Shown here: piece by piece, positions 1 through 64,000 of the stretch
How the letters are laid out: every line of letters begins with the position of its first letter
How positions within the stretch are numbered: the first letter of the stretch is position 1
DNA from: Candidatus Hydrogenedentota bacterium
GTDB lineage: Bacteria > Hydrogenedentota > Hydrogenedentia > Hydrogenedentales > SLHB01
Reading direction: 5' to 3'
Length of the DNA: 64,000 nt
Assembly: GCA_045863295.1 (NCBI GenBank)
Contig: BTWA01000027.1
Coordinates: 1 to 64,000 of the forward strand
Translations under genes and position numbers: made by a program
The notes under the pieces: model-generated
What the model was told of the DNA's origin: nothing
The model's input: only the letters and a program-made list of their open reading frames with translations
The model's database searches: none

Positions 1-920
1 ACGGCCTCAAATTCAATCATGCTATCCACGCGGAGCAGCAACTCGAATGTGACATCTGTCACGGGATTGAAGAGGGTGTGCCCGCGATGCCTACGCATGA
101 TACGTGCAGCGCGTGCCATGACCTAAATGTGGATCAGCCTTCTCCTGAGCAGTGCGGATTTTGTCATACGCGCGAAGATTATTCGAAGGACGAACGAATC
201 AAACCGTTGTCAGAAGAGCTCAAGTTTGCGCACGATCCACATATTGCCAAAGAAGTCGCCTGCGCTACCTGCCACGAGAATCCCGACGTGATGCCATTGG
301 TGGATCAACCCCTGAAACCGTTTTGCATGGACTGCCATGGCAAGACGGACCCACAACTTAACGAATGCGCCGTGTGTCATACCAGCACTTCGCGGGATAC
401 GATTCCACAATTTCGCCAAGGCAAGCGGATCCAGCATGACGCGCCTCAGATATGGACCCAGCTCCACGGAAAAGAGTCGCAGGTTGATCCTGAGTACTGC
501 ATGGTGTGTCACGATCTTGAGCAAACATGTGACACGTGCCATCAAACCACGGCTCCCGCCAACCATACGGTTTCATGGAAGCGCAAGACCCACGGTATGA
601 AGGCATCGTGGGATCGCAGCGATTGCACCGTTTGCCATGAGGAAGAGTCGTGCCTGCAATGCCACCGGAATACCAAACCTGATTCGCACCGTCAGGGTTG
701 GGGGCAACCCATGGACCGGCATTGTACGTCGTGCCACTTCCCACCCAATCGCACCAATTGTGTGGTCTGTCACGAGGTAATCGAACACCAGACAGCGGCG
801 CCTTCGCCGCATCGATTGGGTATATATCCGCCCAACTGTATACAGTGCCATCCGGGCGGACTTTCGGGCCGTGCACCGCACCCAACCAACAGCACGGCGC
901 GTTGCGAGATGTGCCACTAA
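1..920 (+). CDS. Multiheme c-type cytochrome (cytochrome c3-like repeats), 5' truncated by the window edge
   Basis: Frame is open from position 3 (GLKFNHAIHAEQQLECDICH...). 13 CXXCH motifs in the 78-920 ORF plus one (CDICH) upstream give at least 14 haem sites. FxH..H distal-His motifs as in c3-type proteins. Confidence 0.93.
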   Translation, partial: GLKFNHAIHAEQQLECDICHGIEEGVPAMPTHDTCSACHDLNVDQPSPEQCGFCHTREDYSKDERIKPLSEELKFAHDPHIAKEVACATCHENPDVMPLVDQPLKPFCMDCHGKTDPQLNECAVCHTSTSRDTIPQFRQGKRIQHDAPQIWTQLHGKESQVDPEYCMVCHDLEQTCDTCHQTTAPANHTVSWKRKTHGMKASWDRSDCTVCHEEESCLQCHRNTKPDSHRQGWGQPMDRHCTSCHFPPNRTNCVVCHEVIEHQTAAPSPHRLGIYPPNCIQCHPGGLSGRAPHPTNSTARCEMCH

Positions 921-1033
921 CCCCGAGTGGCAGGGATCCGCAAATTCAAGCTGCGTTTGCCAATCCGTGTGATATGATTACATTTTGGTCAGGTACAGTT
1001 GCTTTGCCACAATGACTTTTTGATAGGACAGGT

Positions 1034-2134
1034 ATGTATATGAGTCGCACTGGAAGCCTTTTGATAGTTGTGATCGCCGCAGCCGGCTGCGGTGACAGCG
1101 GGTCGGTATTGGATATTGGTGACGAGCGGAACGTTGATCCCTCAATGGCTGCCATGCCTGCGGGTCACCCTCCGATTCAACCGGGAGCCACGAGTGCGGG
1201 TGAAAGCATTTCCACTTCCCAGTTCACTTGGACGACGCCCGAAGGTTGGGAGGATCAAGAGTCAACCCAGCTTCGCACGATCAACTTGCGTATGAGTGGA
1301 AACACTTCGGCGGAATGGTATGTGAGCGTATTACCCGGTGGGGGAGGCGGCCTGGATGCCAACATCAACCGTTGGCGTTCGCAGATGTCTTTGCCCGAAT
1401 TGGCTTCGGACGAGATTCAATCACTGACCCGAATTCCGATGCTGGGCGGGGAAGCGGCCATGGTTTCCATGGCGGGTGAATACAGCGGTATGGGCGGACA
1501 GCCTGCCAAGCCATCCTACACGTTATACGGTGCTGTGCTCGAACGGCCAACGGACATAGTATTCGTCAAGATGACTGGCCCAACCGACGTCGTAGCGCAG
1601 TATGAGGATGCGTTCAAAGCATTTTGTGGGTCGATCAAAGAAGTCACGGCCAGTATGTCCGACCCGCATGCGGGACTTTCAATGCCTTCCGACCAAATGA
1701 TTTCTCCGCTGGATTATCAATGGGCTGCGCCCGATGGCTGGACAAAGGCGCCGGATCGCACCATGCGCCTCGTAACCTACATTGCGGACGGCGCCGAGTG
1801 CTATATCACCGTCTTGCCGGGTACGGGCGGCGGAAAGAAGATGAATATAGATCGCTGGTATGAGCAGATGGGCCAGCCAGCGCCCACTGACGGTGAACTC
1901 GATGCGCTTCCAACCATTCAGTTGTTGGGGCAAGCAGCGCCGTTGGTTGAAGTCAGTGGCCGTTTCACGGACATGACTGGGAACACGAGAGAAGGTTTTG
2001 CTCTGCTCGGTACACTTACAGAAGATCCGGTAGCCAGTCTTTTCGTTAAAATGGTAGGCGAAGAAGCGGTTGTCAAGTCGCAACGGCAGAGTTTTATCAC
2101 ATTCTGCGAATCCATCTCCCGCACGAAGCCATGA
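1034..2134 (+). CDS. Lipoprotein with an internally duplicated domain, first gene of the cytochrome c maturation operon
   Basis: Lipobox AAAGC after a hydrophobic stretch. Two copies of WxxPxGW...GGG...NIxRW..QM...FVKMxG. Stop overlaps the resB start (ATGA). Confidence 0.75.
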   Translation: MYMSRTGSLLIVVIAAAGCGDSGSVLDIGDERNVDPSMAAMPAGHPPIQPGATSAGESISTSQFTWTTPEGWEDQESTQLRTINLRMSGNTSAEWYVSVLPGGGGGLDANINRWRSQMSLPELASDEIQSLTRIPMLGGEAAMVSMAGEYSGMGGQPAKPSYTLYGAVLERPTDIVFVKMTGPTDVVAQYEDAFKAFCGSIKEVTASMSDPHAGLSMPSDQMISPLDYQWAAPDGWTKAPDRTMRLVTYIADGAECYITVLPGTGGGKKMNIDRWYEQMGQPAPTDGELDALPTIQLLGQAAPLVEVSGRFTDMTGNTREGFALLGTLTEDPVASLFVKMVGEEAVVKSQRQSFITFCESISRTKP

Positions 2135-3309
2135 GCAGATTCCTTAAACTTCTTACTGGGGCGTTGGCATTTCTTTCTTCATACGGTCTTGCCACTGTAT
2201 TGTTTCTACTCTTGTTACTTCTCACTTTTCTGGGCACGGTGGAGCAGACTGAAAAAGGGCTGTACGAGACCCAGAATAAGTTTTTTGGCTCTGTCTTCCT
2301 CGTGCATCACTTCTTTGACCGCATTCCGGTTGTACTGCCGGGCGCCTATTTAGTCTTGAGTTTACTTTCGATCAACCTGCTTCTTGGCGGCATCTTACGG
2401 ATTCGGAAAGGATGGAGACAGGCCGGAATTCTGATTGCCCATGGTGGGATAGTGTTACTCATGGCCTGGGCCTTTATCACATATCACTATGCGTTTGACG
2501 GTCATATGACTTTGTATGAAGGTGAGCGATCAAACACGATTCAGAGTTACCACGATTGGGAAATCGCAGTCACCGAAGGAAGCGTGGAAGGGAGTGCCAG
2601 GCAATTCGTGATTGCCGATGACCGGTTTAAGCGCGCGAGCAAACTTAGCCCGGCATCCTTTACCGCGGATTCACTGCCGTTCATCCTTTCCATTTTCCAA
2701 TTCTTTCAGAATAGTGCGATGCAACCCAAGGGACCGACCGAGCCTTCAATCGGTCCGGTTGTGAACGGCTTCATCCTTGAGCCTCTGCCGAAAGACCCTA
2801 AGAATGAGCGAAACGTAGCCGGCCTCTACTGCACCGTGGAAGACAAAACGACAGGGGAACGAAGCGATGGACTCTTGTGGGCCATGGGAGGAACGCCGCT
2901 GACGGTCATGGCCGGTGGCACGACGTGGCATGTGGAACTTCGGCGAAAAACCTGGGAATTGCCGTTTACCATTGTACTTAACGATTTTACGCGTGAGTTG
3001 CATCCCCGGACATCCATGCCGCGTGTATTCAAGAGCGAAGTTACCAAGTTGGAGGGTAACACGGAGCAAATCATTCAGATTTCCATGAATGAGCCTTTGC
3101 GTCACCGGGGGTATACGTTGTTTCAAGCTTCGTGGGGACCCCAGGATGCGGGTCCGAACGATCGCCTGTTCTCGACGTTTGCCGTGGCAAAGAATCCCGC
3201 GGACCAATTCCCCTTGTATGCTTGTATCGTCATTGCGGCAGGCCTATTGATTCATTTCTCGATAAAGTTGTACGGCTACCTGCAAAAGGAAAACAGGAGG
3301 CGCGCATGA
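2131..3309 (+). CDS. resB: System II cytochrome c biogenesis protein ResB/CcsB-like
   Basis: N-terminal TM helices with LGT-x-EQ and a conserved His (IAHGG). Periplasmic domain with ISMNEPLRHRGYTLFQAS. C-terminal TM. Adjacent to ccsA. Confidence 0.85.
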   Translation: MSRFLKLLTGALAFLSSYGLATVLFLLLLLLTFLGTVEQTEKGLYETQNKFFGSVFLVHHFFDRIPVVLPGAYLVLSLLSINLLLGGILRIRKGWRQAGILIAHGGIVLLMAWAFITYHYAFDGHMTLYEGERSNTIQSYHDWEIAVTEGSVEGSARQFVIADDRFKRASKLSPASFTADSLPFILSIFQFFQNSAMQPKGPTEPSIGPVVNGFILEPLPKDPKNERNVAGLYCTVEDKTTGERSDGLLWAMGGTPLTVMAGGTTWHVELRRKTWELPFTIVLNDFTRELHPRTSMPRVFKSEVTKLEGNTEQIIQISMNEPLRHRGYTLFQASWGPQDAGPNDRLFSTFAVAKNPADQFPLYACIVIAAGLLIHFSIKLYGYLQKENRRRA

Positions 3310-5312
3310 TGTTTTTGCGATTTGCCACAGTCGTATTCATTGGCTCCGTTTTGTTTCCTGCGTCTTCTGGCGGGGAAGAAGTGCCCACGGAATGGCCCGC
3401 GGACTTGCTGGACACGCTTTCCAGGGTTCCCGTACAAGACGGGGGCCGTATCAAGCCGATGGGAACGTATGCACGCTTCCAACTCTTGAAACTCAGCGGC
3501 CGCTATACCTGCAAAACCCCGGACGGGCGAACTCTGTCGCCACTTGCATGGTGGTTGGATACCGTCCTCTTTCCCGGGAAAGCGAAGGAATACAAGGTGT
3601 TTCTCGTGGAAAACGCAGAAGTGCTGGACGCCATCGGCGTGACACATGAGAATCGCCGCGATCGCTATTCGTACGTACAGTTGCTGCCGGGCAAACCCAA
3701 GTTAATGCAACTTGGCCAACAGTATGCCCATATTGACGCGAAAGAGCGCACGCTTGTCCAAAGCCAGTTGGCAAATCTTGCGTCGAATTTTCGCGAGTTC
3801 GAGTTTATTGCTTCCAGCTTTGAGTGGATCGAGCAATCCATCGACGTGGAGGAGAGCGAGGTTCTAAAGGCGGTTTTTTCTGGAAGCAATTCCGTACGTG
3901 CCGGCGAGTTTGTAACGCATGCGAATGAGATTAATGCGGCTATCAAGGCTTTCCATTCCGATGCATCCGTTTCACAGTCGGCCAAATCTCAAGAGATAGG
4001 TGCAATTGCGAAGGCCTTTTCGACGTTGGAATCCTCTGCATCATCGGTACATACATTGGCAATTGTCCCGCCGGTAGTTCCAAAGGAGGAAAGAGAAGAA
4101 TGGTATTCGCTTGACGAACTGGCGCTGGAGTCATTTCACACAACAAGCATGGACAAGCGTTTGCTTTTCATGTTTGAAATTGCGCAGTCAATGAGAGAGC
4201 ATCGAGGTTCAGCCGCGCTTCTGCGGGCGGATATCTCACAATTGCATGGGTCGGTTGTTGAGTTGGCAACTGCCCGGGGCGAGTATGAGACGGTGCCCTT
4301 GGAGGCGTTTTTCTATCGCTCGAATGTTCTGAAGTACAGCCAGTGGCTATTTACCGTGAGCCTGCTTCTGGTGTTTGCGCTTTGGGTTCGGCCTCATAGC
4401 AAGACCCTTTGGTGGGGGTCTGTCGGATGTATTCTTGCGCCGTTGTTTTTGCTTGTGGCGGGTATCATTATGCGATGTTTCATTCGCGGCAGGCCTCCAG
4501 TCAGTACACTCTACGAGTCAATTCTCTTCATCACCGCGGTGTCGGTCACCCTCGCCCTCTTTATTGAATTTGCGAATCGCAGGCGGATTGCGGTTTCGCT
4601 TGGATCCGTGCTCGGACTGTTGGGTATGTTTCTGGCGGGCAAGTATGAAATGGTGGAGGGGGTGGATACGATGCCCACGTTGATCGCGGTGCTGGATACC
4701 AATTTCTGGCTATCCACGCATGTGACCACAATCACCATTGGGTATGCTGCGGGGTTGGTGGCCAGTGCGATTGCACACGTGTATCTTTTTGGCAAAGCGT
4801 TTGGATTACGACGAGATGACACCGCTTTTTACGCGGCTGTCAGTCGAATGGTGTATGGCGTAATCTGTTTTGGATTATTGTTTTCAGCGGTGGGCACCAT
4901 ATTGGGTGGCATTTGGGCTAACGAAAGTTGGGGCCGGTTTTGGGGCTGGGATCCAAAGGAAAACGGCGCACTTATGATTGTCCTCTGGGGTCTGGCCGTG
5001 CTCCATGCCCGAATGGGTGGCTATATTCGCCAACTCGGTCTGTCAGTCTCGGCTGTTTTTGGGGGTATCATCGTCGCGTTTTCATGGTTTGGCGTGAATC
5101 TGCTCGGAGTCGGATTGCATAGTTATGGCTTTACAAGTGGCATCGCGACCGCCTTGTTTACCTTTTATCTGCTGGAGACTCTGGTGTTGCTGGTAGGGGC
5201 CTATGTCTGGCTGAAGCAAGATGAATCCGGCGCGCGCAGTAGCCCGTCCCCTGGTCAATCGGCTGCATCAGGAGCGGAACGCGCGTGCGGAATTGTTGTG
5301 CCGCCGTCGTAG
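3306..5312 (+). CDS. ccsA: System II cytochrome c synthase CcsA/ResC with a large N-terminal periplasmic domain
   Basis: WWD motif GGIWANESWGRFWGWDPKE, plus LDTNFWLSTHV, GLHSYG and VPVQDGGRIKP. Start moved to ATG 3306 (RBS AGGAGG, ATGA overlap with the resB stop). Confidence 0.92.
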   Translation: MMFLRFATVVFIGSVLFPASSGGEEVPTEWPADLLDTLSRVPVQDGGRIKPMGTYARFQLLKLSGRYTCKTPDGRTLSPLAWWLDTVLFPGKAKEYKVFLVENAEVLDAIGVTHENRRDRYSYVQLLPGKPKLMQLGQQYAHIDAKERTLVQSQLANLASNFREFEFIASSFEWIEQSIDVEESEVLKAVFSGSNSVRAGEFVTHANEINAAIKAFHSDASVSQSAKSQEIGAIAKAFSTLESSASSVHTLAIVPPVVPKEEREEWYSLDELALESFHTTSMDKRLLFMFEIAQSMREHRGSAALLRADISQLHGSVVELATARGEYETVPLEAFFYRSNVLKYSQWLFTVSLLLVFALWVRPHSKTLWWGSVGCILAPLFLLVAGIIMRCFIRGRPPVSTLYESILFITAVSVTLALFIEFANRRRIAVSLGSVLGLLGMFLAGKYEMVEGVDTMPTLIAVLDTNFWLSTHVTTITIGYAAGLVASAIAHVYLFGKAFGLRRDDTAFYAAVSRMVYGVICFGLLFSAVGTILGGIWANESWGRFWGWDPKENGALMIVLWGLAVLHARMGGYIRQLGLSVSAVFGGIIVAFSWFGVNLLGVGLHSYGFTSGIATALFTFYLLETLVLLVGAYVWLKQDESGARSSPSPGQSAASGAERACGIVVPPS

Positions 5313-5620
5313 GCGAATGTTCGATCCGTAACTCAAAGAAATCCGAAGAGAAACGTACCAAGGTCCAGACCCAGAAACAACAACTGAAGAACCTGTCCAA
5401 AGGCTCCACCGAGAAAGCTGAGTATCGGTTGTATCACTTGAATCAGTATGAACAATTGTTCCAATGCGGCCTGATCTATGGGCATGTTGAAAATCCTTTC
5501 TTTGTGATAGCAAGTATCACGTAATACGCACTCAGTTGGCTGAAACGTCCCTGGTGAGGCCCCAGGAGACTATTGCGGAAGAGCCCGCTTTCCACCGCGC
5601 GGAGATTCCGGTGTGGAGGC

Positions 5621-5655
5621 AAAAAAGAGGCGGGCCGAAAGTCAGCCCGCCTCTT
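5621..5655 (-). terminator. Rho-independent terminator of the c554-like gene
   Basis: 11-bp stem AAGAGGCGGGC/GCCCGCCTCTT followed on the minus strand by a T run (A6 at 5621-5626 on +). Confidence 0.8.
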
Positions 5656-5693
5656 AGCATTCAAGTAACCTGAACGAATCAGAAGAAAACGGA

Positions 5694-6323
5694 CTACGGC
5701 TTTGCCTTTGTCGGATTCGGATGCGCTATTTTTTTTGCAGCCTGCTCGAAGTCGAATCCCACTTTTTCGCCGCTTTCCAAGGTATAGCGATCGGGTTTCC
5801 ACGTCGGGCTGGAATCGTTGTGGCAACCGGTGCAGTCTTCTTTCGTGCCCTTCTTGATGTGTGCGGTGATATCGACGGTCTTATCTTTTTGGAACAACAC
5901 TTTTTTGCCGTCCGCCTGATGCAACGAGGCAGGACCATGGCATGATTCGCATTGCACACTATCTTCAAGTTTGATTGCGTCCGGGGTCTTTCCCGTTGCC
6001 GGATCGTAGGCGGTTACATGGCACTTCAAGCACTCCGGCGCTTCATGGGGAGGCTTTGCCAGCCCGACCTTTTTACCGACCTCAATGGCTTCCGGCGTTT
6101 TCAATCGTTCGATTGCTTTCGAATGGTTCTCTGCTTTCCAGATATTCCATTGCTCGCCTTCGGCCTTTTTGTTGTGACACACCTTACATTGGGCATTGCC
6201 GATATACGTTGCGCCACTCTGATCCGCGGCATAGGTGGCCCCGGATTGCGCAAACATCGGAATAGTAAAGGCAAGCACCAACGCCGACATCACGAAGACT
6301 GTGGATACACGTTTACTGGACAT
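5694..6323 (-). CDS. Periplasmic tetrahaem cytochrome c (c554-like family)
   Basis: Signal peptide. YIGNAQCKVCH, CLKCH, VQCESCHGP, CTGCH. Confidence 0.88.
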   Translation of the reverse strand: MSSKRVSTVFVMSALVLAFTIPMFAQSGATYAADQSGATYIGNAQCKVCHNKKAEGEQWNIWKAENHSKAIERLKTPEAIEVGKKVGLAKPPHEAPECLKCHVTAYDPATGKTPDAIKLEDSVQCESCHGPASLHQADGKKVLFQKDKTVDITAHIKKGTKEDCTGCHNDSSPTWKPDRYTLESGEKVGFDFEQAAKKIAHPNPTKAKP

Positions 6324-6852
6324 GAGAAGTTCCCCCTTCTTATACTGGAATTGTACCTCATTCGTGCCAGTTGACGCAATAGGTTGCCGTATACTGTGTA
6401 TACTTGGAGCAGTTCTTGGGTTGGAAGGTTATTCGTCTTGAGTTGCGGCAAAAGTTAGAGTTTTGTTGTTCTAATCATGCGATCAGTAGGCGGATCCAGG
6501 TGCTACGGCATGGGTCGATAATGGAATCGTATGTCGAGGTCACTACTTGGAGAACGATTTAACGGAACCTCGACATTCGTCTATAATTAATTGACTCGAA
6601 CGGCTGTTCGTGCTACAACGTATACTATCCCTAGTCCGGGGGGACTTCTAGGGGAGGTCAAGCAGCCGTGAATGAATGGCTTGCATGGTTTTGGGGTGAC
6701 GAAAGACCGGCCGGGGATTCGGGCGAACGGCCAGGGAATCCCAGTGCCGGGTTACTCCCTCACAGCCTGATGTGTATCCGCGCGGGCGCCCCGGTGCGAC
6801 TCAAATTTGCTACCGAAATACTTCACGTATCGCCGCTAATGGGGGAAGCTAC

Positions 6853-8307
6853 ATGACCCAGTCCAGACGTAGTGAATGGATGTGGACCTTTACATCGCTA
6901 TTTGCGCGAAACGCGCTCACCTTGCTGGGGGCAAGCGTCACGACATCCAGCGCAATTGCAATGGTCTCCTTGGCCGGCTTGAGCATTGTAGGTCATGCCG
7001 AATCGCCATATATCGGCATTCTGGCGTTTATGGTGCTTCCGGGGTTTTTCATTGGCGGCCTTTTAATGATTCCGGTCGGTCTATTTTGGGATCGGCGCAA
7101 GAGGTCGAGGCAAGTTCCCTCAGGGGAAGGGTTTGCGATTTCTGCGTTTCCTCGAATCGATTTGAACAGGGCTGAAATCCGTAAGGCGTTGGGCATCGTC
7201 GGGGCGCTCACTCTGGCAAACTTGCTCATTTTGTCCACCATCAGCTATCAGGCGGTGGCATTTATGGATTCGGAGGAATTCTGTGGGACTGTCTGTCACA
7301 CGGTGATGGAACCTGAGTATACGGCATACAATCTTTCCCCACATTCACGAGTTGAGTGCGTTGAATGCCACATCGGCCCGGGTGCGCCGTGGTTTGTGCA
7401 GGCCAAATTGTCCGGTGTCCGTCAAGTGTTCGCGGTGATGTTTGATACGTTTAAGCGGCCAATCCCTACTCCTGTTCACAATTTGCGTCCATCGCAAGAT
7501 ACTTGTGAGCAATGCCACTGGCCCGAGAAGTTTACGGGTGATCGCGTGCGCATCATTACCGAATACCAGGAGGACGAAGCCAACACGCCGCTTAAGTCGG
7601 TGCTGGTTATGCATATTGGCGGGGGCAATTCGGGTGCGAAGGGGATTCACAGTTGGCATGTGGATCCCAACAAGACGACCGAGTACTACACAACCGACGA
7701 GAAGCGCCTTTCTATCGATTACGTTCGAGTTACCGACGCCGACGGGACGTCCAAAGGATATCTTAAGAGTGATTCTGAGGTAGATCCTGCCTCCATACGA
7801 CCTGAAGATATGCGGCGAATGGATTGCATCGACTGTCATAACAGGCCGACCCACGTTTATCAATCGCCCAATAAAGCCATGGATTTAGCCATGCAGGCTG
7901 GGCGCATCGATCCATCCATTCCATTCATCAAAATGAACGGTGTACAAGCACTTAGAACGGTGGGTGAGGCGTTGGGAGAGGCCGGCGAAGTCGGAGTTGC
8001 CGTACGAAAGGTGTACGAAGCGGATCATGCGGATTATTACGCCGCGAACAAGGATTCCGTGGAGAAAGCGATTGCCGAGTTGGAAACGATATATTCTTCC
8101 AACGTTTTCCCGGAAATGAAGGTCACCTGGGGAACGTATCCGAATCACATCGGCCACGTGGAATTCGACGGCTGCTTCCGTTGTCACGACGACAATCACG
8201 TCACGCCGGAAGGCGAGGCCATCCGGCAGGATTGCACGATTTGCCACGCCGTGCTGGCCATGCAAGAGGAAAGCCCGACTATCGTGGCCGATCTCGGATT
8301 GGAATAG
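6853..8307 (+). CDS. Membrane-anchored NapC/NirT-family multiheme cytochrome (about 6 haems), probable quinol dehydrogenase
   Basis: Three N-terminal TM helices. FCGTVCHTVMEPEY (CX3CH), CVECHIGPGA, CEQCH, CIDCHNRP, CFRCH, CTICH. ATG 6853 follows a GGGGG RBS. Confidence 0.88.
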   Translation: MTQSRRSEWMWTFTSLFARNALTLLGASVTTSSAIAMVSLAGLSIVGHAESPYIGILAFMVLPGFFIGGLLMIPVGLFWDRRKRSRQVPSGEGFAISAFPRIDLNRAEIRKALGIVGALTLANLLILSTISYQAVAFMDSEEFCGTVCHTVMEPEYTAYNLSPHSRVECVECHIGPGAPWFVQAKLSGVRQVFAVMFDTFKRPIPTPVHNLRPSQDTCEQCHWPEKFTGDRVRIITEYQEDEANTPLKSVLVMHIGGGNSGAKGIHSWHVDPNKTTEYYTTDEKRLSIDYVRVTDADGTSKGYLKSDSEVDPASIRPEDMRRMDCIDCHNRPTHVYQSPNKAMDLAMQAGRIDPSIPFIKMNGVQALRTVGEALGEAGEVGVAVRKVYEADHADYYAANKDSVEKAIAELETIYSSNVFPEMKVTWGTYPNHIGHVEFDGCFRCHDDNHVTPEGEAIRQDCTICHAVLAMQEESPTIVADLGLE

Positions 8308-8548
8308 AGACCGTCAACCGGCTTATTGCCGCGTGTATTCTATGGCGCAGCGTCTCCGAGAACCTGCCTATCTTGTCTTCATGGGGCCGCGTCTTGCATG
8401 ACAAGCAGGGGGGATGGTGCAGGGAAGGAATGCAGGCAGTCTGATCCGGAAGGGCAGTGGCGCGGCACCTCGCGATCCAATTATCCGCGTTGGCCCGTGC
8501 CCATGCAATCGTTCAATACGAAATCCCCAATGGCCTAGTTGGCCTCAG

Positions 8549-10012
8549 TCAAGCCGCTGGCTTCTTAAAGACAACATCACCCCCGTGGATTATCTCGCTG
8601 GACACGGTTTCTCCGCTCAAAAACTTCACCGTGCGGGTACGCATTTCTTCAATACCAGAGAATAGCTGCTCATCATGACCCACGTTCTCGATTAGAATAC
8701 TGATGCCGTTGGAAAAGCCCACGAGCGACTTCTCTGCGTTGGAATAGGGCGTGCGGTTATCCAGGGATCCGCTAAAGAAGAGTACCGGTATGTCAGAAAC
8801 CAAATCAGATCGAAACTCCTTGCCAAGATCGACATCGCCACAAGCAGCGCAGATCTCCGGGTACGGATCGTTGATGCCATCCCCTAACAGGAAGTCCTCA
8901 CTCGCTTGACGAATCGTCGCCAAGCGTGTTTCGGATACACCGGATGCGCAATCCATATATAGCGACATCGCCGAGCCAACTCCGCCTTTGCGAAAGAACA
9001 TGGAGAGACGTGCGATGTTCTCAAAATCGCCTTTCTCCATGGCGAGCAACTCAGCCGGTAAAGTTCGTATCGACGGCAGACGGCCTGACATTTCGGCGAC
9101 GTACAGCTTCAAGTCGTACGAGCCCAGGACTATTGTTTCCGTCTTTTTGGTTCTTGGGTCCACGCGTGAAACTGACACGGGAGTTGTGTGGAGTTTCTTG
9201 ATTAGGGAGTCGATGAGGCCCATGAAACTTGGCATTTGTGCGCTCAGCACCTCGTCCTGCTTACACAGCGCTTCTATCTTTTCCAAGTTAGCCTGAATGG
9301 ATTCGGGAAGCTTCAGGGTGTCGTCCGGACCCTCAACACCGCATAGGACTGCCCGGTTGACACCTGATCCGTGCCGCCTCATGACGGCGAATGCCAAATG
9401 TGTGCCGTAGCTGCTGGCACACAGATTTATCTTCTCCGCTCCGATTGCGGCGCGAATGGCATCCACATCATCCGCATTTTCATTCGTGTTGTACGCACGC
9501 AGGTCTACACCTTTCGAACGAAAGAACGCCGTACACGCCTCGGCATTCTTGACGGCCGCGGTTACCAAGCTGGACTTATCCAACGGTTGATCCAGCGGGA
9601 TATTCCATGAGTCTTCAAACTCAAGGTTCGGCTTGGATATCCCGGTCCCGCGCTGGTCAAAAATGATAACATCGCCCACGGCGCGGAGCTCGTTGATGAG
9701 TTTTGCCCGTATGCTTCGGCCAATATCGATTCCTGAACCACCCGGTCCACCAACCAGATAAATTGTTGGATACTTCGGCGAAGGGCTAGAAGACTTTATG
9801 ACAATGAAAGCTAGTTCGATCAGGTTTGTACTGGAAGTTGATCGGTTTTCCGGCACAAACAACGTGCCTTTCGTCGCTTCAACTGGCGTGCCTTGCAGTT
9901 TGAATGAGTACGGTTCGAGGGTTACGTCGCCTGCTTCCTGAGTCCATCCCGTAGCGCCGATGCATATGAAGAATAACGGGCAGAAGATTCCGAGCATCGT
10001 AAGTCGCTTCAT
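8549..10012 (-). CDS. Secreted alpha/beta hydrolase (TAP-like peptidase family)
   Basis: Signal peptide, GGPGGSG, DQRGTG, nucleophile elbow ASSYGT, D-x-x-TP and C-terminal GH. Confidence 0.85.
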   Translation of the reverse strand: MKRLTMLGIFCPLFFICIGATGWTQEAGDVTLEPYSFKLQGTPVEATKGTLFVPENRSTSSTNLIELAFIVIKSSSPSPKYPTIYLVGGPGGSGIDIGRSIRAKLINELRAVGDVIIFDQRGTGISKPNLEFEDSWNIPLDQPLDKSSLVTAAVKNAEACTAFFRSKGVDLRAYNTNENADDVDAIRAAIGAEKINLCASSYGTHLAFAVMRRHGSGVNRAVLCGVEGPDDTLKLPESIQANLEKIEALCKQDEVLSAQMPSFMGLIDSLIKKLHTTPVSVSRVDPRTKKTETIVLGSYDLKLYVAEMSGRLPSIRTLPAELLAMEKGDFENIARLSMFFRKGGVGSAMSLYMDCASGVSETRLATIRQASEDFLLGDGINDPYPEICAACGDVDLGKEFRSDLVSDIPVLFFSGSLDNRTPYSNAEKSLVGFSNGISILIENVGHDEQLFSGIEEMRTRTVKFLSGETVSSEIIHGGDVVFKKPAA

Positions 10013-10106
10013 GGCGGAAATACTCCCTTAAATATACAACCGGCATTCACATTACCACCTGCCATCTGCGCACCGCAACAACCGGGATTTGGGTTGGAAA
10101 CAGGAA

Positions 10107-10134
10107 GGGCCCCGGCGACAGGTCGCCGGGGCCC
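10107..10134 (-). terminator. GC-rich hairpin, probable terminator or stabiliser after the decahaem cytochrome gene
   Basis: Perfect inverted repeat GGGCCCCGGCGAC-ag-GTCGCCGGGGCCC 25 nt after the stop. T tract is weak. Confidence 0.6.
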
Positions 10135-10159
10135 GTTGGTTACGGATGGGTAGAGGGTC

Positions 10160-12334
10160 TCACGGGGCTAGTGCGTGAACCTTCTCCACGTCGAACTCTT
10201 TGCCTTCGCCATGGCACACCTGGCAACTTTCCGCATCGTTCGTGTAATCCGAATTCAGTGCCGCGTGGAGCACGCTTGCGAAGTCGTCGTGGCACGACGT
10301 GCAGGCCGCCGATGCCGGCAACACTTCACTGATTACCGCGCTGGGATTTGCCTGTGTAACCAAGGTTGATAGTGTGCCTTCCGGAGTCGGAACCCCAAAA
10401 GTTCCCTCGGCGTGACACATCGTGCATTGTTGCCGGAGACCCGGGAACACCACGTGCGAGAAGTCCACCGCCGAACTGAAGCCCCACACGGTGTAGCCTT
10501 GATCCAGCTCTTCACCGCTGTGGATCTTGTGGATCATGTCCTTGAAATTGATGGTGACCGGCGGGTTATTGCCATCCGGCCTACGGCTATCGTCGGTGCC
10601 GTTCGGATTGTGGCAAAACACGCAGTATTCCACGCCGGTACGTTGATCTCCGTGAAAACGGATTTCGTTGTGGCAAGCGTTACATGCTTGCGGGTCGACC
10701 GGCTGCCGGCGAGCTTCTGGAGCCGCCTTTGTGGTTGTGCCGTCAATTGCAAAGTACAGGACACTTGGGTCGGCAATACCCTGACGAAGTGTAGTGGTGC
10801 CACCTCCGTCGAGCGGTACTGAGTAGTTACGCCGTGCTTCCATGCCGATGGCGTAGGTGATGCCTGTATTCGTTGGGACGGTTGCGCTGAACAGGTATCG
10901 GTACAAGCCGCCGCCGAGATTCGTCAGTGTACCCGTGGGCGAGCCCGTCGAGCTGAACACTGTTTCGCGCAAATTGGTCTCGTAGTCCGTTGCCGGCCAT
11001 GCGATATTTGCGGCTATTGAGTTCATCGTCGTCGAGTTCAGGGTTGCTATCGGCGTGTTGGTCTTGTCCGTCGCGGTGAATTCAATTTGCACTCTTGACG
11101 GGTCAGCCGCTTGAGCGCCCGGAATGACGATCAGATCGGTAATTTCGATATTCAGCCCAGGGCCGAATTCCTGGACTTCCGTCAAATGCGAGTCGGCGAT
11201 GGACAGGAACGATTCCTGGTGGCACGTCTTGCACTGACTGTTGTTCACGTTTGGAATCGAATGCAGCGTGTACCCTGTCGGCATGTCCGCGGGAAGACCA
11301 AACCATGTCCGGTCGTGGCACGATCCACAACCGCGAATCGATGGATTCTCAAGATGGTAATCCGCGCTACCTGCCTTGGTGGAGGTTGTGTGGCAAACGG
11401 CGCAATTCCGGATGTCTTGCGGGAATACGACTTCTGAATAATCGTGTACCGCTCCGCCAAACCCTATGATTTGATATGGAGTACCGCCGATTACGCTTGG
11501 GAGGTCGGCTCCCTGGTGAATCTTGTGCACCATTTCGGCCATGTCAACCGAGTTTCCCGACTGACCGTCGGTACTTTGCGGAGAGTGGCACAGAATACAG
11601 AGCTGCACTTCGCGGCGTATGTCCCCATGCAAGGAAAGACGTGTATGGCACTTGTTGCAGGATTCCGTTGCGACTACATCACGTATCTCTGTCACAGCTT
11701 GGCCGTCGGGTCTGAAGGAGATGGCCGCATTCGCCTTATACTCTACTCCCGTGGCCGCATACTGACGACGGAATTGACCGCCAACTTGATGAGTCAAGTT
11801 GCCTCCGGCCACGGTTACAGCCGTGTTGCAACGATAAGAAAAACTGCCGTCGCTATTCTGTGTTACCCCATTCAGCGCGGCCGAGTCGTATGTGGCCTGT
11901 GTCGCGCCACTGTCCAGTCGAGTCATGTAGCTCATATAGCGGCTCGGTCCACCGTCGGCTGTACCCGTGAGGTAGGCCAGGATGAATCGAACGTCAGTCA
12001 ACTCCGACTTGGCGACATTATTGCCTTTGTCGTCCTTCGCGGTGAACCGGACTACCGGCCGGTTATCCGCAGGGAACTCTACGCCCAGGATGACCACGTT
12101 CAACCCTGGTGCGAAGCCACCTACGACTGGTCCCGGAGGGCCCTGGGGGCCTTGCGGTCCTTGTGGGCCTTGGGGTCCTTGTGGGCCTTGTGGGCCTTGG
12201 GGCCCCTGCGGGCCGGGCACAACCGTGACCCCAAGCAGCGGGCAACCCGACATGACGATTCCGGCAAGCAGCAAAACGATAACTTCCAGCCACGGCGATC
12301 GGACTGTGGTGCGTTTCCTCGGTATGAGACCCAT
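10160..12334 (-). CDS. OmcA/MtrC-family decahaem c-type cytochrome lipoprotein
   Basis: Lipobox MSGC. Ten CXXCH in two groups of five, each after a beta-rich domain. Family-like motifs MVHKIH / [14 protein letters not shown] and RR..V....CNACH. Confidence 0.9.
12125..12214 (-). repeat. Collagen-like Gly-X-Y repeat (GPQ x8, GPP, GPV) within the decahaem cytochrome
   Basis: 9-bp period repeat with synonymous variation, directly translated. Confidence 0.95.
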
Positions 12335-12443
12335 AAGTTGACCCCCTCAATTCGTTAACCCAGCCACGAAGTCCGGGAGACTCCACTTACCGCACTACTA
12401 ATAAGGGGTCCCGTTCTTCAGTTCATTTAAATGTCAGGCAATA

Positions 12444-12459
12444 CGCAATGCGGTTGCCT
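12444..12459 (-). promoter_or_regulatory. Possible sigma54 (-24/-12) promoter of the decahaem cytochrome gene
   Basis: AGGCAACCGCATTGCG: GG-N10-GC with TTGC, about 110 bp upstream of the start, with an AT-rich region further upstream. Confidence 0.4.
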
Positions 12460-13074
12460 CGAACTACTTTGGTATACGGTGTAGCATTTGTTGTGCCTTT
12501 GCAAAATAGTTTTTATTGAATAAGTGCAACTCTTTTGAGACTAGGTAGTTACTGCGTATTTAGATATGAATTATCCGATTTGTTGCTGAGGATGGATACG
12601 CAACGCTGAACATATATGTGCAGTGCAGTTATGACATTCCAGGGAACGTTACTATTGCACGATTTCAATGTCCCACTATCGATTCATGGTGGCCAGAACT
12701 GCAGACTGCCACAAAAACGAAGCGGGCGACACCCCGTAGAGTGCCGCCCACGTGTCCAGTATACGCTGGAAACCTGGCTAAACGGTATCAAACCCTCTGT
12801 TCGAAATTAAACTCATACAGTGATCCGATCCGTTTTTGGGACCAGGCATGGTACCTGGACTATCCATCGACGGACCACCTCCTTTCCGACGCCACCAGCG
12901 CATCCAGAGCACCCCTCATTGGGTCCTCTTTGTCGCAGCGGGTCTAACTGTCACTTGATCAATACACCAAATGGCGTCAAAAGTAAACCTTTTTTTTGTG
13001 GTCGCAGGTTTTGTACATACCGTATATGGTGGTACTTGCTTGAACAAACAGCACCAACACGGCATGATTGCGGT

Positions 13075-13443
13075 ATGAAGCGTCCCAAAATTGAGACCCA
13101 AGGACAAAAGGAGCCGCTTACCGCGAATCCGTTCGCCAGTTTGCTCAGCCAAGGCGGCACGACCGATCTGCCCCCAGGGCCTCCGGTTCCGACAACGCCG
13201 GTCCTTTCGTCGCCGTTTCAGGTTGGAAAGACTCGCAAGGGCGGCTGGCCCATTTCGGTAGAAAGGCGCGGCAATGGCTGGGTCACCATAGTGGGGAATG
13301 TACAGGGGGACGCGGAGTCGCTTTTGCGACGGCTCCGGAAGCACTGCGCCTCCGGGGGAACCGCGCGCGCTGGCGAGATTGAAATTCAAGGCGATCACAG
13401 GAACAAAGTGAGTGCCGCGCTGGACGAATGGCTTCCCAAGTGA
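13075..13443 (+). CDS. yciH: Translation initiation factor SUI1/YciH family protein
   Basis: LRKHCASGGT...IEIQGDHR motif. NPFA N-terminal segment. Start taken at ATG 13075. Confidence 0.8.
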   Translation: MKRPKIETQGQKEPLTANPFASLLSQGGTTDLPPGPPVPTTPVLSSPFQVGKTRKGGWPISVERRGNGWVTIVGNVQGDAESLLRRLRKHCASGGTARAGEIEIQGDHRNKVSAALDEWLPK

Positions 13444-13444
13444 G

Positions 13445-14932
13445 TCAATGGTCTCGCCAACTTGGAAATTCGCGGGCTCCGGTATCTTTCAGCAGCCGCA
13501 ACAATTCCTGATTGAGACTAACAAAGAGCGACTTTACGTTTTCTGGCGCACGCTGAATTACTTGTCGTTCTACTGGACCTGACTGAGTCTCCACGGTGAT
13601 GTCACCCACGAGGTTATTCATTTCCTCGGGGTCGTTAACCAGGTCATACAACTCGCACCTGTCCCAGATACCGTGATATCGCATCAACTTATGGGTCTTG
13701 GTCCGAACGCCCAACACTGACGGCGTCTGCGCAAACGAGGCTTCCCAGAAATACTCGTACAAAAAGGCCTCTCGCCATGCAACCGATTCGCCCTGCAGCA
13801 GTTTCCAGAAGGATTGCCCTTGCATGGATTGGGGCACGGGTGTGCCAGATGCATCCAAGATTGTTGGCGCAATGTCGATGTTGAGCAGCAAGTCGTCGCG
13901 TTCACCCGGCGGTATCGCGTCGGGACAATGTATAATTAGCGGTACTTTGATGGACGCTTCATACATGGTACGTTTGTCGATGAGACCGTGCTCTCCAAAC
14001 TGGAACCCGTTGTCAGACGTGAAGACGATGAGTGTGGATTCCAGTAACCCCTGGTCTTTGAGCGCGGCGACAATTCGGCCCACACTGTCGTCCACTGCCA
14101 GCATTGTTTCACAATACAATTGGGTGAACTGGTCGAAATCCACCTCCTTGTTGTACATGCCATCTACCCCATGCCAGCTATTTCTCTGATCGCGGACCCA
14201 GTCCGGCTTGCCCCGGTAGTTCTCGTCTGTATTCGCCATGGAAGCGGGGTAGGGGTATTTGCGCCCGGCATATCGCCCCTTGTGGCGTGGAGCAGGCGTG
14301 AACTCCGCGTGCACTGCCTTGTGAGACACATAGGCGAAAAACGGACGGTCGGCGTTGGCCCGGATGAATTCTTCGGCGTAGTCCGTGATCAAGTCCGAAA
14401 CATACCCGTCCTGCGGTTTTTGCGAACCGTCGATATTGAATGTTGGATTTTCATAGACGCCCTGCCCCCGAAATGACACCCAGCGGTCAAATCCCGGTCT
14501 CGGCATATCGCTGTCGCCGCCCATATGCCACTTGCCGAAAAATCCCGTCGCGTAGCCCGATTTCTTCAGTTCCACGGGAAAGATGGGGGTGTCGGGCGGC
14601 AACGGCGTGCTGTTGTCCAAGACGCCGTGAATGTGCGCGTACTGACCCGACAGTATTGATGCCCGGCTCGGGGAGCAGAGCGAGGTTGTAACGAATGCGT
14701 TTCGGCAAAGCGCGCCGCCACGCGCGAGCGAATCCAGGTGTGGAGTCTCAATAATTGGATGTCCCATTATGCTGAGCGCATCGAAACGCATGTCATCGAC
14801 CAGGATGAACACCATATTGCGCCTCGGGCTTTCGCCGGACGCTGCAAAGGTCCTCCCGCTGGCTGTATATGCCGCTCCCACGGTCCCCGCTGCCTGCAGA
14901 AATCCCCGTCTGGTCAAGTGAATGCCGTGCAT
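13445..14932 (-). CDS. Tat-exported FGly-dependent sulfatase
   Basis: TRRGFL twin-arginine signal, FILVDD, LCSPSRASILSG, GKWH, FTSDNG. Start taken at MHGIH. Confidence 0.92.
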   Translation of the reverse strand: MHGIHLTRRGFLQAAGTVGAAYTASGRTFAASGESPRRNMVFILVDDMRFDALSIMGHPIIETPHLDSLARGGALCRNAFVTTSLCSPSRASILSGQYAHIHGVLDNSTPLPPDTPIFPVELKKSGYATGFFGKWHMGGDSDMPRPGFDRWVSFRGQGVYENPTFNIDGSQKPQDGYVSDLITDYAEEFIRANADRPFFAYVSHKAVHAEFTPAPRHKGRYAGRKYPYPASMANTDENYRGKPDWVRDQRNSWHGVDGMYNKEVDFDQFTQLYCETMLAVDDSVGRIVAALKDQGLLESTLIVFTSDNGFQFGEHGLIDKRTMYEASIKVPLIIHCPDAIPPGERDDLLLNIDIAPTILDASGTPVPQSMQGQSFWKLLQGESVAWREAFLYEYFWEASFAQTPSVLGVRTKTHKLMRYHGIWDRCELYDLVNDPEEMNNLVGDITVETQSGPVERQVIQRAPENVKSLFVSLNQELLRLLKDTGAREFPSWRDH

Positions 14933-15066
14933 GACGCTGTCCCCTAACAAAGTTTGAAGCAGGATTCTCACACCATACTGGACTGGTCAGGCGAAATCTA
15001 CCTGGAGTAACTTGTGCCGCAATCCCATGTCCAGTACAGTCTTGCCCAGGAGGCCGGCGCCCAATC

Positions 15067-15918
15067 ATGTTTCCGCAAGTGTTTGAGTCGAAATATGTTG
15101 TAATCCACACCCATACGGTTTTCCTCGGTCTTGCCGTTGTACTTTCGTCCGTGTTGGTGTCCCGGGATTCGATTGTCCGTCAATTGGGAGTCTATATCCC
15201 GCCGACAGCGGGTATTGGCGCCTATCTGTCCGCGCTTGTGGGCGCCAAGTTTTTCTGGCTGGTGGAGTTTTACGGCATCGAAACGGCGTGGCGAGCGGTA
15301 TTTGTCTGGGAGCCTGGATATGCGTTTTACGGCGGACTCGCTGGTGTGCTGACGTTTGCCGTGCTGTACACACGGATTTACACGATTCCTTTTCTCAGGC
15401 TTTGCGATCTTGCGGTGCCTTACATGGCCCTCGTAGAGGCTGTTACTCGAATTGGTTGTTTTCTCAATGGGTGCTGCTATGGCAAGCGAAGCGACCTGCC
15501 TTGGGCCTTGTCATTCCCGAGGGGTAGCGCGGTATACAACAAGCACCTCGTATCCCACTGGATCTCCGGTGCCGACTCAGTCTCTTTGCCGGTGCACCCG
15601 TCTCAATTATATATGTGCGTACTCCTGGTAGGCATGTGGTGGATATTGCGGGTTTCCTGGACACGGCGGCCGTTCGACGGTGCGTTGTGTATTGCTTATG
15701 CAGCCCTGTATGCCGTTTACCGATTCATTATCGAATTCATTCGAGATGACAGCACACTGCCTATCCGGGGCTTGTCAGTACCTCAAGGGCTGAGCATTGT
15801 GCTTTTGCTGGTTGCCGTTGTCGCCTGGTTACTTTTGAGACGGAGAAAAGACGGCCACGCAGAGAACCGCAATGGGGAGACTGATTCAACTTCGATTGGA
15901 CACAGTGCGGCGGAATAA
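15067..15918 (+). CDS. lgt: Prolipoprotein diacylglyceryl transferase (Lgt)-family protein
   Basis: FYGG, RIGCFLNGCCYG, VHPSQLY, YRFIIEFIRDD. Multi-TM. Confidence 0.85.
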   Translation: MFPQVFESKYVVIHTHTVFLGLAVVLSSVLVSRDSIVRQLGVYIPPTAGIGAYLSALVGAKFFWLVEFYGIETAWRAVFVWEPGYAFYGGLAGVLTFAVLYTRIYTIPFLRLCDLAVPYMALVEAVTRIGCFLNGCCYGKRSDLPWALSFPRGSAVYNKHLVSHWISGADSVSLPVHPSQLYMCVLLVGMWWILRVSWTRRPFDGALCIAYAALYAVYRFIIEFIRDDSTLPIRGLSVPQGLSIVLLLVAVVAWLLLRRRKDGHAENRNGETDSTSIGHSAAE

Positions 15919-17187
15919 TGCGTCCAATTTGCGGACTTCGGTTTCGGTAAGGTGAGACTCTTCCACAAGTTTTCGTCCAATGGACCCCATCTCGCTCAGT
16001 TTGTCGGCCGTTTCCTCCATTGCCTGCATGATGGCGTCACATAGTGACTCAACGTTGCCGGCGGGCACAAGCCAACCGCATTTGCCCGGCCGCACCAGTT
16101 CCGGAATGCCTGCGATGTACGTGGAAATCACTGGTCTCCCCAGGGCCAATGCCTCCATGATGACCACGGGAAGTCCTTCCGCGAAGCTGGGAAGGATCAG
16201 CGCTCTTGATCGGAGGAGATGTTCCCGCACTTCCGATTCACTTTGCCATCCCGTCACATAAATCCGGTCGCGGAGGCCGCGCGCATCAATACGTGCCTCG
16301 ACTTCATCGCGCAACTCGCCATCGCCTACGATTATCAACGATCCTTTCAAGCCCCGCTCGACGGCAAGTCCAAATGCATCAACAAGAAAAAGAGGCCCTT
16401 TTTGTTCATTCAGACGGCCGACAAATACAATTGAGTCGGCATGCTCCGGAATCGGCGTTGCTGCGGTAAGCCAGTCCTCGCCTACCGTACAATGCACGAT
16501 CTCAATCTTGCCCCATTCCTGGTACTGTGCCCATCGGCGAAGTTGCGACGCGCAAAAGTCCGAAATCGCCACAGTGAATGCGGCATCTTTCATCTTGTCA
16601 CCGAGGCTCAAGCCGATGGGGGCGTCGAACTCCGATGGCCCGTGGATGGTCATGCTGTAGGTCGGGCCACCCAGTAGGTGCGCCAGCCTTGCAACGGCAG
16701 CCGCGTTGGTTCCGAAGTGGACGTGCACGTGGTCGATTCGATGCCTGCGTAATAGCCCGGCAAACCATGCCGCTTCCAACCAATACGCCAAGTGCCGCAA
16801 GAGCCCCCGTTCACTACGCCGACTCATGGAACAAGTGACCCGTAAAGCTCGAAGGGCGGACACTGGCGACCGCATCAATTCAAGCGCGGCGCGCACCATC
16901 ACCGGCGCCAAAGAATCTGCCAAGCAGTATACCGTCTTTTCCTGCTCCGCCTTGTCTTGCGGATCCGCCACTGCGCCTGCCTTACGTATCGAAGCTCGAA
17001 GAATGGAGTAGCCAGAACGCTCAAGACCTTGGATTTCCCGTCGGATAAACGTGTGGCTTACTTTGGGATACTCGGTGGTCAGATAGGCTATGCGCGGCGT
17101 AATGGAGTGCCCTACATCGTTACGGGAAGACAATGCGGATTCCTTTTCCTGGAAGCTAGTGGGCCTGTCGGGAGTCTGGTGACGCAT
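15886..17187 (-). CDS. GT4-family glycosyltransferase (WcaL-like)
   Basis: YPKVSHTFIRREI, HVHVHFGTN, FVGRL..QKG, EGLPVVIMEA. Confidence 0.9.
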   Translation of the reverse strand: MRHQTPDRPTSFQEKESALSSRNDVGHSITPRIAYLTTEYPKVSHTFIRREIQGLERSGYSILRASIRKAGAVADPQDKAEQEKTVYCLADSLAPVMVRAALELMRSPVSALRALRVTCSMSRRSERGLLRHLAYWLEAAWFAGLLRRHRIDHVHVHFGTNAAAVARLAHLLGGPTYSMTIHGPSEFDAPIGLSLGDKMKDAAFTVAISDFCASQLRRWAQYQEWGKIEIVHCTVGEDWLTAATPIPEHADSIVFVGRLNEQKGPLFLVDAFGLAVERGLKGSLIIVGDGELRDEVEARIDARGLRDRIYVTGWQSESEVREHLLRSRALILPSFAEGLPVVIMEALALGRPVISTYIAGIPELVRPGKCGWLVPAGNVESLCDAIMQAMEETADKLSEMGSIGRKLVEESHLTETEVRKLDALFRRTVSNRS

Positions 17188-17222
17188 ACCTTACCACCGG
17201 AAACAACGGGCGAACAACGGAC

Positions 17223-17972
17223 TTAATGCTTTGCCGTCTCCGACGATAGAGCCTTCTCGGGCCAGCGGAGCGCCGAACATTGAAGCAGGCCGACGATTAG
17301 CAACAATATGGATAGAATTTGGCCGCCCGTTAGCGGACCGATGAGCGTATATGTATTTCGAAAGCCTTCGATGATGAGCCGCTCGGCGCCGTAAACGCTG
17401 CAAAACAAGGCAAAGATCAAGCCTGCAGGTACATAATTCATCCGCTTCGGCACGCTATACGTGACAAGGCCGGCAATCGCGTATGAAACCAAGTCAAGGC
17501 CCGGCCACCAAAGGCCCGGCCGGAGGCCCAACTCCATCAAGCTTACGTACGGTACGCCTTGACAGCAACCTTGGAACAGGCAGGCAAGTCTTGCGACGAA
17601 CCCTCCCACGCAGATACCCGGCACGACTGCATCCAAGTAGATGAGGGGAACATGGCCGCGAATAGCCGCATACAGGAGCACTACGGCCATTGGACCCAGT
17701 ATGCCTCCCATCGAGCCAAAACGCAGCGCCATCCATGCGCCGTTGCGAAATACAGCTTCCTGGAAATACCACGGTTGCACAAGGCCGTACAGCCGGGCCG
17801 CCAACGCCGCTCCAAGACAACTCCACAACACGATACGCCACGCCTCGCCCCGGCTGCTAACGACGCCTGGGAAGAGCTTTCTTACCGTAATCAGGGCAAA
17901 AAAGATTCCGGCCAGCGGTAAGAAGACTATATCCGGGTTGAATACCCAGTATCCTATCCTGAGACTGACCAC
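17223..17972 (-). CDS. Divergent Lgt-like membrane protein
   Basis: LAARLY, GSMGG, RLACLFQGCCQG, ERLIIEGFR, LTGGQILS. Lacks HPxQLY. Confidence 0.7.
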   Translation of the reverse strand: MVSLRIGYWVFNPDIVFLPLAGIFFALITVRKLFPGVVSSRGEAWRIVLWSCLGAALAARLYGLVQPWYFQEAVFRNGAWMALRFGSMGGILGPMAVVLLYAAIRGHVPLIYLDAVVPGICVGGFVARLACLFQGCCQGVPYVSLMELGLRPGLWWPGLDLVSYAIAGLVTYSVPKRMNYVPAGLIFALFCSVYGAERLIIEGFRNTYTLIGPLTGGQILSILLLIVGLLQCSALRWPEKALSSETAKH

Positions 17973-18115
17973 TGATTCGCCTTCCCGAATTCAGGCACAC
18001 GGTTTACAATTTCGCAGTAGCGATATCGGCCGGGCGTAGCCGCTCTCTCATGGTTAATTCCGCAGATGTATCAATCCAATGTCGCCTCAGACGCCCAGTG
18101 TCCCAGCCCCCAACC

Positions 18116-19102
18116 TTAAAACGATTCAACGGGAAGCCCCTGTTCCACCTCGTGCAAGTAGGATTGAAGGCGGTCTTCAATTGGGGCCAATTCTGTAATG
18201 TGCATGAACTCGTTTCGTACACGTGCTGCGCGTGGCATGCCGCGCAAGTACCCGGAATAGTGCTTACGAAACTCGATAACACCCGCGCGTTCGCCTTTAT
18301 GGGTTACACTCAGGCGAAGGTGGTCAATGCACGTGGCAATGCGTTCACGGTAAGCGGGGGAGGGCAGGATTTCACTCGTTGCCAAAAAATGCTTGGCCTC
18401 ACGGAACAGCCACGGATTCTGAATTGCACCACGGCCGATCATCACGCCGTCGCAACCGGTATCGAACATCTGCTTGACGTCTTCCGGCGTTTTGACATCG
18501 CCGTTGCCCAATACCGGTATGGAAACGGTTTCCTTGAGCCGGGAGAGCCAGGACCAATCGGCGTCGCCCTCATGGCCCTGATCGCGTGTTCGGCAGTGCA
18601 GGGAGAGTGCCGCCACGCCGGCCTGTTCCAGCATGCGCGCCACGTCCAGAATGACGATTGACCGTTCGTCCCAGCCCAACCGCGTCTTCACAGTAACGGG
18701 AAGTGAAGTGCCACGAATGACCGACTTGACGATCTTCTCGAATTTTACGATGTTTTTCAGCAGGCCCGCTCCTGCCTCGCGCAGCGCGACTTTTTTGACC
18801 CAACACCCGCAATTGATGTCGATGAAATCGGGATTGAATCGTTCCGCAATGGCGGCCGCGCCTTCCATAGAATCCTCAACCCCGCCGAATATCTGTATTG
18901 CCACGGGTCGCTCTTCATCCACGACTCGAATTTTGGCCAGTGATTTTCGAGCGTCTCGAATAAGCGCTTCGCTGCTTGTAAACTCGGTATAGAGGATGTC
19001 GGCGCCCAGCCGCTTGCAGATCAAGCGGAAAGGGAGGTCAGTAACGTCTTCCATGGGCGCCAGCGCAAGTGGCGAATCCAAGTGTATATGGCCGATCTTC
19101 AT
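18116..19102 (-). CDS. dusB: tRNA-dihydrouridine synthase DusB
   Basis: LAPMEDVTDLPFR, DINCGC, VTVKTRLGW, GNGDV, GVMIGRGA. Confidence 0.93.
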   Translation of the reverse strand: MKIGHIHLDSPLALAPMEDVTDLPFRLICKRLGADILYTEFTSSEALIRDARKSLAKIRVVDEERPVAIQIFGGVEDSMEGAAAIAERFNPDFIDINCGCWVKKVALREAGAGLLKNIVKFEKIVKSVIRGTSLPVTVKTRLGWDERSIVILDVARMLEQAGVAALSLHCRTRDQGHEGDADWSWLSRLKETVSIPVLGNGDVKTPEDVKQMFDTGCDGVMIGRGAIQNPWLFREAKHFLATSEILPSPAYRERIATCIDHLRLSVTHKGERAGVIEFRKHYSGYLRGMPRAARVRNEFMHITELAPIEDRLQSYLHEVEQGLPVESF

Positions 19103-19211
19103 AGCCTGATAGAATGCCATATCTGGCCTGCAATCGCCAATTTACAGCTTGTACGGGTTGACTTCGTCAATGGACTGTGGCGATACTGCATCGAACTGCA
19201 CTATCGAGGAA

Positions 19212-20486
19212 ATGTCCGTGAATAACCACCTTGCCGAGTATCATTCGCCCCTGCTGCAACAAGTTATCCAGCAATTTGATGACGTTCGGGATCGTATTGG
19301 CGTGGAAGAGGGCGCACTTGCGCGGCTGCGTTATCCAAAGCGGTCCGCCATCGTCACTGTTCCGGTTCGAAGGGATGACGGTACCACACAGGTGTTTATG
19401 GGATACCGGGTGCAGCATTCCATCACGAGCGGTCCGGGTAAGGGCGGGCTGAGATACCACCCGGATGTAACGTTAGGCGAAGTCGCTGGACTCGCCATGA
19501 TTATGAACTGGAAATGCGGTCTGATGGGTCTGCCATTTGGCGGAGCGAAGGGAGGGGTCAACTGTGACGCATCCAGTATGTCTCGTGGAGAACTTGAACG
19601 GCTCACACGTCGTTTTACTATTGAGATGTTGCCATTTATTGGTCCGATGACGGATGTAATGGCCCCCGATGTCGGCACGGGGGAGCAGGTAATGGCATGG
19701 ATATACGACACATATTCAATGCATGTGGGACACAATGTACCCCAGATAGTGACAGGCAAAAGCGTTTCCATCTATGGCACGGTAGGTCGTCGCGAGGCCA
19801 CAGGCCGTGGCGTTGTGTACACCATCGAGGACGCCGCCGAAGCGATTGGACTTAAGTTGGAAGGCTCTCGTGTCGTTATACAGGGGTTCGGCAACGTCGG
19901 GTCAGTTGCAGCGCATGAACTCGCATTGCGCGGGGCGCGCGTCGTCGCCGTAAGCGATGCCAAGGGGGCAGTCCAGCGGGAATCCGGACTCGATATTCTC
20001 GCCCTTCTCGAATACAGCAATCGGAATAAGACCGTGCATGGGTTTCCCGGGGGCGACACGATCGATCGGGAAGCCATCTGGGCGTTGCCGTGCGACATTC
20101 TCGTTCCTGCCGCTCTTGAGCGGTGTATTACTGAAGAAAACGTACGGTCGCTAAAATGCCGGATTCTCGCGGAAGCCGCAAATGGTCCGACCACGGCGGA
20201 AGCGGACAAGATATTGAAAGAAGAAAGTGGAATATTTCTCATTCCCGACATCCTGTGTAATGCCGGTGGTGTAACTGTAAGCTACTTCGAATGGGTGCAG
20301 GATATTCAGATGCTCTTCTGGGACGAAGAGGAGGTCAATCGCCGGTTAAAGAAGATCATTTCCGGCGTATTTCACAAATGTCTTGCGCTCGCTGAAAAGG
20401 AAAAGGTGGACATGCGAACAGCCGCACTCATTCTGGGCATTCGGCGGCTGGCACAAGAAAAAGCCCATCGGGGATTGTATCCATGA
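19212..20486 (+). CDS. gdhA: Glu/Leu/Phe/Val dehydrogenase, probably glutamate dehydrogenase
   Basis: GPGKGGLRYHP, LPFGGAKGG, APDVGT, GRREATGRG, QGFGNVG, NAGGVTVSYFEWVQ. Confidence 0.92.
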   Translation: MSVNNHLAEYHSPLLQQVIQQFDDVRDRIGVEEGALARLRYPKRSAIVTVPVRRDDGTTQVFMGYRVQHSITSGPGKGGLRYHPDVTLGEVAGLAMIMNWKCGLMGLPFGGAKGGVNCDASSMSRGELERLTRRFTIEMLPFIGPMTDVMAPDVGTGEQVMAWIYDTYSMHVGHNVPQIVTGKSVSIYGTVGRREATGRGVVYTIEDAAEAIGLKLEGSRVVIQGFGNVGSVAAHELALRGARVVAVSDAKGAVQRESGLDILALLEYSNRNKTVHGFPGGDTIDREAIWALPCDILVPAALERCITEENVRSLKCRILAEAANGPTTAEADKILKEESGIFLIPDILCNAGGVTVSYFEWVQDIQMLFWDEEEVNRRLKKIISGVFHKCLALAEKEKVDMRTAALILGIRRLAQEKAHRGLYP

Positions 20487-21178
20487 CTTCCGTTTATTCG
20501 CGGCGAGCGGTCCATTGGCTGCGCTGTGCCATCTGTGCCTTGGGAGGATTGATGGTGGCGCTTTCTTGGCCGGTCCACGCGGGTACGCTTCTGTTTGAGG
20601 ATACTTTTAGAGAAACGATGGACAAAGAATGGACATGGAAGAGGGAAAACCCAAAGAATTGGCGGCTAACGGCAGTTGGTTTGGAGATTCGGATCGAACC
20701 CGGCAACATGTGGGGGAGCGACAACAATGCGAGTAATGTTCTGATCAGGCCATTACCTGTAATAGAGCATGGGAGTCTATCAATCACGTGCCGCGTGGAA
20801 AACCAACCGCTTTCGCAATATGAGCAAGTTGATCTCGTGTGGTACTACGATGACAGCCATATGGTCAAGATCGGACTGGAATTGGTGGATGGCCAACGAA
20901 GCATCGTGATGGGGCGCGAGGAGATGGACAAGACGAAAACGATTCGAATCGCACCTATGGAATCACAATCGGTCTATCTTCAATTGAGCGTCAAAGGAAA
21001 ACGTATACGCGGAGCATACCGCGTGTCCGAGGAAAGTGAATGGAACATCGCAGGAGAGTGCGACCTGCCAGCCAATAGCGGTGCCCACGCGAGCCTCCAA
21101 TGTTACCAAGGTGCGGCCGAAATCGAGCACTGGGCACTTATTCGCGATTTCAAAATCATTCACGAACCGGGCGAGTAA
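20483..21178 (+). CDS. Secreted ConA-like beta-sandwich protein (DUF1349 / beta-xylosidase C-terminal-like)
   Basis: Signal peptide ending VHA. DxF....W.W.RE...W pattern, YEQ..L..Y.DD...VKIG.E. Confidence 0.6.
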   Translation: MTSVYSRRAVHWLRCAICALGGLMVALSWPVHAGTLLFEDTFRETMDKEWTWKRENPKNWRLTAVGLEIRIEPGNMWGSDNNASNVLIRPLPVIEHGSLSITCRVENQPLSQYEQVDLVWYYDDSHMVKIGLELVDGQRSIVMGREEMDKTKTIRIAPMESQSVYLQLSVKGKRIRGAYRVSEESEWNIAGECDLPANSGAHASLQCYQGAAEIEHWALIRDFKIIHEPGE

Positions 21179-21281
21179 CCGGGTCCGCCACACTTCCTTG
21201 CATATGGCGTGACCGACCTTCCTTCGTACATTGCGCGGTTTGTTTGCTTGGACGATTGAATGATCGTGTGAATGATGGCAG

Positions 21282-23921
21282 TCAGCCCTGTGCGGCCGTC
21301 TCCATTTCCACGTCGATCAGTGCGAGACCATGACCGGGTTCTCCTTCGGCCAGTTCCATGCCTTCGATTTGAAGCATTTTACAGATGTCGAATTGCACGG
21401 AATGGATGGCGTCCAAGGTCGGCCTGTGCGCAATGATGCCCGTGCGACGGACCGGCGCTTTTACGCTCAGATTTTTTTCCGCCTTTGCCTTTCGTACCGC
21501 ATCCAGCACACAAATAAGTGCATCCCACGTGATATCCAATTCGGGATCGGGTACAGAAGCGAATTCTTCGAGCGTGGGCCAGGGGGATGTGTGTATGAAA
21601 GGTTTCATTTCGTCATCACCGCTGTATGCCCACTTCCAAACCTCTTCGGTCAAGTAGGGTATAAAGGGCGCCATCATGCGAAGCAATGCTCTATGCAGGC
21701 ACCGGACAGTTGCCGCCGCCGACAAGCGTCCTTCGGTGAGTCCTTCCTCGTAGGTTCTGGGCTTGGCCAATTCAAGGTAGTTGTCACAGAACGTGCGCCA
21801 GAAAAAGTCTTCCGTCAATTGAAAAGCCTGGGCGTAGTCAAACGCCTCAAACGCCTCCGTGGCTTTTTGTATAAGTGGACGCAGTTCCCGAATAACTGCC
21901 CGGTCAGCCTCTTGCGTAATCTTGTCGGGGCCGAGCAGGCTTGGCGAAATTCCCTCAATGCGGCCCAGCGCAAATTTGCTTGCGTTAAAAAGCTTCGTGC
22001 AAAGGCGGCGGCCCACTTTGAAAACCTGTTCGTCGTAGGCGGTGTCCGTGCCCAGGCGCGCGCGGGCCGCCCAATAGCGGACAGAGTCCGCGCCATACTG
22101 ATCCAAGAGAGGTTCCGGCGTTACCACATTCCCTTGGCTTTTGGACATTTTCTTGCGATCGGGGTCCAGAATCCAGCCACTGATGACGACGTTGTGCCAG
22201 GGGACGGTGTTCTCGTGCAAATGCGCCTTGACAATCGTGTAGAAGGCCCATGTGCGGATAATCTCGTGCGACTGCGGACGTATATCCATCGGAAATACCG
22301 ATTGATGACGCTTTTGGTCGAGCATGCCGTGACTGCAGATTTGCGGCGTCAATGAACTCGTCGCCCAAGTGTCCAGCACATCCGGATCGCCTGTAAACCC
22401 GCCCGGTTTGTCGCGTTGCTCCTGCGTGTATCCCGAGGGTACGTCGTCCAACGGATCCAACGGTAACTGTTCGGGAGCGGGGAGGATTCGTTGGTCATAG
22501 CAGACCCTGCCGGACTCGTCGATCTTGTACCATACTGGAATCGGCACGCCGAAGTAGCGTTGCCGGCTCAAGCACCAATCCTGATTGAGGCCCTGCACCC
22601 AATGTTCATAACGAATACCCATGTGAGACGGGTGCCAGGCGATTGTACGGCCTCGATCAACGAGCGCCTCCTTATGGTCCAGAATTCGCGAAAACCATTG
22701 ACGCGCCGGAATCAGCTCAAGCGGGCGATCGCCTTTCTCAAAGAACTTCACGGGGTGTACGATGTCTTGCGCCGGACGATCCAGAACATCGCCTCTGGCC
22801 TCAAAGTTCTCCACTAAAATCTTACGGGCTTGTTTGACGTACTTGCCTTGTATCTGCTGATAAATCTCCATGGCCAACGCAGGCTCAATGCTGGGAATCG
22901 TTCCCGCGGTTTGCGGGCTTCCCTCCAATACGAATTGAACAGGCATCAAGTGCCCATCGCGATCCAGCACTTGCCGGACCGAAAGCTCATGGTCGCGCAC
23001 CCACTCTACGTCGGTTTGATCGCCGTAGGTACAGACCATCACGATCCCCGTACCTTTTTCCGGGTCGGCTTTTACATCGGTTTTGATGGGTACCGGCACG
23101 CCAAAGAGAGGCGTTATGGCACGTTTCCCAACCAGATGCCTATAGCGTTCGTCTTCGGGGTGCACGAGAACGCCCACACACGCTGGAAGCAATTCCGGCC
23201 TTGTAGTAGCAATGACGATGGGCGCTTGCGACCCTTCAACGCCAAACCGTAGAAAGTGATATGCGCTGGGGACTTCCTTGTCAGTGACTTCGGCCTGGGC
23301 AATGGCAGTACGAAAATCGACATCCCATAAAACGGGGCGCTCCGCTTGATACACTTCATCCCGTGCCAGGAGTTCCAAGAAGCTTAACTGCGAAATTCGA
23401 CGGCAATGCTCATCAATCGTCGCGTACTCCAGACTCCAGTCGTACGAGAGACCCAGCCTTGTCCACAGGCGCTTGAATGCTTCTTCATCGTCAGCCGTGA
23501 CAATATTGCACAACTCGATGAAATTCTTGCGGCTAACGGGGATTGGGTCGCCCTTGCGGCCGCGTTCCGGCTTGAATTCGGGATCATAGTGCAAGTGCGG
23601 TTCACAGCGAACGTTGAATAAGTTCTGCACGCGCCGCTCGGTAGGCAACCCGTTGTCGTCCCATCCAATGGGAAAGAAGATATTTTTGCCCCGCATGCGT
23701 TGGAAACGAACGATGAAATCCTGGTGGGAATAGCTGAACAGATGGCCCATGTGGAGCGAACCGCTCACTGTAGGCGGTGGAGTATCCACGGCGAATGTCT
23801 CGTCGCGGCCACGTTCGGGATTCCATTTGTAGATCCCCGTGTCCAGCCATCGGTTACACCACTGCCCTTCGATAGACTCGTGTTCATACTTCGAAGGGGT
23901 ATTCTCGCCAGACGCGCCCAT
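21282..23921 (-). CDS. valS: Valyl-tRNA synthetase (type-2 / archaeal-like form)
   Basis: DTPPPTVSGSLHMGH, GWDDNGLPTER, DWCLSRQRYFGVP, KMSKS. Start at MGASG after an AGGAG RBS. Confidence 0.95.
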   Translation of the reverse strand: MGASGENTPSKYEHESIEGQWCNRWLDTGIYKWNPERGRDETFAVDTPPPTVSGSLHMGHLFSYSHQDFIVRFQRMRGKNIFFPIGWDDNGLPTERRVQNLFNVRCEPHLHYDPEFKPERGRKGDPIPVSRKNFIELCNIVTADDEEAFKRLWTRLGLSYDWSLEYATIDEHCRRISQLSFLELLARDEVYQAERPVLWDVDFRTAIAQAEVTDKEVPSAYHFLRFGVEGSQAPIVIATTRPELLPACVGVLVHPEDERYRHLVGKRAITPLFGVPVPIKTDVKADPEKGTGIVMVCTYGDQTDVEWVRDHELSVRQVLDRDGHLMPVQFVLEGSPQTAGTIPSIEPALAMEIYQQIQGKYVKQARKILVENFEARGDVLDRPAQDIVHPVKFFEKGDRPLELIPARQWFSRILDHKEALVDRGRTIAWHPSHMGIRYEHWVQGLNQDWCLSRQRYFGVPIPVWYKIDESGRVCYDQRILPAPEQLPLDPLDDVPSGYTQEQRDKPGGFTGDPDVLDTWATSSLTPQICSHGMLDQKRHQSVFPMDIRPQSHEIIRTWAFYTIVKAHLHENTVPWHNVVISGWILDPDRKKMSKSQGNVVTPEPLLDQYGADSVRYWAARARLGTDTAYDEQVFKVGRRLCTKLFNASKFALGRIEGISPSLLGPDKITQEADRAVIRELRPLIQKATEAFEAFDYAQAFQLTEDFFWRTFCDNYLELAKPRTYEEGLTEGRLSAAATVRCLHRALLRMMAPFIPYLTEEVWKWAYSGDDEMKPFIHTSPWPTLEEFASVPDPELDITWDALICVLDAVRKAKAEKNLSVKAPVRRTGIIAHRPTLDAIHSVQFDICKMLQIEGMELAEGEPGHGLALIDVEMETAAQG

Positions 23922-24515
23922 GGACAACTCCTGTGCTATGTTCTGCCGCATAAACTAGTTGGGTTGTTTCAAACAGTAATCAAAACACTCGGCCAGTCGG
24001 CCATTCCAGATTGACACTCTAGTTCTCGGCAAAAGAGTGCGGAGTATACCAAGAATTCACCCTACTTTTCACACGGTCCGACCGGAAAATCGAGGTATCT
24101 CTCCGCATGCTGTGTTCCGCAGGCGGTTTTTTGGGGTTATTCGAAATATTTCACTGCGAGCGGAGCAAGACGAGTTCATTGTATACCCGCATGTCGACTA
24201 GGGTTAGTTCGTGCAAAGGAAGAAGGGTGCCGTTTTGTTGTTGAGATCGAGGTTTATGAAAATGGGGCAGGAGTAGAAAAGGTTATTCGAATTGCGGAAA
24301 TCGAACGAATTGTCGGCCATTTGATGGATTGCTCCTGTCCATTTAAAGGCCGATGCTCAAATTATTCTGTATAAGATGTCTCAATCAAAGGACTTGCAGA
24401 AGTGCCCCTGGTTGCGTATAATCAACCCATTGAATTTAGGACGACAGATGAAGATCCCGTGCGCGGCGTTCTGCCACGGGAAGACGCCCAAGCCGGTGAT
24501 GGAGGACCTTGCTCC

Positions 24516-24860
24516 GTGACAATGACCAAACGGGAATTGGTGATCCGCGTAGCAAACAGGCTCGGAATGACCCAAAGCGATGTCGCCAAGATAATTGAGG
24601 GGACATTCGAAACCATTTCGAGGACCTTGGCGGAAGGTAAGCGCTGGGAATTACGTGACTTTGGAGTGTTTGAAGTAAAAAGCAGGGCGTCCCGACTTGG
24701 CAGAAATCCGCGTACCGGCGATCAGGTGCCAGTGCCGGAGCGCCGTGTCGTCACGTTCCGCCCTGGAAAGAAGATGAAAGAATTGGTTGCGACCGGTTCA
24801 GAAGATGAGATGGAGCCTGGATCTCCACCTGTCAGCGGATCGGCAGATTCCAATCCTTAG
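24516..24860 (+). CDS. HU/IHF-family DNA-binding protein
   Basis: MTKRELV...ELRDFGVFEV...GRNPRTG...VVTFRPGK. GGAGG RBS before GTG 24516. Confidence 0.92.
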   Translation: MTMTKRELVIRVANRLGMTQSDVAKIIEGTFETISRTLAEGKRWELRDFGVFEVKSRASRLGRNPRTGDQVPVPERRVVTFRPGKKMKELVATGSEDEMEPGSPPVSGSADSNP

Positions 24861-25023
24861 ACGCCGATTCCGAGGTCCTTTTCTTACTTAAGTGACTATT
24901 GGTTTTCTTTCTTTTAGAATCCGTATGCTCGGCTACCAGGCTTCCCGGTGCGTAAATTGTGATTGATGTATTGCATTTATTGAATTTAATTTGGATTAAG
25001 CGGTATATTGACCGCATCATTTC

Positions 25024-25052
25024 TTGACAACCCCCACATCTGGCGGTATAGT
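25024..25052 (+). promoter_or_regulatory. sigma70 promoter of the propeller-PAS sensor gene
   Basis: TTGACA-N17-TATAGT. Confidence 0.7.
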
Positions 25053-25087
25053 AAACTGTGCGAAGATCGCTCAATTCGAGGACGTTC

Positions 25088-27958
25088 ATGGTCTCGCTCA
25101 GGCTACTCTGCCTATATGGATTGTTCGGGATGTCGGCTTTTTCCGATCTCTCGAACGGCTATGTCGAACAGTGGGACTTCCGTCACTATCGTACTCCGGA
25201 AACGTTGGGAGACGATCGCATTACAGACATAGAAGAGTCCGGAGATGGTTCCATCTGGGTCGCTACATGGGGGAGCGGCTTGAGCCATCTCAGAGGAACT
25301 GAATGGACCCAGTACAACACCAGTAACGGCCTTCCCGGCGACTGGTTGCGTTGTTTGCTGGCCGATCCTGATGGGAGCATGTGGATCGGAACGGCGGACG
25401 GATTAGCCCACATTCGGGACGGAGTTGTAACAGCGTATACTTCCGCCACGATTCCCGAACTCTACGACAACTCCATTCGATCGATGATTCGTTTGGAATC
25501 CGGTGCTCTCTGGCTGAGTATCCAAGAGCATCACATCGTACAATTTGAGCCAAATCTACCGGGATCCGGTCGTTGGTCCGTTATTGCGGACCAATCGATT
25601 ACCCAAGGTGACTCCATCCGCGCCATGATCGAAGAAGGTCCAGGCCATGTGTGGATTGCCACGGAAAATCAAGGCCTGTTGGAGTTTAACGATGGACAGT
25701 GGCAATGGCATGACATTGGCGATGGATTCGGTGCTGGAAGTGACTTGTTTGCCAAGGGCCCGGATGGGCGGTTGCTTGCCTCTTCGGACCATCACGTCTG
25801 GCGACTGAACGGGAGTGCATGGGAAATCCTGTATTCGCCGCCGGAAGGTACAACGTGTTTAGGCGTATCAAGCAATGGTAATGCTTATATTGGACTTACA
25901 TCGGGTTTGGCTCGTGTAGTCGACGGCAATCTGCTGCGTATGCCGTTAGGCCAAGAAATCGGCGCACCCCATGTGACCTCATTATTGGCCAGCAAGTCCA
26001 ATATGCTGTGGGTGGGTACTCAACAGGGACTTGTGCATGGTGTACTACCCTCATGGAAAAGCTATGCGGAATATGTTGCGGAGAATCTGAACATAGGAAC
26101 GGCATTGGCAGCCGAAGCCAGTGGCGACATGATCGTAATGGACGATCAGGGTGATGTATTTGGGTTTGAACTGGCTACGCAGGCCTTTGAGCGGATTGAG
26201 ATGCAACGGCCGGACGTTGGATCCGTACAATGGCTCACACGTGATCCGGATGGAACCTACTGGTACTTGACCACAACGCACTTAGTCCATTTTGATCCTC
26301 GGCAAAAAGCTGTACTCAGCCAATTGCCCCTGCCCGAATCCTCCGATGCCTCCCGGCTGTACCTTGATTCCAAGGGCAACAAATATATATACGGCGGCCG
26401 CACCTTCCAAACGACGACTGGAGACCACTGGAGGGTTGCCTTCGATGGATTGAGCAGCATAGAAAACCGAGTCACATGCATGGTGGAGAACGCAGACGGT
26501 TCCTTCTACGTGGGCACAGACTGGGGTGCTTATCACTGCCAAGGCGGTCAGGCGATTCCACTCGAATCTATTTATCCGGTTGCCAAAGACGTCCACTTCA
26601 AATCAGCCTTTCTTGCCAAAGACGGATCTAGTTGGCTTGGCACCTACGGTTCTGGGCTGTTGGTGATTGCAGACGGCGGGGTAAGACAGATTACGCGCAA
26701 AGACGGACTGTTAAGTGACCACATTTCGGCGATCTACGAAGCGTCAGACGGAACGATGTGGATTGGGTACCGTCGCAAGGGTGTGGGTTCATTCAAGGAC
26801 GGACTATGGTTAAACTATTCCAGTGAGGATGGCTTGCCAAACGGGTCTGTAGAGACGGTTTGTGAGTTTCCCGCCGGCTCCATATGGGCCGGAACGTCTC
26901 GATTTGGACTCTATCGATTTGAACCGGATGCCGCCGCCCCTGAAACGGAATTCCTCGGTTTCCCATCTGAAATTCACCACCGCGGCACTGCCGTATATTC
27001 ATTTGCCGGGCGGGATGCATGGAACCGTCAACTAACCAGCAAGCTGGTCTTCTCGTGGCGTCTGGTCTCGTTGGATGGCGACGATCGCGAGGTTCCCTGG
27101 TCGCCATTTACTTCAAAATCCACAATTGTCTTAAGTGATTTGAATCCTGGCCGTTACTATTTCGAAGTCCGCGCGTCCGATGGTGACCGCAATGTCGATT
27201 CCACGCCTTCGGCTCAACTGTTGGAAGTCCATCCGCCACTTTGGTTCACGCCGGAGTTTCTGGTCCCCGTGTCTCTGTTATCTGTCATGGTCGTTATTTC
27301 TCTGGGTATCGGCATGGGCAAGCACATAGCCTTACTGAACTCACAGCGCCTGCTCACGGATAGCGAACGGAGCCTGGCTGAGGCGCAGCGAATCGCCCAT
27401 CTTGGGCATTGGGTGTGGGACGTTGGCACTGGAGAGGTAACGTGTTCCAACGAGCTTTTGCGCATTCTCGGACTATCCAGAAAGTCCAGCCCGACTACGA
27501 GCGACACCTTTCTTGGTGCAGTGCATGCCGAGGATCGGCTGCAAGTGGAAGAGGCCGTAAACACATCCATTCGCAAGGGAAATCCAATACGAGTTGACCA
27601 TCGTGTAATCCAACCCAATGGTGAGCAACGATTCGTACAGACTCAAGGCGAAGCGATAGTGGACGCTGAAGGCCAGGTCGTACGTTTTCAGGGTACCGTG
27701 CTGGACGTAACCGAACGAAAGCGTGCGGAAGATGAGCGGGAAAAGTTGATCCAGGACTTGCGTCTTGCATTATCCCAAGTGCGTACCTTGCGTGGCCTAC
27801 TACCCATTTGCACGTCTTGCAAACGGATACGGGACGACAAAGGGTACTGGGAGCAGGTTGAAGTGTATTTTCGGGACCACACGGAAATTGATTTTTCTCA
27901 TAGCATTTGCCCTGAATGCGTCAAGCGGCTATATCCAACACTGTACAAGGCCGATTGA
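25088..27958 (+). CDS. Membrane sensor: periplasmic beta-propeller repeats + Y_Y_Y-like domain, TM, PAS/PAC, C-terminal Cys/His (LLPICxxCK...SHxxCPxC) domain
   Basis: Repeated DGSxWxGT..GL units, NPGRYYFEVRA, EAQRIAHLGHWVWD PAS, DVTERKRAE. No HisKA or GGDEF motifs. Start at ATG 25088 with a GAGGA RBS. Confidence 0.85.
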   Translation: MVSLRLLCLYGLFGMSAFSDLSNGYVEQWDFRHYRTPETLGDDRITDIEESGDGSIWVATWGSGLSHLRGTEWTQYNTSNGLPGDWLRCLLADPDGSMWIGTADGLAHIRDGVVTAYTSATIPELYDNSIRSMIRLESGALWLSIQEHHIVQFEPNLPGSGRWSVIADQSITQGDSIRAMIEEGPGHVWIATENQGLLEFNDGQWQWHDIGDGFGAGSDLFAKGPDGRLLASSDHHVWRLNGSAWEILYSPPEGTTCLGVSSNGNAYIGLTSGLARVVDGNLLRMPLGQEIGAPHVTSLLASKSNMLWVGTQQGLVHGVLPSWKSYAEYVAENLNIGTALAAEASGDMIVMDDQGDVFGFELATQAFERIEMQRPDVGSVQWLTRDPDGTYWYLTTTHLVHFDPRQKAVLSQLPLPESSDASRLYLDSKGNKYIYGGRTFQTTTGDHWRVAFDGLSSIENRVTCMVENADGSFYVGTDWGAYHCQGGQAIPLESIYPVAKDVHFKSAFLAKDGSSWLGTYGSGLLVIADGGVRQITRKDGLLSDHISAIYEASDGTMWIGYRRKGVGSFKDGLWLNYSSEDGLPNGSVETVCEFPAGSIWAGTSRFGLYRFEPDAAAPETEFLGFPSEIHHRGTAVYSFAGRDAWNRQLTSKLVFSWRLVSLDGDDREVPWSPFTSKSTIVLSDLNPGRYYFEVRASDGDRNVDSTPSAQLLEVHPPLWFTPEFLVPVSLLSVMVVISLGIGMGKHIALLNSQRLLTDSERSLAEAQRIAHLGHWVWDVGTGEVTCSNELLRILGLSRKSSPTTSDTFLGAVHAEDRLQVEEAVNTSIRKGNPIRVDHRVIQPNGEQRFVQTQGEAIVDAEGQVVRFQGTVLDVTERKRAEDEREKLIQDLRLALSQVRTLRGLLPICTSCKRIRDDKGYWEQVEVYFRDHTEIDFSHSICPECVKRLYPTLYKAD

Positions 27959-28020
27959 GGAGGCACTTCACGTGTCTCCCGCTCGTTGAACCCGACCCAC
28001 GTAAGCGATATGATCTTTGT

Positions 28021-28713
28021 ATGAAAATTCTGGCTCTGGACACTTCGACTTCCATTCTATCCGCGGCGGTTTGCCATGACGACGCAATATGGGCCGAGTA
28101 CACAATCGATTGTGGAAGGACTCACGCCGAACGGGCCATTGACTTCCTGGACATCCTGTTGTGCGACGCGGGACTGAAGCTTGCCGATTTGGACGCTTTA
28201 GCGGTATCGCACGGCCCCGGATCCTTTACAGGAGTTCGGGTCGGCGTCTCCCTGTGTAAAGGTCTGGCATTGGCCAACGGACTACCGCTGTACGGGGTTC
28301 CCACGTTGGATGCCATGGCGCGTGGTTTCGGGTTAGGGTCCGGTTCGCTGTGTGTGATGTTGGACGCAAAGATGAGCGAAGTGTTTGGGGCCGCATTTCG
28401 CTTCGACGGCAGCACGCGGGTAAAGACCTGCACCGACCAGGCCGTCGCGCCGGAACGTTTGGCCGGGCAAATGAAACCCGGCACGGTGTTCATGGGCGAC
28501 GGTGCGGTTTTATATGCCGAACAGATACGGGAAGCGTGTTCCGAAGCCGTCGTATTGCCAATGGGATTGTCCATTCCCAGGGCGTCCATGGTGGGATTTG
28601 AGGCGATTGAAATGGCACGAAACGGGGATCCAGGGGATGCCGCGGCCGTAGCTCCGGTCTACTTACGCCCATCTCAGGCTGAACAACTATACTCCCGGAT
28701 GGGCAAGCAGTGA
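28021..28713 (+). CDS. tsaB: t6A biosynthesis protein TsaB
   Basis: MKILALDTS, GPGSFTGVRVG, DAKMSEV, PVYLRPSQAE. Confidence 0.93.
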   Translation: MKILALDTSTSILSAAVCHDDAIWAEYTIDCGRTHAERAIDFLDILLCDAGLKLADLDALAVSHGPGSFTGVRVGVSLCKGLALANGLPLYGVPTLDAMARGFGLGSGSLCVMLDAKMSEVFGAAFRFDGSTRVKTCTDQAVAPERLAGQMKPGTVFMGDGAVLYAEQIREACSEAVVLPMGLSIPRASMVGFEAIEMARNGDPGDAAAVAPVYLRPSQAEQLYSRMGKQ

Positions 28714-29171
28714 CGATCATGCAGGATAGTCTACTTGAGTTTGAACCGATTGAGTTGAAGCACCTCGATGCGATTATGCTTATTGAGCCCGAGGCGTATC
28801 CTGAACCCTGGACCGAGGCTATGTTTCGTGACGAAATTCGCGGAAACCGGTCGTACTTCTATGTTGTCAATTTGGGACCGGAACTCATTGGATACGGAGG
28901 GTTTTGGCTGGTCGTTGACGAAGCGCACATTACCAGTGTGACGATCCGGAACGATCTGCGAGGCCGCGGCTACGGCCGGTGCCTGCTTGCGTACCTGTTG
29001 GAGGTTGCGGTAAAAGTAGGGGCTGAAGTGGCTACCCTGGAAGTGCGGACCTCGAATGCGGTGGCGCGCGAGTTGTATGCCAGTATGGGGTTTCGGGTTG
29101 CAGGCTTGCGGAAGAAGTACTATCCCAAAAGCAACGAAGACGCGATTATTATGACCAAGGAATTGGCCTAG
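28710..29171 (+). CDS. rimI: Ribosomal protein S18 alanine N-acetyltransferase
   Basis: DEAHIT, RGRGYG, TLEVRTSN, RKKYY...EDAIIM. Follows tsaB. Confidence 0.92.
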   Translation: MTIMQDSLLEFEPIELKHLDAIMLIEPEAYPEPWTEAMFRDEIRGNRSYFYVVNLGPELIGYGGFWLVVDEAHITSVTIRNDLRGRGYGRCLLAYLLEVAVKVGAEVATLEVRTSNAVARELYASMGFRVAGLRKKYYPKSNEDAIIMTKELA

Positions 29172-29369
29172 TCCCGATTTTTCACAACGACGTGTGAATG
29201 ATTGCGTAGCTTGATCCGAACTGCTGGAAGTGTGATAAAGGATTTATGTGCACTATGCGCCTATTAAGTGCAGCAAGAAATCCTTTGCAAACGATGACAC
29301 ATCGCGCACGCTTTGAGCGTGGCAAACCAAAAGGGCCGGCCAGAGGCGGAAAGGTGCGATCGCAGTAGC

Positions 29370-31973
29370 ATGAGCATCGAACAAGGCGGATCGCCTTTAG
29401 CAGGGAATTCTTACGGTGTTCCGCTCGGCGGCGTGGGTGCAGGCTGTATTGAAATGGGCCGGGATGCCCGCTTTCGCAATATCACCATTAACAACAATCG
29501 CACATCCGCCACACGCATCCCCATTTCTGAGGGCGCGTTTCTGGCGGTTCGGGCGGCGCGTCGCGGCCGGGTCGTGACCCGTATACTTCAATCGGCAACG
29601 GGACTCCCGTTTGCTGAAGCGGGAATTTCGCCATCGTACGTTCCGCCGGAGCAATTGAACTGGCGCGGACTCTATCCTGCCTCCAACTATCGCATGGACG
29701 ATCCGCAATTCCCGCTCGAAGTCAGTTGGACTGCCATGTCGCCCATTATTCCTTATGACCACGAAGCTTCCACGTTGCCACTGGTATATATCACCGTGTA
29801 CGTCAAGAATTTGACTGAACATCACGTGGATGTGTCGACAGTAATGAATTGGGAGAATTTGTGCGGTTGTACTGCAGGGCATTTTCCGGAAAAGCGCGGC
29901 CCTATTCGCCCCGTACTATTGAGCGAAAAGGCGGATAAGAAAACGCTAAGTGTTGAAGAAGATGATGAGGCGGGCAACGATCAGTCCAGTCCGCGGAAGC
30001 TTTCCGGACTCGATTTTGGTTTTCGTAGCGAGTATCGCACGAACGCCGAGGGTAACTTTTGTCTGGTGGCAAAACAGCAGCAGGACGTTGACATCAGCAT
30101 CCTGAGTTGGAACGAACGAAATTCCAGAGAGCTCGATGTATTCTGGGAACAATTCTACTACCAAGGGAAGTTGTCCAACCAGCGATCCCGGAGTGAAGTG
30201 AGCCACAGCGGCAGTGTGTGTTGCAACGGATCCATTCCACCCGGAAAAGGCCGCAGTTTCCTGTACGTACTCGCGTGGTACACGCCGCGATTCGTGGTGG
30301 ATGGGGTGGATGTGGGGAATGGCTATACGAATCGTTTTCCCCACGCGGTGGCCATCGCGGATTTTGGACTAACCTATTACCGATACTATTTTCAGTCGGT
30401 TGAAGATTGGCAAAACCGCATCCTGACTTCGTCGCTCCCGCGCTGGTTCAACAAGATGCTGATCAATAGCGCGTCGCCGTTGTCTACAAATACGTACTTT
30501 ACCAAAGAAAACAACTTTCTGATGATGGAGACACCAGAAGATCCGCGTGTTGCGGTCGTGGATCGAAGGCTTCCGGCGTCGTTGGGTTCGGTTCTCTTTT
30601 TTCCCCAATTCGAGGAATCGGAACTGGCACTAATTGCTAAAGCGAAGGATCCAAAAGATCCAGGCCGGATCTTTCGCACTCTGGGCCGGGGCCACCATCA
30701 AAGGCCGGAACACGCCTCGTGTGATGGGGCAATCGAATCCAACCTGAACTTTGTACTGGCCGCGTGCCGCAATTATGCAATGACGGGCCGTCGGTTTATC
30801 CTTGATCACATCCTGCCGAGAATGGCGGAAGCGATGGCGTACGTTGTTCAGATGGATCACAATAAGGACGGTTTACCCGACGCCGAGGGATTGGCGACGA
30901 CTTATGAAGATTGGCCAGTATCCGGCGCCAATTGCTATACAAGCGGCCTGTGGATTGCCGCATTGCGCTCATACTCGCAGCTCTGCAAAAAGGTGGGCCA
31001 GAAAGAGGAAGCGGACAAGTATTCGGAGATCCTAACCAAGGCCATTGATTCATACGAACGAACGTTTTGGAATGACGCGGACGGATATTACAAATATCTT
31101 GGCGATTCATTGGATTCGCCAGACTTGGCATCGGCATGTCATGCGGCGCAACTGGCCGGTCAATGGTATTCGGATTTTCTGTGCACAGGCTGCTTATTTG
31201 ATCCCGGACATGTTGAGCGAGCGCTTGGTGCAATCTGCAAGGTGAATGAGAATCGCAACGGGGTTGCCTCGCTTGCCCATCCGGTACCTGACTCGGCGCA
31301 AGCAATCGGTACCGGTTTTGGGATGAACAGTTGGCCCAACTACGACGCCGTGATCTTAAGCGCCTTGCTCATTCGGCACGGATATGTCGACCGCGGTCTT
31401 TATGTAATCCAAAAGATGTACAAGAATGTCCATGGCCGCCGGGGGCGGACATACAGCCAGCCACTGAATTGGGACTTGGCCAAGAACGATGTCACAGGCT
31501 GGGGCGCGGATCGCCATATGGGGGGGACTTCGATCTGGCACGTGGTTTATTCGCTGCTGGGATTCTATCTCAATGTGGCCGATGGTGTTCTGTGGGTGAG
31601 ACCCAAACTTCCCACCGGCGTCAATTCTATCAATGTGCCTCTTTTTACGCCGGTCTGCCTCGGTAGAATGAGGTTTAGTGAAGACGATGAGCACGGCTAT
31701 CGAATGCGTATGACCATTTCATTCGATAGCCCCATTACACTCAAATGCATCGCTGTCGGCGTCCCCATGGAAGTGGAGGATGCGCACGTGATTTGCGAGA
31801 GTAACGAGGGTAAGGAAGAGGTAAAGTCGACATTCGCGGTGGATGGCCGCGACAAAGTGGTCGAGATTCTGCCCAGTAAGCCGCTGCAGGTGGGATTGCA
31901 GCTGAACATATTTATTCAGCAGACCAAGGGAAAGCGATTTCAGTTTCCCAAGAAGTCCACGGCGAACGCATGA
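29370..31973 (+). CDS. GH116 (GBA2-like) family protein with a divergent active site
   Basis: GVPLGGVGAG N-terminal signature, SPIIPYD..STLP, D..KDGLPD, SGLWIAALR, QLAGQWY. Confidence 0.8.
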   Translation: MSIEQGGSPLAGNSYGVPLGGVGAGCIEMGRDARFRNITINNNRTSATRIPISEGAFLAVRAARRGRVVTRILQSATGLPFAEAGISPSYVPPEQLNWRGLYPASNYRMDDPQFPLEVSWTAMSPIIPYDHEASTLPLVYITVYVKNLTEHHVDVSTVMNWENLCGCTAGHFPEKRGPIRPVLLSEKADKKTLSVEEDDEAGNDQSSPRKLSGLDFGFRSEYRTNAEGNFCLVAKQQQDVDISILSWNERNSRELDVFWEQFYYQGKLSNQRSRSEVSHSGSVCCNGSIPPGKGRSFLYVLAWYTPRFVVDGVDVGNGYTNRFPHAVAIADFGLTYYRYYFQSVEDWQNRILTSSLPRWFNKMLINSASPLSTNTYFTKENNFLMMETPEDPRVAVVDRRLPASLGSVLFFPQFEESELALIAKAKDPKDPGRIFRTLGRGHHQRPEHASCDGAIESNLNFVLAACRNYAMTGRRFILDHILPRMAEAMAYVVQMDHNKDGLPDAEGLATTYEDWPVSGANCYTSGLWIAALRSYSQLCKKVGQKEEADKYSEILTKAIDSYERTFWNDADGYYKYLGDSLDSPDLASACHAAQLAGQWYSDFLCTGCLFDPGHVERALGAICKVNENRNGVASLAHPVPDSAQAIGTGFGMNSWPNYDAVILSALLIRHGYVDRGLYVIQKMYKNVHGRRGRTYSQPLNWDLAKNDVTGWGADRHMGGTSIWHVVYSLLGFYLNVADGVLWVRPKLPTGVNSINVPLFTPVCLGRMRFSEDDEHGYRMRMTISFDSPITLKCIAVGVPMEVEDAHVICESNEGKEEVKSTFAVDGRDKVVEILPSKPLQVGLQLNIFIQQTKGKRFQFPKKSTANA

Positions 31974-32566
31974 AGATCATTGGGTTGACCGGTGGTATCG
32001 GCAGTGGCAAATCCGAGGCCGCCAGACGATTCGACGCTTACGGTATTCCTGTGATCGATGCCGACGCTATTGGGCATGCGCTGCTCCGGCCAGGAAGCCC
32101 CGTGGAATCTGAGTTGCTCCGAATCTTTGGGGTCGATATTATTGTGAACGGGGCTATTGATCGAGGAAAGATTGCGGAAATCGTATTTCGTGATGCCAAT
32201 GTGCGTGCCGACTTAAACCGGTTGGTTCACCCACTGATTGTTTCGGAGGTTGCCCGGCGGTGCACTGAATTGTCGGATCAAGGTAAACCGCGCGCTATTG
32301 TGGAGGCTGCACTGCTTGGTGAGGCAGGCGTTCGGGAACCCTACTTGGATGGTCTTATACTTGTCCTCGCACCCGAGCCGGTTCGCGTAAGCCGTTTAGT
32401 GGAACGGCGGGGGATGACGGCCAAGGATGCCCGGTTGCGCGTGGCCGCGCAGCAGCCGCCTGAAAACAAACTTGCGATAGCCGACTGGGTCATTCACAAT
32501 GACGCAGACTTGCCACATCTTCATCGACAAGTGGATACCATCATTCGCGAATGGGCAAACGTCTAG
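31970..32566 (+). CDS. coaE: Dephospho-CoA kinase
   Basis: IIGLTGGIGSGKS, IDAD, LVHP, ADWVIHN. Confidence 0.95.
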   Translation: MKIIGLTGGIGSGKSEAARRFDAYGIPVIDADAIGHALLRPGSPVESELLRIFGVDIIVNGAIDRGKIAEIVFRDANVRADLNRLVHPLIVSEVARRCTELSDQGKPRAIVEAALLGEAGVREPYLDGLILVLAPEPVRVSRLVERRGMTAKDARLRVAAQQPPENKLAIADWVIHNDADLPHLHRQVDTIIREWANV

Positions 32567-32620
32567 ATCTCATTTTGGGAAAGCGAGGCACGTATTCATC
32601 GCACGATTCTGAAATATACC

Positions 32621-33673
32621 GTGCAAGGCTTGATTGGTCTTGCGGTGGGTTTTCTGCTCATTTGGTTTCTGTTGCGCGGGATATCTTGGGAAGAACTCAA
32701 GTCATCGGTCACAGGGGTCAGCGTGGGATGGCTTTTGCTCGCGCAGATTCCTATTTGGCTCAGCTTCTTCACGCGTATTTTGCGCTGGAGCTATATTGTC
32801 AGGGCGGTACATCCGGCGTCATTTCGAAGCATGTTCAGCGCGACTCAATTGGCATTTCTCGCGAATTTCACCATTGCCATGCGAATAGGGGAGTTCGTGC
32901 GGGCACTTGTGCTGAGCCGCCTGGCGGGAATTAGTTTCTCCAAGAGTCTTGCTCTGGGCGCGCTGGATCGCGTAACGGACCTGATTGGTTTAATGGCCGT
33001 CATGCTGGTCACTGTTGCGGCGTTCCGGCCGACGGACGATATTATCCTTCCGGAAGGGCTTTTCGGATTCGAGAAACTCCCGCCGATTCGTGCCGGACTC
33101 ATACAATCCACTGGGGCCGCCGTAGCAGTTGGTCTGGTGGGATTGTTGTTCGTGCTTGTCATGCTCTATGTGAATCAGAAACTCGTCATTCGAGTTACGC
33201 GCGCCGTTGTGGGAAGAGTCTCCAGCAGGATTGCGGACTGGGTATGCCATCTTTTCGAGCAATTTGCCCAAGGGCTCCATGTCTTCCGTTCCGTGGGAGA
33301 TATGGCCAAGTCTACTGCGTATTCGTTAGTCACGTGGTCGTTCTTTATGTTGGCGCTCTATTTCACACTCAACGCGTTTCACATTTCCTATCCTTGGTAC
33401 GGACCATTCGTAATTCAATCCCTGTTGGCTTTGGCGGTAAGCGCGCCCATCGCCCCAGGGATGTTGGGCCAATTTCACCTTCCTCTCGTTGCCGGCATCA
33501 TCATCGTTTCGCCTGATACCCCCATTACGGACGCAACCGCGCTCGCAATTGTGACGCATCTCACCAACCTCTTTCCGGTAATCATTCTCGGAATACTCTC
33601 GATCATGATGGAAGGGGTAGGGATTTTGAAGTTTCGTAGTTCGACCGACACCTCCAACGAAGAGGCCCGCTAG
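32621..33673 (+). CDS. Lysylphosphatidylglycerol-synthase TM domain / flippase-like protein (UPF0104); start uncertain
   Basis: RILRW, RIGEFVRA, DRVTD, APGMLGQFH. Multi-TM. Confidence 0.82.
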   Translation: MQGLIGLAVGFLLIWFLLRGISWEELKSSVTGVSVGWLLLAQIPIWLSFFTRILRWSYIVRAVHPASFRSMFSATQLAFLANFTIAMRIGEFVRALVLSRLAGISFSKSLALGALDRVTDLIGLMAVMLVTVAAFRPTDDIILPEGLFGFEKLPPIRAGLIQSTGAAVAVGLVGLLFVLVMLYVNQKLVIRVTRAVVGRVSSRIADWVCHLFEQFAQGLHVFRSVGDMAKSTAYSLVTWSFFMLALYFTLNAFHISYPWYGPFVIQSLLALAVSAPIAPGMLGQFHLPLVAGIIIVSPDTPITDATALAIVTHLTNLFPVIILGILSIMMEGVGILKFRSSTDTSNEEAR

Positions 33674-33678
33674 TCCCA

Positions 33679-34476
33679 TTACTGCGACAGAAACCGGGCT
33701 GCGATTTGTTTTGATTCTTCGTCACGTCGAATGCCCAGCCGTGTGAGGGCGAAATCGTAGCGGACCGGGTCCTCCGGCGCGAGGGTTCGAAATACCTGCG
33801 TGATTTCCAAGGCTGTTTTTCCATCAGCGGATTTTCTGTGGGTTATATTCAGTGCACGCGCAATCCGATGCATGTGTGTATCCACCGGGACGAGAAGCAG
33901 GGAGGGAGAGACGCTTTGCCAGACGCCGGGATCGACCGCGTCATGTCGAATCATCCAACGGAAGTACATGTGCAACCGTTTGCAGGCGCTACCTTGTGCA
34001 GGATCGGGTAAGAGATAGTTCTTCTTACGCCGGTCACAGGATCGCAATCGTGTGGCAAACCGTTCAGCCGCATTGAGCAAGTCGGTATCCGATGGCCGCA
34101 GTTGATCGGCGAAGCATGCGCCAAGGGACCCGTATTGGACCAGAGCGCCGCGCATGCCCAATAGCAATGGCACCAGGTCGTCGCAATTTGTGTATCTGTG
34201 TTGAAACTCGCGCAGCAGACGGTGCATGGCATTCGGCGGTTCCAACATCACAAAGTCGCGAGGTGAACCGATTTTTTGGAACAATCCCTCCAGGGTGCGT
34301 AGAATCTGTCCCACATTGCCGAAGGCCAGCGAAGACGCCATTAGCCCGGCCACCTCTCGATCTTCAGGTGATGTGAACCAGTAGACCGCTTCCAGTGGAT
34401 CCGGGTGGATATAGCGTGAGTCATTGTATTGCCAGTACAGCGATTCCAGGCGTTCTCTAAGGTGCTCGAAGGACAT
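33679..34476 (-). CDS. TIGR02757 / DUF2400 family protein
   Basis: IHPDPL, DREVAG...LAFG, SACKRLHMYFRWMIR, PVDTH, PEDPVRYDFAL. Confidence 0.88.
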   Translation of the reverse strand: MSFEHLRERLESLYWQYNDSRYIHPDPLEAVYWFTSPEDREVAGLMASSLAFGNVGQILRTLEGLFQKIGSPRDFVMLEPPNAMHRLLREFQHRYTNCDDLVPLLLGMRGALVQYGSLGACFADQLRPSDTDLLNAAERFATRLRSCDRRKKNYLLPDPAQGSACKRLHMYFRWMIRHDAVDPGVWQSVSPSLLLVPVDTHMHRIARALNITHRKSADGKTALEITQVFRTLAPEDPVRYDFALTRLGIRRDEESKQIAARFLSQ

Positions 34477-34543
34477 ATGCAACATTCTACAGTCTCGGCA
34501 GGGCACAATACCTCTGCCGCAATCGTGAAATGCTGAGGGTGCT

Positions 34544-35398
34544 ATGAACGCCACAGGGAGATCGATACTAGTTACCGGCGCTTCAACCGGCATAGGAGCT
34601 GCCTGTGCACTGCGATTCGACGGACAAGGGTATCGCGTTTTTGCCGGAGTCCGAAACGAGGCGGACGCGGATTCGCTACGATCCCGGGCGTCTAACCGGC
34701 TTGTGCCGGTACTTTTGGATGTGACGGACTTGGAATCGGTAGCGTTCGCGGCAACTCAGATCGACGAATGCTTGGATGGTGGCGGATTGTTTGGCCTGGT
34801 CAATAATGCGGGAATCACGGTAAATGCACCCATGGAATTTGTGCCTATCGACATTCTACGCAGGCAAATTGAGGTGAATTTTATCGGTCAGGTGGCCGTG
34901 ACTCAGGCGATTTTGCCCATGCTTCGCCGAGTGCGAGGGCGTATCGTAAACATGGGATCGATCGCGGGCCGTGTATCCCTCATATTTGGAGGTCCCTACA
35001 GCGCCTCCAAATTTGCGCTCGAGGCGTTCACTGATGCCTTGAGGATGGAACTTTCACCCTGGGGTATGCACGTTGCCATTGTGGAGCCCGGCCCAATTGC
35101 CACACGCATATGGGATAAGGGAATGCGACAGGCCGAGACGCTCATCGATTCCATGCCGCCACAGGCTCGCGAGTTCTATGGTCACCTTATTCCGAAGATG
35201 ATGGCAACGGTGAAGAAGACGGCCGAATCGGCCGTTGCCCCAGAGGTTGTCGTCGCCAAGGTCGAACACGCGCTTACCAGTAAGCGGCCGCGCACTCGGT
35301 ACCTCGTCGGCCCCAACACTGGAATGCACTTGATGCTAAGCCGGCTTCCGGATCGCTGGAAAGACATTGTTGTTCACATGTATTTAAACCGCCAGTAG
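34544..35398 (+). CDS. Short-chain dehydrogenase/reductase
   Basis: TGASTGIG, NNAG, YSASK. Confidence 0.93.
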   Translation: MNATGRSILVTGASTGIGAACALRFDGQGYRVFAGVRNEADADSLRSRASNRLVPVLLDVTDLESVAFAATQIDECLDGGGLFGLVNNAGITVNAPMEFVPIDILRRQIEVNFIGQVAVTQAILPMLRRVRGRIVNMGSIAGRVSLIFGGPYSASKFALEAFTDALRMELSPWGMHVAIVEPGPIATRIWDKGMRQAETLIDSMPPQAREFYGHLIPKMMATVKKTAESAVAPEVVVAKVEHALTSKRPRTRYLVGPNTGMHLMLSRLPDRWKDIVVHMYLNRQ

Positions 35399-35444
35399 GT
35401 GCGTTTGCCGCTTGAGGTCCTTTGCCAGCGATTCATTGGGTCGT

Positions 35445-37667
35445 TCATTTCCCGATGGAAGGGCGAGCCGGCCCCGCATAGGGTTCGGCCCCCAAGTGCA
35501 GATTACGAGACTCCACGTGTACCAAAGCGGGATCAGTTTCGCGCGGCGCCTTGATGAATCCGTGGTAACGCCCCATCCAATAGGCGTCCAAAAATCCGGA
35601 CGGATCGACCACCTCCTGGCCGGAACCGCCGTCGGGTTGCACTGTACCGTCCGTCCAACGCATGCCCCCTCGTTCTCGCGGAGAGAACGCCCGCACACCT
35701 CCCGCATACGCAATATAGTCCTCAATGGGGTGGATGTCCGCGCGATGGGAATTGTGGAATGGATGCGCCACCATGTCCAATGGCCATTCCCGCATATGCC
35801 GCACCGCCTGCAACGATTCACAGTCGTTGCCTGTTATGGCTCCGTAGATAAAATTGAACCAGGGATTGGATTCGATTCGCTCGATTTCCCAACTGCGCTC
35901 CAAGCTCCTGCGGTATATCGATCGAAGAACAGGGTCGGTTTCGTATTTCAGCATCGTGTAGTACAAATAAAATGCCATGCGATCGTCAGAGTGATTCACG
36001 AATCCCGGATGAAAGATCAGCTTCAGCCGTAACACATCCGGTAAATAGCCCCGTGTCTGATACTGCTTGTAGGCATCCTCGAACTTGGGATCGCCTGTTA
36101 ATGTCGCTGCCGTGCGAAGGTAGGTCAACGCTTCGAACCCGTTTAGCCCACGCGCATAGAATCCGAGTGGCGTGTCGAGGTATGCCGGGTCCCATCGCCC
36201 CCAACGCGTAGGCAGGCCATCCACGTCTCGCAGTACAAAACCGTTGTCAACAAGATGGCTGACAATCCTGTGGATATGCTCTTTTGCATGCGTCTTGTAG
36301 TTTTCATCGGCCACCAGATCGTGAAAGATAGCCGCCGCATAGATGTGAGCGTCGGTTTCGTCGCTGGATGTATCTCCCTTCCATTCAAACTGTCCATCTT
36401 CGGAAAGGTGCCATTCTGCAGGCAATCCACCCGATCCATGCATTGCTTTGTGGCCCTTTTCGCCTACCGCCCAAATGGATCGTGCGGGAAATCCGTCTAT
36501 GGACGTAATTTCCTCGCTCCACTTCATCGCCTCGAATGCATCAATTGCCTTGGCCTTGGCGTCTTTGTCTCCTGTTACCGCATACTTAAAACACATGGCC
36601 GCCAAATAGTGCGTACTCCAACCGACGTCGTTGTCGCTGATCTCGCGCATCCACTGATTCGATTCCCGGTCCCATTCGAGCTTGTGCGTGAACCCGAGGC
36701 GGTATTGTCCCCATTCGGTCAGGTGCCGTTCGTAGAACAGTGCCTTCTTTTGCAGCGTATAAGGCACGTAGTCGATGATACCGAGGCCGCCATCGGTCGC
36801 GATGTAAACGGATTGGCCCATCGAGGCCACCGCATTTACCGAATTTCCGGGCAGCCAGCGTGGACCGGCGAAGTAGTGATATTCACCGTTGGTGATGCGC
36901 ACGGCTCCCCAATGAGTGCCAACCCAGGTGTCGCCGTCGAACCCAGGTGCAAGACATCGGGTGTCTTCGTAAGGAAGACCATCCTCGCCTCGGATTGAGG
37001 AAATCGCCATGCCGCGCAGTACGCCCAAGCCTTGATCGGTTGCAAAGAAGAGTTTGCTTCCTCGGACAAGAATGTCCCGGATCTGCGTACCGGGAAGACG
37101 TTCGCCCCAATCAGCTACGTTCGAAAAATCGTAATTGGCGCCGGTCCAAATCCCGATGCGATCGCCGAAGGTGCAGTAGATGGATTCCGCATAAGATTCC
37201 ACGTGATCCGCGCCGCCCCGGGAGTCCGTGATCGGGACTGGAGTTTCAGCATCTACCCGCACAAGGCCGGTCGAAGTTGCCGCAATTATTTGACCGAGGT
37301 GATCGCACAGGTCGGTCACCCCACCCTCCAATACCAGTTGCCACTTTATTCCGTCGTAGCGCTGCAAGCCAACATTGGACAGTACCCAAAGCGCATCTCC
37401 AAGTGCTTTTATTCCGGTAATGGGCCCCTGTGCGCCGGAGAGCTCTTCCAAGGTTTCGCCGTTGACTACGTATATCGTCTTGGCATCTGAGGCATATACA
37501 CGATTGCCAAAGACAGCTACACCGGTAAGCGGTACCTCGGTCTTAACCTGTCGCCCGGTCTCCTGCAGATACACGTCGTCGTCAATCGGTGACCACAATG
37601 GGGCGGCACTGGCAAATTCGCTGGAAATGCAGACAGCCATCATCGCGAGCGGCAAAGGGAATTTCAT
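35445..37667 (-). CDS. Secreted hypothetical protein: N-terminal beta-propeller repeats and a C-terminal helical domain (WKGDTSSDE)
   Basis: Signal peptide from MKFPLP. ATDxGL / WVGT propeller blades. Long intact ORF. Confidence 0.65.
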   Translation of the reverse strand: MKFPLPLAMMAVCISSEFASAAPLWSPIDDDVYLQETGRQVKTEVPLTGVAVFGNRVYASDAKTIYVVNGETLEELSGAQGPITGIKALGDALWVLSNVGLQRYDGIKWQLVLEGGVTDLCDHLGQIIAATSTGLVRVDAETPVPITDSRGGADHVESYAESIYCTFGDRIGIWTGANYDFSNVADWGERLPGTQIRDILVRGSKLFFATDQGLGVLRGMAISSIRGEDGLPYEDTRCLAPGFDGDTWVGTHWGAVRITNGEYHYFAGPRWLPGNSVNAVASMGQSVYIATDGGLGIIDYVPYTLQKKALFYERHLTEWGQYRLGFTHKLEWDRESNQWMREISDNDVGWSTHYLAAMCFKYAVTGDKDAKAKAIDAFEAMKWSEEITSIDGFPARSIWAVGEKGHKAMHGSGGLPAEWHLSEDGQFEWKGDTSSDETDAHIYAAAIFHDLVADENYKTHAKEHIHRIVSHLVDNGFVLRDVDGLPTRWGRWDPAYLDTPLGFYARGLNGFEALTYLRTAATLTGDPKFEDAYKQYQTRGYLPDVLRLKLIFHPGFVNHSDDRMAFYLYYTMLKYETDPVLRSIYRRSLERSWEIERIESNPWFNFIYGAITGNDCESLQAVRHMREWPLDMVAHPFHNSHRADIHPIEDYIAYAGGVRAFSPRERGGMRWTDGTVQPDGGSGQEVVDPSGFLDAYWMGRYHGFIKAPRETDPALVHVESRNLHLGAEPYAGPARPSIGK

Positions 37668-37842
37668 GTTGGCTTTGGTCTCCAAACGTGTGTGTTCAAG
37701 GCAAGACCGGGGACCGGTACGCTCAATCGCCCGGTGCGGAATACTGCCAGCAGCGAGGCGTGGAAGTCCATTACGAGGTTGATTGCCAATAGCAGAATTC
37801 TGTAGCATCGCCGCAGTGCGTGGAAAGGCAGTGTGAAGTCCA

Positions 37843-38721
37843 ATGCAGGTCACCTCCGGATACATTGGCTCGTTTTCAAAGCCGTTAATTCAGAATGTTT
37901 CATGGCGGCATGCCATGAATTTCGCGGCGGCCGTGGGTGACCTTAATCCCGTCTACTTTAATGATGAAGCAGAAGCCGGGATCGTCGCCCCGCCACTCAT
38001 CGCGGTTTCGCTTACCTGGCCGTTTGGCATTGATGCCGATCAGTATTGGGATGCGGAACGTTTTCCGTTGCATTTGCTCATCCACCAGGTGCACTACACT
38101 GAAACGTTAGAGTTCTACCGGCTCATGCGCCCCGGAGACCAGCTGACCTTGACAGCGCAGGTCATTGCCATGAAGCCTCACCGTGCGGGCACCCACGTGT
38201 ACATCACCACAACCGCGGTGGACGAGCACGGATTGATGGTTTTCAAGGAAACGGCCGGCACGCTCCTGAGAAATGTAACGTGTCTTGACAGCGGAGGAGG
38301 GGAGGAGAACGTTCCGTTGGTGCCCAAGTTATCGGGCAAAAGCGACCCGGTATGGGAGGGTACGTTCCTTGTCAGCCCCGTTGCAGCGCACATCTACGAT
38401 GGCGCGGCGGATATCCACAATCCTATTCACACGTCCGTCAAATTCGCCAAGGCCGTAGGGCTGCCCGGTACGATTGTCCATGGGACGTATACTTTGGCCG
38501 TTGCCGCAAGGGAAGTCGTTAATCGAATGGCCGATGGTGACCCCGGCCGCCTCAAGTCGCTCAGTTGCCGGTTTACGGGCATGGTGCTGCCCGGCACCGA
38601 AATTGTCGTTCGTATTCGCGGAACCGAACCGGCGGATACCGGAGACAACGTCTATTTCGAAGTAATCAACGCAGAAGGACGAAAGGCCATTAGCTACGGC
38701 CATGCATTCATCGCGCATTGA
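37843..38721 (+). CDS. MaoC-family double hot-dog acyl-CoA dehydratase
   Basis: AAAVGDLNPVY, DIHNPIH...A..VGLPGTIVHG, RFTGMVLPG. Confidence 0.88.
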   Translation: MQVTSGYIGSFSKPLIQNVSWRHAMNFAAAVGDLNPVYFNDEAEAGIVAPPLIAVSLTWPFGIDADQYWDAERFPLHLLIHQVHYTETLEFYRLMRPGDQLTLTAQVIAMKPHRAGTHVYITTTAVDEHGLMVFKETAGTLLRNVTCLDSGGGEENVPLVPKLSGKSDPVWEGTFLVSPVAAHIYDGAADIHNPIHTSVKFAKAVGLPGTIVHGTYTLAVAAREVVNRMADGDPGRLKSLSCRFTGMVLPGTEIVVRIRGTEPADTGDNVYFEVINAEGRKAISYGHAFIAH

Positions 38722-38728
38722 GCGCGAC

Positions 38729-41363
38729 GGTAAGAATTGCTACCAGGCCATGATCGATTACACTTTCCACGCGGAGTTTCAACGCGGGTTTCCGTTGCGG
38801 ATTGCCTACCAGGCCATGATCGATTACACTCGACGGCCGCAGCACTCGCGCAGAAGGCGGTTGCGGATTGCCTACCAGGCCATGATCGATTACACTCGCA
38901 GCGGCGGGTTTCCTCCTGATGCCCAGGTTGCGGATTGCCTACCAGGCCATGATCGATTACACTCGAGTGTCGGGCATAGGCGCGTCACTCTCTGTTGCGG
39001 ATTGCCTACCAGGCCATGATCGATTACACTGTCCAACGCACACACCCATCCTCATACCGGTTGCGGATTGCCTACCAGGCCATGATCGATTACACTGGCC
39101 TGTATCGAAGCGTCGGAACTCTCCGAGTTGCGGATTGCCTACCAGGCCATGATCGATTACACTTAATGCCGTGGAGGATATGATGCGGATTGCGTTGCGG
39201 ATTGCCTACCAGGCCATGATCGATTACACTTTGTCCAGACTGCCCACTTCGTAATCATCGTTGCGGATTGCCTACCAGGCCATGATCGATTACACTCGGA
39301 AAGCGAAGAGTGCGAAGAGTCCCGCGTTGCGGATTGCCTACCAGGCCATGATCGATTACACTTTCCACGTGGAACCACGCCTTGTGGCATCAGTTGCGGA
39401 TTGCCTACCAGGCCATGATCGATTACACTTAACTGTCCGTGGCATTGTCAAAGCCAAGTGTTGCGGATTGCCTACCAGGCCATGATCGATTACACTCGGC
39501 AATGCGTTGGGCTTTTCCGAACGTAGTTGCGGATTGCCTTCCAGGCCATGATCGATTACACTGTCGCCCGTCCAGTGACACGGTGCGTCAGTGTTGCGGA
39601 TTGCCTACCAGGCCATGATCGATTACACTCATCGTCGCGTGCGCGTTCGATAACGAAGGGTTGCGGATTGCCTACCAGGCCATGATCGATTACACTCTCG
39701 CGGCCTAATTCCGTGTCAGCCGATTGTTGCGGATTGCCTACCAGGCCATGATCGATTACACTATTCCCGTTTCGACGATCACCGCTATTTACGTTGCGGA
39801 TTGCCTACCAGGCCATGATCGATTACACTTCTCCGCCCCATTGGTTCAGCATGGACTCTGTTGCGGATTGCCTACCAGGCCATGATCGATTACACTTGTC
39901 GGGAACGCTCGCATCCGACGGGCACGGTTGCGGATTGCCTACCAGGCCATGATCGATTACACTATATATTCTGAGACTGTTTGGTTGTTCGGGTTGCGGA
40001 TTGCCTACCAGGCCATGATCGATTACACTCAAACCGTTTGGTTCAAACGGCGCTGGACGTTGCGGATTGCCTACCAGGCCATGATCGATTACACTCGGTA
40101 GACTTGCCGGAACCGAATGGTCCCCGTTGCGGATTGCCTACCAGGCCATGATCGATTACACTGTCCGCATAAGGAGAAAGTCATGAACATCGGTTGCGGA
40201 TTGCCTACCAGGCCATGATCGATTACACTCACGTCTCCGGCCTCATCATGGAATTTACGGTTGCGGATTGCCTACCAGGCCATGATCGATTACACTCGCA
40301 TTCCGCACGGGCGATTGATTGAATCGGTTGCGGATTGCCTACCAGGCCATGATCGATTACACTCAGGTCAACGCGATGATGTCGGTATAGCTGTTGCGGA
40401 TTGCCTACCAGGCCATGATCGATTACACTCGCCCTTACCAACTACCATCGAAACATGCTGTTGCGGATTGCCTACCAGGCCATGATCGATTACACTCGTT
40501 CAATAGACGCCAACGTAGGGCCCTAGTTGCGGATTGCCTACCAGGCCATGATCGATTACACTGTCTCCGTACAAATACATACGAGATTGCCGGTTGCGGA
40601 TTGCCTACCAGGCCATGATCGATTACACTTACAGGAGGAGTCCGACCGCGAGTTCGCGCGTTGCGGATTGCCTACCAGGCCATGATCGATTACACTCGAT
40701 GTGGCGATGGATGCGTGGGTAATTGCGTTGCGGATTGCCTACCAGGCCATGATCGATTACACTTTTGCAGGATTAGTCCAACCAGTATCTATAGTTGCGG
40801 ATTGCCTACCAGGCCATGATCGATTACACTTGACTCGTGCTCAAGCACGTAAAGGCCATAGTTGCGGATTGCCTACCAGGCCATGATCGATTACACTATC
40901 AACCCGCGCTGCCGTGGGCGAACTGAGTTGCGGATTGCCTACCAGGCCATGATCGATTACACTCTTCCGGGTGCGTAACGACTACCCCGGGTTGTTGCGG
41001 ATTGCCTACCAGGCCATGATCGATTACACTCTCACACTCCCGCTGTTCGCGAAATTGGCGTTGCGGATTGCCTACCAGGCCATGATCGATTACACTCCAA
41101 TCCATCATCTTCTTGGTCCCGTCCGTGTTGCGGATTGCCTACCAGGCCATGATCGATTACACTCATGGGGCCGGACGGAACAGGGAGATGGAAGTTGCGG
41201 ATTGCCTACCAGGCCATGATCGATTACACTTGTGCTCCGTCGTGAACACCACGGCGTCTGTTGCGGATTGCCTACCAGGCCATGATCGATTACACTGATG
41301 ACGAGGTCAGGGAGTTACAAGCATGAGTTGCGGATTGCCTACCAGGCCATGATCGATTACACT
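38729..41363 (+). CRISPR. Type II-C CRISPR array: 39 full 37-nt repeats + 1 degenerate first repeat, 39 spacers of 29-30 nt
   Basis: Repeat GTTGCGGATTGCCTACCAGGCCATGATCGATTACACT from 38794 to 41363, period 66-67. Degenerate copy at 38729-38764. One A>T variant at 39540. + orientation inferred from the tracrRNA anti-repeat. Confidence 0.98.
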
Positions 41364-41410
41364 ACGTGCTTGGTAAACATCTTATCCGCAAGGGGTTATG
41401 GGCGATCCGG

Positions 41411-41740
41411 CTAGAAGAATTCGAGCTGGGCTGGCGGTTCCTCTGGTGGTTTTCGGCGTTTTCCCCAGAAAACGCGCATGCGCTCAAACTGTTTTTCCGT
41501 GATGACGATAAGCCGAACCTCGCCATCCGGGGGAAGCGATTTTTCGACACGCTTGACGTGTACATCCACATTCTCCTGACTGGGGCAGTGCCGGATATAG
41601 ACCGAATACTGCATTTGCGCGAACCCATCTTTCAACAGGCTCGTACGGAAGCGCGTGTACTCGCGCCGCGCATCCTTGGTATCCGTGGGCAAATCGAACA
41701 TGGCCACTATCCACATGAAACGGTACTTGCTAAGCTCCAT
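41411..41740 (-). CDS. cas2: CRISPR-associated Cas2
   Basis: YRFMWIVAMFDLPT...FRTSLLKDGF.QMQYSVY...ITEKQF. Between cas1 and the array. Confidence 0.96.
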   Translation of the reverse strand: MELSKYRFMWIVAMFDLPTDTKDARREYTRFRTSLLKDGFAQMQYSVYIRHCPSQENVDVHVKRVEKSLPPDGEVRLIVITEKQFERMRVFWGKRRKPPEEPPAQLEFF

Positions 41741-41746
41741 GGCCGT

Positions 41747-42649
41747 CTAATCCATGCTGGACTCCGGGATCCAAAGGTTCGAATCGCTGCCCTGAATACA
41801 CCTGACCAGTGAATACGCCATTTTCTGGACGCCGTTCATCATGGGACATGTATCGCCCTCGAAAACAACCGTGCCGTGGAGGAGGCCAAGCAGTTCACTC
41901 TTCGCCTTCGGTTGAATCGTGCCGATACCGGCCTCATCCAATTTGCGTACTGCCGCATCAACCATGGGGCGCAACGGCTCGACCAAATCATCAGCGAGGC
42001 AAAAGGCATTGGACCGATTGCAGTGGTGAATGCCGAGCGCGGTGTTGAGTCCCGCGCCCACAAGGGCGCGCGCCACACTCGCCCTCATAAGGGCATAGCC
42101 ATAATTCAGCAGCGCGTTGATGCCGTCCCCATCGGGATCGCGGCGAAACGCGCGGCCCTCGCCAAGCCAATTGGCCCAGTACAGCTTCGCCGCCTGCGCT
42201 TCCATGTTTGAGGGATCCCCGGACCGCACAGTACGGCTCATCTCCATCAACCTGCGGCGAGCCGGCGTATCGCCCCCAAGATTGCCGGCCTGCGCCCGAA
42301 TCTTCGCGACCACCAATTGCCGCCATAGGCTCTTTCGTACGGGTTTAGACAAGGCAATCTGATCATGAATGCGGGACACCACTTCGAGATGGTCTGAGAG
42401 AGGCAAAACCATGCCCACCGGCAGATGATTCCCGCCACACAACACGACAACGGTACCATGTTTCATCAACGTTGCCAGACCATGATGCGAATACGTCACT
42501 TGCCTTTGATCGACAACGAGGGCGCCCAAATCCTCGCAGGGAATTGAAACAGGCGGCCCCTCTCGCTCAGGAAACCGCAATTCAAGCTGGTCCAATGTTG
42601 CACTGATGTACGCAGGGGCATTCGAAACCTCGACAACGCGTTTAATCAT
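41747..42649 (-). CDS. cas1: CRISPR-associated Cas1 (type II), 300 aa
   Basis: EAQAAKLYW, NALLNYGY, GIHH.N..N.F.LADDLVEPLRP. Start MIKRVVE overlaps the cas9 stop. Confidence 0.96.
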   Translation of the reverse strand: MIKRVVEVSNAPAYISATLDQLELRFPEREGPPVSIPCEDLGALVVDQRQVTYSHHGLATLMKHGTVVVLCGGNHLPVGMVLPLSDHLEVVSRIHDQIALSKPVRKSLWRQLVVAKIRAQAGNLGGDTPARRRLMEMSRTVRSGDPSNMEAQAAKLYWANWLGEGRAFRRDPDGDGINALLNYGYALMRASVARALVGAGLNTALGIHHCNRSNAFCLADDLVEPLRPMVDAAVRKLDEAGIGTIQPKAKSELLGLLHGTVVFEGDTCPMMNGVQKMAYSLVRCIQGSDSNLWIPESSMD

Positions 42650-45600
42650 GCTCAACCCTGATAACTGCGCCCAGCGGACTGACGCGCACCTTATAGGGGC
42701 CTTCAGACGCAGTCGGACCGCAGTTGGCCAGGTCAGCGGGCGATACAGACCAACGTTCCTGGTCTGCGGCACTGCGTGCATCCCAGTCCGGCGCCAGGAC
42801 AATACTGATGCTCTTGCCATCGAGTTCAAGCTTTTTTACAACAAAATACCCAGTTTCGCTGCCTTGCTTAGGTCTTGCATGGATCATTTCCCCTTCAGCG
42901 AGCGACATAACAAACTGCAACTTGTCGCCATGATTCTTTTGAATAAGCAACGTATTCGCCGATTCGTCCACTCCTTTAAGGCGCTGGATTGCTTCATACA
43001 TGCTTACACATCTGCCTGACCACCTTCCGTTGGAACGGTTCCGAAGTATTTCGACATGATGATTATTGCCCCCTATGTAAACACGCCTGGGCTTTCCGCG
43101 GGACTGAATTACAACGGGGTTCTTGATTGTGCGCAAGACTTTCACTGCAGTTATCGGCACCCCGCTCGGCATCCGAAAGGCACCCGACTCCAACAGGCGT
43201 TGTACATCCTTTGGGGAGAATTCATCCGCGGAAAGATGGTTCGCCTGCATAATCTCACGCAGTATGCGCCGCATTTCCAAATCGCGAACCAACCCTCCCT
43301 TTCCTAGGGGCGGGTCCATAAGCACAGTGCATCCATTATCATTCTCGATTGGAACGGGCATGCGGAGCATCTTTGGGGTCAGCTTTACGAGGGGGAGACG
43401 AGTCACAAACACCTTGGCTTCCATATCGACCGTTCCATACAAAGTCTCTTCATGCAATGCGCCGACAAGGCGGCGTTTCACAGGTCGGTGACATATGACC
43501 AGCCCCCGTGTTTCATTGTCACCGAAAACATGGCCCATGACTTGGGCGCGGAACGTCTCCAAACTCGTCCACGGTTTAGGAACCGGCAATGTATCGCGCT
43601 TTTGCCGCTCACCTGTCCGTTTGTAGGTCTCCTCCTGGCGTGAAGCAATATCGGCCAACTCTTTCACGATAGCGGGACCACTTAACGCGATCACGACGGC
43701 ATCAATCGCGTGATGGTAATGATTCGCCCGGGTCTTCGATGCCGGCTTCGCACCGTCCTCCGATGGCGCGGCGACTTCATGATAAAGTTGCCAATCTGCG
43801 CGCAAAATTGCCGTGTACCGCCCCTTCGTGAATAGAATCTGCCGCCGGTTGCGGGGCGCATCGTGAAAGAGGGCCTCTTGAAGGTAGGCGCTCACTTCTC
43901 GCGCGGCATAGGACGTGTCCGACAACTGAGATTCGCGCCAAGCAGCTACATCCGCCTCTTTGACATCTCTGTCTAGATTATCCCTCTTGCGCTTGAAATC
44001 CGACCGCCGAAAATAGCTGGTGTCGGATTTCGTCGGCTTGGCTAAGTGAGCAAAGCGCTGCTTAAACGTGTCAACCAACCCTTTGCGCGCTATCCACTCT
44101 TTGGCGGTCTCGTTGCCCTTGTTGCGGTTGCAATCCCTATGGCAGAGCACCCGGTTATTGAGGCCATCCTCACCGCCACGGCTCTTGGGAATTACATGGT
44201 CGACTTCAACGCCATGCCCCCGCGCAGCATCGGTGTCGGACATCTGCTGGGGGGAGTCGCAGTAGGGACAAAGCCCTTTCTGCTGGCGCCAGAGCAGAAC
44301 GCGATCCTCGCCCCTGCGCCGTTGATTCTCATTGAGATTCTCCAACTGGTAGTCTTCGGCAATTTTCTTCCTGATCTTCTCCCGTTGCCTGTTCCGCGCC
44401 AGAATCTCATTTCGCACCTTGCCGCTTTGTTTGGCCTCGCGCGCCATTTCGATCACGACCCGGTCCGGCTTACGGCCAAACCGCCGCAGATACTCATTCA
44501 AATGCCGACGCACCTCGTGAATCGCTTTGCGGACAACGGGATTGGCCAGCATGGGGGCGGGCGGCAGCACATCAGCGTGCTTTTCCATGAACCGGCGCTT
44601 GGCTTTGTTCGCGCCCCTCAGGCGCAGAAGCGCCTCGGCTTTTTGCTCGCCAACCAATTCATTCAGCAATTCAATCAAATCAGCATCAACGGTGAACGCA
44701 TAGCGGGCGCGCTGTTCTGGCGTTGCGCTGCTTGCCGCATCTTTCGAGAATGCTTCGCGCGCTTCAGTAACGGAAGCCCCCAGGCGCATGTAAGGCAGTA
44801 GATTCAAGATGGCGTGCCGGGATAGACTGACTCTATTTTCCAGCTTGGGGCGTTTCTTCCATGCGTCATTAAGCTTTCCGGTGCTCTCTTCTGATAGGCC
44901 CCACCAGGCCCGGCACCCACCGGCAAGCCGCTCCCGATCTAACTTGACATCCGGATCGAACTTCTGGAGCGCCCGGTTTACGGATTCTTTGCGGCTTTCG
45001 TCGAAAGTGAACCATGTATCTTCACCGATTGCCCCAAGTACAATTTCGCGGTAGAACCAATCGGTGTTGATCTCCCGTTCCGCATCTGAATCCGTATTCA
45101 ACTCATAAAACGCGGCGACCTCGCGCCTGTTTATGCCCAAGGCCGTTCGGATTGTTTTACCGGTGGCCTTCTTCTGATTTCGGAGCGCGGCAATCACTTT
45201 CTCGCGCTCGCTGTCACTCAAGGCTCTCATTTCTTCGTCGTGCTTCCGAATACGGATATTGTTCACGTTTTCCAGAACCCGGAATTCTTGAGCGTGCATG
45301 TCAGCCATTGGGCAGCATTGATCGGTCGGCTCTAAATCACATCGGCCCATCGTTCCTGTTCGCCAATAGGACTTGCGCTGTTCAAATACAATGCCCTTGT
45401 GCCGGAAAGTGGCGTCAGGTTTGGGGTTGTCAAACTGGGTTCGAAACTCGTCGGTGAGTAATTCGGCCAGGACCCCTCCAATAGAAACCTGCTTTTGCCA
45501 GATTGCCTCAAACTCGTCCAGGATCATCTTCCGGGTGGCGTGAAACTCGTGGCTGTCACGCCGGTTTCGAATCGAACCATGTATGGCAAATGGCTGATTT

Positions 45601-46172
45601 TTTCTGTTAGTAGCTGGAGTTTGCCTTTCCACATATAGGCGGGCCATAGTTTGGCCAAAATGTTCGTCCTGCCGCCTGACTTTTTCCAGTTTGTCGATAC
45701 CAGCCTTGACGGCACCTTCTTCCTTGGACTTCCCGTCTTCCTCTTCCGCATTTTCGGCCGCTTCAGCTTCGTCCGATTCAGTGAGGATGCCAAATGCTCC
45801 TCTGCGCTGGTTCAGGTGAACCAAGAGCCGTCCAAACTCATGGGGCGTCAGCGCGCGCTGTAATGCGTCGGTCCTGAGTTCCCATGGATTTGTCCGCATC
45901 AGGTGATTGAAATCAGACTGGGTCTCTGGGAGTAGACCGTGCTCAACCAGAACCGCCCGCAGACGCTTCTTACGGCGTGCGCGCCGCTCAATAATCCTGC
46001 GCGATTGCCGCTTTGCTCTCCGCGCCTGATTCTTGGGGGCGCCGCGCTTGTTGCTGCTCTCCTCAACGCCAGCCGGGAATACACTTACACCGGCCACTAT
46101 TTCCCCAGTCTCCGTATCAACCCAAGCACTGCCAACGGAGTTGCTGCCGATGTCCAAACCTATAGAAATCAT
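42642..46172 (-). CDS. cas9: Type II-C Cas9, about 1176 aa
   Basis: RuvC-I GLDIGSNSVG, Arg-rich bridge helix, RuvC-II VIEMARE, HNH EVDHVIP...N...NRNKG, RuvC-III HYHHAIDA. GGAGG RBS before ATG 46172. No csn2 or cas4. Confidence 0.97.
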   Translation of the reverse strand: MISIGLDIGSNSVGSAWVDTETGEIVAGVSVFPAGVEESSNKRGAPKNQARRAKRQSRRIIERRARRKKRLRAVLVEHGLLPETQSDFNHLMRTNPWELRTDALQRALTPHEFGRLLVHLNQRRGAFGILTESDEAEAAENAEEEDGKSKEEGAVKAGIDKLEKVRRQDEHFGQTMARLYVERQTPATNRKNQPFAIHGSIRNRRDSHEFHATRKMILDEFEAIWQKQVSIGGVLAELLTDEFRTQFDNPKPDATFRHKGIVFEQRKSYWRTGTMGRCDLEPTDQCCPMADMHAQEFRVLENVNNIRIRKHDEEMRALSDSEREKVIAALRNQKKATGKTIRTALGINRREVAAFYELNTDSDAEREINTDWFYREIVLGAIGEDTWFTFDESRKESVNRALQKFDPDVKLDRERLAGGCRAWWGLSEESTGKLNDAWKKRPKLENRVSLSRHAILNLLPYMRLGASVTEAREAFSKDAASSATPEQRARYAFTVDADLIELLNELVGEQKAEALLRLRGANKAKRRFMEKHADVLPPAPMLANPVVRKAIHEVRRHLNEYLRRFGRKPDRVVIEMAREAKQSGKVRNEILARNRQREKIRKKIAEDYQLENLNENQRRRGEDRVLLWRQQKGLCPYCDSPQQMSDTDAARGHGVEVDHVIPKSRGGEDGLNNRVLCHRDCNRNKGNETAKEWIARKGLVDTFKQRFAHLAKPTKSDTSYFRRSDFKRKRDNLDRDVKEADVAAWRESQLSDTSYAAREVSAYLQEALFHDAPRNRRQILFTKGRYTAILRADWQLYHEVAAPSEDGAKPASKTRANHYHHAIDAVVIALSGPAIVKELADIASRQEETYKRTGERQKRDTLPVPKPWTSLETFRAQVMGHVFGDNETRGLVICHRPVKRRLVGALHEETLYGTVDMEAKVFVTRLPLVKLTPKMLRMPVPIENDNGCTVLMDPPLGKGGLVRDLEMRRILREIMQANHLSADEFSPKDVQRLLESGAFRMPSGVPITAVKVLRTIKNPVVIQSRGKPRRVYIGGNNHHVEILRNRSNGRWSGRCVSMYEAIQRLKGVDESANTLLIQKNHGDKLQFVMSLAEGEMIHARPKQGSETGYFVVKKLELDGKSISIVLAPDWDARSAADQERWSVSPADLANCGPTASEGPYKVRVSPLGAVIRVEHD

Positions 46173-46210
46173 TGCATTGCCTCCGCCCACGACGGCAATC
46201 CACTCATTTC

Positions 46211-46239
46211 TTGACACGACTAGTGTCGCATGATAGCAT
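46211..46239 (+). promoter_or_regulatory. sigma70 promoter of the tracrRNA
   Basis: TTGACA-N17-TAGCAT with extended TG, 7 nt upstream of the anti-repeat. Confidence 0.75.
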
Positions 46240-46245
46240 ATCGAA

Positions 46246-46364
46246 CGTGTAATCGATCATGGCCTGTTGGTTTTTCGCAACAAGACGAGAGATTCGCAGG
46301 CACCTCTAATCCTTCGGGAGTAGAGACCAGCCGCAGCGGAGCGACCCTCCTTCTGCGGCTTTTT
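46246..46364 (+). ncRNA. tracrRNA
   Basis: Anti-repeat GTGTAATCGATCATGGCCTG (20/20 to the repeat reverse complement), then TTGGTTTTT-CGCAAC. Followed by a nexus-like hairpin, a CTCTAaTCC-TTCG-GGAgTAGAG hairpin and terminator AGCCGCAG...CTGCGGCT-TTTT. Confidence 0.9.
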
Positions 46365-46472
46365 GCTTTAACAGTGCATGGCATCCCTCGGTAATCACTT
46401 GCTTTCTCCAATCCCGTTGATCCATCCTGCCCTCGGTGGTTAGCCGCAGCACTCCTGGGAGCCTTATGCGCT

Positions 46473-48074
46473 ATGAATGGTGGCGATCTGTCTTTGACCT
46501 GGCAGTATGTTGACAAGTGGGCGAAAGACAATCCAGAAGGCGAAGCCACGGTTTTTCACGGTACCCGTTTGACATGGACCCAGTTCCGGGACGAAGTGGA
46601 TAAGGCGGCCAAAGCCCTCATTGAGTGCGGTGTGAATCGGGGTGACCGGGTCGCGTTCCTGGCAATGGCCCAACCTGAGTTTCTAATCACGTTCATGGCT
46701 GCGAATAAAGTCGGGGCTATGTGGCTTGGTTTGTCCCCGAAGTTTACCTCGGATGAACTCGCCTACATCGTCGGGGATGCAAGGCCCGCTGCATTGATTA
46801 CACTCCATGATTACCGGGGCCATGATCTCAATTCGACTATCCACGCACTGGATTTGGCCTCAGAATTCAAAGTAATTTTGCTGCTCGGAGATTCGCCCGT
46901 ATTGGACTTGAACTGCCGCGCCCCGGTCTTTGCTTACAACTCGTATGTAAACCACGATCGCTCGAATCTGGACGAGTCCTTGCGTGACCGCGTGAAACAG
47001 GCCAAGCCGGACGACAATGCGCTGCTTATGTACACTTCCGGTTCTACCGGGAAACCCAAAGGCGTGGTGCATACGCATGCCAGTATTATCGCGAACATTG
47101 CCGCACAAACGCGTCATTTCATGATGGAAGAAACAACCCGCTCGCTGATTCACTTTCCCATCAATCACGTGGCTGCCGATGTGGAACTCGGATTCGGTTC
47201 GATTTTCGGTGGCGGAACGGCCGTGATGATGGATGCCTTCGATCCCGTCGAGACATTGGAGATCGTCGAACGAGAGCGGATCACCATGTTTGGGCAGGTA
47301 CCCGCCATGTTTTTCTTGGAAATGACCACGCCTAAATGGCGTGAAATGGACTGGTCTTCGGTCAAGGCTTTTCTTTGGGGAGGCGCTTCGGCGCCTAAGG
47401 AATTGCTTACCGTCCTTGACGGCATTGCTAGGAAACACGGCGCACTGTTGATGACGGGATACGGATCCACGGAAGTCGGAGGCTTCGTCACCTACTCGGA
47501 ACCTGACGACTCCCTCGAAACGCTTGTGTCCGGCGCAGGCCGGTGCGCACCGGAGTTTGAACTGCGGATAGTGGATGAAAACAGGCAACCTGTGTCCACA
47601 GGTGTGGTGGGAGAGATTGCCGTTCGCGGTCCGTTGTTAATGAAAGAGTACTTGAACAATCCAGAAGCGACTGCGAAGGTACTCGACGATCAAAGCTGGT
47701 ACTACACGAACGATTTGGCTCGACTTGATGAAGCCGGCAACCTCCACATAACCGGCCGAAAAAGCGAAATGTACAAATCTGGGGGCGAAAACGTGTTTCC
47801 ACGCGAGGTGGAAGCAGTAATCGAGGCCATGCCTGAGGTGCTTATGGCCGCGGTCATCGGTGTACCCGATCCGCTTTTTCAAGAGGTGGGCCATGCATTT
47901 GTGATGCCGCATCCCGGCAAGTCCGTGGACGAGGAGGCCCTCCGCCTGCATTGCAGAGAGCATCTTGCCAATTTCAAAGTGCCCAAACACTTCGACGTTA
48001 AGCCGTCGTTGCCACTTCTGGCCACAGGGAAGATCAACAAAGTCGCATTGAAGCAGATGTATATCGGTGAATGA
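46473..48074 (+). CDS. AMP-forming long-chain acyl-CoA synthetase (class I adenylate-forming)
   Basis: YTSGSTGKPKG, GYGSTE, GRKSEMYKSGGENVFPREVE, ATGKINK. Confidence 0.92.
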   Translation: MNGGDLSLTWQYVDKWAKDNPEGEATVFHGTRLTWTQFRDEVDKAAKALIECGVNRGDRVAFLAMAQPEFLITFMAANKVGAMWLGLSPKFTSDELAYIVGDARPAALITLHDYRGHDLNSTIHALDLASEFKVILLLGDSPVLDLNCRAPVFAYNSYVNHDRSNLDESLRDRVKQAKPDDNALLMYTSGSTGKPKGVVHTHASIIANIAAQTRHFMMEETTRSLIHFPINHVAADVELGFGSIFGGGTAVMMDAFDPVETLEIVERERITMFGQVPAMFFLEMTTPKWREMDWSSVKAFLWGGASAPKELLTVLDGIARKHGALLMTGYGSTEVGGFVTYSEPDDSLETLVSGAGRCAPEFELRIVDENRQPVSTGVVGEIAVRGPLLMKEYLNNPEATAKVLDDQSWYYTNDLARLDEAGNLHITGRKSEMYKSGGENVFPREVEAVIEAMPEVLMAAVIGVPDPLFQEVGHAFVMPHPGKSVDEEALRLHCREHLANFKVPKHFDVKPSLPLLATGKINKVALKQMYIGE

Positions 48075-48358
48075 ACCGGCCCCCATCTCCGGCTCGGGTC
48101 TTGAAGGCTCGGGAATGTCTATGCTAGCGTTACGCGGGCCTGAAACACCTTTGGAGACGCGATTTATGAAGCACGTTCGCACAATGTCGAAGTTCCCCCA
48201 GCCCGCCACGATTGGTCCGGGACTGTCTTGGGTTCAGCAGTTGTTTCTGTTGTTGACCAAGGGCCGCTTTCTGCCCGTGAAGTAGTCTTTGACCTGTAGT
48301 AAAGCGCACCTTTGGACGGTGCCCCCAGCACGATGGAACCAATCACAGGAGACGTGCC

Positions 48359-48871
48359 ATGGCCAGCAAGAAGATGATCGAGGCACTCAACAAACACGTA
48401 AACCTAGAGCTGTACTCGGCCTACATTTATGCTGCCATGGCGGCGTGGTTCGACGGCGAAAACATGCATGGGTTCGCCTCTTGGATGAAGGCCCAAGCCG
48501 GCGAAGAAGTCGGACATGCCGCGAAGATGTACAAATACATCCATGACGTGGACGGTCGCGTGACGCTGGAAGCCATCGAAAAGCCCCAAGATCGGTTCAA
48601 ATCCCCGCTCCAAGTATTCGAAGCGGCGTATGGCCACGAAAAGGTCGTAACCAAAGCCATCTACGCTTTGGTGGATCAGGCGATAAAGGAAGGCGATCAT
48701 GGAACCAATGCCTTCCTGCAATGGTTCGTCAATGAGCAAATCGAGGAAGAGGCCACGGCCTCCGATGTTGTGGGCCGGCTGAAAATGGCCGGAGATGCTC
48801 CGGGAGCGTTGTTGCTTCTTGACCGGGAAATGGGCGGCCGATCCGCCGGAGCCGGCGAATCCGAAGAATAG
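48359..48871 (+). CDS. ftnA: Non-haem ferritin
   Basis: LELYSAYIY, EEVGHA, HEKVVT, FLQWFVNEQIEEE. Confidence 0.93.
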   Translation: MASKKMIEALNKHVNLELYSAYIYAAMAAWFDGENMHGFASWMKAQAGEEVGHAAKMYKYIHDVDGRVTLEAIEKPQDRFKSPLQVFEAAYGHEKVVTKAIYALVDQAIKEGDHGTNAFLQWFVNEQIEEEATASDVVGRLKMAGDAPGALLLLDREMGGRSAGAGESEE

Positions 48872-49003
48872 TTGGTTCTGACGATTGGTGGGATGGAGGT
48901 ATCTTCATCCTACCTTTTTTTTGTCAACGTTGTCATTTTTTGTGCTGATCGCGAAGAGTCCTTTCAATTTTCGTCGGAATTCCGTTTTTCAAATCCCCTC
49001 AAC

Positions 49004-49033
49004 TTGACAATTCCTGTGTTCATTTCCTACACT
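49004..49033 (+). promoter_or_regulatory. Probable sigma70 promoter of the NifA-like gene
   Basis: TTGACA-N18-TACACT about 60 bp upstream of the start. Confidence 0.55.
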
Positions 49034-49092
49034 ATTGTCAATTCAACTAAGGAGCCATACCTTTCGGTGAAGTAGCCGGAAGGTTTTTCTAT

Positions 49093-50661
49093 ATGGGAAC
49101 AAGACAATCCTATCCAAAAATACGGCGCGACGTTTCTGAACTAGCGCTTTTGTTCGAGATAAGCCAGATCTTGGAAAGAAGTCTGGACCTGCGCGACGAG
49201 ATGGGGCACGTGCTGAGCGCCATTTCCGATAATACCGGTATGATGCGCGGCACCATTACGCTACTCAACCGCCATACCCACGAAATTTTCATTGAGGCCG
49301 CACATGGGCTTTCCACCACCCAGCGTGAGCGGGGTCGATACAGGCCCGGAGAAGGCATCACCGGGAGGGTTGTAGAAACCGGCCGACCCATCGCGGTACC
49401 TCGGATTTCTCAAGAACCGGCATTCCTGGACAAGACCCGTTCTAGAACCGAGCTTCAAAGGGACGAAATCTCCTTTATTTGCGTACCCATCAAGATCGGA
49501 AACGAGACCATTGGAGCCCTCAGCGTGGATCGGCTCTTTTCCGACACGGTGTCATTAGATGAAGACATGCGTCTTGTGACCATTATCGCGTCGATGATCG
49601 CCCAGGCCGTACGAATTCGCCAACGCGCCCAAGAAGAGCGTATGGCGTTGCTACAAGAGAACATGCGACTTCAAAACGAGCTGAAGGAGCGGTTTCGCCC
49701 CGCGAATATCATTGGATCTTCCAGGGCGATGCAAAAAGTATACGATCTTATACAACAGGTGGCTCAAAGCGATGCCACGGTACTTATCCGCGGTGAGAGC
49801 GGTGTAGGTAAGGAACTTGTTGCCAGCGCCATACACTACAACAGTTCACGTGCCAATTCTGCGTTCATCAAAGTCAATTGCGCGGCGTTGCCTGAAGCCG
49901 TTATCGAAAGTGAGTTATTCGGTCACGAAAAAGGCGCTTTTACGGGGGCCGTAAACCAACGCAAAGGGCGATTTGAACTTGCCCACGGCGGGACGATATT
50001 TCTGGATGAAATAGGGGATTTGTCACCCACCATGCAGGTTCGCCTGCTTCGGGTATTGCAGGAGCGGGAATTCGAGCGGGTTGGCGGAACAGATACCATT
50101 CGCGTGGATGTACGTGTAATTACGGCTACCAACCGTGACCTGGAAGTCGCGATGACAAAAGAGGAGTTTCGGCAGGACCTCTATTACCGCCTGAACGTTT
50201 TTCCCATTCATATTCCGCCGCTTCGAGAACGGAAGACGGACATTCTGGAATTGGCGAACTTTTTCGTTGAGAAGTACAGCCAGAAAGCCCATAAAAACGT
50301 GCGACGTATCTCGACGCCGGCCATAGACATGCTCAGCAGCTATCATTGGCCCGGCAATGTCCGTGAGCTGGAAAATGTCATAGAACGCGCGGTGCTTTTG
50401 ACGAACGACGATGTTGTACACGGCCATCATCTTCCCCCCACATTACAGACCGCTGAAGCCAGCGGAACCATAATGGAAGGCACTCTCGACGCTACACTTA
50501 ACAATGTCGAGCGCGAAATGATTATCGAGGCGCTCAAGAATGCTCGCGGGAATAAAGCCAAGGCTGCATCGGCCCTCGGTATTACCGAGCGCATTATGGG
50601 TTTACGGGTCAGAAAACACTCCATTGATACCCGAATGTATCGTTCTGCCAAGATTGTTTAG
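49093..50661 (+). CDS. NifA-like sigma54 enhancer-binding protein (GAF-AAA+-HTH)
   Basis: GAF ([20 protein letters not shown]), [46 protein letters not shown], Fis-type HTH. Confidence 0.93.
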
Positions 50662-50906
50662 TGCGGGACTCCGCCTCATGTCCCTATATTTCCTACCGAT
50701 TTGTTGTATCCCATCATTTCAAAGGAACATCCCTGTCGATTCTTCCACTTGTCTCGGCGTTTGCGCCGGATTTCCCTGATTGCGATTTTAATCTCGCCGG
50801 AAAGTCCACAAAATACTTATTTGTATAAACTTATGTTAAGTATTTCGCATATGTTTCAGGTATTCCTACGTGTTGCATAACCCTAAAATCACGTATGCTT
50901 TGGCGT

Positions 50907-50922
50907 TGGCACGTCTATTGCT
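50907..50922 (+). promoter_or_regulatory. sigma54 promoter of the degenerate EBP paralogue
   Basis: TGGCACGTCTATTGCT matches consensus TGGCAC-N5-TTGCW. AGGAG RBS and ATG 50946 follow. Confidence 0.85.
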
Positions 50923-50945
50923 GGTTTGGCTATCAGGAGTACAAC

Positions 50946-51929
50946 ATGGTTGCCTATCATCGGGCTGACTCGTCCCATCATGTCGACCCGGTGCCCGTTT
51001 CAGCTGCGGTCAGGGCTGTGGACGACCTCATTGCGCAGTTTGCCAAGGGTAGCACACCCATATTGATACGAGGTGAAAGGGGTACCCGGAAAGAGGATAT
51101 TGCGCGCGCCATCCATGTGCGGAGCCCGCAAGCGGATGGTCCTTTTATAAAGGTAAGTTGGGCGGAAGTAACCGAGTCCTTCGTGGAAGGAGAACTCTTT
51201 GGCTACAGTGAACCGACGGCCGCGATGGCCCTGTTATCCAAGCGGGGAAAATTTCAGGAAGCGGAAAAGGGGACCCTGTATCTTGAGGAAGTAAGCGACT
51301 TTTCAGCATCTACCCAAGGAAAGCTTTTGCGCTTCATTCGGAACGAGGGCTTGCAGCCTCTTGGGGCCATTTCTCCGGTCGATGTCGATGTCCGACTTAT
51401 ATTGGCCAGCAGTCAAGACTTGGAGCAATTGGTTGAACGAGGAAAGGTGCTCCGGGAACTCGTGGAAGAATTGTCGGCCTTTTCGATCCAGATTCCACCT
51501 CTGCGAGATAGGAAAACAGACATATTAAGCCTGGCGCAGCAATTCGTGCGTAAGCATGCACAGAAAGTGCGCAAGCCCACCCAACACATTTCCTCTCGTG
51601 CCATGAGTCTTCTTGTCAGTCATACATGGCCAGGCAATCTCGTGGAGTTGGAGCAGTGCATGGAGCGTGCGGTGCTGCTTTGTGACGAGAGTGTCATTGA
51701 CGTCCGGCACTTACCTCCTGCGTTACAGGAGCTGAATACGCAAGAAATTCAAGGAGAAACGCTTCAGGATACTCTCGATATCATTGAGCGTGCGCTCATT
51801 TTGGACGCCCTGCGCGCAGCCAAAGGAAACCGATCCCGAGCGGCCCAGATATTGGGGATAACCGAGCGATTGATGGGCCTTCGGGTCCGAAAATATTGCA
51901 TCGATCCAAGGGAATTCCGTACAAAATAG
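50946..51929 (+). CDS. Degenerate sigma54-EBP-like regulator (pseudo-AAA+ plus HTH, no sensor domain), 327 aa
   Basis: AAA+ scaffold recognisable, but Walker A/B, GAFTGA, the R-finger region and sensor II are altered. HTH nearly identical to the upstream paralogue. Confidence 0.88.
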   Translation: MVAYHRADSSHHVDPVPVSAAVRAVDDLIAQFAKGSTPILIRGERGTRKEDIARAIHVRSPQADGPFIKVSWAEVTESFVEGELFGYSEPTAAMALLSKRGKFQEAEKGTLYLEEVSDFSASTQGKLLRFIRNEGLQPLGAISPVDVDVRLILASSQDLEQLVERGKVLRELVEELSAFSIQIPPLRDRKTDILSLAQQFVRKHAQKVRKPTQHISSRAMSLLVSHTWPGNLVELEQCMERAVLLCDESVIDVRHLPPALQELNTQEIQGETLQDTLDIIERALILDALRAAKGNRSRAAQILGITERLMGLRVRKYCIDPREFRTK

Positions 51930-52277
51930 TACTTTTGCTTCAAAAATGTGCTGACAATTGAGGTTTTGGAGGTACGCTATTATTTTTGATAATATAGTTA
52001 AAGCTACAATTTTGTATGTTCAGTAATTAATATTGAAGCTTATAAACCGTTTTATGCGCTAAATTTCAATAATTTATAATATAGTCAAATATATTAATTC
52101 CAATGCTTGTTATAGCATAATGTAACAAAATACCATCTGGTAATTATCAAATTACTCCATTTCTACCATAATGTAGTCTTTCTTGCTGTCCACAGAAATG
52201 CCCTTTTCGGCAACGTATTTCGCAAGGTGTTCGTATTGAAATAGTTAGGAATCGCCTTTCCAGCACGGATCCATGGA

Positions 52278-52293
52278 TGGCACATCGATTGCT
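52278..52293 (+). promoter_or_regulatory. sigma54 promoter of amtB-glnK
   Basis: TGGCACATCGATTGCT (GG-N10-GC) about 80 bp upstream of amtB. Confidence 0.88.
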
Positions 52294-52373
52294 CTTGGAA
52301 CTCAATCCCTTCCTCATTTCGGGGTATTGCGGGCTGAACGTTGGTGTGCACAATGAAAGGAGATCCGTGAAAC

Positions 52374-53774
52374 ATGCGAAGCAGAATCAAATTGCCAATC
52401 CCCGCCCTCTTGGTGGTGGCTGTTCTGCTGGCGCTAGCGCCGGCAGTGTTTGCCCAGGAAGAGGCGGCCGCACCGCCACCCAGTGAAGTCGAAGTCCTTA
52501 CAACGAATTTGAACATTGTCTGGACGTGCGTCGCTGCATTTCTGGTTATGTTTATGCAGGCTGGATTTGCCTTGGTGGAACTGGGTTTGACGCGCGCGAA
52601 GAATGGTATCAACATCATGATGAAGAACCTGATGGACTTTTGCATCGGTTCGGTCGGCTTCTTCATGATTGGCTATGCGTTGATGTTCGGTCCTACCAAT
52701 GGGTTCTTCGGCACCGAAGGATTCTTCTTAAGCGCCATTGACTACAGCAGCGAATCGCCGTTTACGGATTGGAATTGGACATTTCTAATTTTCCAAACCG
52801 TGTTCTGCGCTACTGCCGCCACTATCGTGTCTGGCGCCATGGCCGAGCGGACCAAGTTTGTCGCCTATCTTTTGTATAGCGCTGCCATAAGTATCGTCAT
52901 TTATCCCATTTCCGGTTCGTGGGCGTGGGGAGGGCTCTTGAACGGCGGAGGGTGGCTGGAAGCGCCGGAAGGCGGCTTTCTCGCAAACGCGGGGCTTCCG
53001 GGTTTCTGCGACTTCGCGGGCTCAACTGTTGTGCACTCGGTGGGTGGCTGGCTCGCGCTGGCTGGCGCGATCGTGCTTGGTCCGCGCACCGGTAAGTATG
53101 GTCCCGACGGAACGCCGCGGGCCTTGCCCGGTCACAACATTCCCTTGGTGGCTTTGGGTGTCTTTATCTTGTGGTTGGGTTGGTTCGGTTTCAATCCCGG
53201 ATCGGCGACGACCGGCGACGGCACGATTGGCTATGTAGCCGTTACGACCAACCTTGCCGCGGCGTGTGGCGCGATCAGCGCGATGATTACGGCTTGGATT
53301 ATCTTCAAGAAACCGGAAGCAACCATGACTTTAAACGGTGCATTAGCCGGACTCGTGTCAATAACGGCGCCGTGCTACACGGTCAGCCCATTGGGTGCGT
53401 GCGCGATAGGTCTTATTGGCGGCGTCCTGGTGGTCATTTCAGTGATTGTGATTGATCGCGTTATCAAGATCGACGACCCAGTAGGCGCGGTTAGCGTTCA
53501 CGGGGTGTGCGGCGTATGGGGCACTTTGGCGTGCGGCCTGTTCAATCTGGAAGGAGGGCTGATTTACGGCGGCGGCGCGAAACAGTTGATCACTCAGCTT
53601 ATAGGCGCTGGCGCCTTCTTCGTGTGGGCGTTTGGCCTGGGCTTGATTCTCTTCTTCATTCTCAAAATGACGGTCGGTCTGCGTGTGAGCGCGGAAGAAG
53701 AGTTGAAGGGTCTGGATATCGGCGAACACGGTATGGAGGCCTACAACGGATTCCAGATCTTCACAACGCAATGA
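52374..53774 (+). CDS. amtB: Ammonium transporter
   Basis: [50 protein letters not shown]. Confidence 0.97.
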
Positions 53775-53817
53775 CGCGGTTCACGGCCATCGGCCAACGA
53801 AGAGGAGACTGTGTATC

Positions 53818-54159
53818 ATGAAACTGGTGATAGCCTATGTGCAACCAGACAAACTAAACGCCGTGAAGCAGGCGCTGCAAAGCAATTCAATTTCCAAGAT
53901 GTCCGTAACAAACGCCCTTGGATGCGGCCAGCAAGGCGGGTATCACGAGAGCTACCGAGGTACAGATATCGAGGTAAATCTGCTGAAGAAGGTCCGTTTC
54001 GAAGTTGCGGTCAACGACGATTTTGTGAAGCCCACGATCGACGCGATTATCAAAGGCGCGAAAACCGGTGAGATAGGCGACGGCAAGATCTTCGTGTTGA
54101 ATCTTGAACAATGCGTCCGGATCCGGACAGGCGAGGCAGGCTCGGCCGCTATCGGCTGA
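53818..54159 (+). CDS. glnK: PII nitrogen regulatory protein
   Basis: [39 protein letters not shown]. Linked to amtB. Confidence 0.93.
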
Positions 54160-54180
54160 CCATTTCGCTTTTCGACCATG

Positions 54181-54226
54181 CCTGGGGTTCCCTGCTCTTG
54201 CGGAAGGGGGAACCCCGGGTTTTTTT
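54181..54226 (+). terminator. Rho-independent terminator of amtB-glnK
   Basis: CCTGGGGTTCCC...GGGAACCCCGGG stem followed by T7. Confidence 0.85.
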
Positions 54227-54756
54227 GTGCGGTTGGCGGAAACCGAGTCTGCAGCGTCCATAGGCCGGGATGTAAAACCTGTACCTCGGGACAAGCAAGA
54301 TGTAGCACGAACACCATGGCCGACTGCCTCACAGCCGGCAATACCGAAATTGAAGACTTGATCGCGCCTTACTACCGGTTACCGCAGGGCGGCAGGGTTT
54401 AGAACCGTGGACGTGACGGAACGCGCCAATGTAACCCAGGACGTGCGTATCGTACTTAACCCTGTAGGCAAACTTGCAGTCAGAGTCAATCAAGCGAGGT
54501 TTGCCGCGAATGCCTCCGCCAGTGCAGATTAGCGGGGGTGATTTCGAAGTCGTGACAAGTCCGGCCAATCTCAAAGGTGGGTTCTCTGCGGGAGATCTAA
54601 TCCCTTGGATAGATGAAGTTTCGATTGCGGCTGGCGAGTTTGGAATTCAGGCTCCGCGGGCGGAGGTTGCGGGGGACTTCATTATTCTTACTGGAATGAC
54701 CTTGTAAAGATGAATGCGCACCCAATAGTTTTGCTGTTTACGGGCAGCTTCTCTGA

Positions 54757-57700
54757 TTACGAATCTTTTACTTTGGATTCCAGTGTTGCAATCAGTTCAT
54801 TCAGGACACCGTGTGCGGCATCCGTATCGAAATTATCCAGTGTTTCGCCCAGCCGGTTCGACCATTCGTGAAGCGTCGTACCGGTAAGCACCCGCTTGAA
54901 CTCAGCAAACTGCTCAACGGCCTGGGAGAGGTCGGAATCAAGTAGTCGACTGATATCCCCGGCTAGTTGCAGTGCGGCCGGAGCATCTAACTGCGCTGAG
55001 CGAACTTGATCGTCATCCTGTTTTGGCCGAAGCAACTCCAGACTTTGTACTACGACGGCGAGGTCGGTTTGGAATCGCTGGGCCGGTGCGGAGGAGAGAT
55101 CATAGTCCCCTGATTTGAGCTGCGATTCCAGCAACTGGCCGGATTCGTAGAGTTCGAGGGCACCCAGATTTCCTGCGACACCTTTCACGGAATGGGCCAA
55201 GCGAGCCGCAGCCTCATACTCGCTGCCCTGCAACAACCGCCCCAGATCCTCAAACGCCCCGGCGTACTTCCCTGCAAACTGCGTCAGCAGTTTGCGATAC
55301 AGCGTCTCATTGCCTGCAACGCACTTCAGCCCCGCCTCCATTGAGATTCCAGGTACGTCTCTCAGTTCCGGAAGACCGGGTGTGTGATCTACCGTTTGTT
55401 CAGGCGTGGGAAACGTATTAGCCACTTCTACTTCAAAACTCGGCGCCCACTCCAACAAAGTTTCGTATAGTTGTGCCGGATCGATCGGTTTGGCAACATG
55501 GTCATTCATCCCCGCTTCCAGGCACTTTTCCCTGTCGCCGGCCATGGCGTTGGCCGTCATGGCTATGATTGGAACTGTAATGTTCCCCAAATCTTCGCGG
55601 ATCTTACGTGTTGCGGTGTATCCGTCCATGACCGGCATTTGACAATCCATCAGCACTAGCAGATATGGCTTTTCACGCACCATTGCAATGGCCTCTTCAC
55701 CGTGATTCGCGATGTCGGCATGTATTCCCACACTGGCAAGGATTTCCGTGGCAACTTGTTGGTTGATCTCGTTGTCTTCCACCAGCAGCACGCATGCACC
55801 TCGCAAGCGCGATTGGATCTCCGCTTCAAGTCCAGCATCCTTTCTCTCACGCCGGTGTCGGTTTGCATCGGGGCCAAGAATGGAAATGATTGTATCAAAC
55901 AAGGTGCTCGGTGAGATTGGCTTCAGCAAGACGGCGTCGAGATTGTGATCTTCGGTCATTGAAGAAACCAATTCGCGTCCATAGGCGGTAACCAGGAATA
56001 TAAATGGAATGTTTTTAAGTTGCGGATCGGTTTTGATGGTTTTCGCGGCTTCGACGCCGTCCATGCCGGGCAACTTCCAATCCATCAATATGAGGTCGAA
56101 TGGATTTTCGCTACTCGCCCGTGAAATGGCCAAAAATGCATCCTCGGCACTTGCGGCGCAAACGACATCGTATCCGAATGAAGTCAATATCGACTCAAGA
56201 ATTGTCCTGGAAGTCTCGTTGTCTTCAACCACGAGGACATGGAGGTTTTGAATCGTTTTGTCGGCTGGGAGAGTGCGTTCCCGTTTATTGCCTTTACCAA
56301 ATGGCAAGGCAAATACAAACGAACTTCCTTTACCCGGGACGCTGTGGGCTCTAATCGAACCGCCCATGAGTTCACACAGTCTCTGCGAGATGGTAAGTCC
56401 CAATCCCGTACCGCCGTATTTTCGCGTAGTTGAACTGTCCGCCTGTGTAAACGGAGTAAAGAGTCTGGCAAGTTGATCGGGCGTCATTCCAATTCCGCTG
56501 TCTCGAATCTGAAATTGCAGCAACGCCGTTGCCTGCGTTTCCTCCAGAGTCTGCGCTGAAATGACAATTTCGCCTGCGTGCGTGAATTTCACCGCATTGG
56601 TACACAGGTTTACGAGCACCTGATTGAGGCGCAAGGGGTCCCCCACCAAAAAGCGGGGTATGTCGGCGGGAAAGTCAAATAACACTTCTATATCGGGCTT
56701 ATCGACGGCCTTTGCGGAGATAATGCTGGAGAGATTGTCGAGTACCTCATCCAAGTCAAATTCCACATTCTCGACATCCAGTTTTCCGGCTTCGATTTTG
56801 GAGAAATCAAGAATGTCGTTGATAATGCCCAAGAGGGCGTTTGCCGATGACTGAATTTTGCACAAATAGTCGGTTTGCTGATGGGTGAGCGTAGTCCTCA
56901 ATGCCAGATGGGTTAAACCAATGATGGCGTTCATGGGGGTTCGAATTTCATGGGACATCGTGGCCAGAAAATCGCTTTTCGCGCGCGTGGCTTCTTCTGC
57001 AATTCCTTTGGCATCGTTAAGTTCGGCGGTGCGCCTTTCTATACTGGCGGCCATGGAATTAAAGGCATTGGCCAACTCACGCATCTCGTCGGCTGCAGCA
57101 ATTTCAATCCTTCGTGAATAATCCCCCTCTTTGATTGCACGAGATCCTTCTTCGAGCAGAGAAAGCGGGTGTACCACTCGGCGTTTCAGCAAGACGTAAG
57201 CATAGATGGAGGCTATGATGGCGAGTCCTGACAGGGCGGCAATGGACCACAGTATGGCCCAATTGCGCGAACGTACGCGGTTCAATTCATTGGTGGTTCG
57301 CAATTCAAGCAGGGTAAAGAACTCATCGAGACTCCTCATTATCCGGGACTTGGCAGCCAGATATTCGTCACTATCCAAAATTCTTCGTGCACTCTCAAGA
57401 TTGGGAGGTCCATTAACCGTGAAGTTGCCGTCAGAATCCCTAAACCGGCCTTTGACCGCGTTCATCGCCTCATCTTCCAATGAGACGAGACTATCGGATT
57501 CCCGCTTGGAGTTGGCGAGCTTATTGCGTTCAGTTTCGGAAAGGGCAAGTTGTTCTATCCGGCTCTCGATACTGTAGGTCGGACCGCTGGCGTCAATAGG
57601 CACACCGCCGGCTATTACATAATCCCAATAGGAAGTTGTGAACTGTTTCGGATGAGGCTGTTTACCATCCCTGATTGCCACAATGGTTCGGAAATATTCT

Positions 57701-60525
57701 TCGAAGCGCGGGTCTCCAGTCCTTGCGTAGAACCGAGCCATTCGCGTCAGGTCGTCGGACGATTGCTTGAGTTCCAGCGCCAGTCGCAGGGAATCGTATT
57801 TCCGCTCTTCGATTTCGGATTGTTGCTTTGCGCCGTCTAGAACTATAGATACCAAGGCCCCTACAAAAACGGTTAGACCGGAGAATGCGATGGAGATCAT
57901 CAAAAGTGTTTGCCGGATGGTAAATTGTGTAGGCCGTCCGATCGCAATCCATGCAAATACCATGAGGGCGACAGCAAGCGCGAATCCAAGCGCCAGAATC
58001 TGAAAAAAGGCTGAACCGGTCGGTGCCGCGGGAAGCAATTGGACTGGTTCTTCCGCACCTCTAACCCACTTCTGGCGGATTGCGGACTTTTCCGATTCGG
58101 ATATGGTTTCCATGACTTTATTCAAAACGGACAATAGTATTGGCGAGTCGTTGCGAACACCAAACCCCAGATCGAGTGAAAGGTCGGTAAATCCGATGAC
58201 GGCAAGATTTGAGACGCCGTATTCGGACATGATGTACGCGACCGTTGGATACGTTTCTATGAGAGCGTCGACTTTACCTTCTGCGAGGAATCGGACACCT
58301 TCCCGGACGGTGTCCACTTCGACATAGTCCAAGGACGGAAATTGATCGCGAAACGGCACGATGTAGCCATAGTTTTTCACGACGGCGACCCGCTTTCGTT
58401 TCAGCTCATGGGGCGTGGACACTCCCGGTGTGCCCTGTCGCGCAAATACAACGACGGGGAATTTGATATAAGGCTGCGTAAATGTCAGCTCTTTGCGTTC
58501 GGAGTTGGTTGTCTCCGAGAGCATATCGACATTTCCTGTTTCGGCCAAATGCACGGCGTCCGTCCAGGCTGTAACAGGAATACGTTCGAATCGAACTCCA
58601 AGCCGTTGCTCAAATAGATCAAGCATGTCGGCCACAATCCCGATATAGTTTCCTTCTGGCGTAAATGACTCTTGGGGCATCCAGTCTGGATCGCCCGTAA
58701 ATCGAATTGTTGGATGTTCCCTCAACCAGGCTTTTTCGTCGTTGGTGAGGGAGTTCCAAAGCAACTCCTTGGCTCCAACCTGACTCTGGGAACCGGTCAC
58801 CATCCACGGCTTGGCAAGGGCCTGAGTCTCTTCTTGCGAAATGGATCCGATACCTTTGTCGAGAATTCGGGCCAAAATCGTATCTTCGTGCCTGACGCCC
58901 ATGCGGATTTTGGCATGTTCCTCATCATCAATTCCGGGGTCTCCAGTGATGCGTAAACCCGCTAGGAAGTTCTTTTGCATGGTGTAACGCAAGACTTCCC
59001 TGTTTCCGATAAAGGCGTCGGCCTGCTGATCAAGGACTGCCGTCATTCCATCGAGGAAAGATGGAACAAGCACAAGTGCTATATTGGGATAGTCCCTTCG
59101 GACGATTTCCTCGTAATAATACCCCTGCACCACGGCCAGACGCTTTCCATTGAGGTCGGATACATGGTTAATAGGCGGATAGTTTTCCCGGACGATTGTT
59201 GCCGATGGATTGTCGAAATACGGGCGGGAAAACGTCATAAATGATTTTCTGCCGGCCGTCTCGGATACCGTGGGCATGATGTCCACATCTCCACGCCTGA
59301 ACATGGCCATTAGCCCTTCCCATGTGTGGCCGTATACGGGATTAAATCGTAAACCGATCTTGGTGCCGAGGGCGTGGAGGTAGTCCACCACAAAGCCTCT
59401 GGGTTCGCCATTTTCAACAAAGCAGAATGGTGGCCAATCCATTTCGATGGCCACATTCAGAACGGGGTGAGCACGAATCCAATCCATTTCTTCTGTCGTC
59501 AAAGGGACTGCCGGTTCCAAAGTGCCGGCATAGACGAATCCGGGTAGATCCTTTCCTCCTTCCAAGAAACCCAATTTTGCATAGGTGTCGGCGATGATTC
59601 GTTGTCGGGCGGGAAGGAGCGAGCCCAGGGCAACAAATTCGCGGGAAATCGCGACCGAGGTCATTTGCGCCTCGTATTCCAGTTTTTCTCGAGTCAATTC
59701 GCGCGTATTGTATTTGCTAAGGATTAGGTCGATTACTTCGTCCGGATGGTCCAATGCGTAGTTCCATCCCCGCATAGTGGCTCGAATCATCTTCGGCACT
59801 CGTTGCGGATTGCGTGCGATCTCGGACTCCGTTGTGAACAGATTGTCACCGTAGAAATCCACACCGTAGCTCTGCGGATTGATGATATTTATGTCAATGC
59901 CCCTCTGTCGGAAATCGAACGGTTCGTTTGTGATGTAACCGTCGAGAACATCGACTTTGCCATTGATCAGGTCGTCTAACGTGAACGATTGGGGAATGTA
60001 GGAAATATTCGGGGTTCTGCCATGCGTGGCCATGATGGCTGCAAGCAGGGGCGCCTCATCGTGGGACCCGACATCCATCATGACGCGTTTGCCGTCCATT
60101 TCGAATGGACTTGTAATTCCACTTTCTCTTAGCGAAATGAAGACATGGGGTGAATGCTGAAAGATCTGCGTCAGCAACACGACAGGCATTCCCTTGGCTC
60201 TGTCAACGTACAAACCGGCATCACCCACGCCGTATTCAGCCTTGCCGCCGGTCACAGCCTGTACCGGATTTGAAGTTGTATCTCGTTCCACCAAGAGAAC
60301 GTCCAAACCTTCCTCGGCATAAAACCCTTTTTCCACCGCCGCGTAGTACCCTGCAAACTGAAACTGGTTAAACCACTTGAGTTGAAGGCGAACCGTTTCC
60401 ATATCTTCCGCGGAGCCCAATTGGTATTCAGGGAGCGCAGCAAGAATAAGAAGCAGGATGGCCCAATGGCGTACGACGGAAACTAACGCAATGGAAAAGC
60501 CGCGTCGGCACCCCGAGAGTGGCAT
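54757..60525 (-). CDS. Multi-sensor hybrid histidine kinase (NMT1/THI5-like SBP, 2 x family-3 SBP, periplasmic helical domain, HAMP, HisKA, HATPase, 2 x REC, Hpt); start uncertain
   Basis: [22 protein letters not shown] / [60 protein letters not shown]. Confidence 0.93.
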
Positions 60526-60849
60526 GCAATCCGAGTTGAGGAGGGAATTGCCATTTCGAATTTGAGTGGACAATTCTTGAAACGTCAAAACAACTACCTT
60601 CCTGCCCGAGGCTTGTTTGGACGCTGCTACGATCATTGCGTGCGCAAACCTAGCGCCAGTCACATCTTAGCCCAATCCTACTCAGATTGAAATGCTATGT
60701 TTGCGGGGGATCCTCCAATATTCATCCAATAGGAGGTGAACCGATCCGTGCTCAGGGGGTTAAGATGCCATGGCTGCCATGAACCTAGCCAGCGCGTGTA
60801 ATGTTGCTGTACCTTGCGAGGCTTGGATTTTGCCTTGGCTAGAAAACTG

Positions 60850-60878
60850 TTGACAGAATTGCTCATCTCCGGTAAAAT
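60850..60878 (+). promoter_or_regulatory. sigma70 promoter of the small ORF at 60943
   Basis: TTGACA-N17-TAAAAT. Confidence 0.75.
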
Positions 60879-60942
60879 ATACTCGTGGGTCAAAGGACGC
60901 TCGGCTCTTTTACTTGAGCCAGTTATGAGGAGAATGCAACCC

Positions 60943-61137
60943 GTGAAGCACTGCAAACGCATTACCAAATCCCTGCCAATTGTGGCGGCTCCGTGGGCGG
61001 AATTCGTATGCCGGGTGTCGACCATTTGGTTCGATATCCTGTCGACCAAGCAGGGCTCAATTCCATTTTTGACCTACATCGACGAAAAGTGCCAGCCGAG
61101 CGAAGATTTGGAAGGTCAAAACAATACCGGCGGATAA
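60943..61137 (+). CDS. Small hypothetical protein (about 64 aa)
   Basis: Own promoter, GAGGAG RBS 10 nt before GTG, and a downstream terminator. Confidence 0.65.
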   Translation: MKHCKRITKSLPIVAAPWAEFVCRVSTIWFDILSTKQGSIPFLTYIDEKCQPSEDLEGQNNTGG

Positions 61138-61169
61138 TCCTCCTTCGAGAACTGGACAAAATCAATCCG

Positions 61170-61203
61170 GGCACATGCAGGGGATCCTGTTTGTGCCTTT
61201 TTT
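61170..61203 (+). terminator. Rho-independent terminator after the small ORF
   Basis: GGCACAtGCAGG-ggat-CCTGTtTGTGCC followed by T6. Confidence 0.75.
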
Positions 61204-61386
61204 ATTTGACCCAGTTCAATTTAGGTTCTCTCTTGCCATGCAGTGGCGCCTCATCACCGTTCGTGACACGTTGCAAAGGCATACATGAATACATAAGGCG
61301 AAAGTCCCGAAAAGCGGGACTTAATCTGGCGGACCTGAACGGTCGGTCACGAGGCCTAGGATGATTTTCCAGGCGGGAGCGATATA

Positions 61387-61596
61387 ATGGGAGAATCCCT
61401 AAATCAGTCCGGTGCTGGTGAAGTGACCTGTTCATTTTGTGGCAGAGCCATGCGGCCGTCAAACGGAAACCGCTGGACCGCAACCGTGGCATTTGAGTGC
61501 CCGCCCTGTGAAAACTATCGGTTGGTAGTACGGTCAGGGCGCGAGTTTCCACCTATGATTGGCTTGCTTTACCCGCAATACATGCCGTCCCGATAG
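61387..61596 (+). CDS. Possible small zinc-ribbon protein (69 aa)
   Basis: CSFC...CPPC pair. GGGAG RBS 7 nt before ATG. Confidence 0.45.
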   Translation: MGESLNQSGAGEVTCSFCGRAMRPSNGNRWTATVAFECPPCENYRLVVRSGREFPPMIGLLYPQYMPSR

Positions 61597-61734
61597 TCGA
61601 ATTCCCTTCCACCAAACGTCAACCATGCGGCATTTGAAGCGTCTCAATTTCAGGTGCTATACTTTTCCAACGTATTCGTTGACAACAGCTTGCAGCGGCC
61701 AATTCGCTTCAAAGCGGCGATAGAATGGGCATCC

Positions 61735-62244
61735 TTGCGTGCATACTTGAGTCTTGGCAGCAACCTTGGTGACAAGACCGCCAATCTGGTCTTGGGTATT
61801 CGAGGCATCGCGGCATTGCAGGGAGTACGTTTGAACCGCGTATCCAGTTTTTACAAGACAAGGCCTTGGGGATACATCGAGCAGCCTTCTTTTGTCAATG
61901 CGGCGGCCGCGGTTACGACCGACCTAGACCCCGTTGCGTTACTGGATGACCTCCAGGCCGTCGAACGCGGGCTTGGACGTGTACCGGGTACGCGCTGGTC
62001 GTCCAGGGTGTTTGATGCGGATATCGTACTTATGGACGAGTTGCAGGTGGAGTCAGAGAGGTTGTGTATTCCGCACCGGCTCTTCCGGGAGCGCGCATTC
62101 GTACTGATTCCACTCGCCGAGATTGCAGCTGAAGTTGTAGACCCGGTATCTGGAAGGGCGATTGGCGAATTAGCCGGGCTTTTCGGGAACGATGCTGGTT
62201 TGGTTAAGATTGGTACTTACGAAGATTTTGCACTAAAGGTGTAG
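61735..62244 (+). CDS. folK: 2-amino-4-hydroxy-6-hydroxymethyldihydropteridine diphosphokinase; start uncertain
   Basis: AYLSLGSNLGD, SSFYKT.PWG, FVNA, RW..R.FD.DI, IPH....ERAFVL.PLAEI. Confidence 0.92.
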   Translation: MRAYLSLGSNLGDKTANLVLGIRGIAALQGVRLNRVSSFYKTRPWGYIEQPSFVNAAAAVTTDLDPVALLDDLQAVERGLGRVPGTRWSSRVFDADIVLMDELQVESERLCIPHRLFRERAFVLIPLAEIAAEVVDPVSGRAIGELAGLFGNDAGLVKIGTYEDFALKV

Positions 62245-62315
62245 CCTGCTGAACCGCTCCGCTTGGAGCCCAACAGGGACCGGGACGGGTTACGTCACGG
62301 TTCAGGAGCTGCCGG

Positions 62316-63113
62316 ATGAAACGTATTACCGCGGTCACTATTAGGGACCGCAAGCCCGCCGGCGAAAAGATTGCCGTATTGACCGCATACGATTTTCCCT
62401 CCGCGCGGATCATGGATGAGGCCGGCATCGACATCATACTGGTTGGCGATTCGTGTGGCATGGCGGTGATGGGGAAATCCAGTACGCTTGGCGTGACCAT
62501 GGAACACATGGTCTACCACACTGAACTGGTTTCTCGAGCAGTACAGCGTGCCCTCGTGGTGGCGGATTTGCCGTTCATGGCGTATCAAGTAACTGCCGAA
62601 GACGCCGTCCGCAATGCTGGCCGTTTGGTCGCGGAAGGGGGGGCGCAGGCGGTCAAGCTGGAAGGCCCGGCCCGGTTGTATGGCAGTGCGGTCCAGCGAA
62701 TCGTGGAGGCGGGTATTCCGGTCATGGGACACCTTGGACTGACGCCACAGTCCATCAATCGGTTCGGTGGGTTCAAGGTGCAAGGCCGCGAGGCCGATGC
62801 CGCGGATCAGATGGTTGCAGATGCCAAAGCGCTGGAGAAGTCGGGGTGTTTCTCTCTAGTCTTGGAATGCATTCCCCGTGATCTGTCGAAACGGATTACG
62901 GAGGCCGTGGCGATTCCGACCATTGGAATTGGCGCGGGTGGGGGGTGCGACGGGCAAGTGCTGGTTATGCACGACTTGCTGGGACTGGGCATGTATACGA
63001 AATTTTCAAAGGTATATGCCGACGTGAAAACGATTATGCACGATGCATTCGCAGCCTACGCACATGATGTTAAGAACGGAACATTCCCGGGCGAGGAACA
63101 GAGTTTTCAATGA
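62316..63113 (+). CDS. panB: 3-methyl-2-oxobutanoate hydroxymethyltransferase
   Basis: LTAYD, ILVGDS, VKLEG, GHLGLTPQS, TIGIGAG..CDGQVLV. Confidence 0.96.
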   Translation: MKRITAVTIRDRKPAGEKIAVLTAYDFPSARIMDEAGIDIILVGDSCGMAVMGKSSTLGVTMEHMVYHTELVSRAVQRALVVADLPFMAYQVTAEDAVRNAGRLVAEGGAQAVKLEGPARLYGSAVQRIVEAGIPVMGHLGLTPQSINRFGGFKVQGREADAADQMVADAKALEKSGCFSLVLECIPRDLSKRITEAVAIPTIGIGAGGGCDGQVLVMHDLLGLGMYTKFSKVYADVKTIMHDAFAAYAHDVKNGTFPGEEQSFQ

Positions 63114-63985
63114 GTGGTTTGCAAACACTTGAGACTGCCGAGGCGACTCGCGCCTGGGCGATTCAGCAGCGTTGTGCAGGCAAGTCGATTGGATTCGTGC
63201 CTACGATGGGGGCGCTTCACGAAGGGCACGGCAGTCTCATCCGGGCGAGCGTTGCGAACAATGATGTGACCATCGTGAGCATATTCGTCAATCCGGCACA
63301 ATTTGGCCCCAACGAAGACCTGGCGAAATATCCAAGGACGTTCGACGCGGACCGGTCGCTTTGCGAAGAGCTTGGCGCCGATGCCATTTACGCCCCGCGC
63401 TCGGCGTCGATGTATGCGGCGAACCACGCGACCTTTGTAAATGTTGAGCGATTGAGTACGCATTTGTGCGGCGCCTCGCGGCCTGTCTTCTTCCGGGGCA
63501 TAGCCACTGTAGTAACGAAACTGTTCAATGTTGTTTCACCGGATCGCGCCTATTTCGGCCTCAAAGACGCGCAGCAGTGTGCCGTCATCAAGCGGATGGT
63601 GCGCGATTTGGACTATTCTATCGAGATAGTCGAAATGCCCATTGTACGCGAGCCGGATGGCTTAGCCATGAGTTCTCGCAATGCGTATCTTTCGTCAAGG
63701 GATCGCGAGCGTGCGCTGTGCCTTTCAAAGTCATTGATCGAGGCTTCGAACCTGTTTGCCGAAGGCGAGCGCGATGCCAACAACATCAAGCGGTTCGTTC
63801 GTGAGCAATTGAGTGGCGTGGATATCGACTATGTGGAAGTGGTGGATGCATGCGAAATCCAGCCGGTTGATCGCATTGAGGGCAAGGTTATTTTAGCCGT
63901 TGGTGCGTGGCTTAACCAGACCCGGCTAATTGACAATATACACTTGGATCCGGACAGCAAAGTCAATTCGACCGCAAACTCCTGA
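63110..63985 (+). CDS. panC: Pantoate-beta-alanine ligase
   Basis: VPTMGALHEGH, SIFVNPAQF, FGLKDAQQ, DGLAMSSRN, RLIDN. Confidence 0.96.
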   Translation: MSGLQTLETAEATRAWAIQQRCAGKSIGFVPTMGALHEGHGSLIRASVANNDVTIVSIFVNPAQFGPNEDLAKYPRTFDADRSLCEELGADAIYAPRSASMYAANHATFVNVERLSTHLCGASRPVFFRGIATVVTKLFNVVSPDRAYFGLKDAQQCAVIKRMVRDLDYSIEIVEMPIVREPDGLAMSSRNAYLSSRDRERALCLSKSLIEASNLFAEGERDANNIKRFVREQLSGVDIDYVEVVDACEIQPVDRIEGKVILAVGAWLNQTRLIDNIHLDPDSKVNSTANS

Positions 63986-64000
63986 AGCGGCGGACATGGC

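Follow-up and report, generated by a model that had tools for sequence, protein, structure and literature searches.

We analysed a window of 64,000 nucleotides from a contig (BTWA01000027.1) of a Candidatus Hydrogenedentota bacterium (assembly GCA_045863295.1), in which a sigma54 activator gene, a degenerate paralogue of it (the twin) and amtB-glnK lie on the same strand with the following features:

49004-49033, forward strand: sigma70-type promoter of the activator gene, with the -35 box at 49004, an 18-bp spacer and the -10 box at 49028-49033 (10/12 consensus matches)
49027-49040, no strand: operator-like site with the -10 box of that promoter as its left half, TAC-N6-GTA with one mismatch, a predicted repression site; PWM score 5.5, weak in this genome
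49093-50661, forward strand: sigma54 activator of GAF-AAA+-HTH architecture, 522 aa, motifs all intact; TIGR01817 score 557.1 bits against a cut-off of 528.85
50693-50706, no strand: operator-like site with one mismatch, about 214 bp upstream of the sigma54 site of the twin; PWM score 11.9
50813-50826, no strand: exact TAC-N6-GTA site, 93 bp upstream of the sigma54 site of the twin; AT-rich, low PWM score
50907-50922, forward strand: sigma54 promoter of the twin in consensus form (-24/-12); a GGAG ribosome-binding site comes after it
50946-51929, forward strand: the twin, a sensor-less pseudo-bEBP of 327 aa with degenerate AAA+ motifs and a conserved Fis-type HTH
52004-52017, no strand: predicted distal TAC-N6-GTA operator of amtB-glnK, at -273
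52130-52143, no strand: predicted TAC-N6-GTA operator of amtB-glnK, at -147, a position conserved in relatives
52163-52176, no strand: predicted best TAC-N6-GTA operator of amtB-glnK, at -114, 33 bp from the -147 site; PWM score 15.3
52278-52293, forward strand: consensus sigma54 promoter of amtB-glnK, a strict sigma54 match
52374-53774, forward strand: amtB, ammonium transporter, by domain and family profile matches
53818-54159, forward strand: glnK, PII protein, by domain and family profile matches

The original prediction described the twin as an intact ORF without a GAF domain that differs from its neighbour in Walker A, the L1/GAFTGA loop, Walker B, the R-finger helix and sensor II and shares 13 of 14 residues of the recognition helix, and all six motif comparisons were reproduced. 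Over 312 aligned residues the two proteins share 138 identities (44%). Pfam placed sigma54-activator, lid and Fis-HTH domains on both proteins and GAF on the activator only, the twin matching PF00158 (the sigma54-activator AAA+ domain) with 134 bits. Among the 26 bEBP-like ORFs of the genome the twin alone shares the recognition helix of the activator.

Protein searches yielded 21 short degenerate relatives (308-333 aa, query included) in which an N-terminal sensory or receiver domain is absent; those matches bearing a taxon name were Hydrogenedentota, and most of the rest had no taxon label. These 21 twins were compared with 46 activators, P0270-P0272 being dropped from the motif counts as near-duplicates and ten GAFT-less relatives of other architecture lying outside the twin count. 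The phenylalanine of GAFTGA was present in 0/21 twins and the threonine in 1/21, both being present in 46/46 activators, and the L1 loop measured 8-15 residues in twins versus 14 in 46/46 activators. The sensor II arginine, the sensor I asparagine and the switch asparagine were each found in 0/21 twins. The two R-hand arginines were kept in 1/21 and 3/21, with glutamate at the second of them in 12/21, and the Walker A lysine was kept in 12/21, the Walker B aspartate in 2/21 and the Walker B glutamate in 18/21. Because the twin of the window retains the lysine of Walker A and the glutamate of Walker B, it may still bind nucleotide, and the catalytically dead state claimed originally is one that we infer from the other losses.

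Conserved positions were kept very unevenly across the domains of the twins (21 twins versus 46 activators): 18/20 in the HTH, 22/47 in the lid and 31/98 in the alpha/beta domain, where 38/98 were lost. Among the lost alpha/beta positions are the R-finger helix and the stretch ahead of L2, and many of them are subunit-interface positions. A trans arginine equivalent to R253 of NtrC1 was kept in at least 80% of twins, and some twin-specific substitutions are themselves conserved (R45, S71, W72, E74, T76, F79, E114). In the predicted structure of the twin (pLDDT 83) the AAA+ and HTH parts are intact and the L1 loop is disordered. This model was nearest to NtrX, ZraR and NtrC1 (TM 0.90 to NtrC1, normalised by target), with Brucella NtrX (5m7p) as top Foldseek match, and PspF was matched too.

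Twins were found in 12/135 genomes of the phylum (Hydrogenedentota by match names; many genomes are incomplete), this HTH occurring in 119/135, and the 12 genomes represent six genera and two families of one clade. A scan of all species genomes gave a twin at 9/80 loci kept, seven titled Hydrogenedentota and two labelled Nitrospiraceae. Metagenome contigs scanned with a twin-specific DNA pattern contained one partial twin, at a contig end (L178), and a plasmid search at E 1e-60 gave no twin match. The twin is linked to the activator more often than to amtB, being directly downstream of the activator in 9/12 genomes and directly upstream of amtB-glnK in 7/12; in the three genomes without the activator directly upstream, a contig ends upstream of the twin (two) or the activator lies elsewhere (one). 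In the tree reported here, a quick tree, the twins are set apart on one side of a branch (26 rows, SH-aLRT 100), with long branches. Sisterhood of the twin of the window with its own neighbour was rejected (AU p = 3.2e-10), whereas a basal origin among the activators of the phylum was not rejected (AU p = 0.46).

Selection was estimated by Nei-Gojobori dN/dS on unsaturated pairs; 49/66 twin pairs, including all with the copy of the window, were saturated and unused. Four of five unsaturated pairs gave twin dN/dS of 0.083, 0.090, 0.069 and 0.079, and the fifth, G005-G117, a very close pair with few changes, gave 0.24. Activator dN/dS was 0.012-0.029 in three of those pairs that could be compared. 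Pooled over the four pairs, twin dN/dS was 0.034 in the HTH, 0.079 in the lid and 0.08-0.12 in the AAA+ core, so by this measure the HTH is the most constrained region of the twin; the 13-column L1 loop, at 0.65, appears nearly free. A recent duplicate decaying without function could be read from the patchy distribution, the long branches and the pair at 0.24. We regard this as scarcely credible, however, with frames open in 12/12 twins, low dN/dS in the other four pairs, motif losses common to the whole clade, and sisterhood with the neighbour rejected. The test named in the original prediction, a search of related genomes for a dying duplicate, thus returned orthologues with open frames and shared motif losses, and the comparison of sequences identifies the twin as a conserved, sensor-less paralogue under purifying selection.

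The twin had been credited with its own consensus sigma54 promoter. A strict sigma54 pattern has just 24 matches in the genome of 6.3 Mb, and the site at 50907 is one of them, like that at 52278. A sigma54-type promoter lies shortly upstream of 12/12 twins, in consensus form in nine, and in 11/12 a GGAG ribosome-binding site and a start codon follow within the next 60 bases. The palindrome at 52163-52176 was likewise real and recurs in relatives; its TAC-N6-GTA pattern is the consensus of AnfA in Rhodobacter capsulatus (PMC7294313). Across 19 promoter regions (those of 24 with a sigma54 match) 26 such sites were observed versus 0.72 expected, a ratio that overstates the enrichment because the regions are kin and the motif was chosen after viewing them. 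The exact operator was present in 11/11 twin promoters scored, with one site each, and amtB promoters carry two or three, clustered near -148 and -115 across relatives. The proposed wiring, with the twin under the control of the activator, finds support in these conserved promoters and operators. In the window the sites upstream of the twin promoter are weaker than those of relatives, 50693 having a mismatch and 50813 being AT-rich.

Independent support for the operator comes from sequences of other phyla, in which 11/18 sigma54 matches near an activator carry TAC-N6-GTA, versus 0/5 near nif-linked NifA paralogues. Within the genome of the window the exact operator occurred at 7/361 relaxed sigma54 matches (about 10 expected) and at 4/24 strict sites (about 0.7 expected), with at least two operators each; enrichment is thus confined to the strict sites. 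Paired or triple operators lie upstream of both amt operons and of glnB-glnA in this genome. No IHF consensus was found in 20 promoter regions.

The activator itself had been called NifA-like, and it does pass the TIGR01817 (NifA) cut-off, but its predicted operator is of the AnfA type, no NifA-type TGT-N10-ACA occurs in 48801-52400, and the genome contains no nifH (best NifH-family match 41 bits). The nif-linked paralogues of relatives form a clade separate from the activator. Residues 1-200 hold one cysteine, and the AnfA-type cysteine motif of the GAF region was not matched. Since its predicted operators lie at amt operons and glnB-glnA and nifH is missing, the activator is likely a general nitrogen regulator. 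The genome further encodes glnD, and by analogy with the PII control of AnfA described in R. palustris (PMC12093980), the input to the activator may be PII control of its GAF domain.

Outside the scope of the original prediction, we observed an operator that coincides in part with the -10 box in the sigma70 promoter of the activator gene itself. The exact operator occurs upstream of 37/41 activator genes versus 2.5 expected (9/50 loci had no anchor and were left out of the count), and in 21/41 its left half is the sigma70 -10 box: 8/9 twin-bearing, 9/18 twin-less and 4/14 from other phyla. The sigma70-promoter architecture of 49004-49040 recurs upstream of the activators of relatives. This position predicts a repression site, and as an operator lies there in half of the twin-less cases, the activator can likely repress itself without a twin.

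With slightly better than even confidence, we propose that the twin is transcribed by the neighbouring activator and brakes it by occupying the TAC-N6-GTA operators that both would share. This proposal builds on motif loss, HTH conservation, purifying selection and a conserved promoter and operator layout. It is the simplest reading because the twin would be made when the activator is active, would read the same operator and could not contact sigma54. Under nitrogen limitation, the GAF-controlled activator would induce amtB-glnK, a second glnK-amtB, glnB-glnA and the twin. The twin would then accumulate, bind to the operators in an unproductive form, dimeric or oligomeric, with its AAA+ body as a scaffold, and displace the activator from its enhancers; it would also bind at the sigma70 promoter of the activator gene, to the operator that lies on the -10 box. 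The outcome would be a negative feedback set by the activity of the activator, beyond its amount, that damps the gene of the activator itself as well as the nitrogen regulon. Feedback had originally been predicted on ammonium uptake. The control looks regulon-wide, the twin being a neighbour of amtB in only 7/12 genomes.

Binding of the same promoters by paralogues with similar recognition helices is described for VnfA1 and VnfA3 (PMC9542535) and favours such a brake. Against it stand the 123/135 genomes of the phylum that show no twin, the imperfect operator sites at 49027 and 50693, the lack of an unsaturated dN/dS partner for the twin of the window together with the one close pair at 0.24, and the induced EBP DVU2960 of Desulfovibrio vulgaris, which has a damaged GAFTGA and in the published account failed to bind the activator's site (PMC4641369). 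Purifying selection on the AAA+ body and its own conserved substitutions (R45, S71, W72, E74, T76, F79) further count against plain competition for DNA, which needs neither.

The conserved AAA+ body might instead fit a twin that joins the AAA+ ring of the activator as a dead subunit without arginine finger or GAFTGA, the HTH merely co-localising the two; this, too, would be negative feedback. The AAA+ fold is retained and under selection, glutamate often replaces the second R-hand arginine, and the trans arginine equivalent to R253 is kept. R-hand substitutions in PspF are reported to abolish ATPase activity yet yield constitutive hexamers (PMC3419264), and within the RedR pair the active paralogue is blocked by an inactive form of the other (PMC10084136). 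We nevertheless consider ring poisoning unlikely, as many interface positions have diverged, including those before L2 and in the R-finger helix, and the 44% identity of twin and activator compares with 97% reported between RedR1 and RedR2 (PMC10084136).

An induced twin that raises or broadens activation, for instance by cooperative loading of the activator or DNA bending, is a still less probable explanation. The wiring would match that of FleQ, which activates the fleT operon before FleQ and FleT activate later genes (PMC7277832), and of VnfA1, which induces its co-activator VnfA3 (PMC9542535); that twin promoters usually have one operator and amtB two or three would also fit. However, with GAFTGA loop, R-hand and sensor II all lost, the twin could contribute none of them, and in other phyla amtB with paired operators occurs beside activators with no twin at the locus. 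A positive role inside a ring is argued against by the HrpRS heterohexamer, for which the GAFTGA loops of both partners are described as required and a defect in either abolishes activation (PMC3105312). We think it very improbable that the twin acts as an activator that passes the signal on to sigma70 promoters. Action at such promoters is documented for GAFTGA-less bEBPs such as the NtrC proteins of Caulobacter and R. capsulatus (10.1101/2023.06.06.543975), and VpsR would be a further parallel. Several strong operators outside long ORFs do lack a nearby sigma54 match, but a strict sigma70 match lay within 330 bp at only 4/28 strong sites outside long ORFs and none was in a standard activating position (one genome, strict patterns). 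In the sole conserved sigma70 context the operator lies on the -10 box, where it would repress, and the known cases keep a sensory domain whereas the twin has none.

The original prediction knew of no described case with this layout. Literature searches, with most subscription journals outside their coverage, likewise found paired and GAFTGA-less activators and no case of a dead paralogue as feedback inhibitor, or of this layout in this lineage. VpsR, Brucella NtrX and TyrR are AAA+ proteins without the sigma54-contact loop that act as DNA-binding regulators, retain a receiver or sensor domain and regulate their sites alone. The GAFTGA-less NtrC of Caulobacter and R. capsulatus resemble the twin in being such DNA-binding regulators but retain a receiver or sensor domain and are described as the sole regulators of their own sites (10.1101/2023.06.06.543975). 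For none of these bEBPs (NtrC, VpsR, NtrX, TyrR) did we find a description in which it is induced as the partner of an intact paralogue that has the same helix.

A close parallel comes from Azotobacter vinelandii, where a nitrogen bEBP activates its own paralogue and VnfA1 and VnfA3 (with AnfA) have similar recognition helices and the same promoters; VnfA3, however, co-activates with the accessory protein VnfZ, whereas the twin is sensor-less, has lost the activating motifs and is a predicted inhibitor (PMC9542535). FleQ of Rhodobacter sphaeroides induces from a sigma54 promoter a second, N-terminally truncated bEBP, FleT, which is described as being without an HTH and needed for activation, whereas in the twin the HTH is most conserved and GAFTGA is absent (PMC7277832, PMC10084136). 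HrpR/HrpS (in tandem; PMC3105312) and RedR1/RedR2 (PMC10084136) are also paralogous bEBPs whose functions are unequal and in part degenerate and which assemble into mixed oligomers, but in both pairs the partners are reported to keep GAFTGA and form active rings. RedR inhibition, moreover, came from engineered or uninduced forms (PMC10084136), unlike the dedicated dead paralogue proposed here. In D. vulgaris the activator DVU2956 drives a sigma54 operon encoding DVU2960, an EBP with a damaged GAFTGA loop, but the damage is a single substitution, EMSA gave no binding to the activator's site, and no role is assigned in the published account (PMC4641369). The activator itself shares GAF-AAA-HTH architecture and the TAC-N6-GTA operator with AnfA of R. 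capsulatus (PMC7294313) and R. palustris (PMC12093980), but has no nitrogenase to control, its predicted targets being amt, glnK and glnB-glnA.

Induced paralogues (VnfA3, FleT), an induced EBP with a damaged loop (DVU2960) and GAFTGA-less regulators are thus already described, and the twin is a real, conserved and lineage-restricted variant of paired-bEBP regulation. A more far-reaching reading, which we offer tentatively and with considerable doubt, is that of a pseudo-ATPase anti-activator made from the activator's gene, which would be induced by the activator, occupy its operators, shut its promoter and cap its AAA+ ring. The remodelled nucleotide pocket (R45, S71-W72, E74, T76, F79, E114) would then serve a new gating partner or ligand, within an apparently undescribed AnfA-like one-component nitrogen regulon in Hydrogenedentota, Planctomycetota and Thermodesulfobacteriota.

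Known restraints on sigma54 activators are anti-activators unrelated to them (NifL, PspA, HrpV, FleN), and active paralogues are known to tune them. If the braking reading is true, a dead paralogue that is conserved and controlled by the activator would be a new feedback route and a pseudoenzyme regulator in bacterial transcription, and the twin would be a natural dominant-negative tool for studies of ring assembly. For these uncultured phyla, the operator, the targets and the autoregulation site outline a predicted nitrogen regulon.

The association of this activator family with ammonium transport genes was also found outside the phylum, as records from Planctomycetota and Thermodesulfobacteriota (loci L107-L139) showed a member of the same family with TAC-N6-GTA sites adjoining amtB-glnK. 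Seven further protein relatives (P0183, P0194, P0202, P0226, P0238, P0265 and P0269) were full-length (479-510 aa) and carried a similar HTH together with degenerate GAFTGA loops. GAF hits were obtained for three of them, and two were named, one as Acidobacteriota and one as Myxococcales. The degenerate loops in these full-length proteins may represent parallel loss of the motif.

The GlnK encoded in the window (53818-54159) has Ile at residue 51, the position usually held by the uridylylation tyrosine, whereas the other GlnK of the same genome (contig C14) has retained Tyr. The genome also encodes glnD. The region upstream of amtB (window 51930-52373) has a GC content of 36%, compared to 57% genome-wide. 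In genome G029, amtB (L033:608-2067) is split over two frames, owing to either a frameshift or an assembly error.

The stretch directly upstream of the activator promoter (window 48359-48914) holds a gene for ferritin together with a terminator-like hairpin. Ferritin was absent from the long ORFs listed at the relatives' loci with a cut-off of 250 aa. Another terminator-like hairpin (window 49059-49084) is located between the activator promoter and the activator start codon; the number of such hairpins in the region is at chance level (6 against 6.3 expected). The window further contains the following ORFs:

41411-46217, minus strand: three ORFs of 109, 360 and 1191 aa, which are putatively cas2, cas1 and cas9, respectively.

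Additional predicted operators were found on contig C4 of the window's genome. Two strong ones, spaced 31 bp apart, lie at 237132-237176 between two divergent large ORFs, whose N-termini may resemble ATP-grasp proteins. At 145265-145525 (L184, L187), a consensus sigma54 promoter and two TAC-N6-GTA sites precede a 60-codon ORF, for which no match was found in the other 134 genomes of the phylum set. The element may belong to the regulon, either as a small protein or as an RNA.
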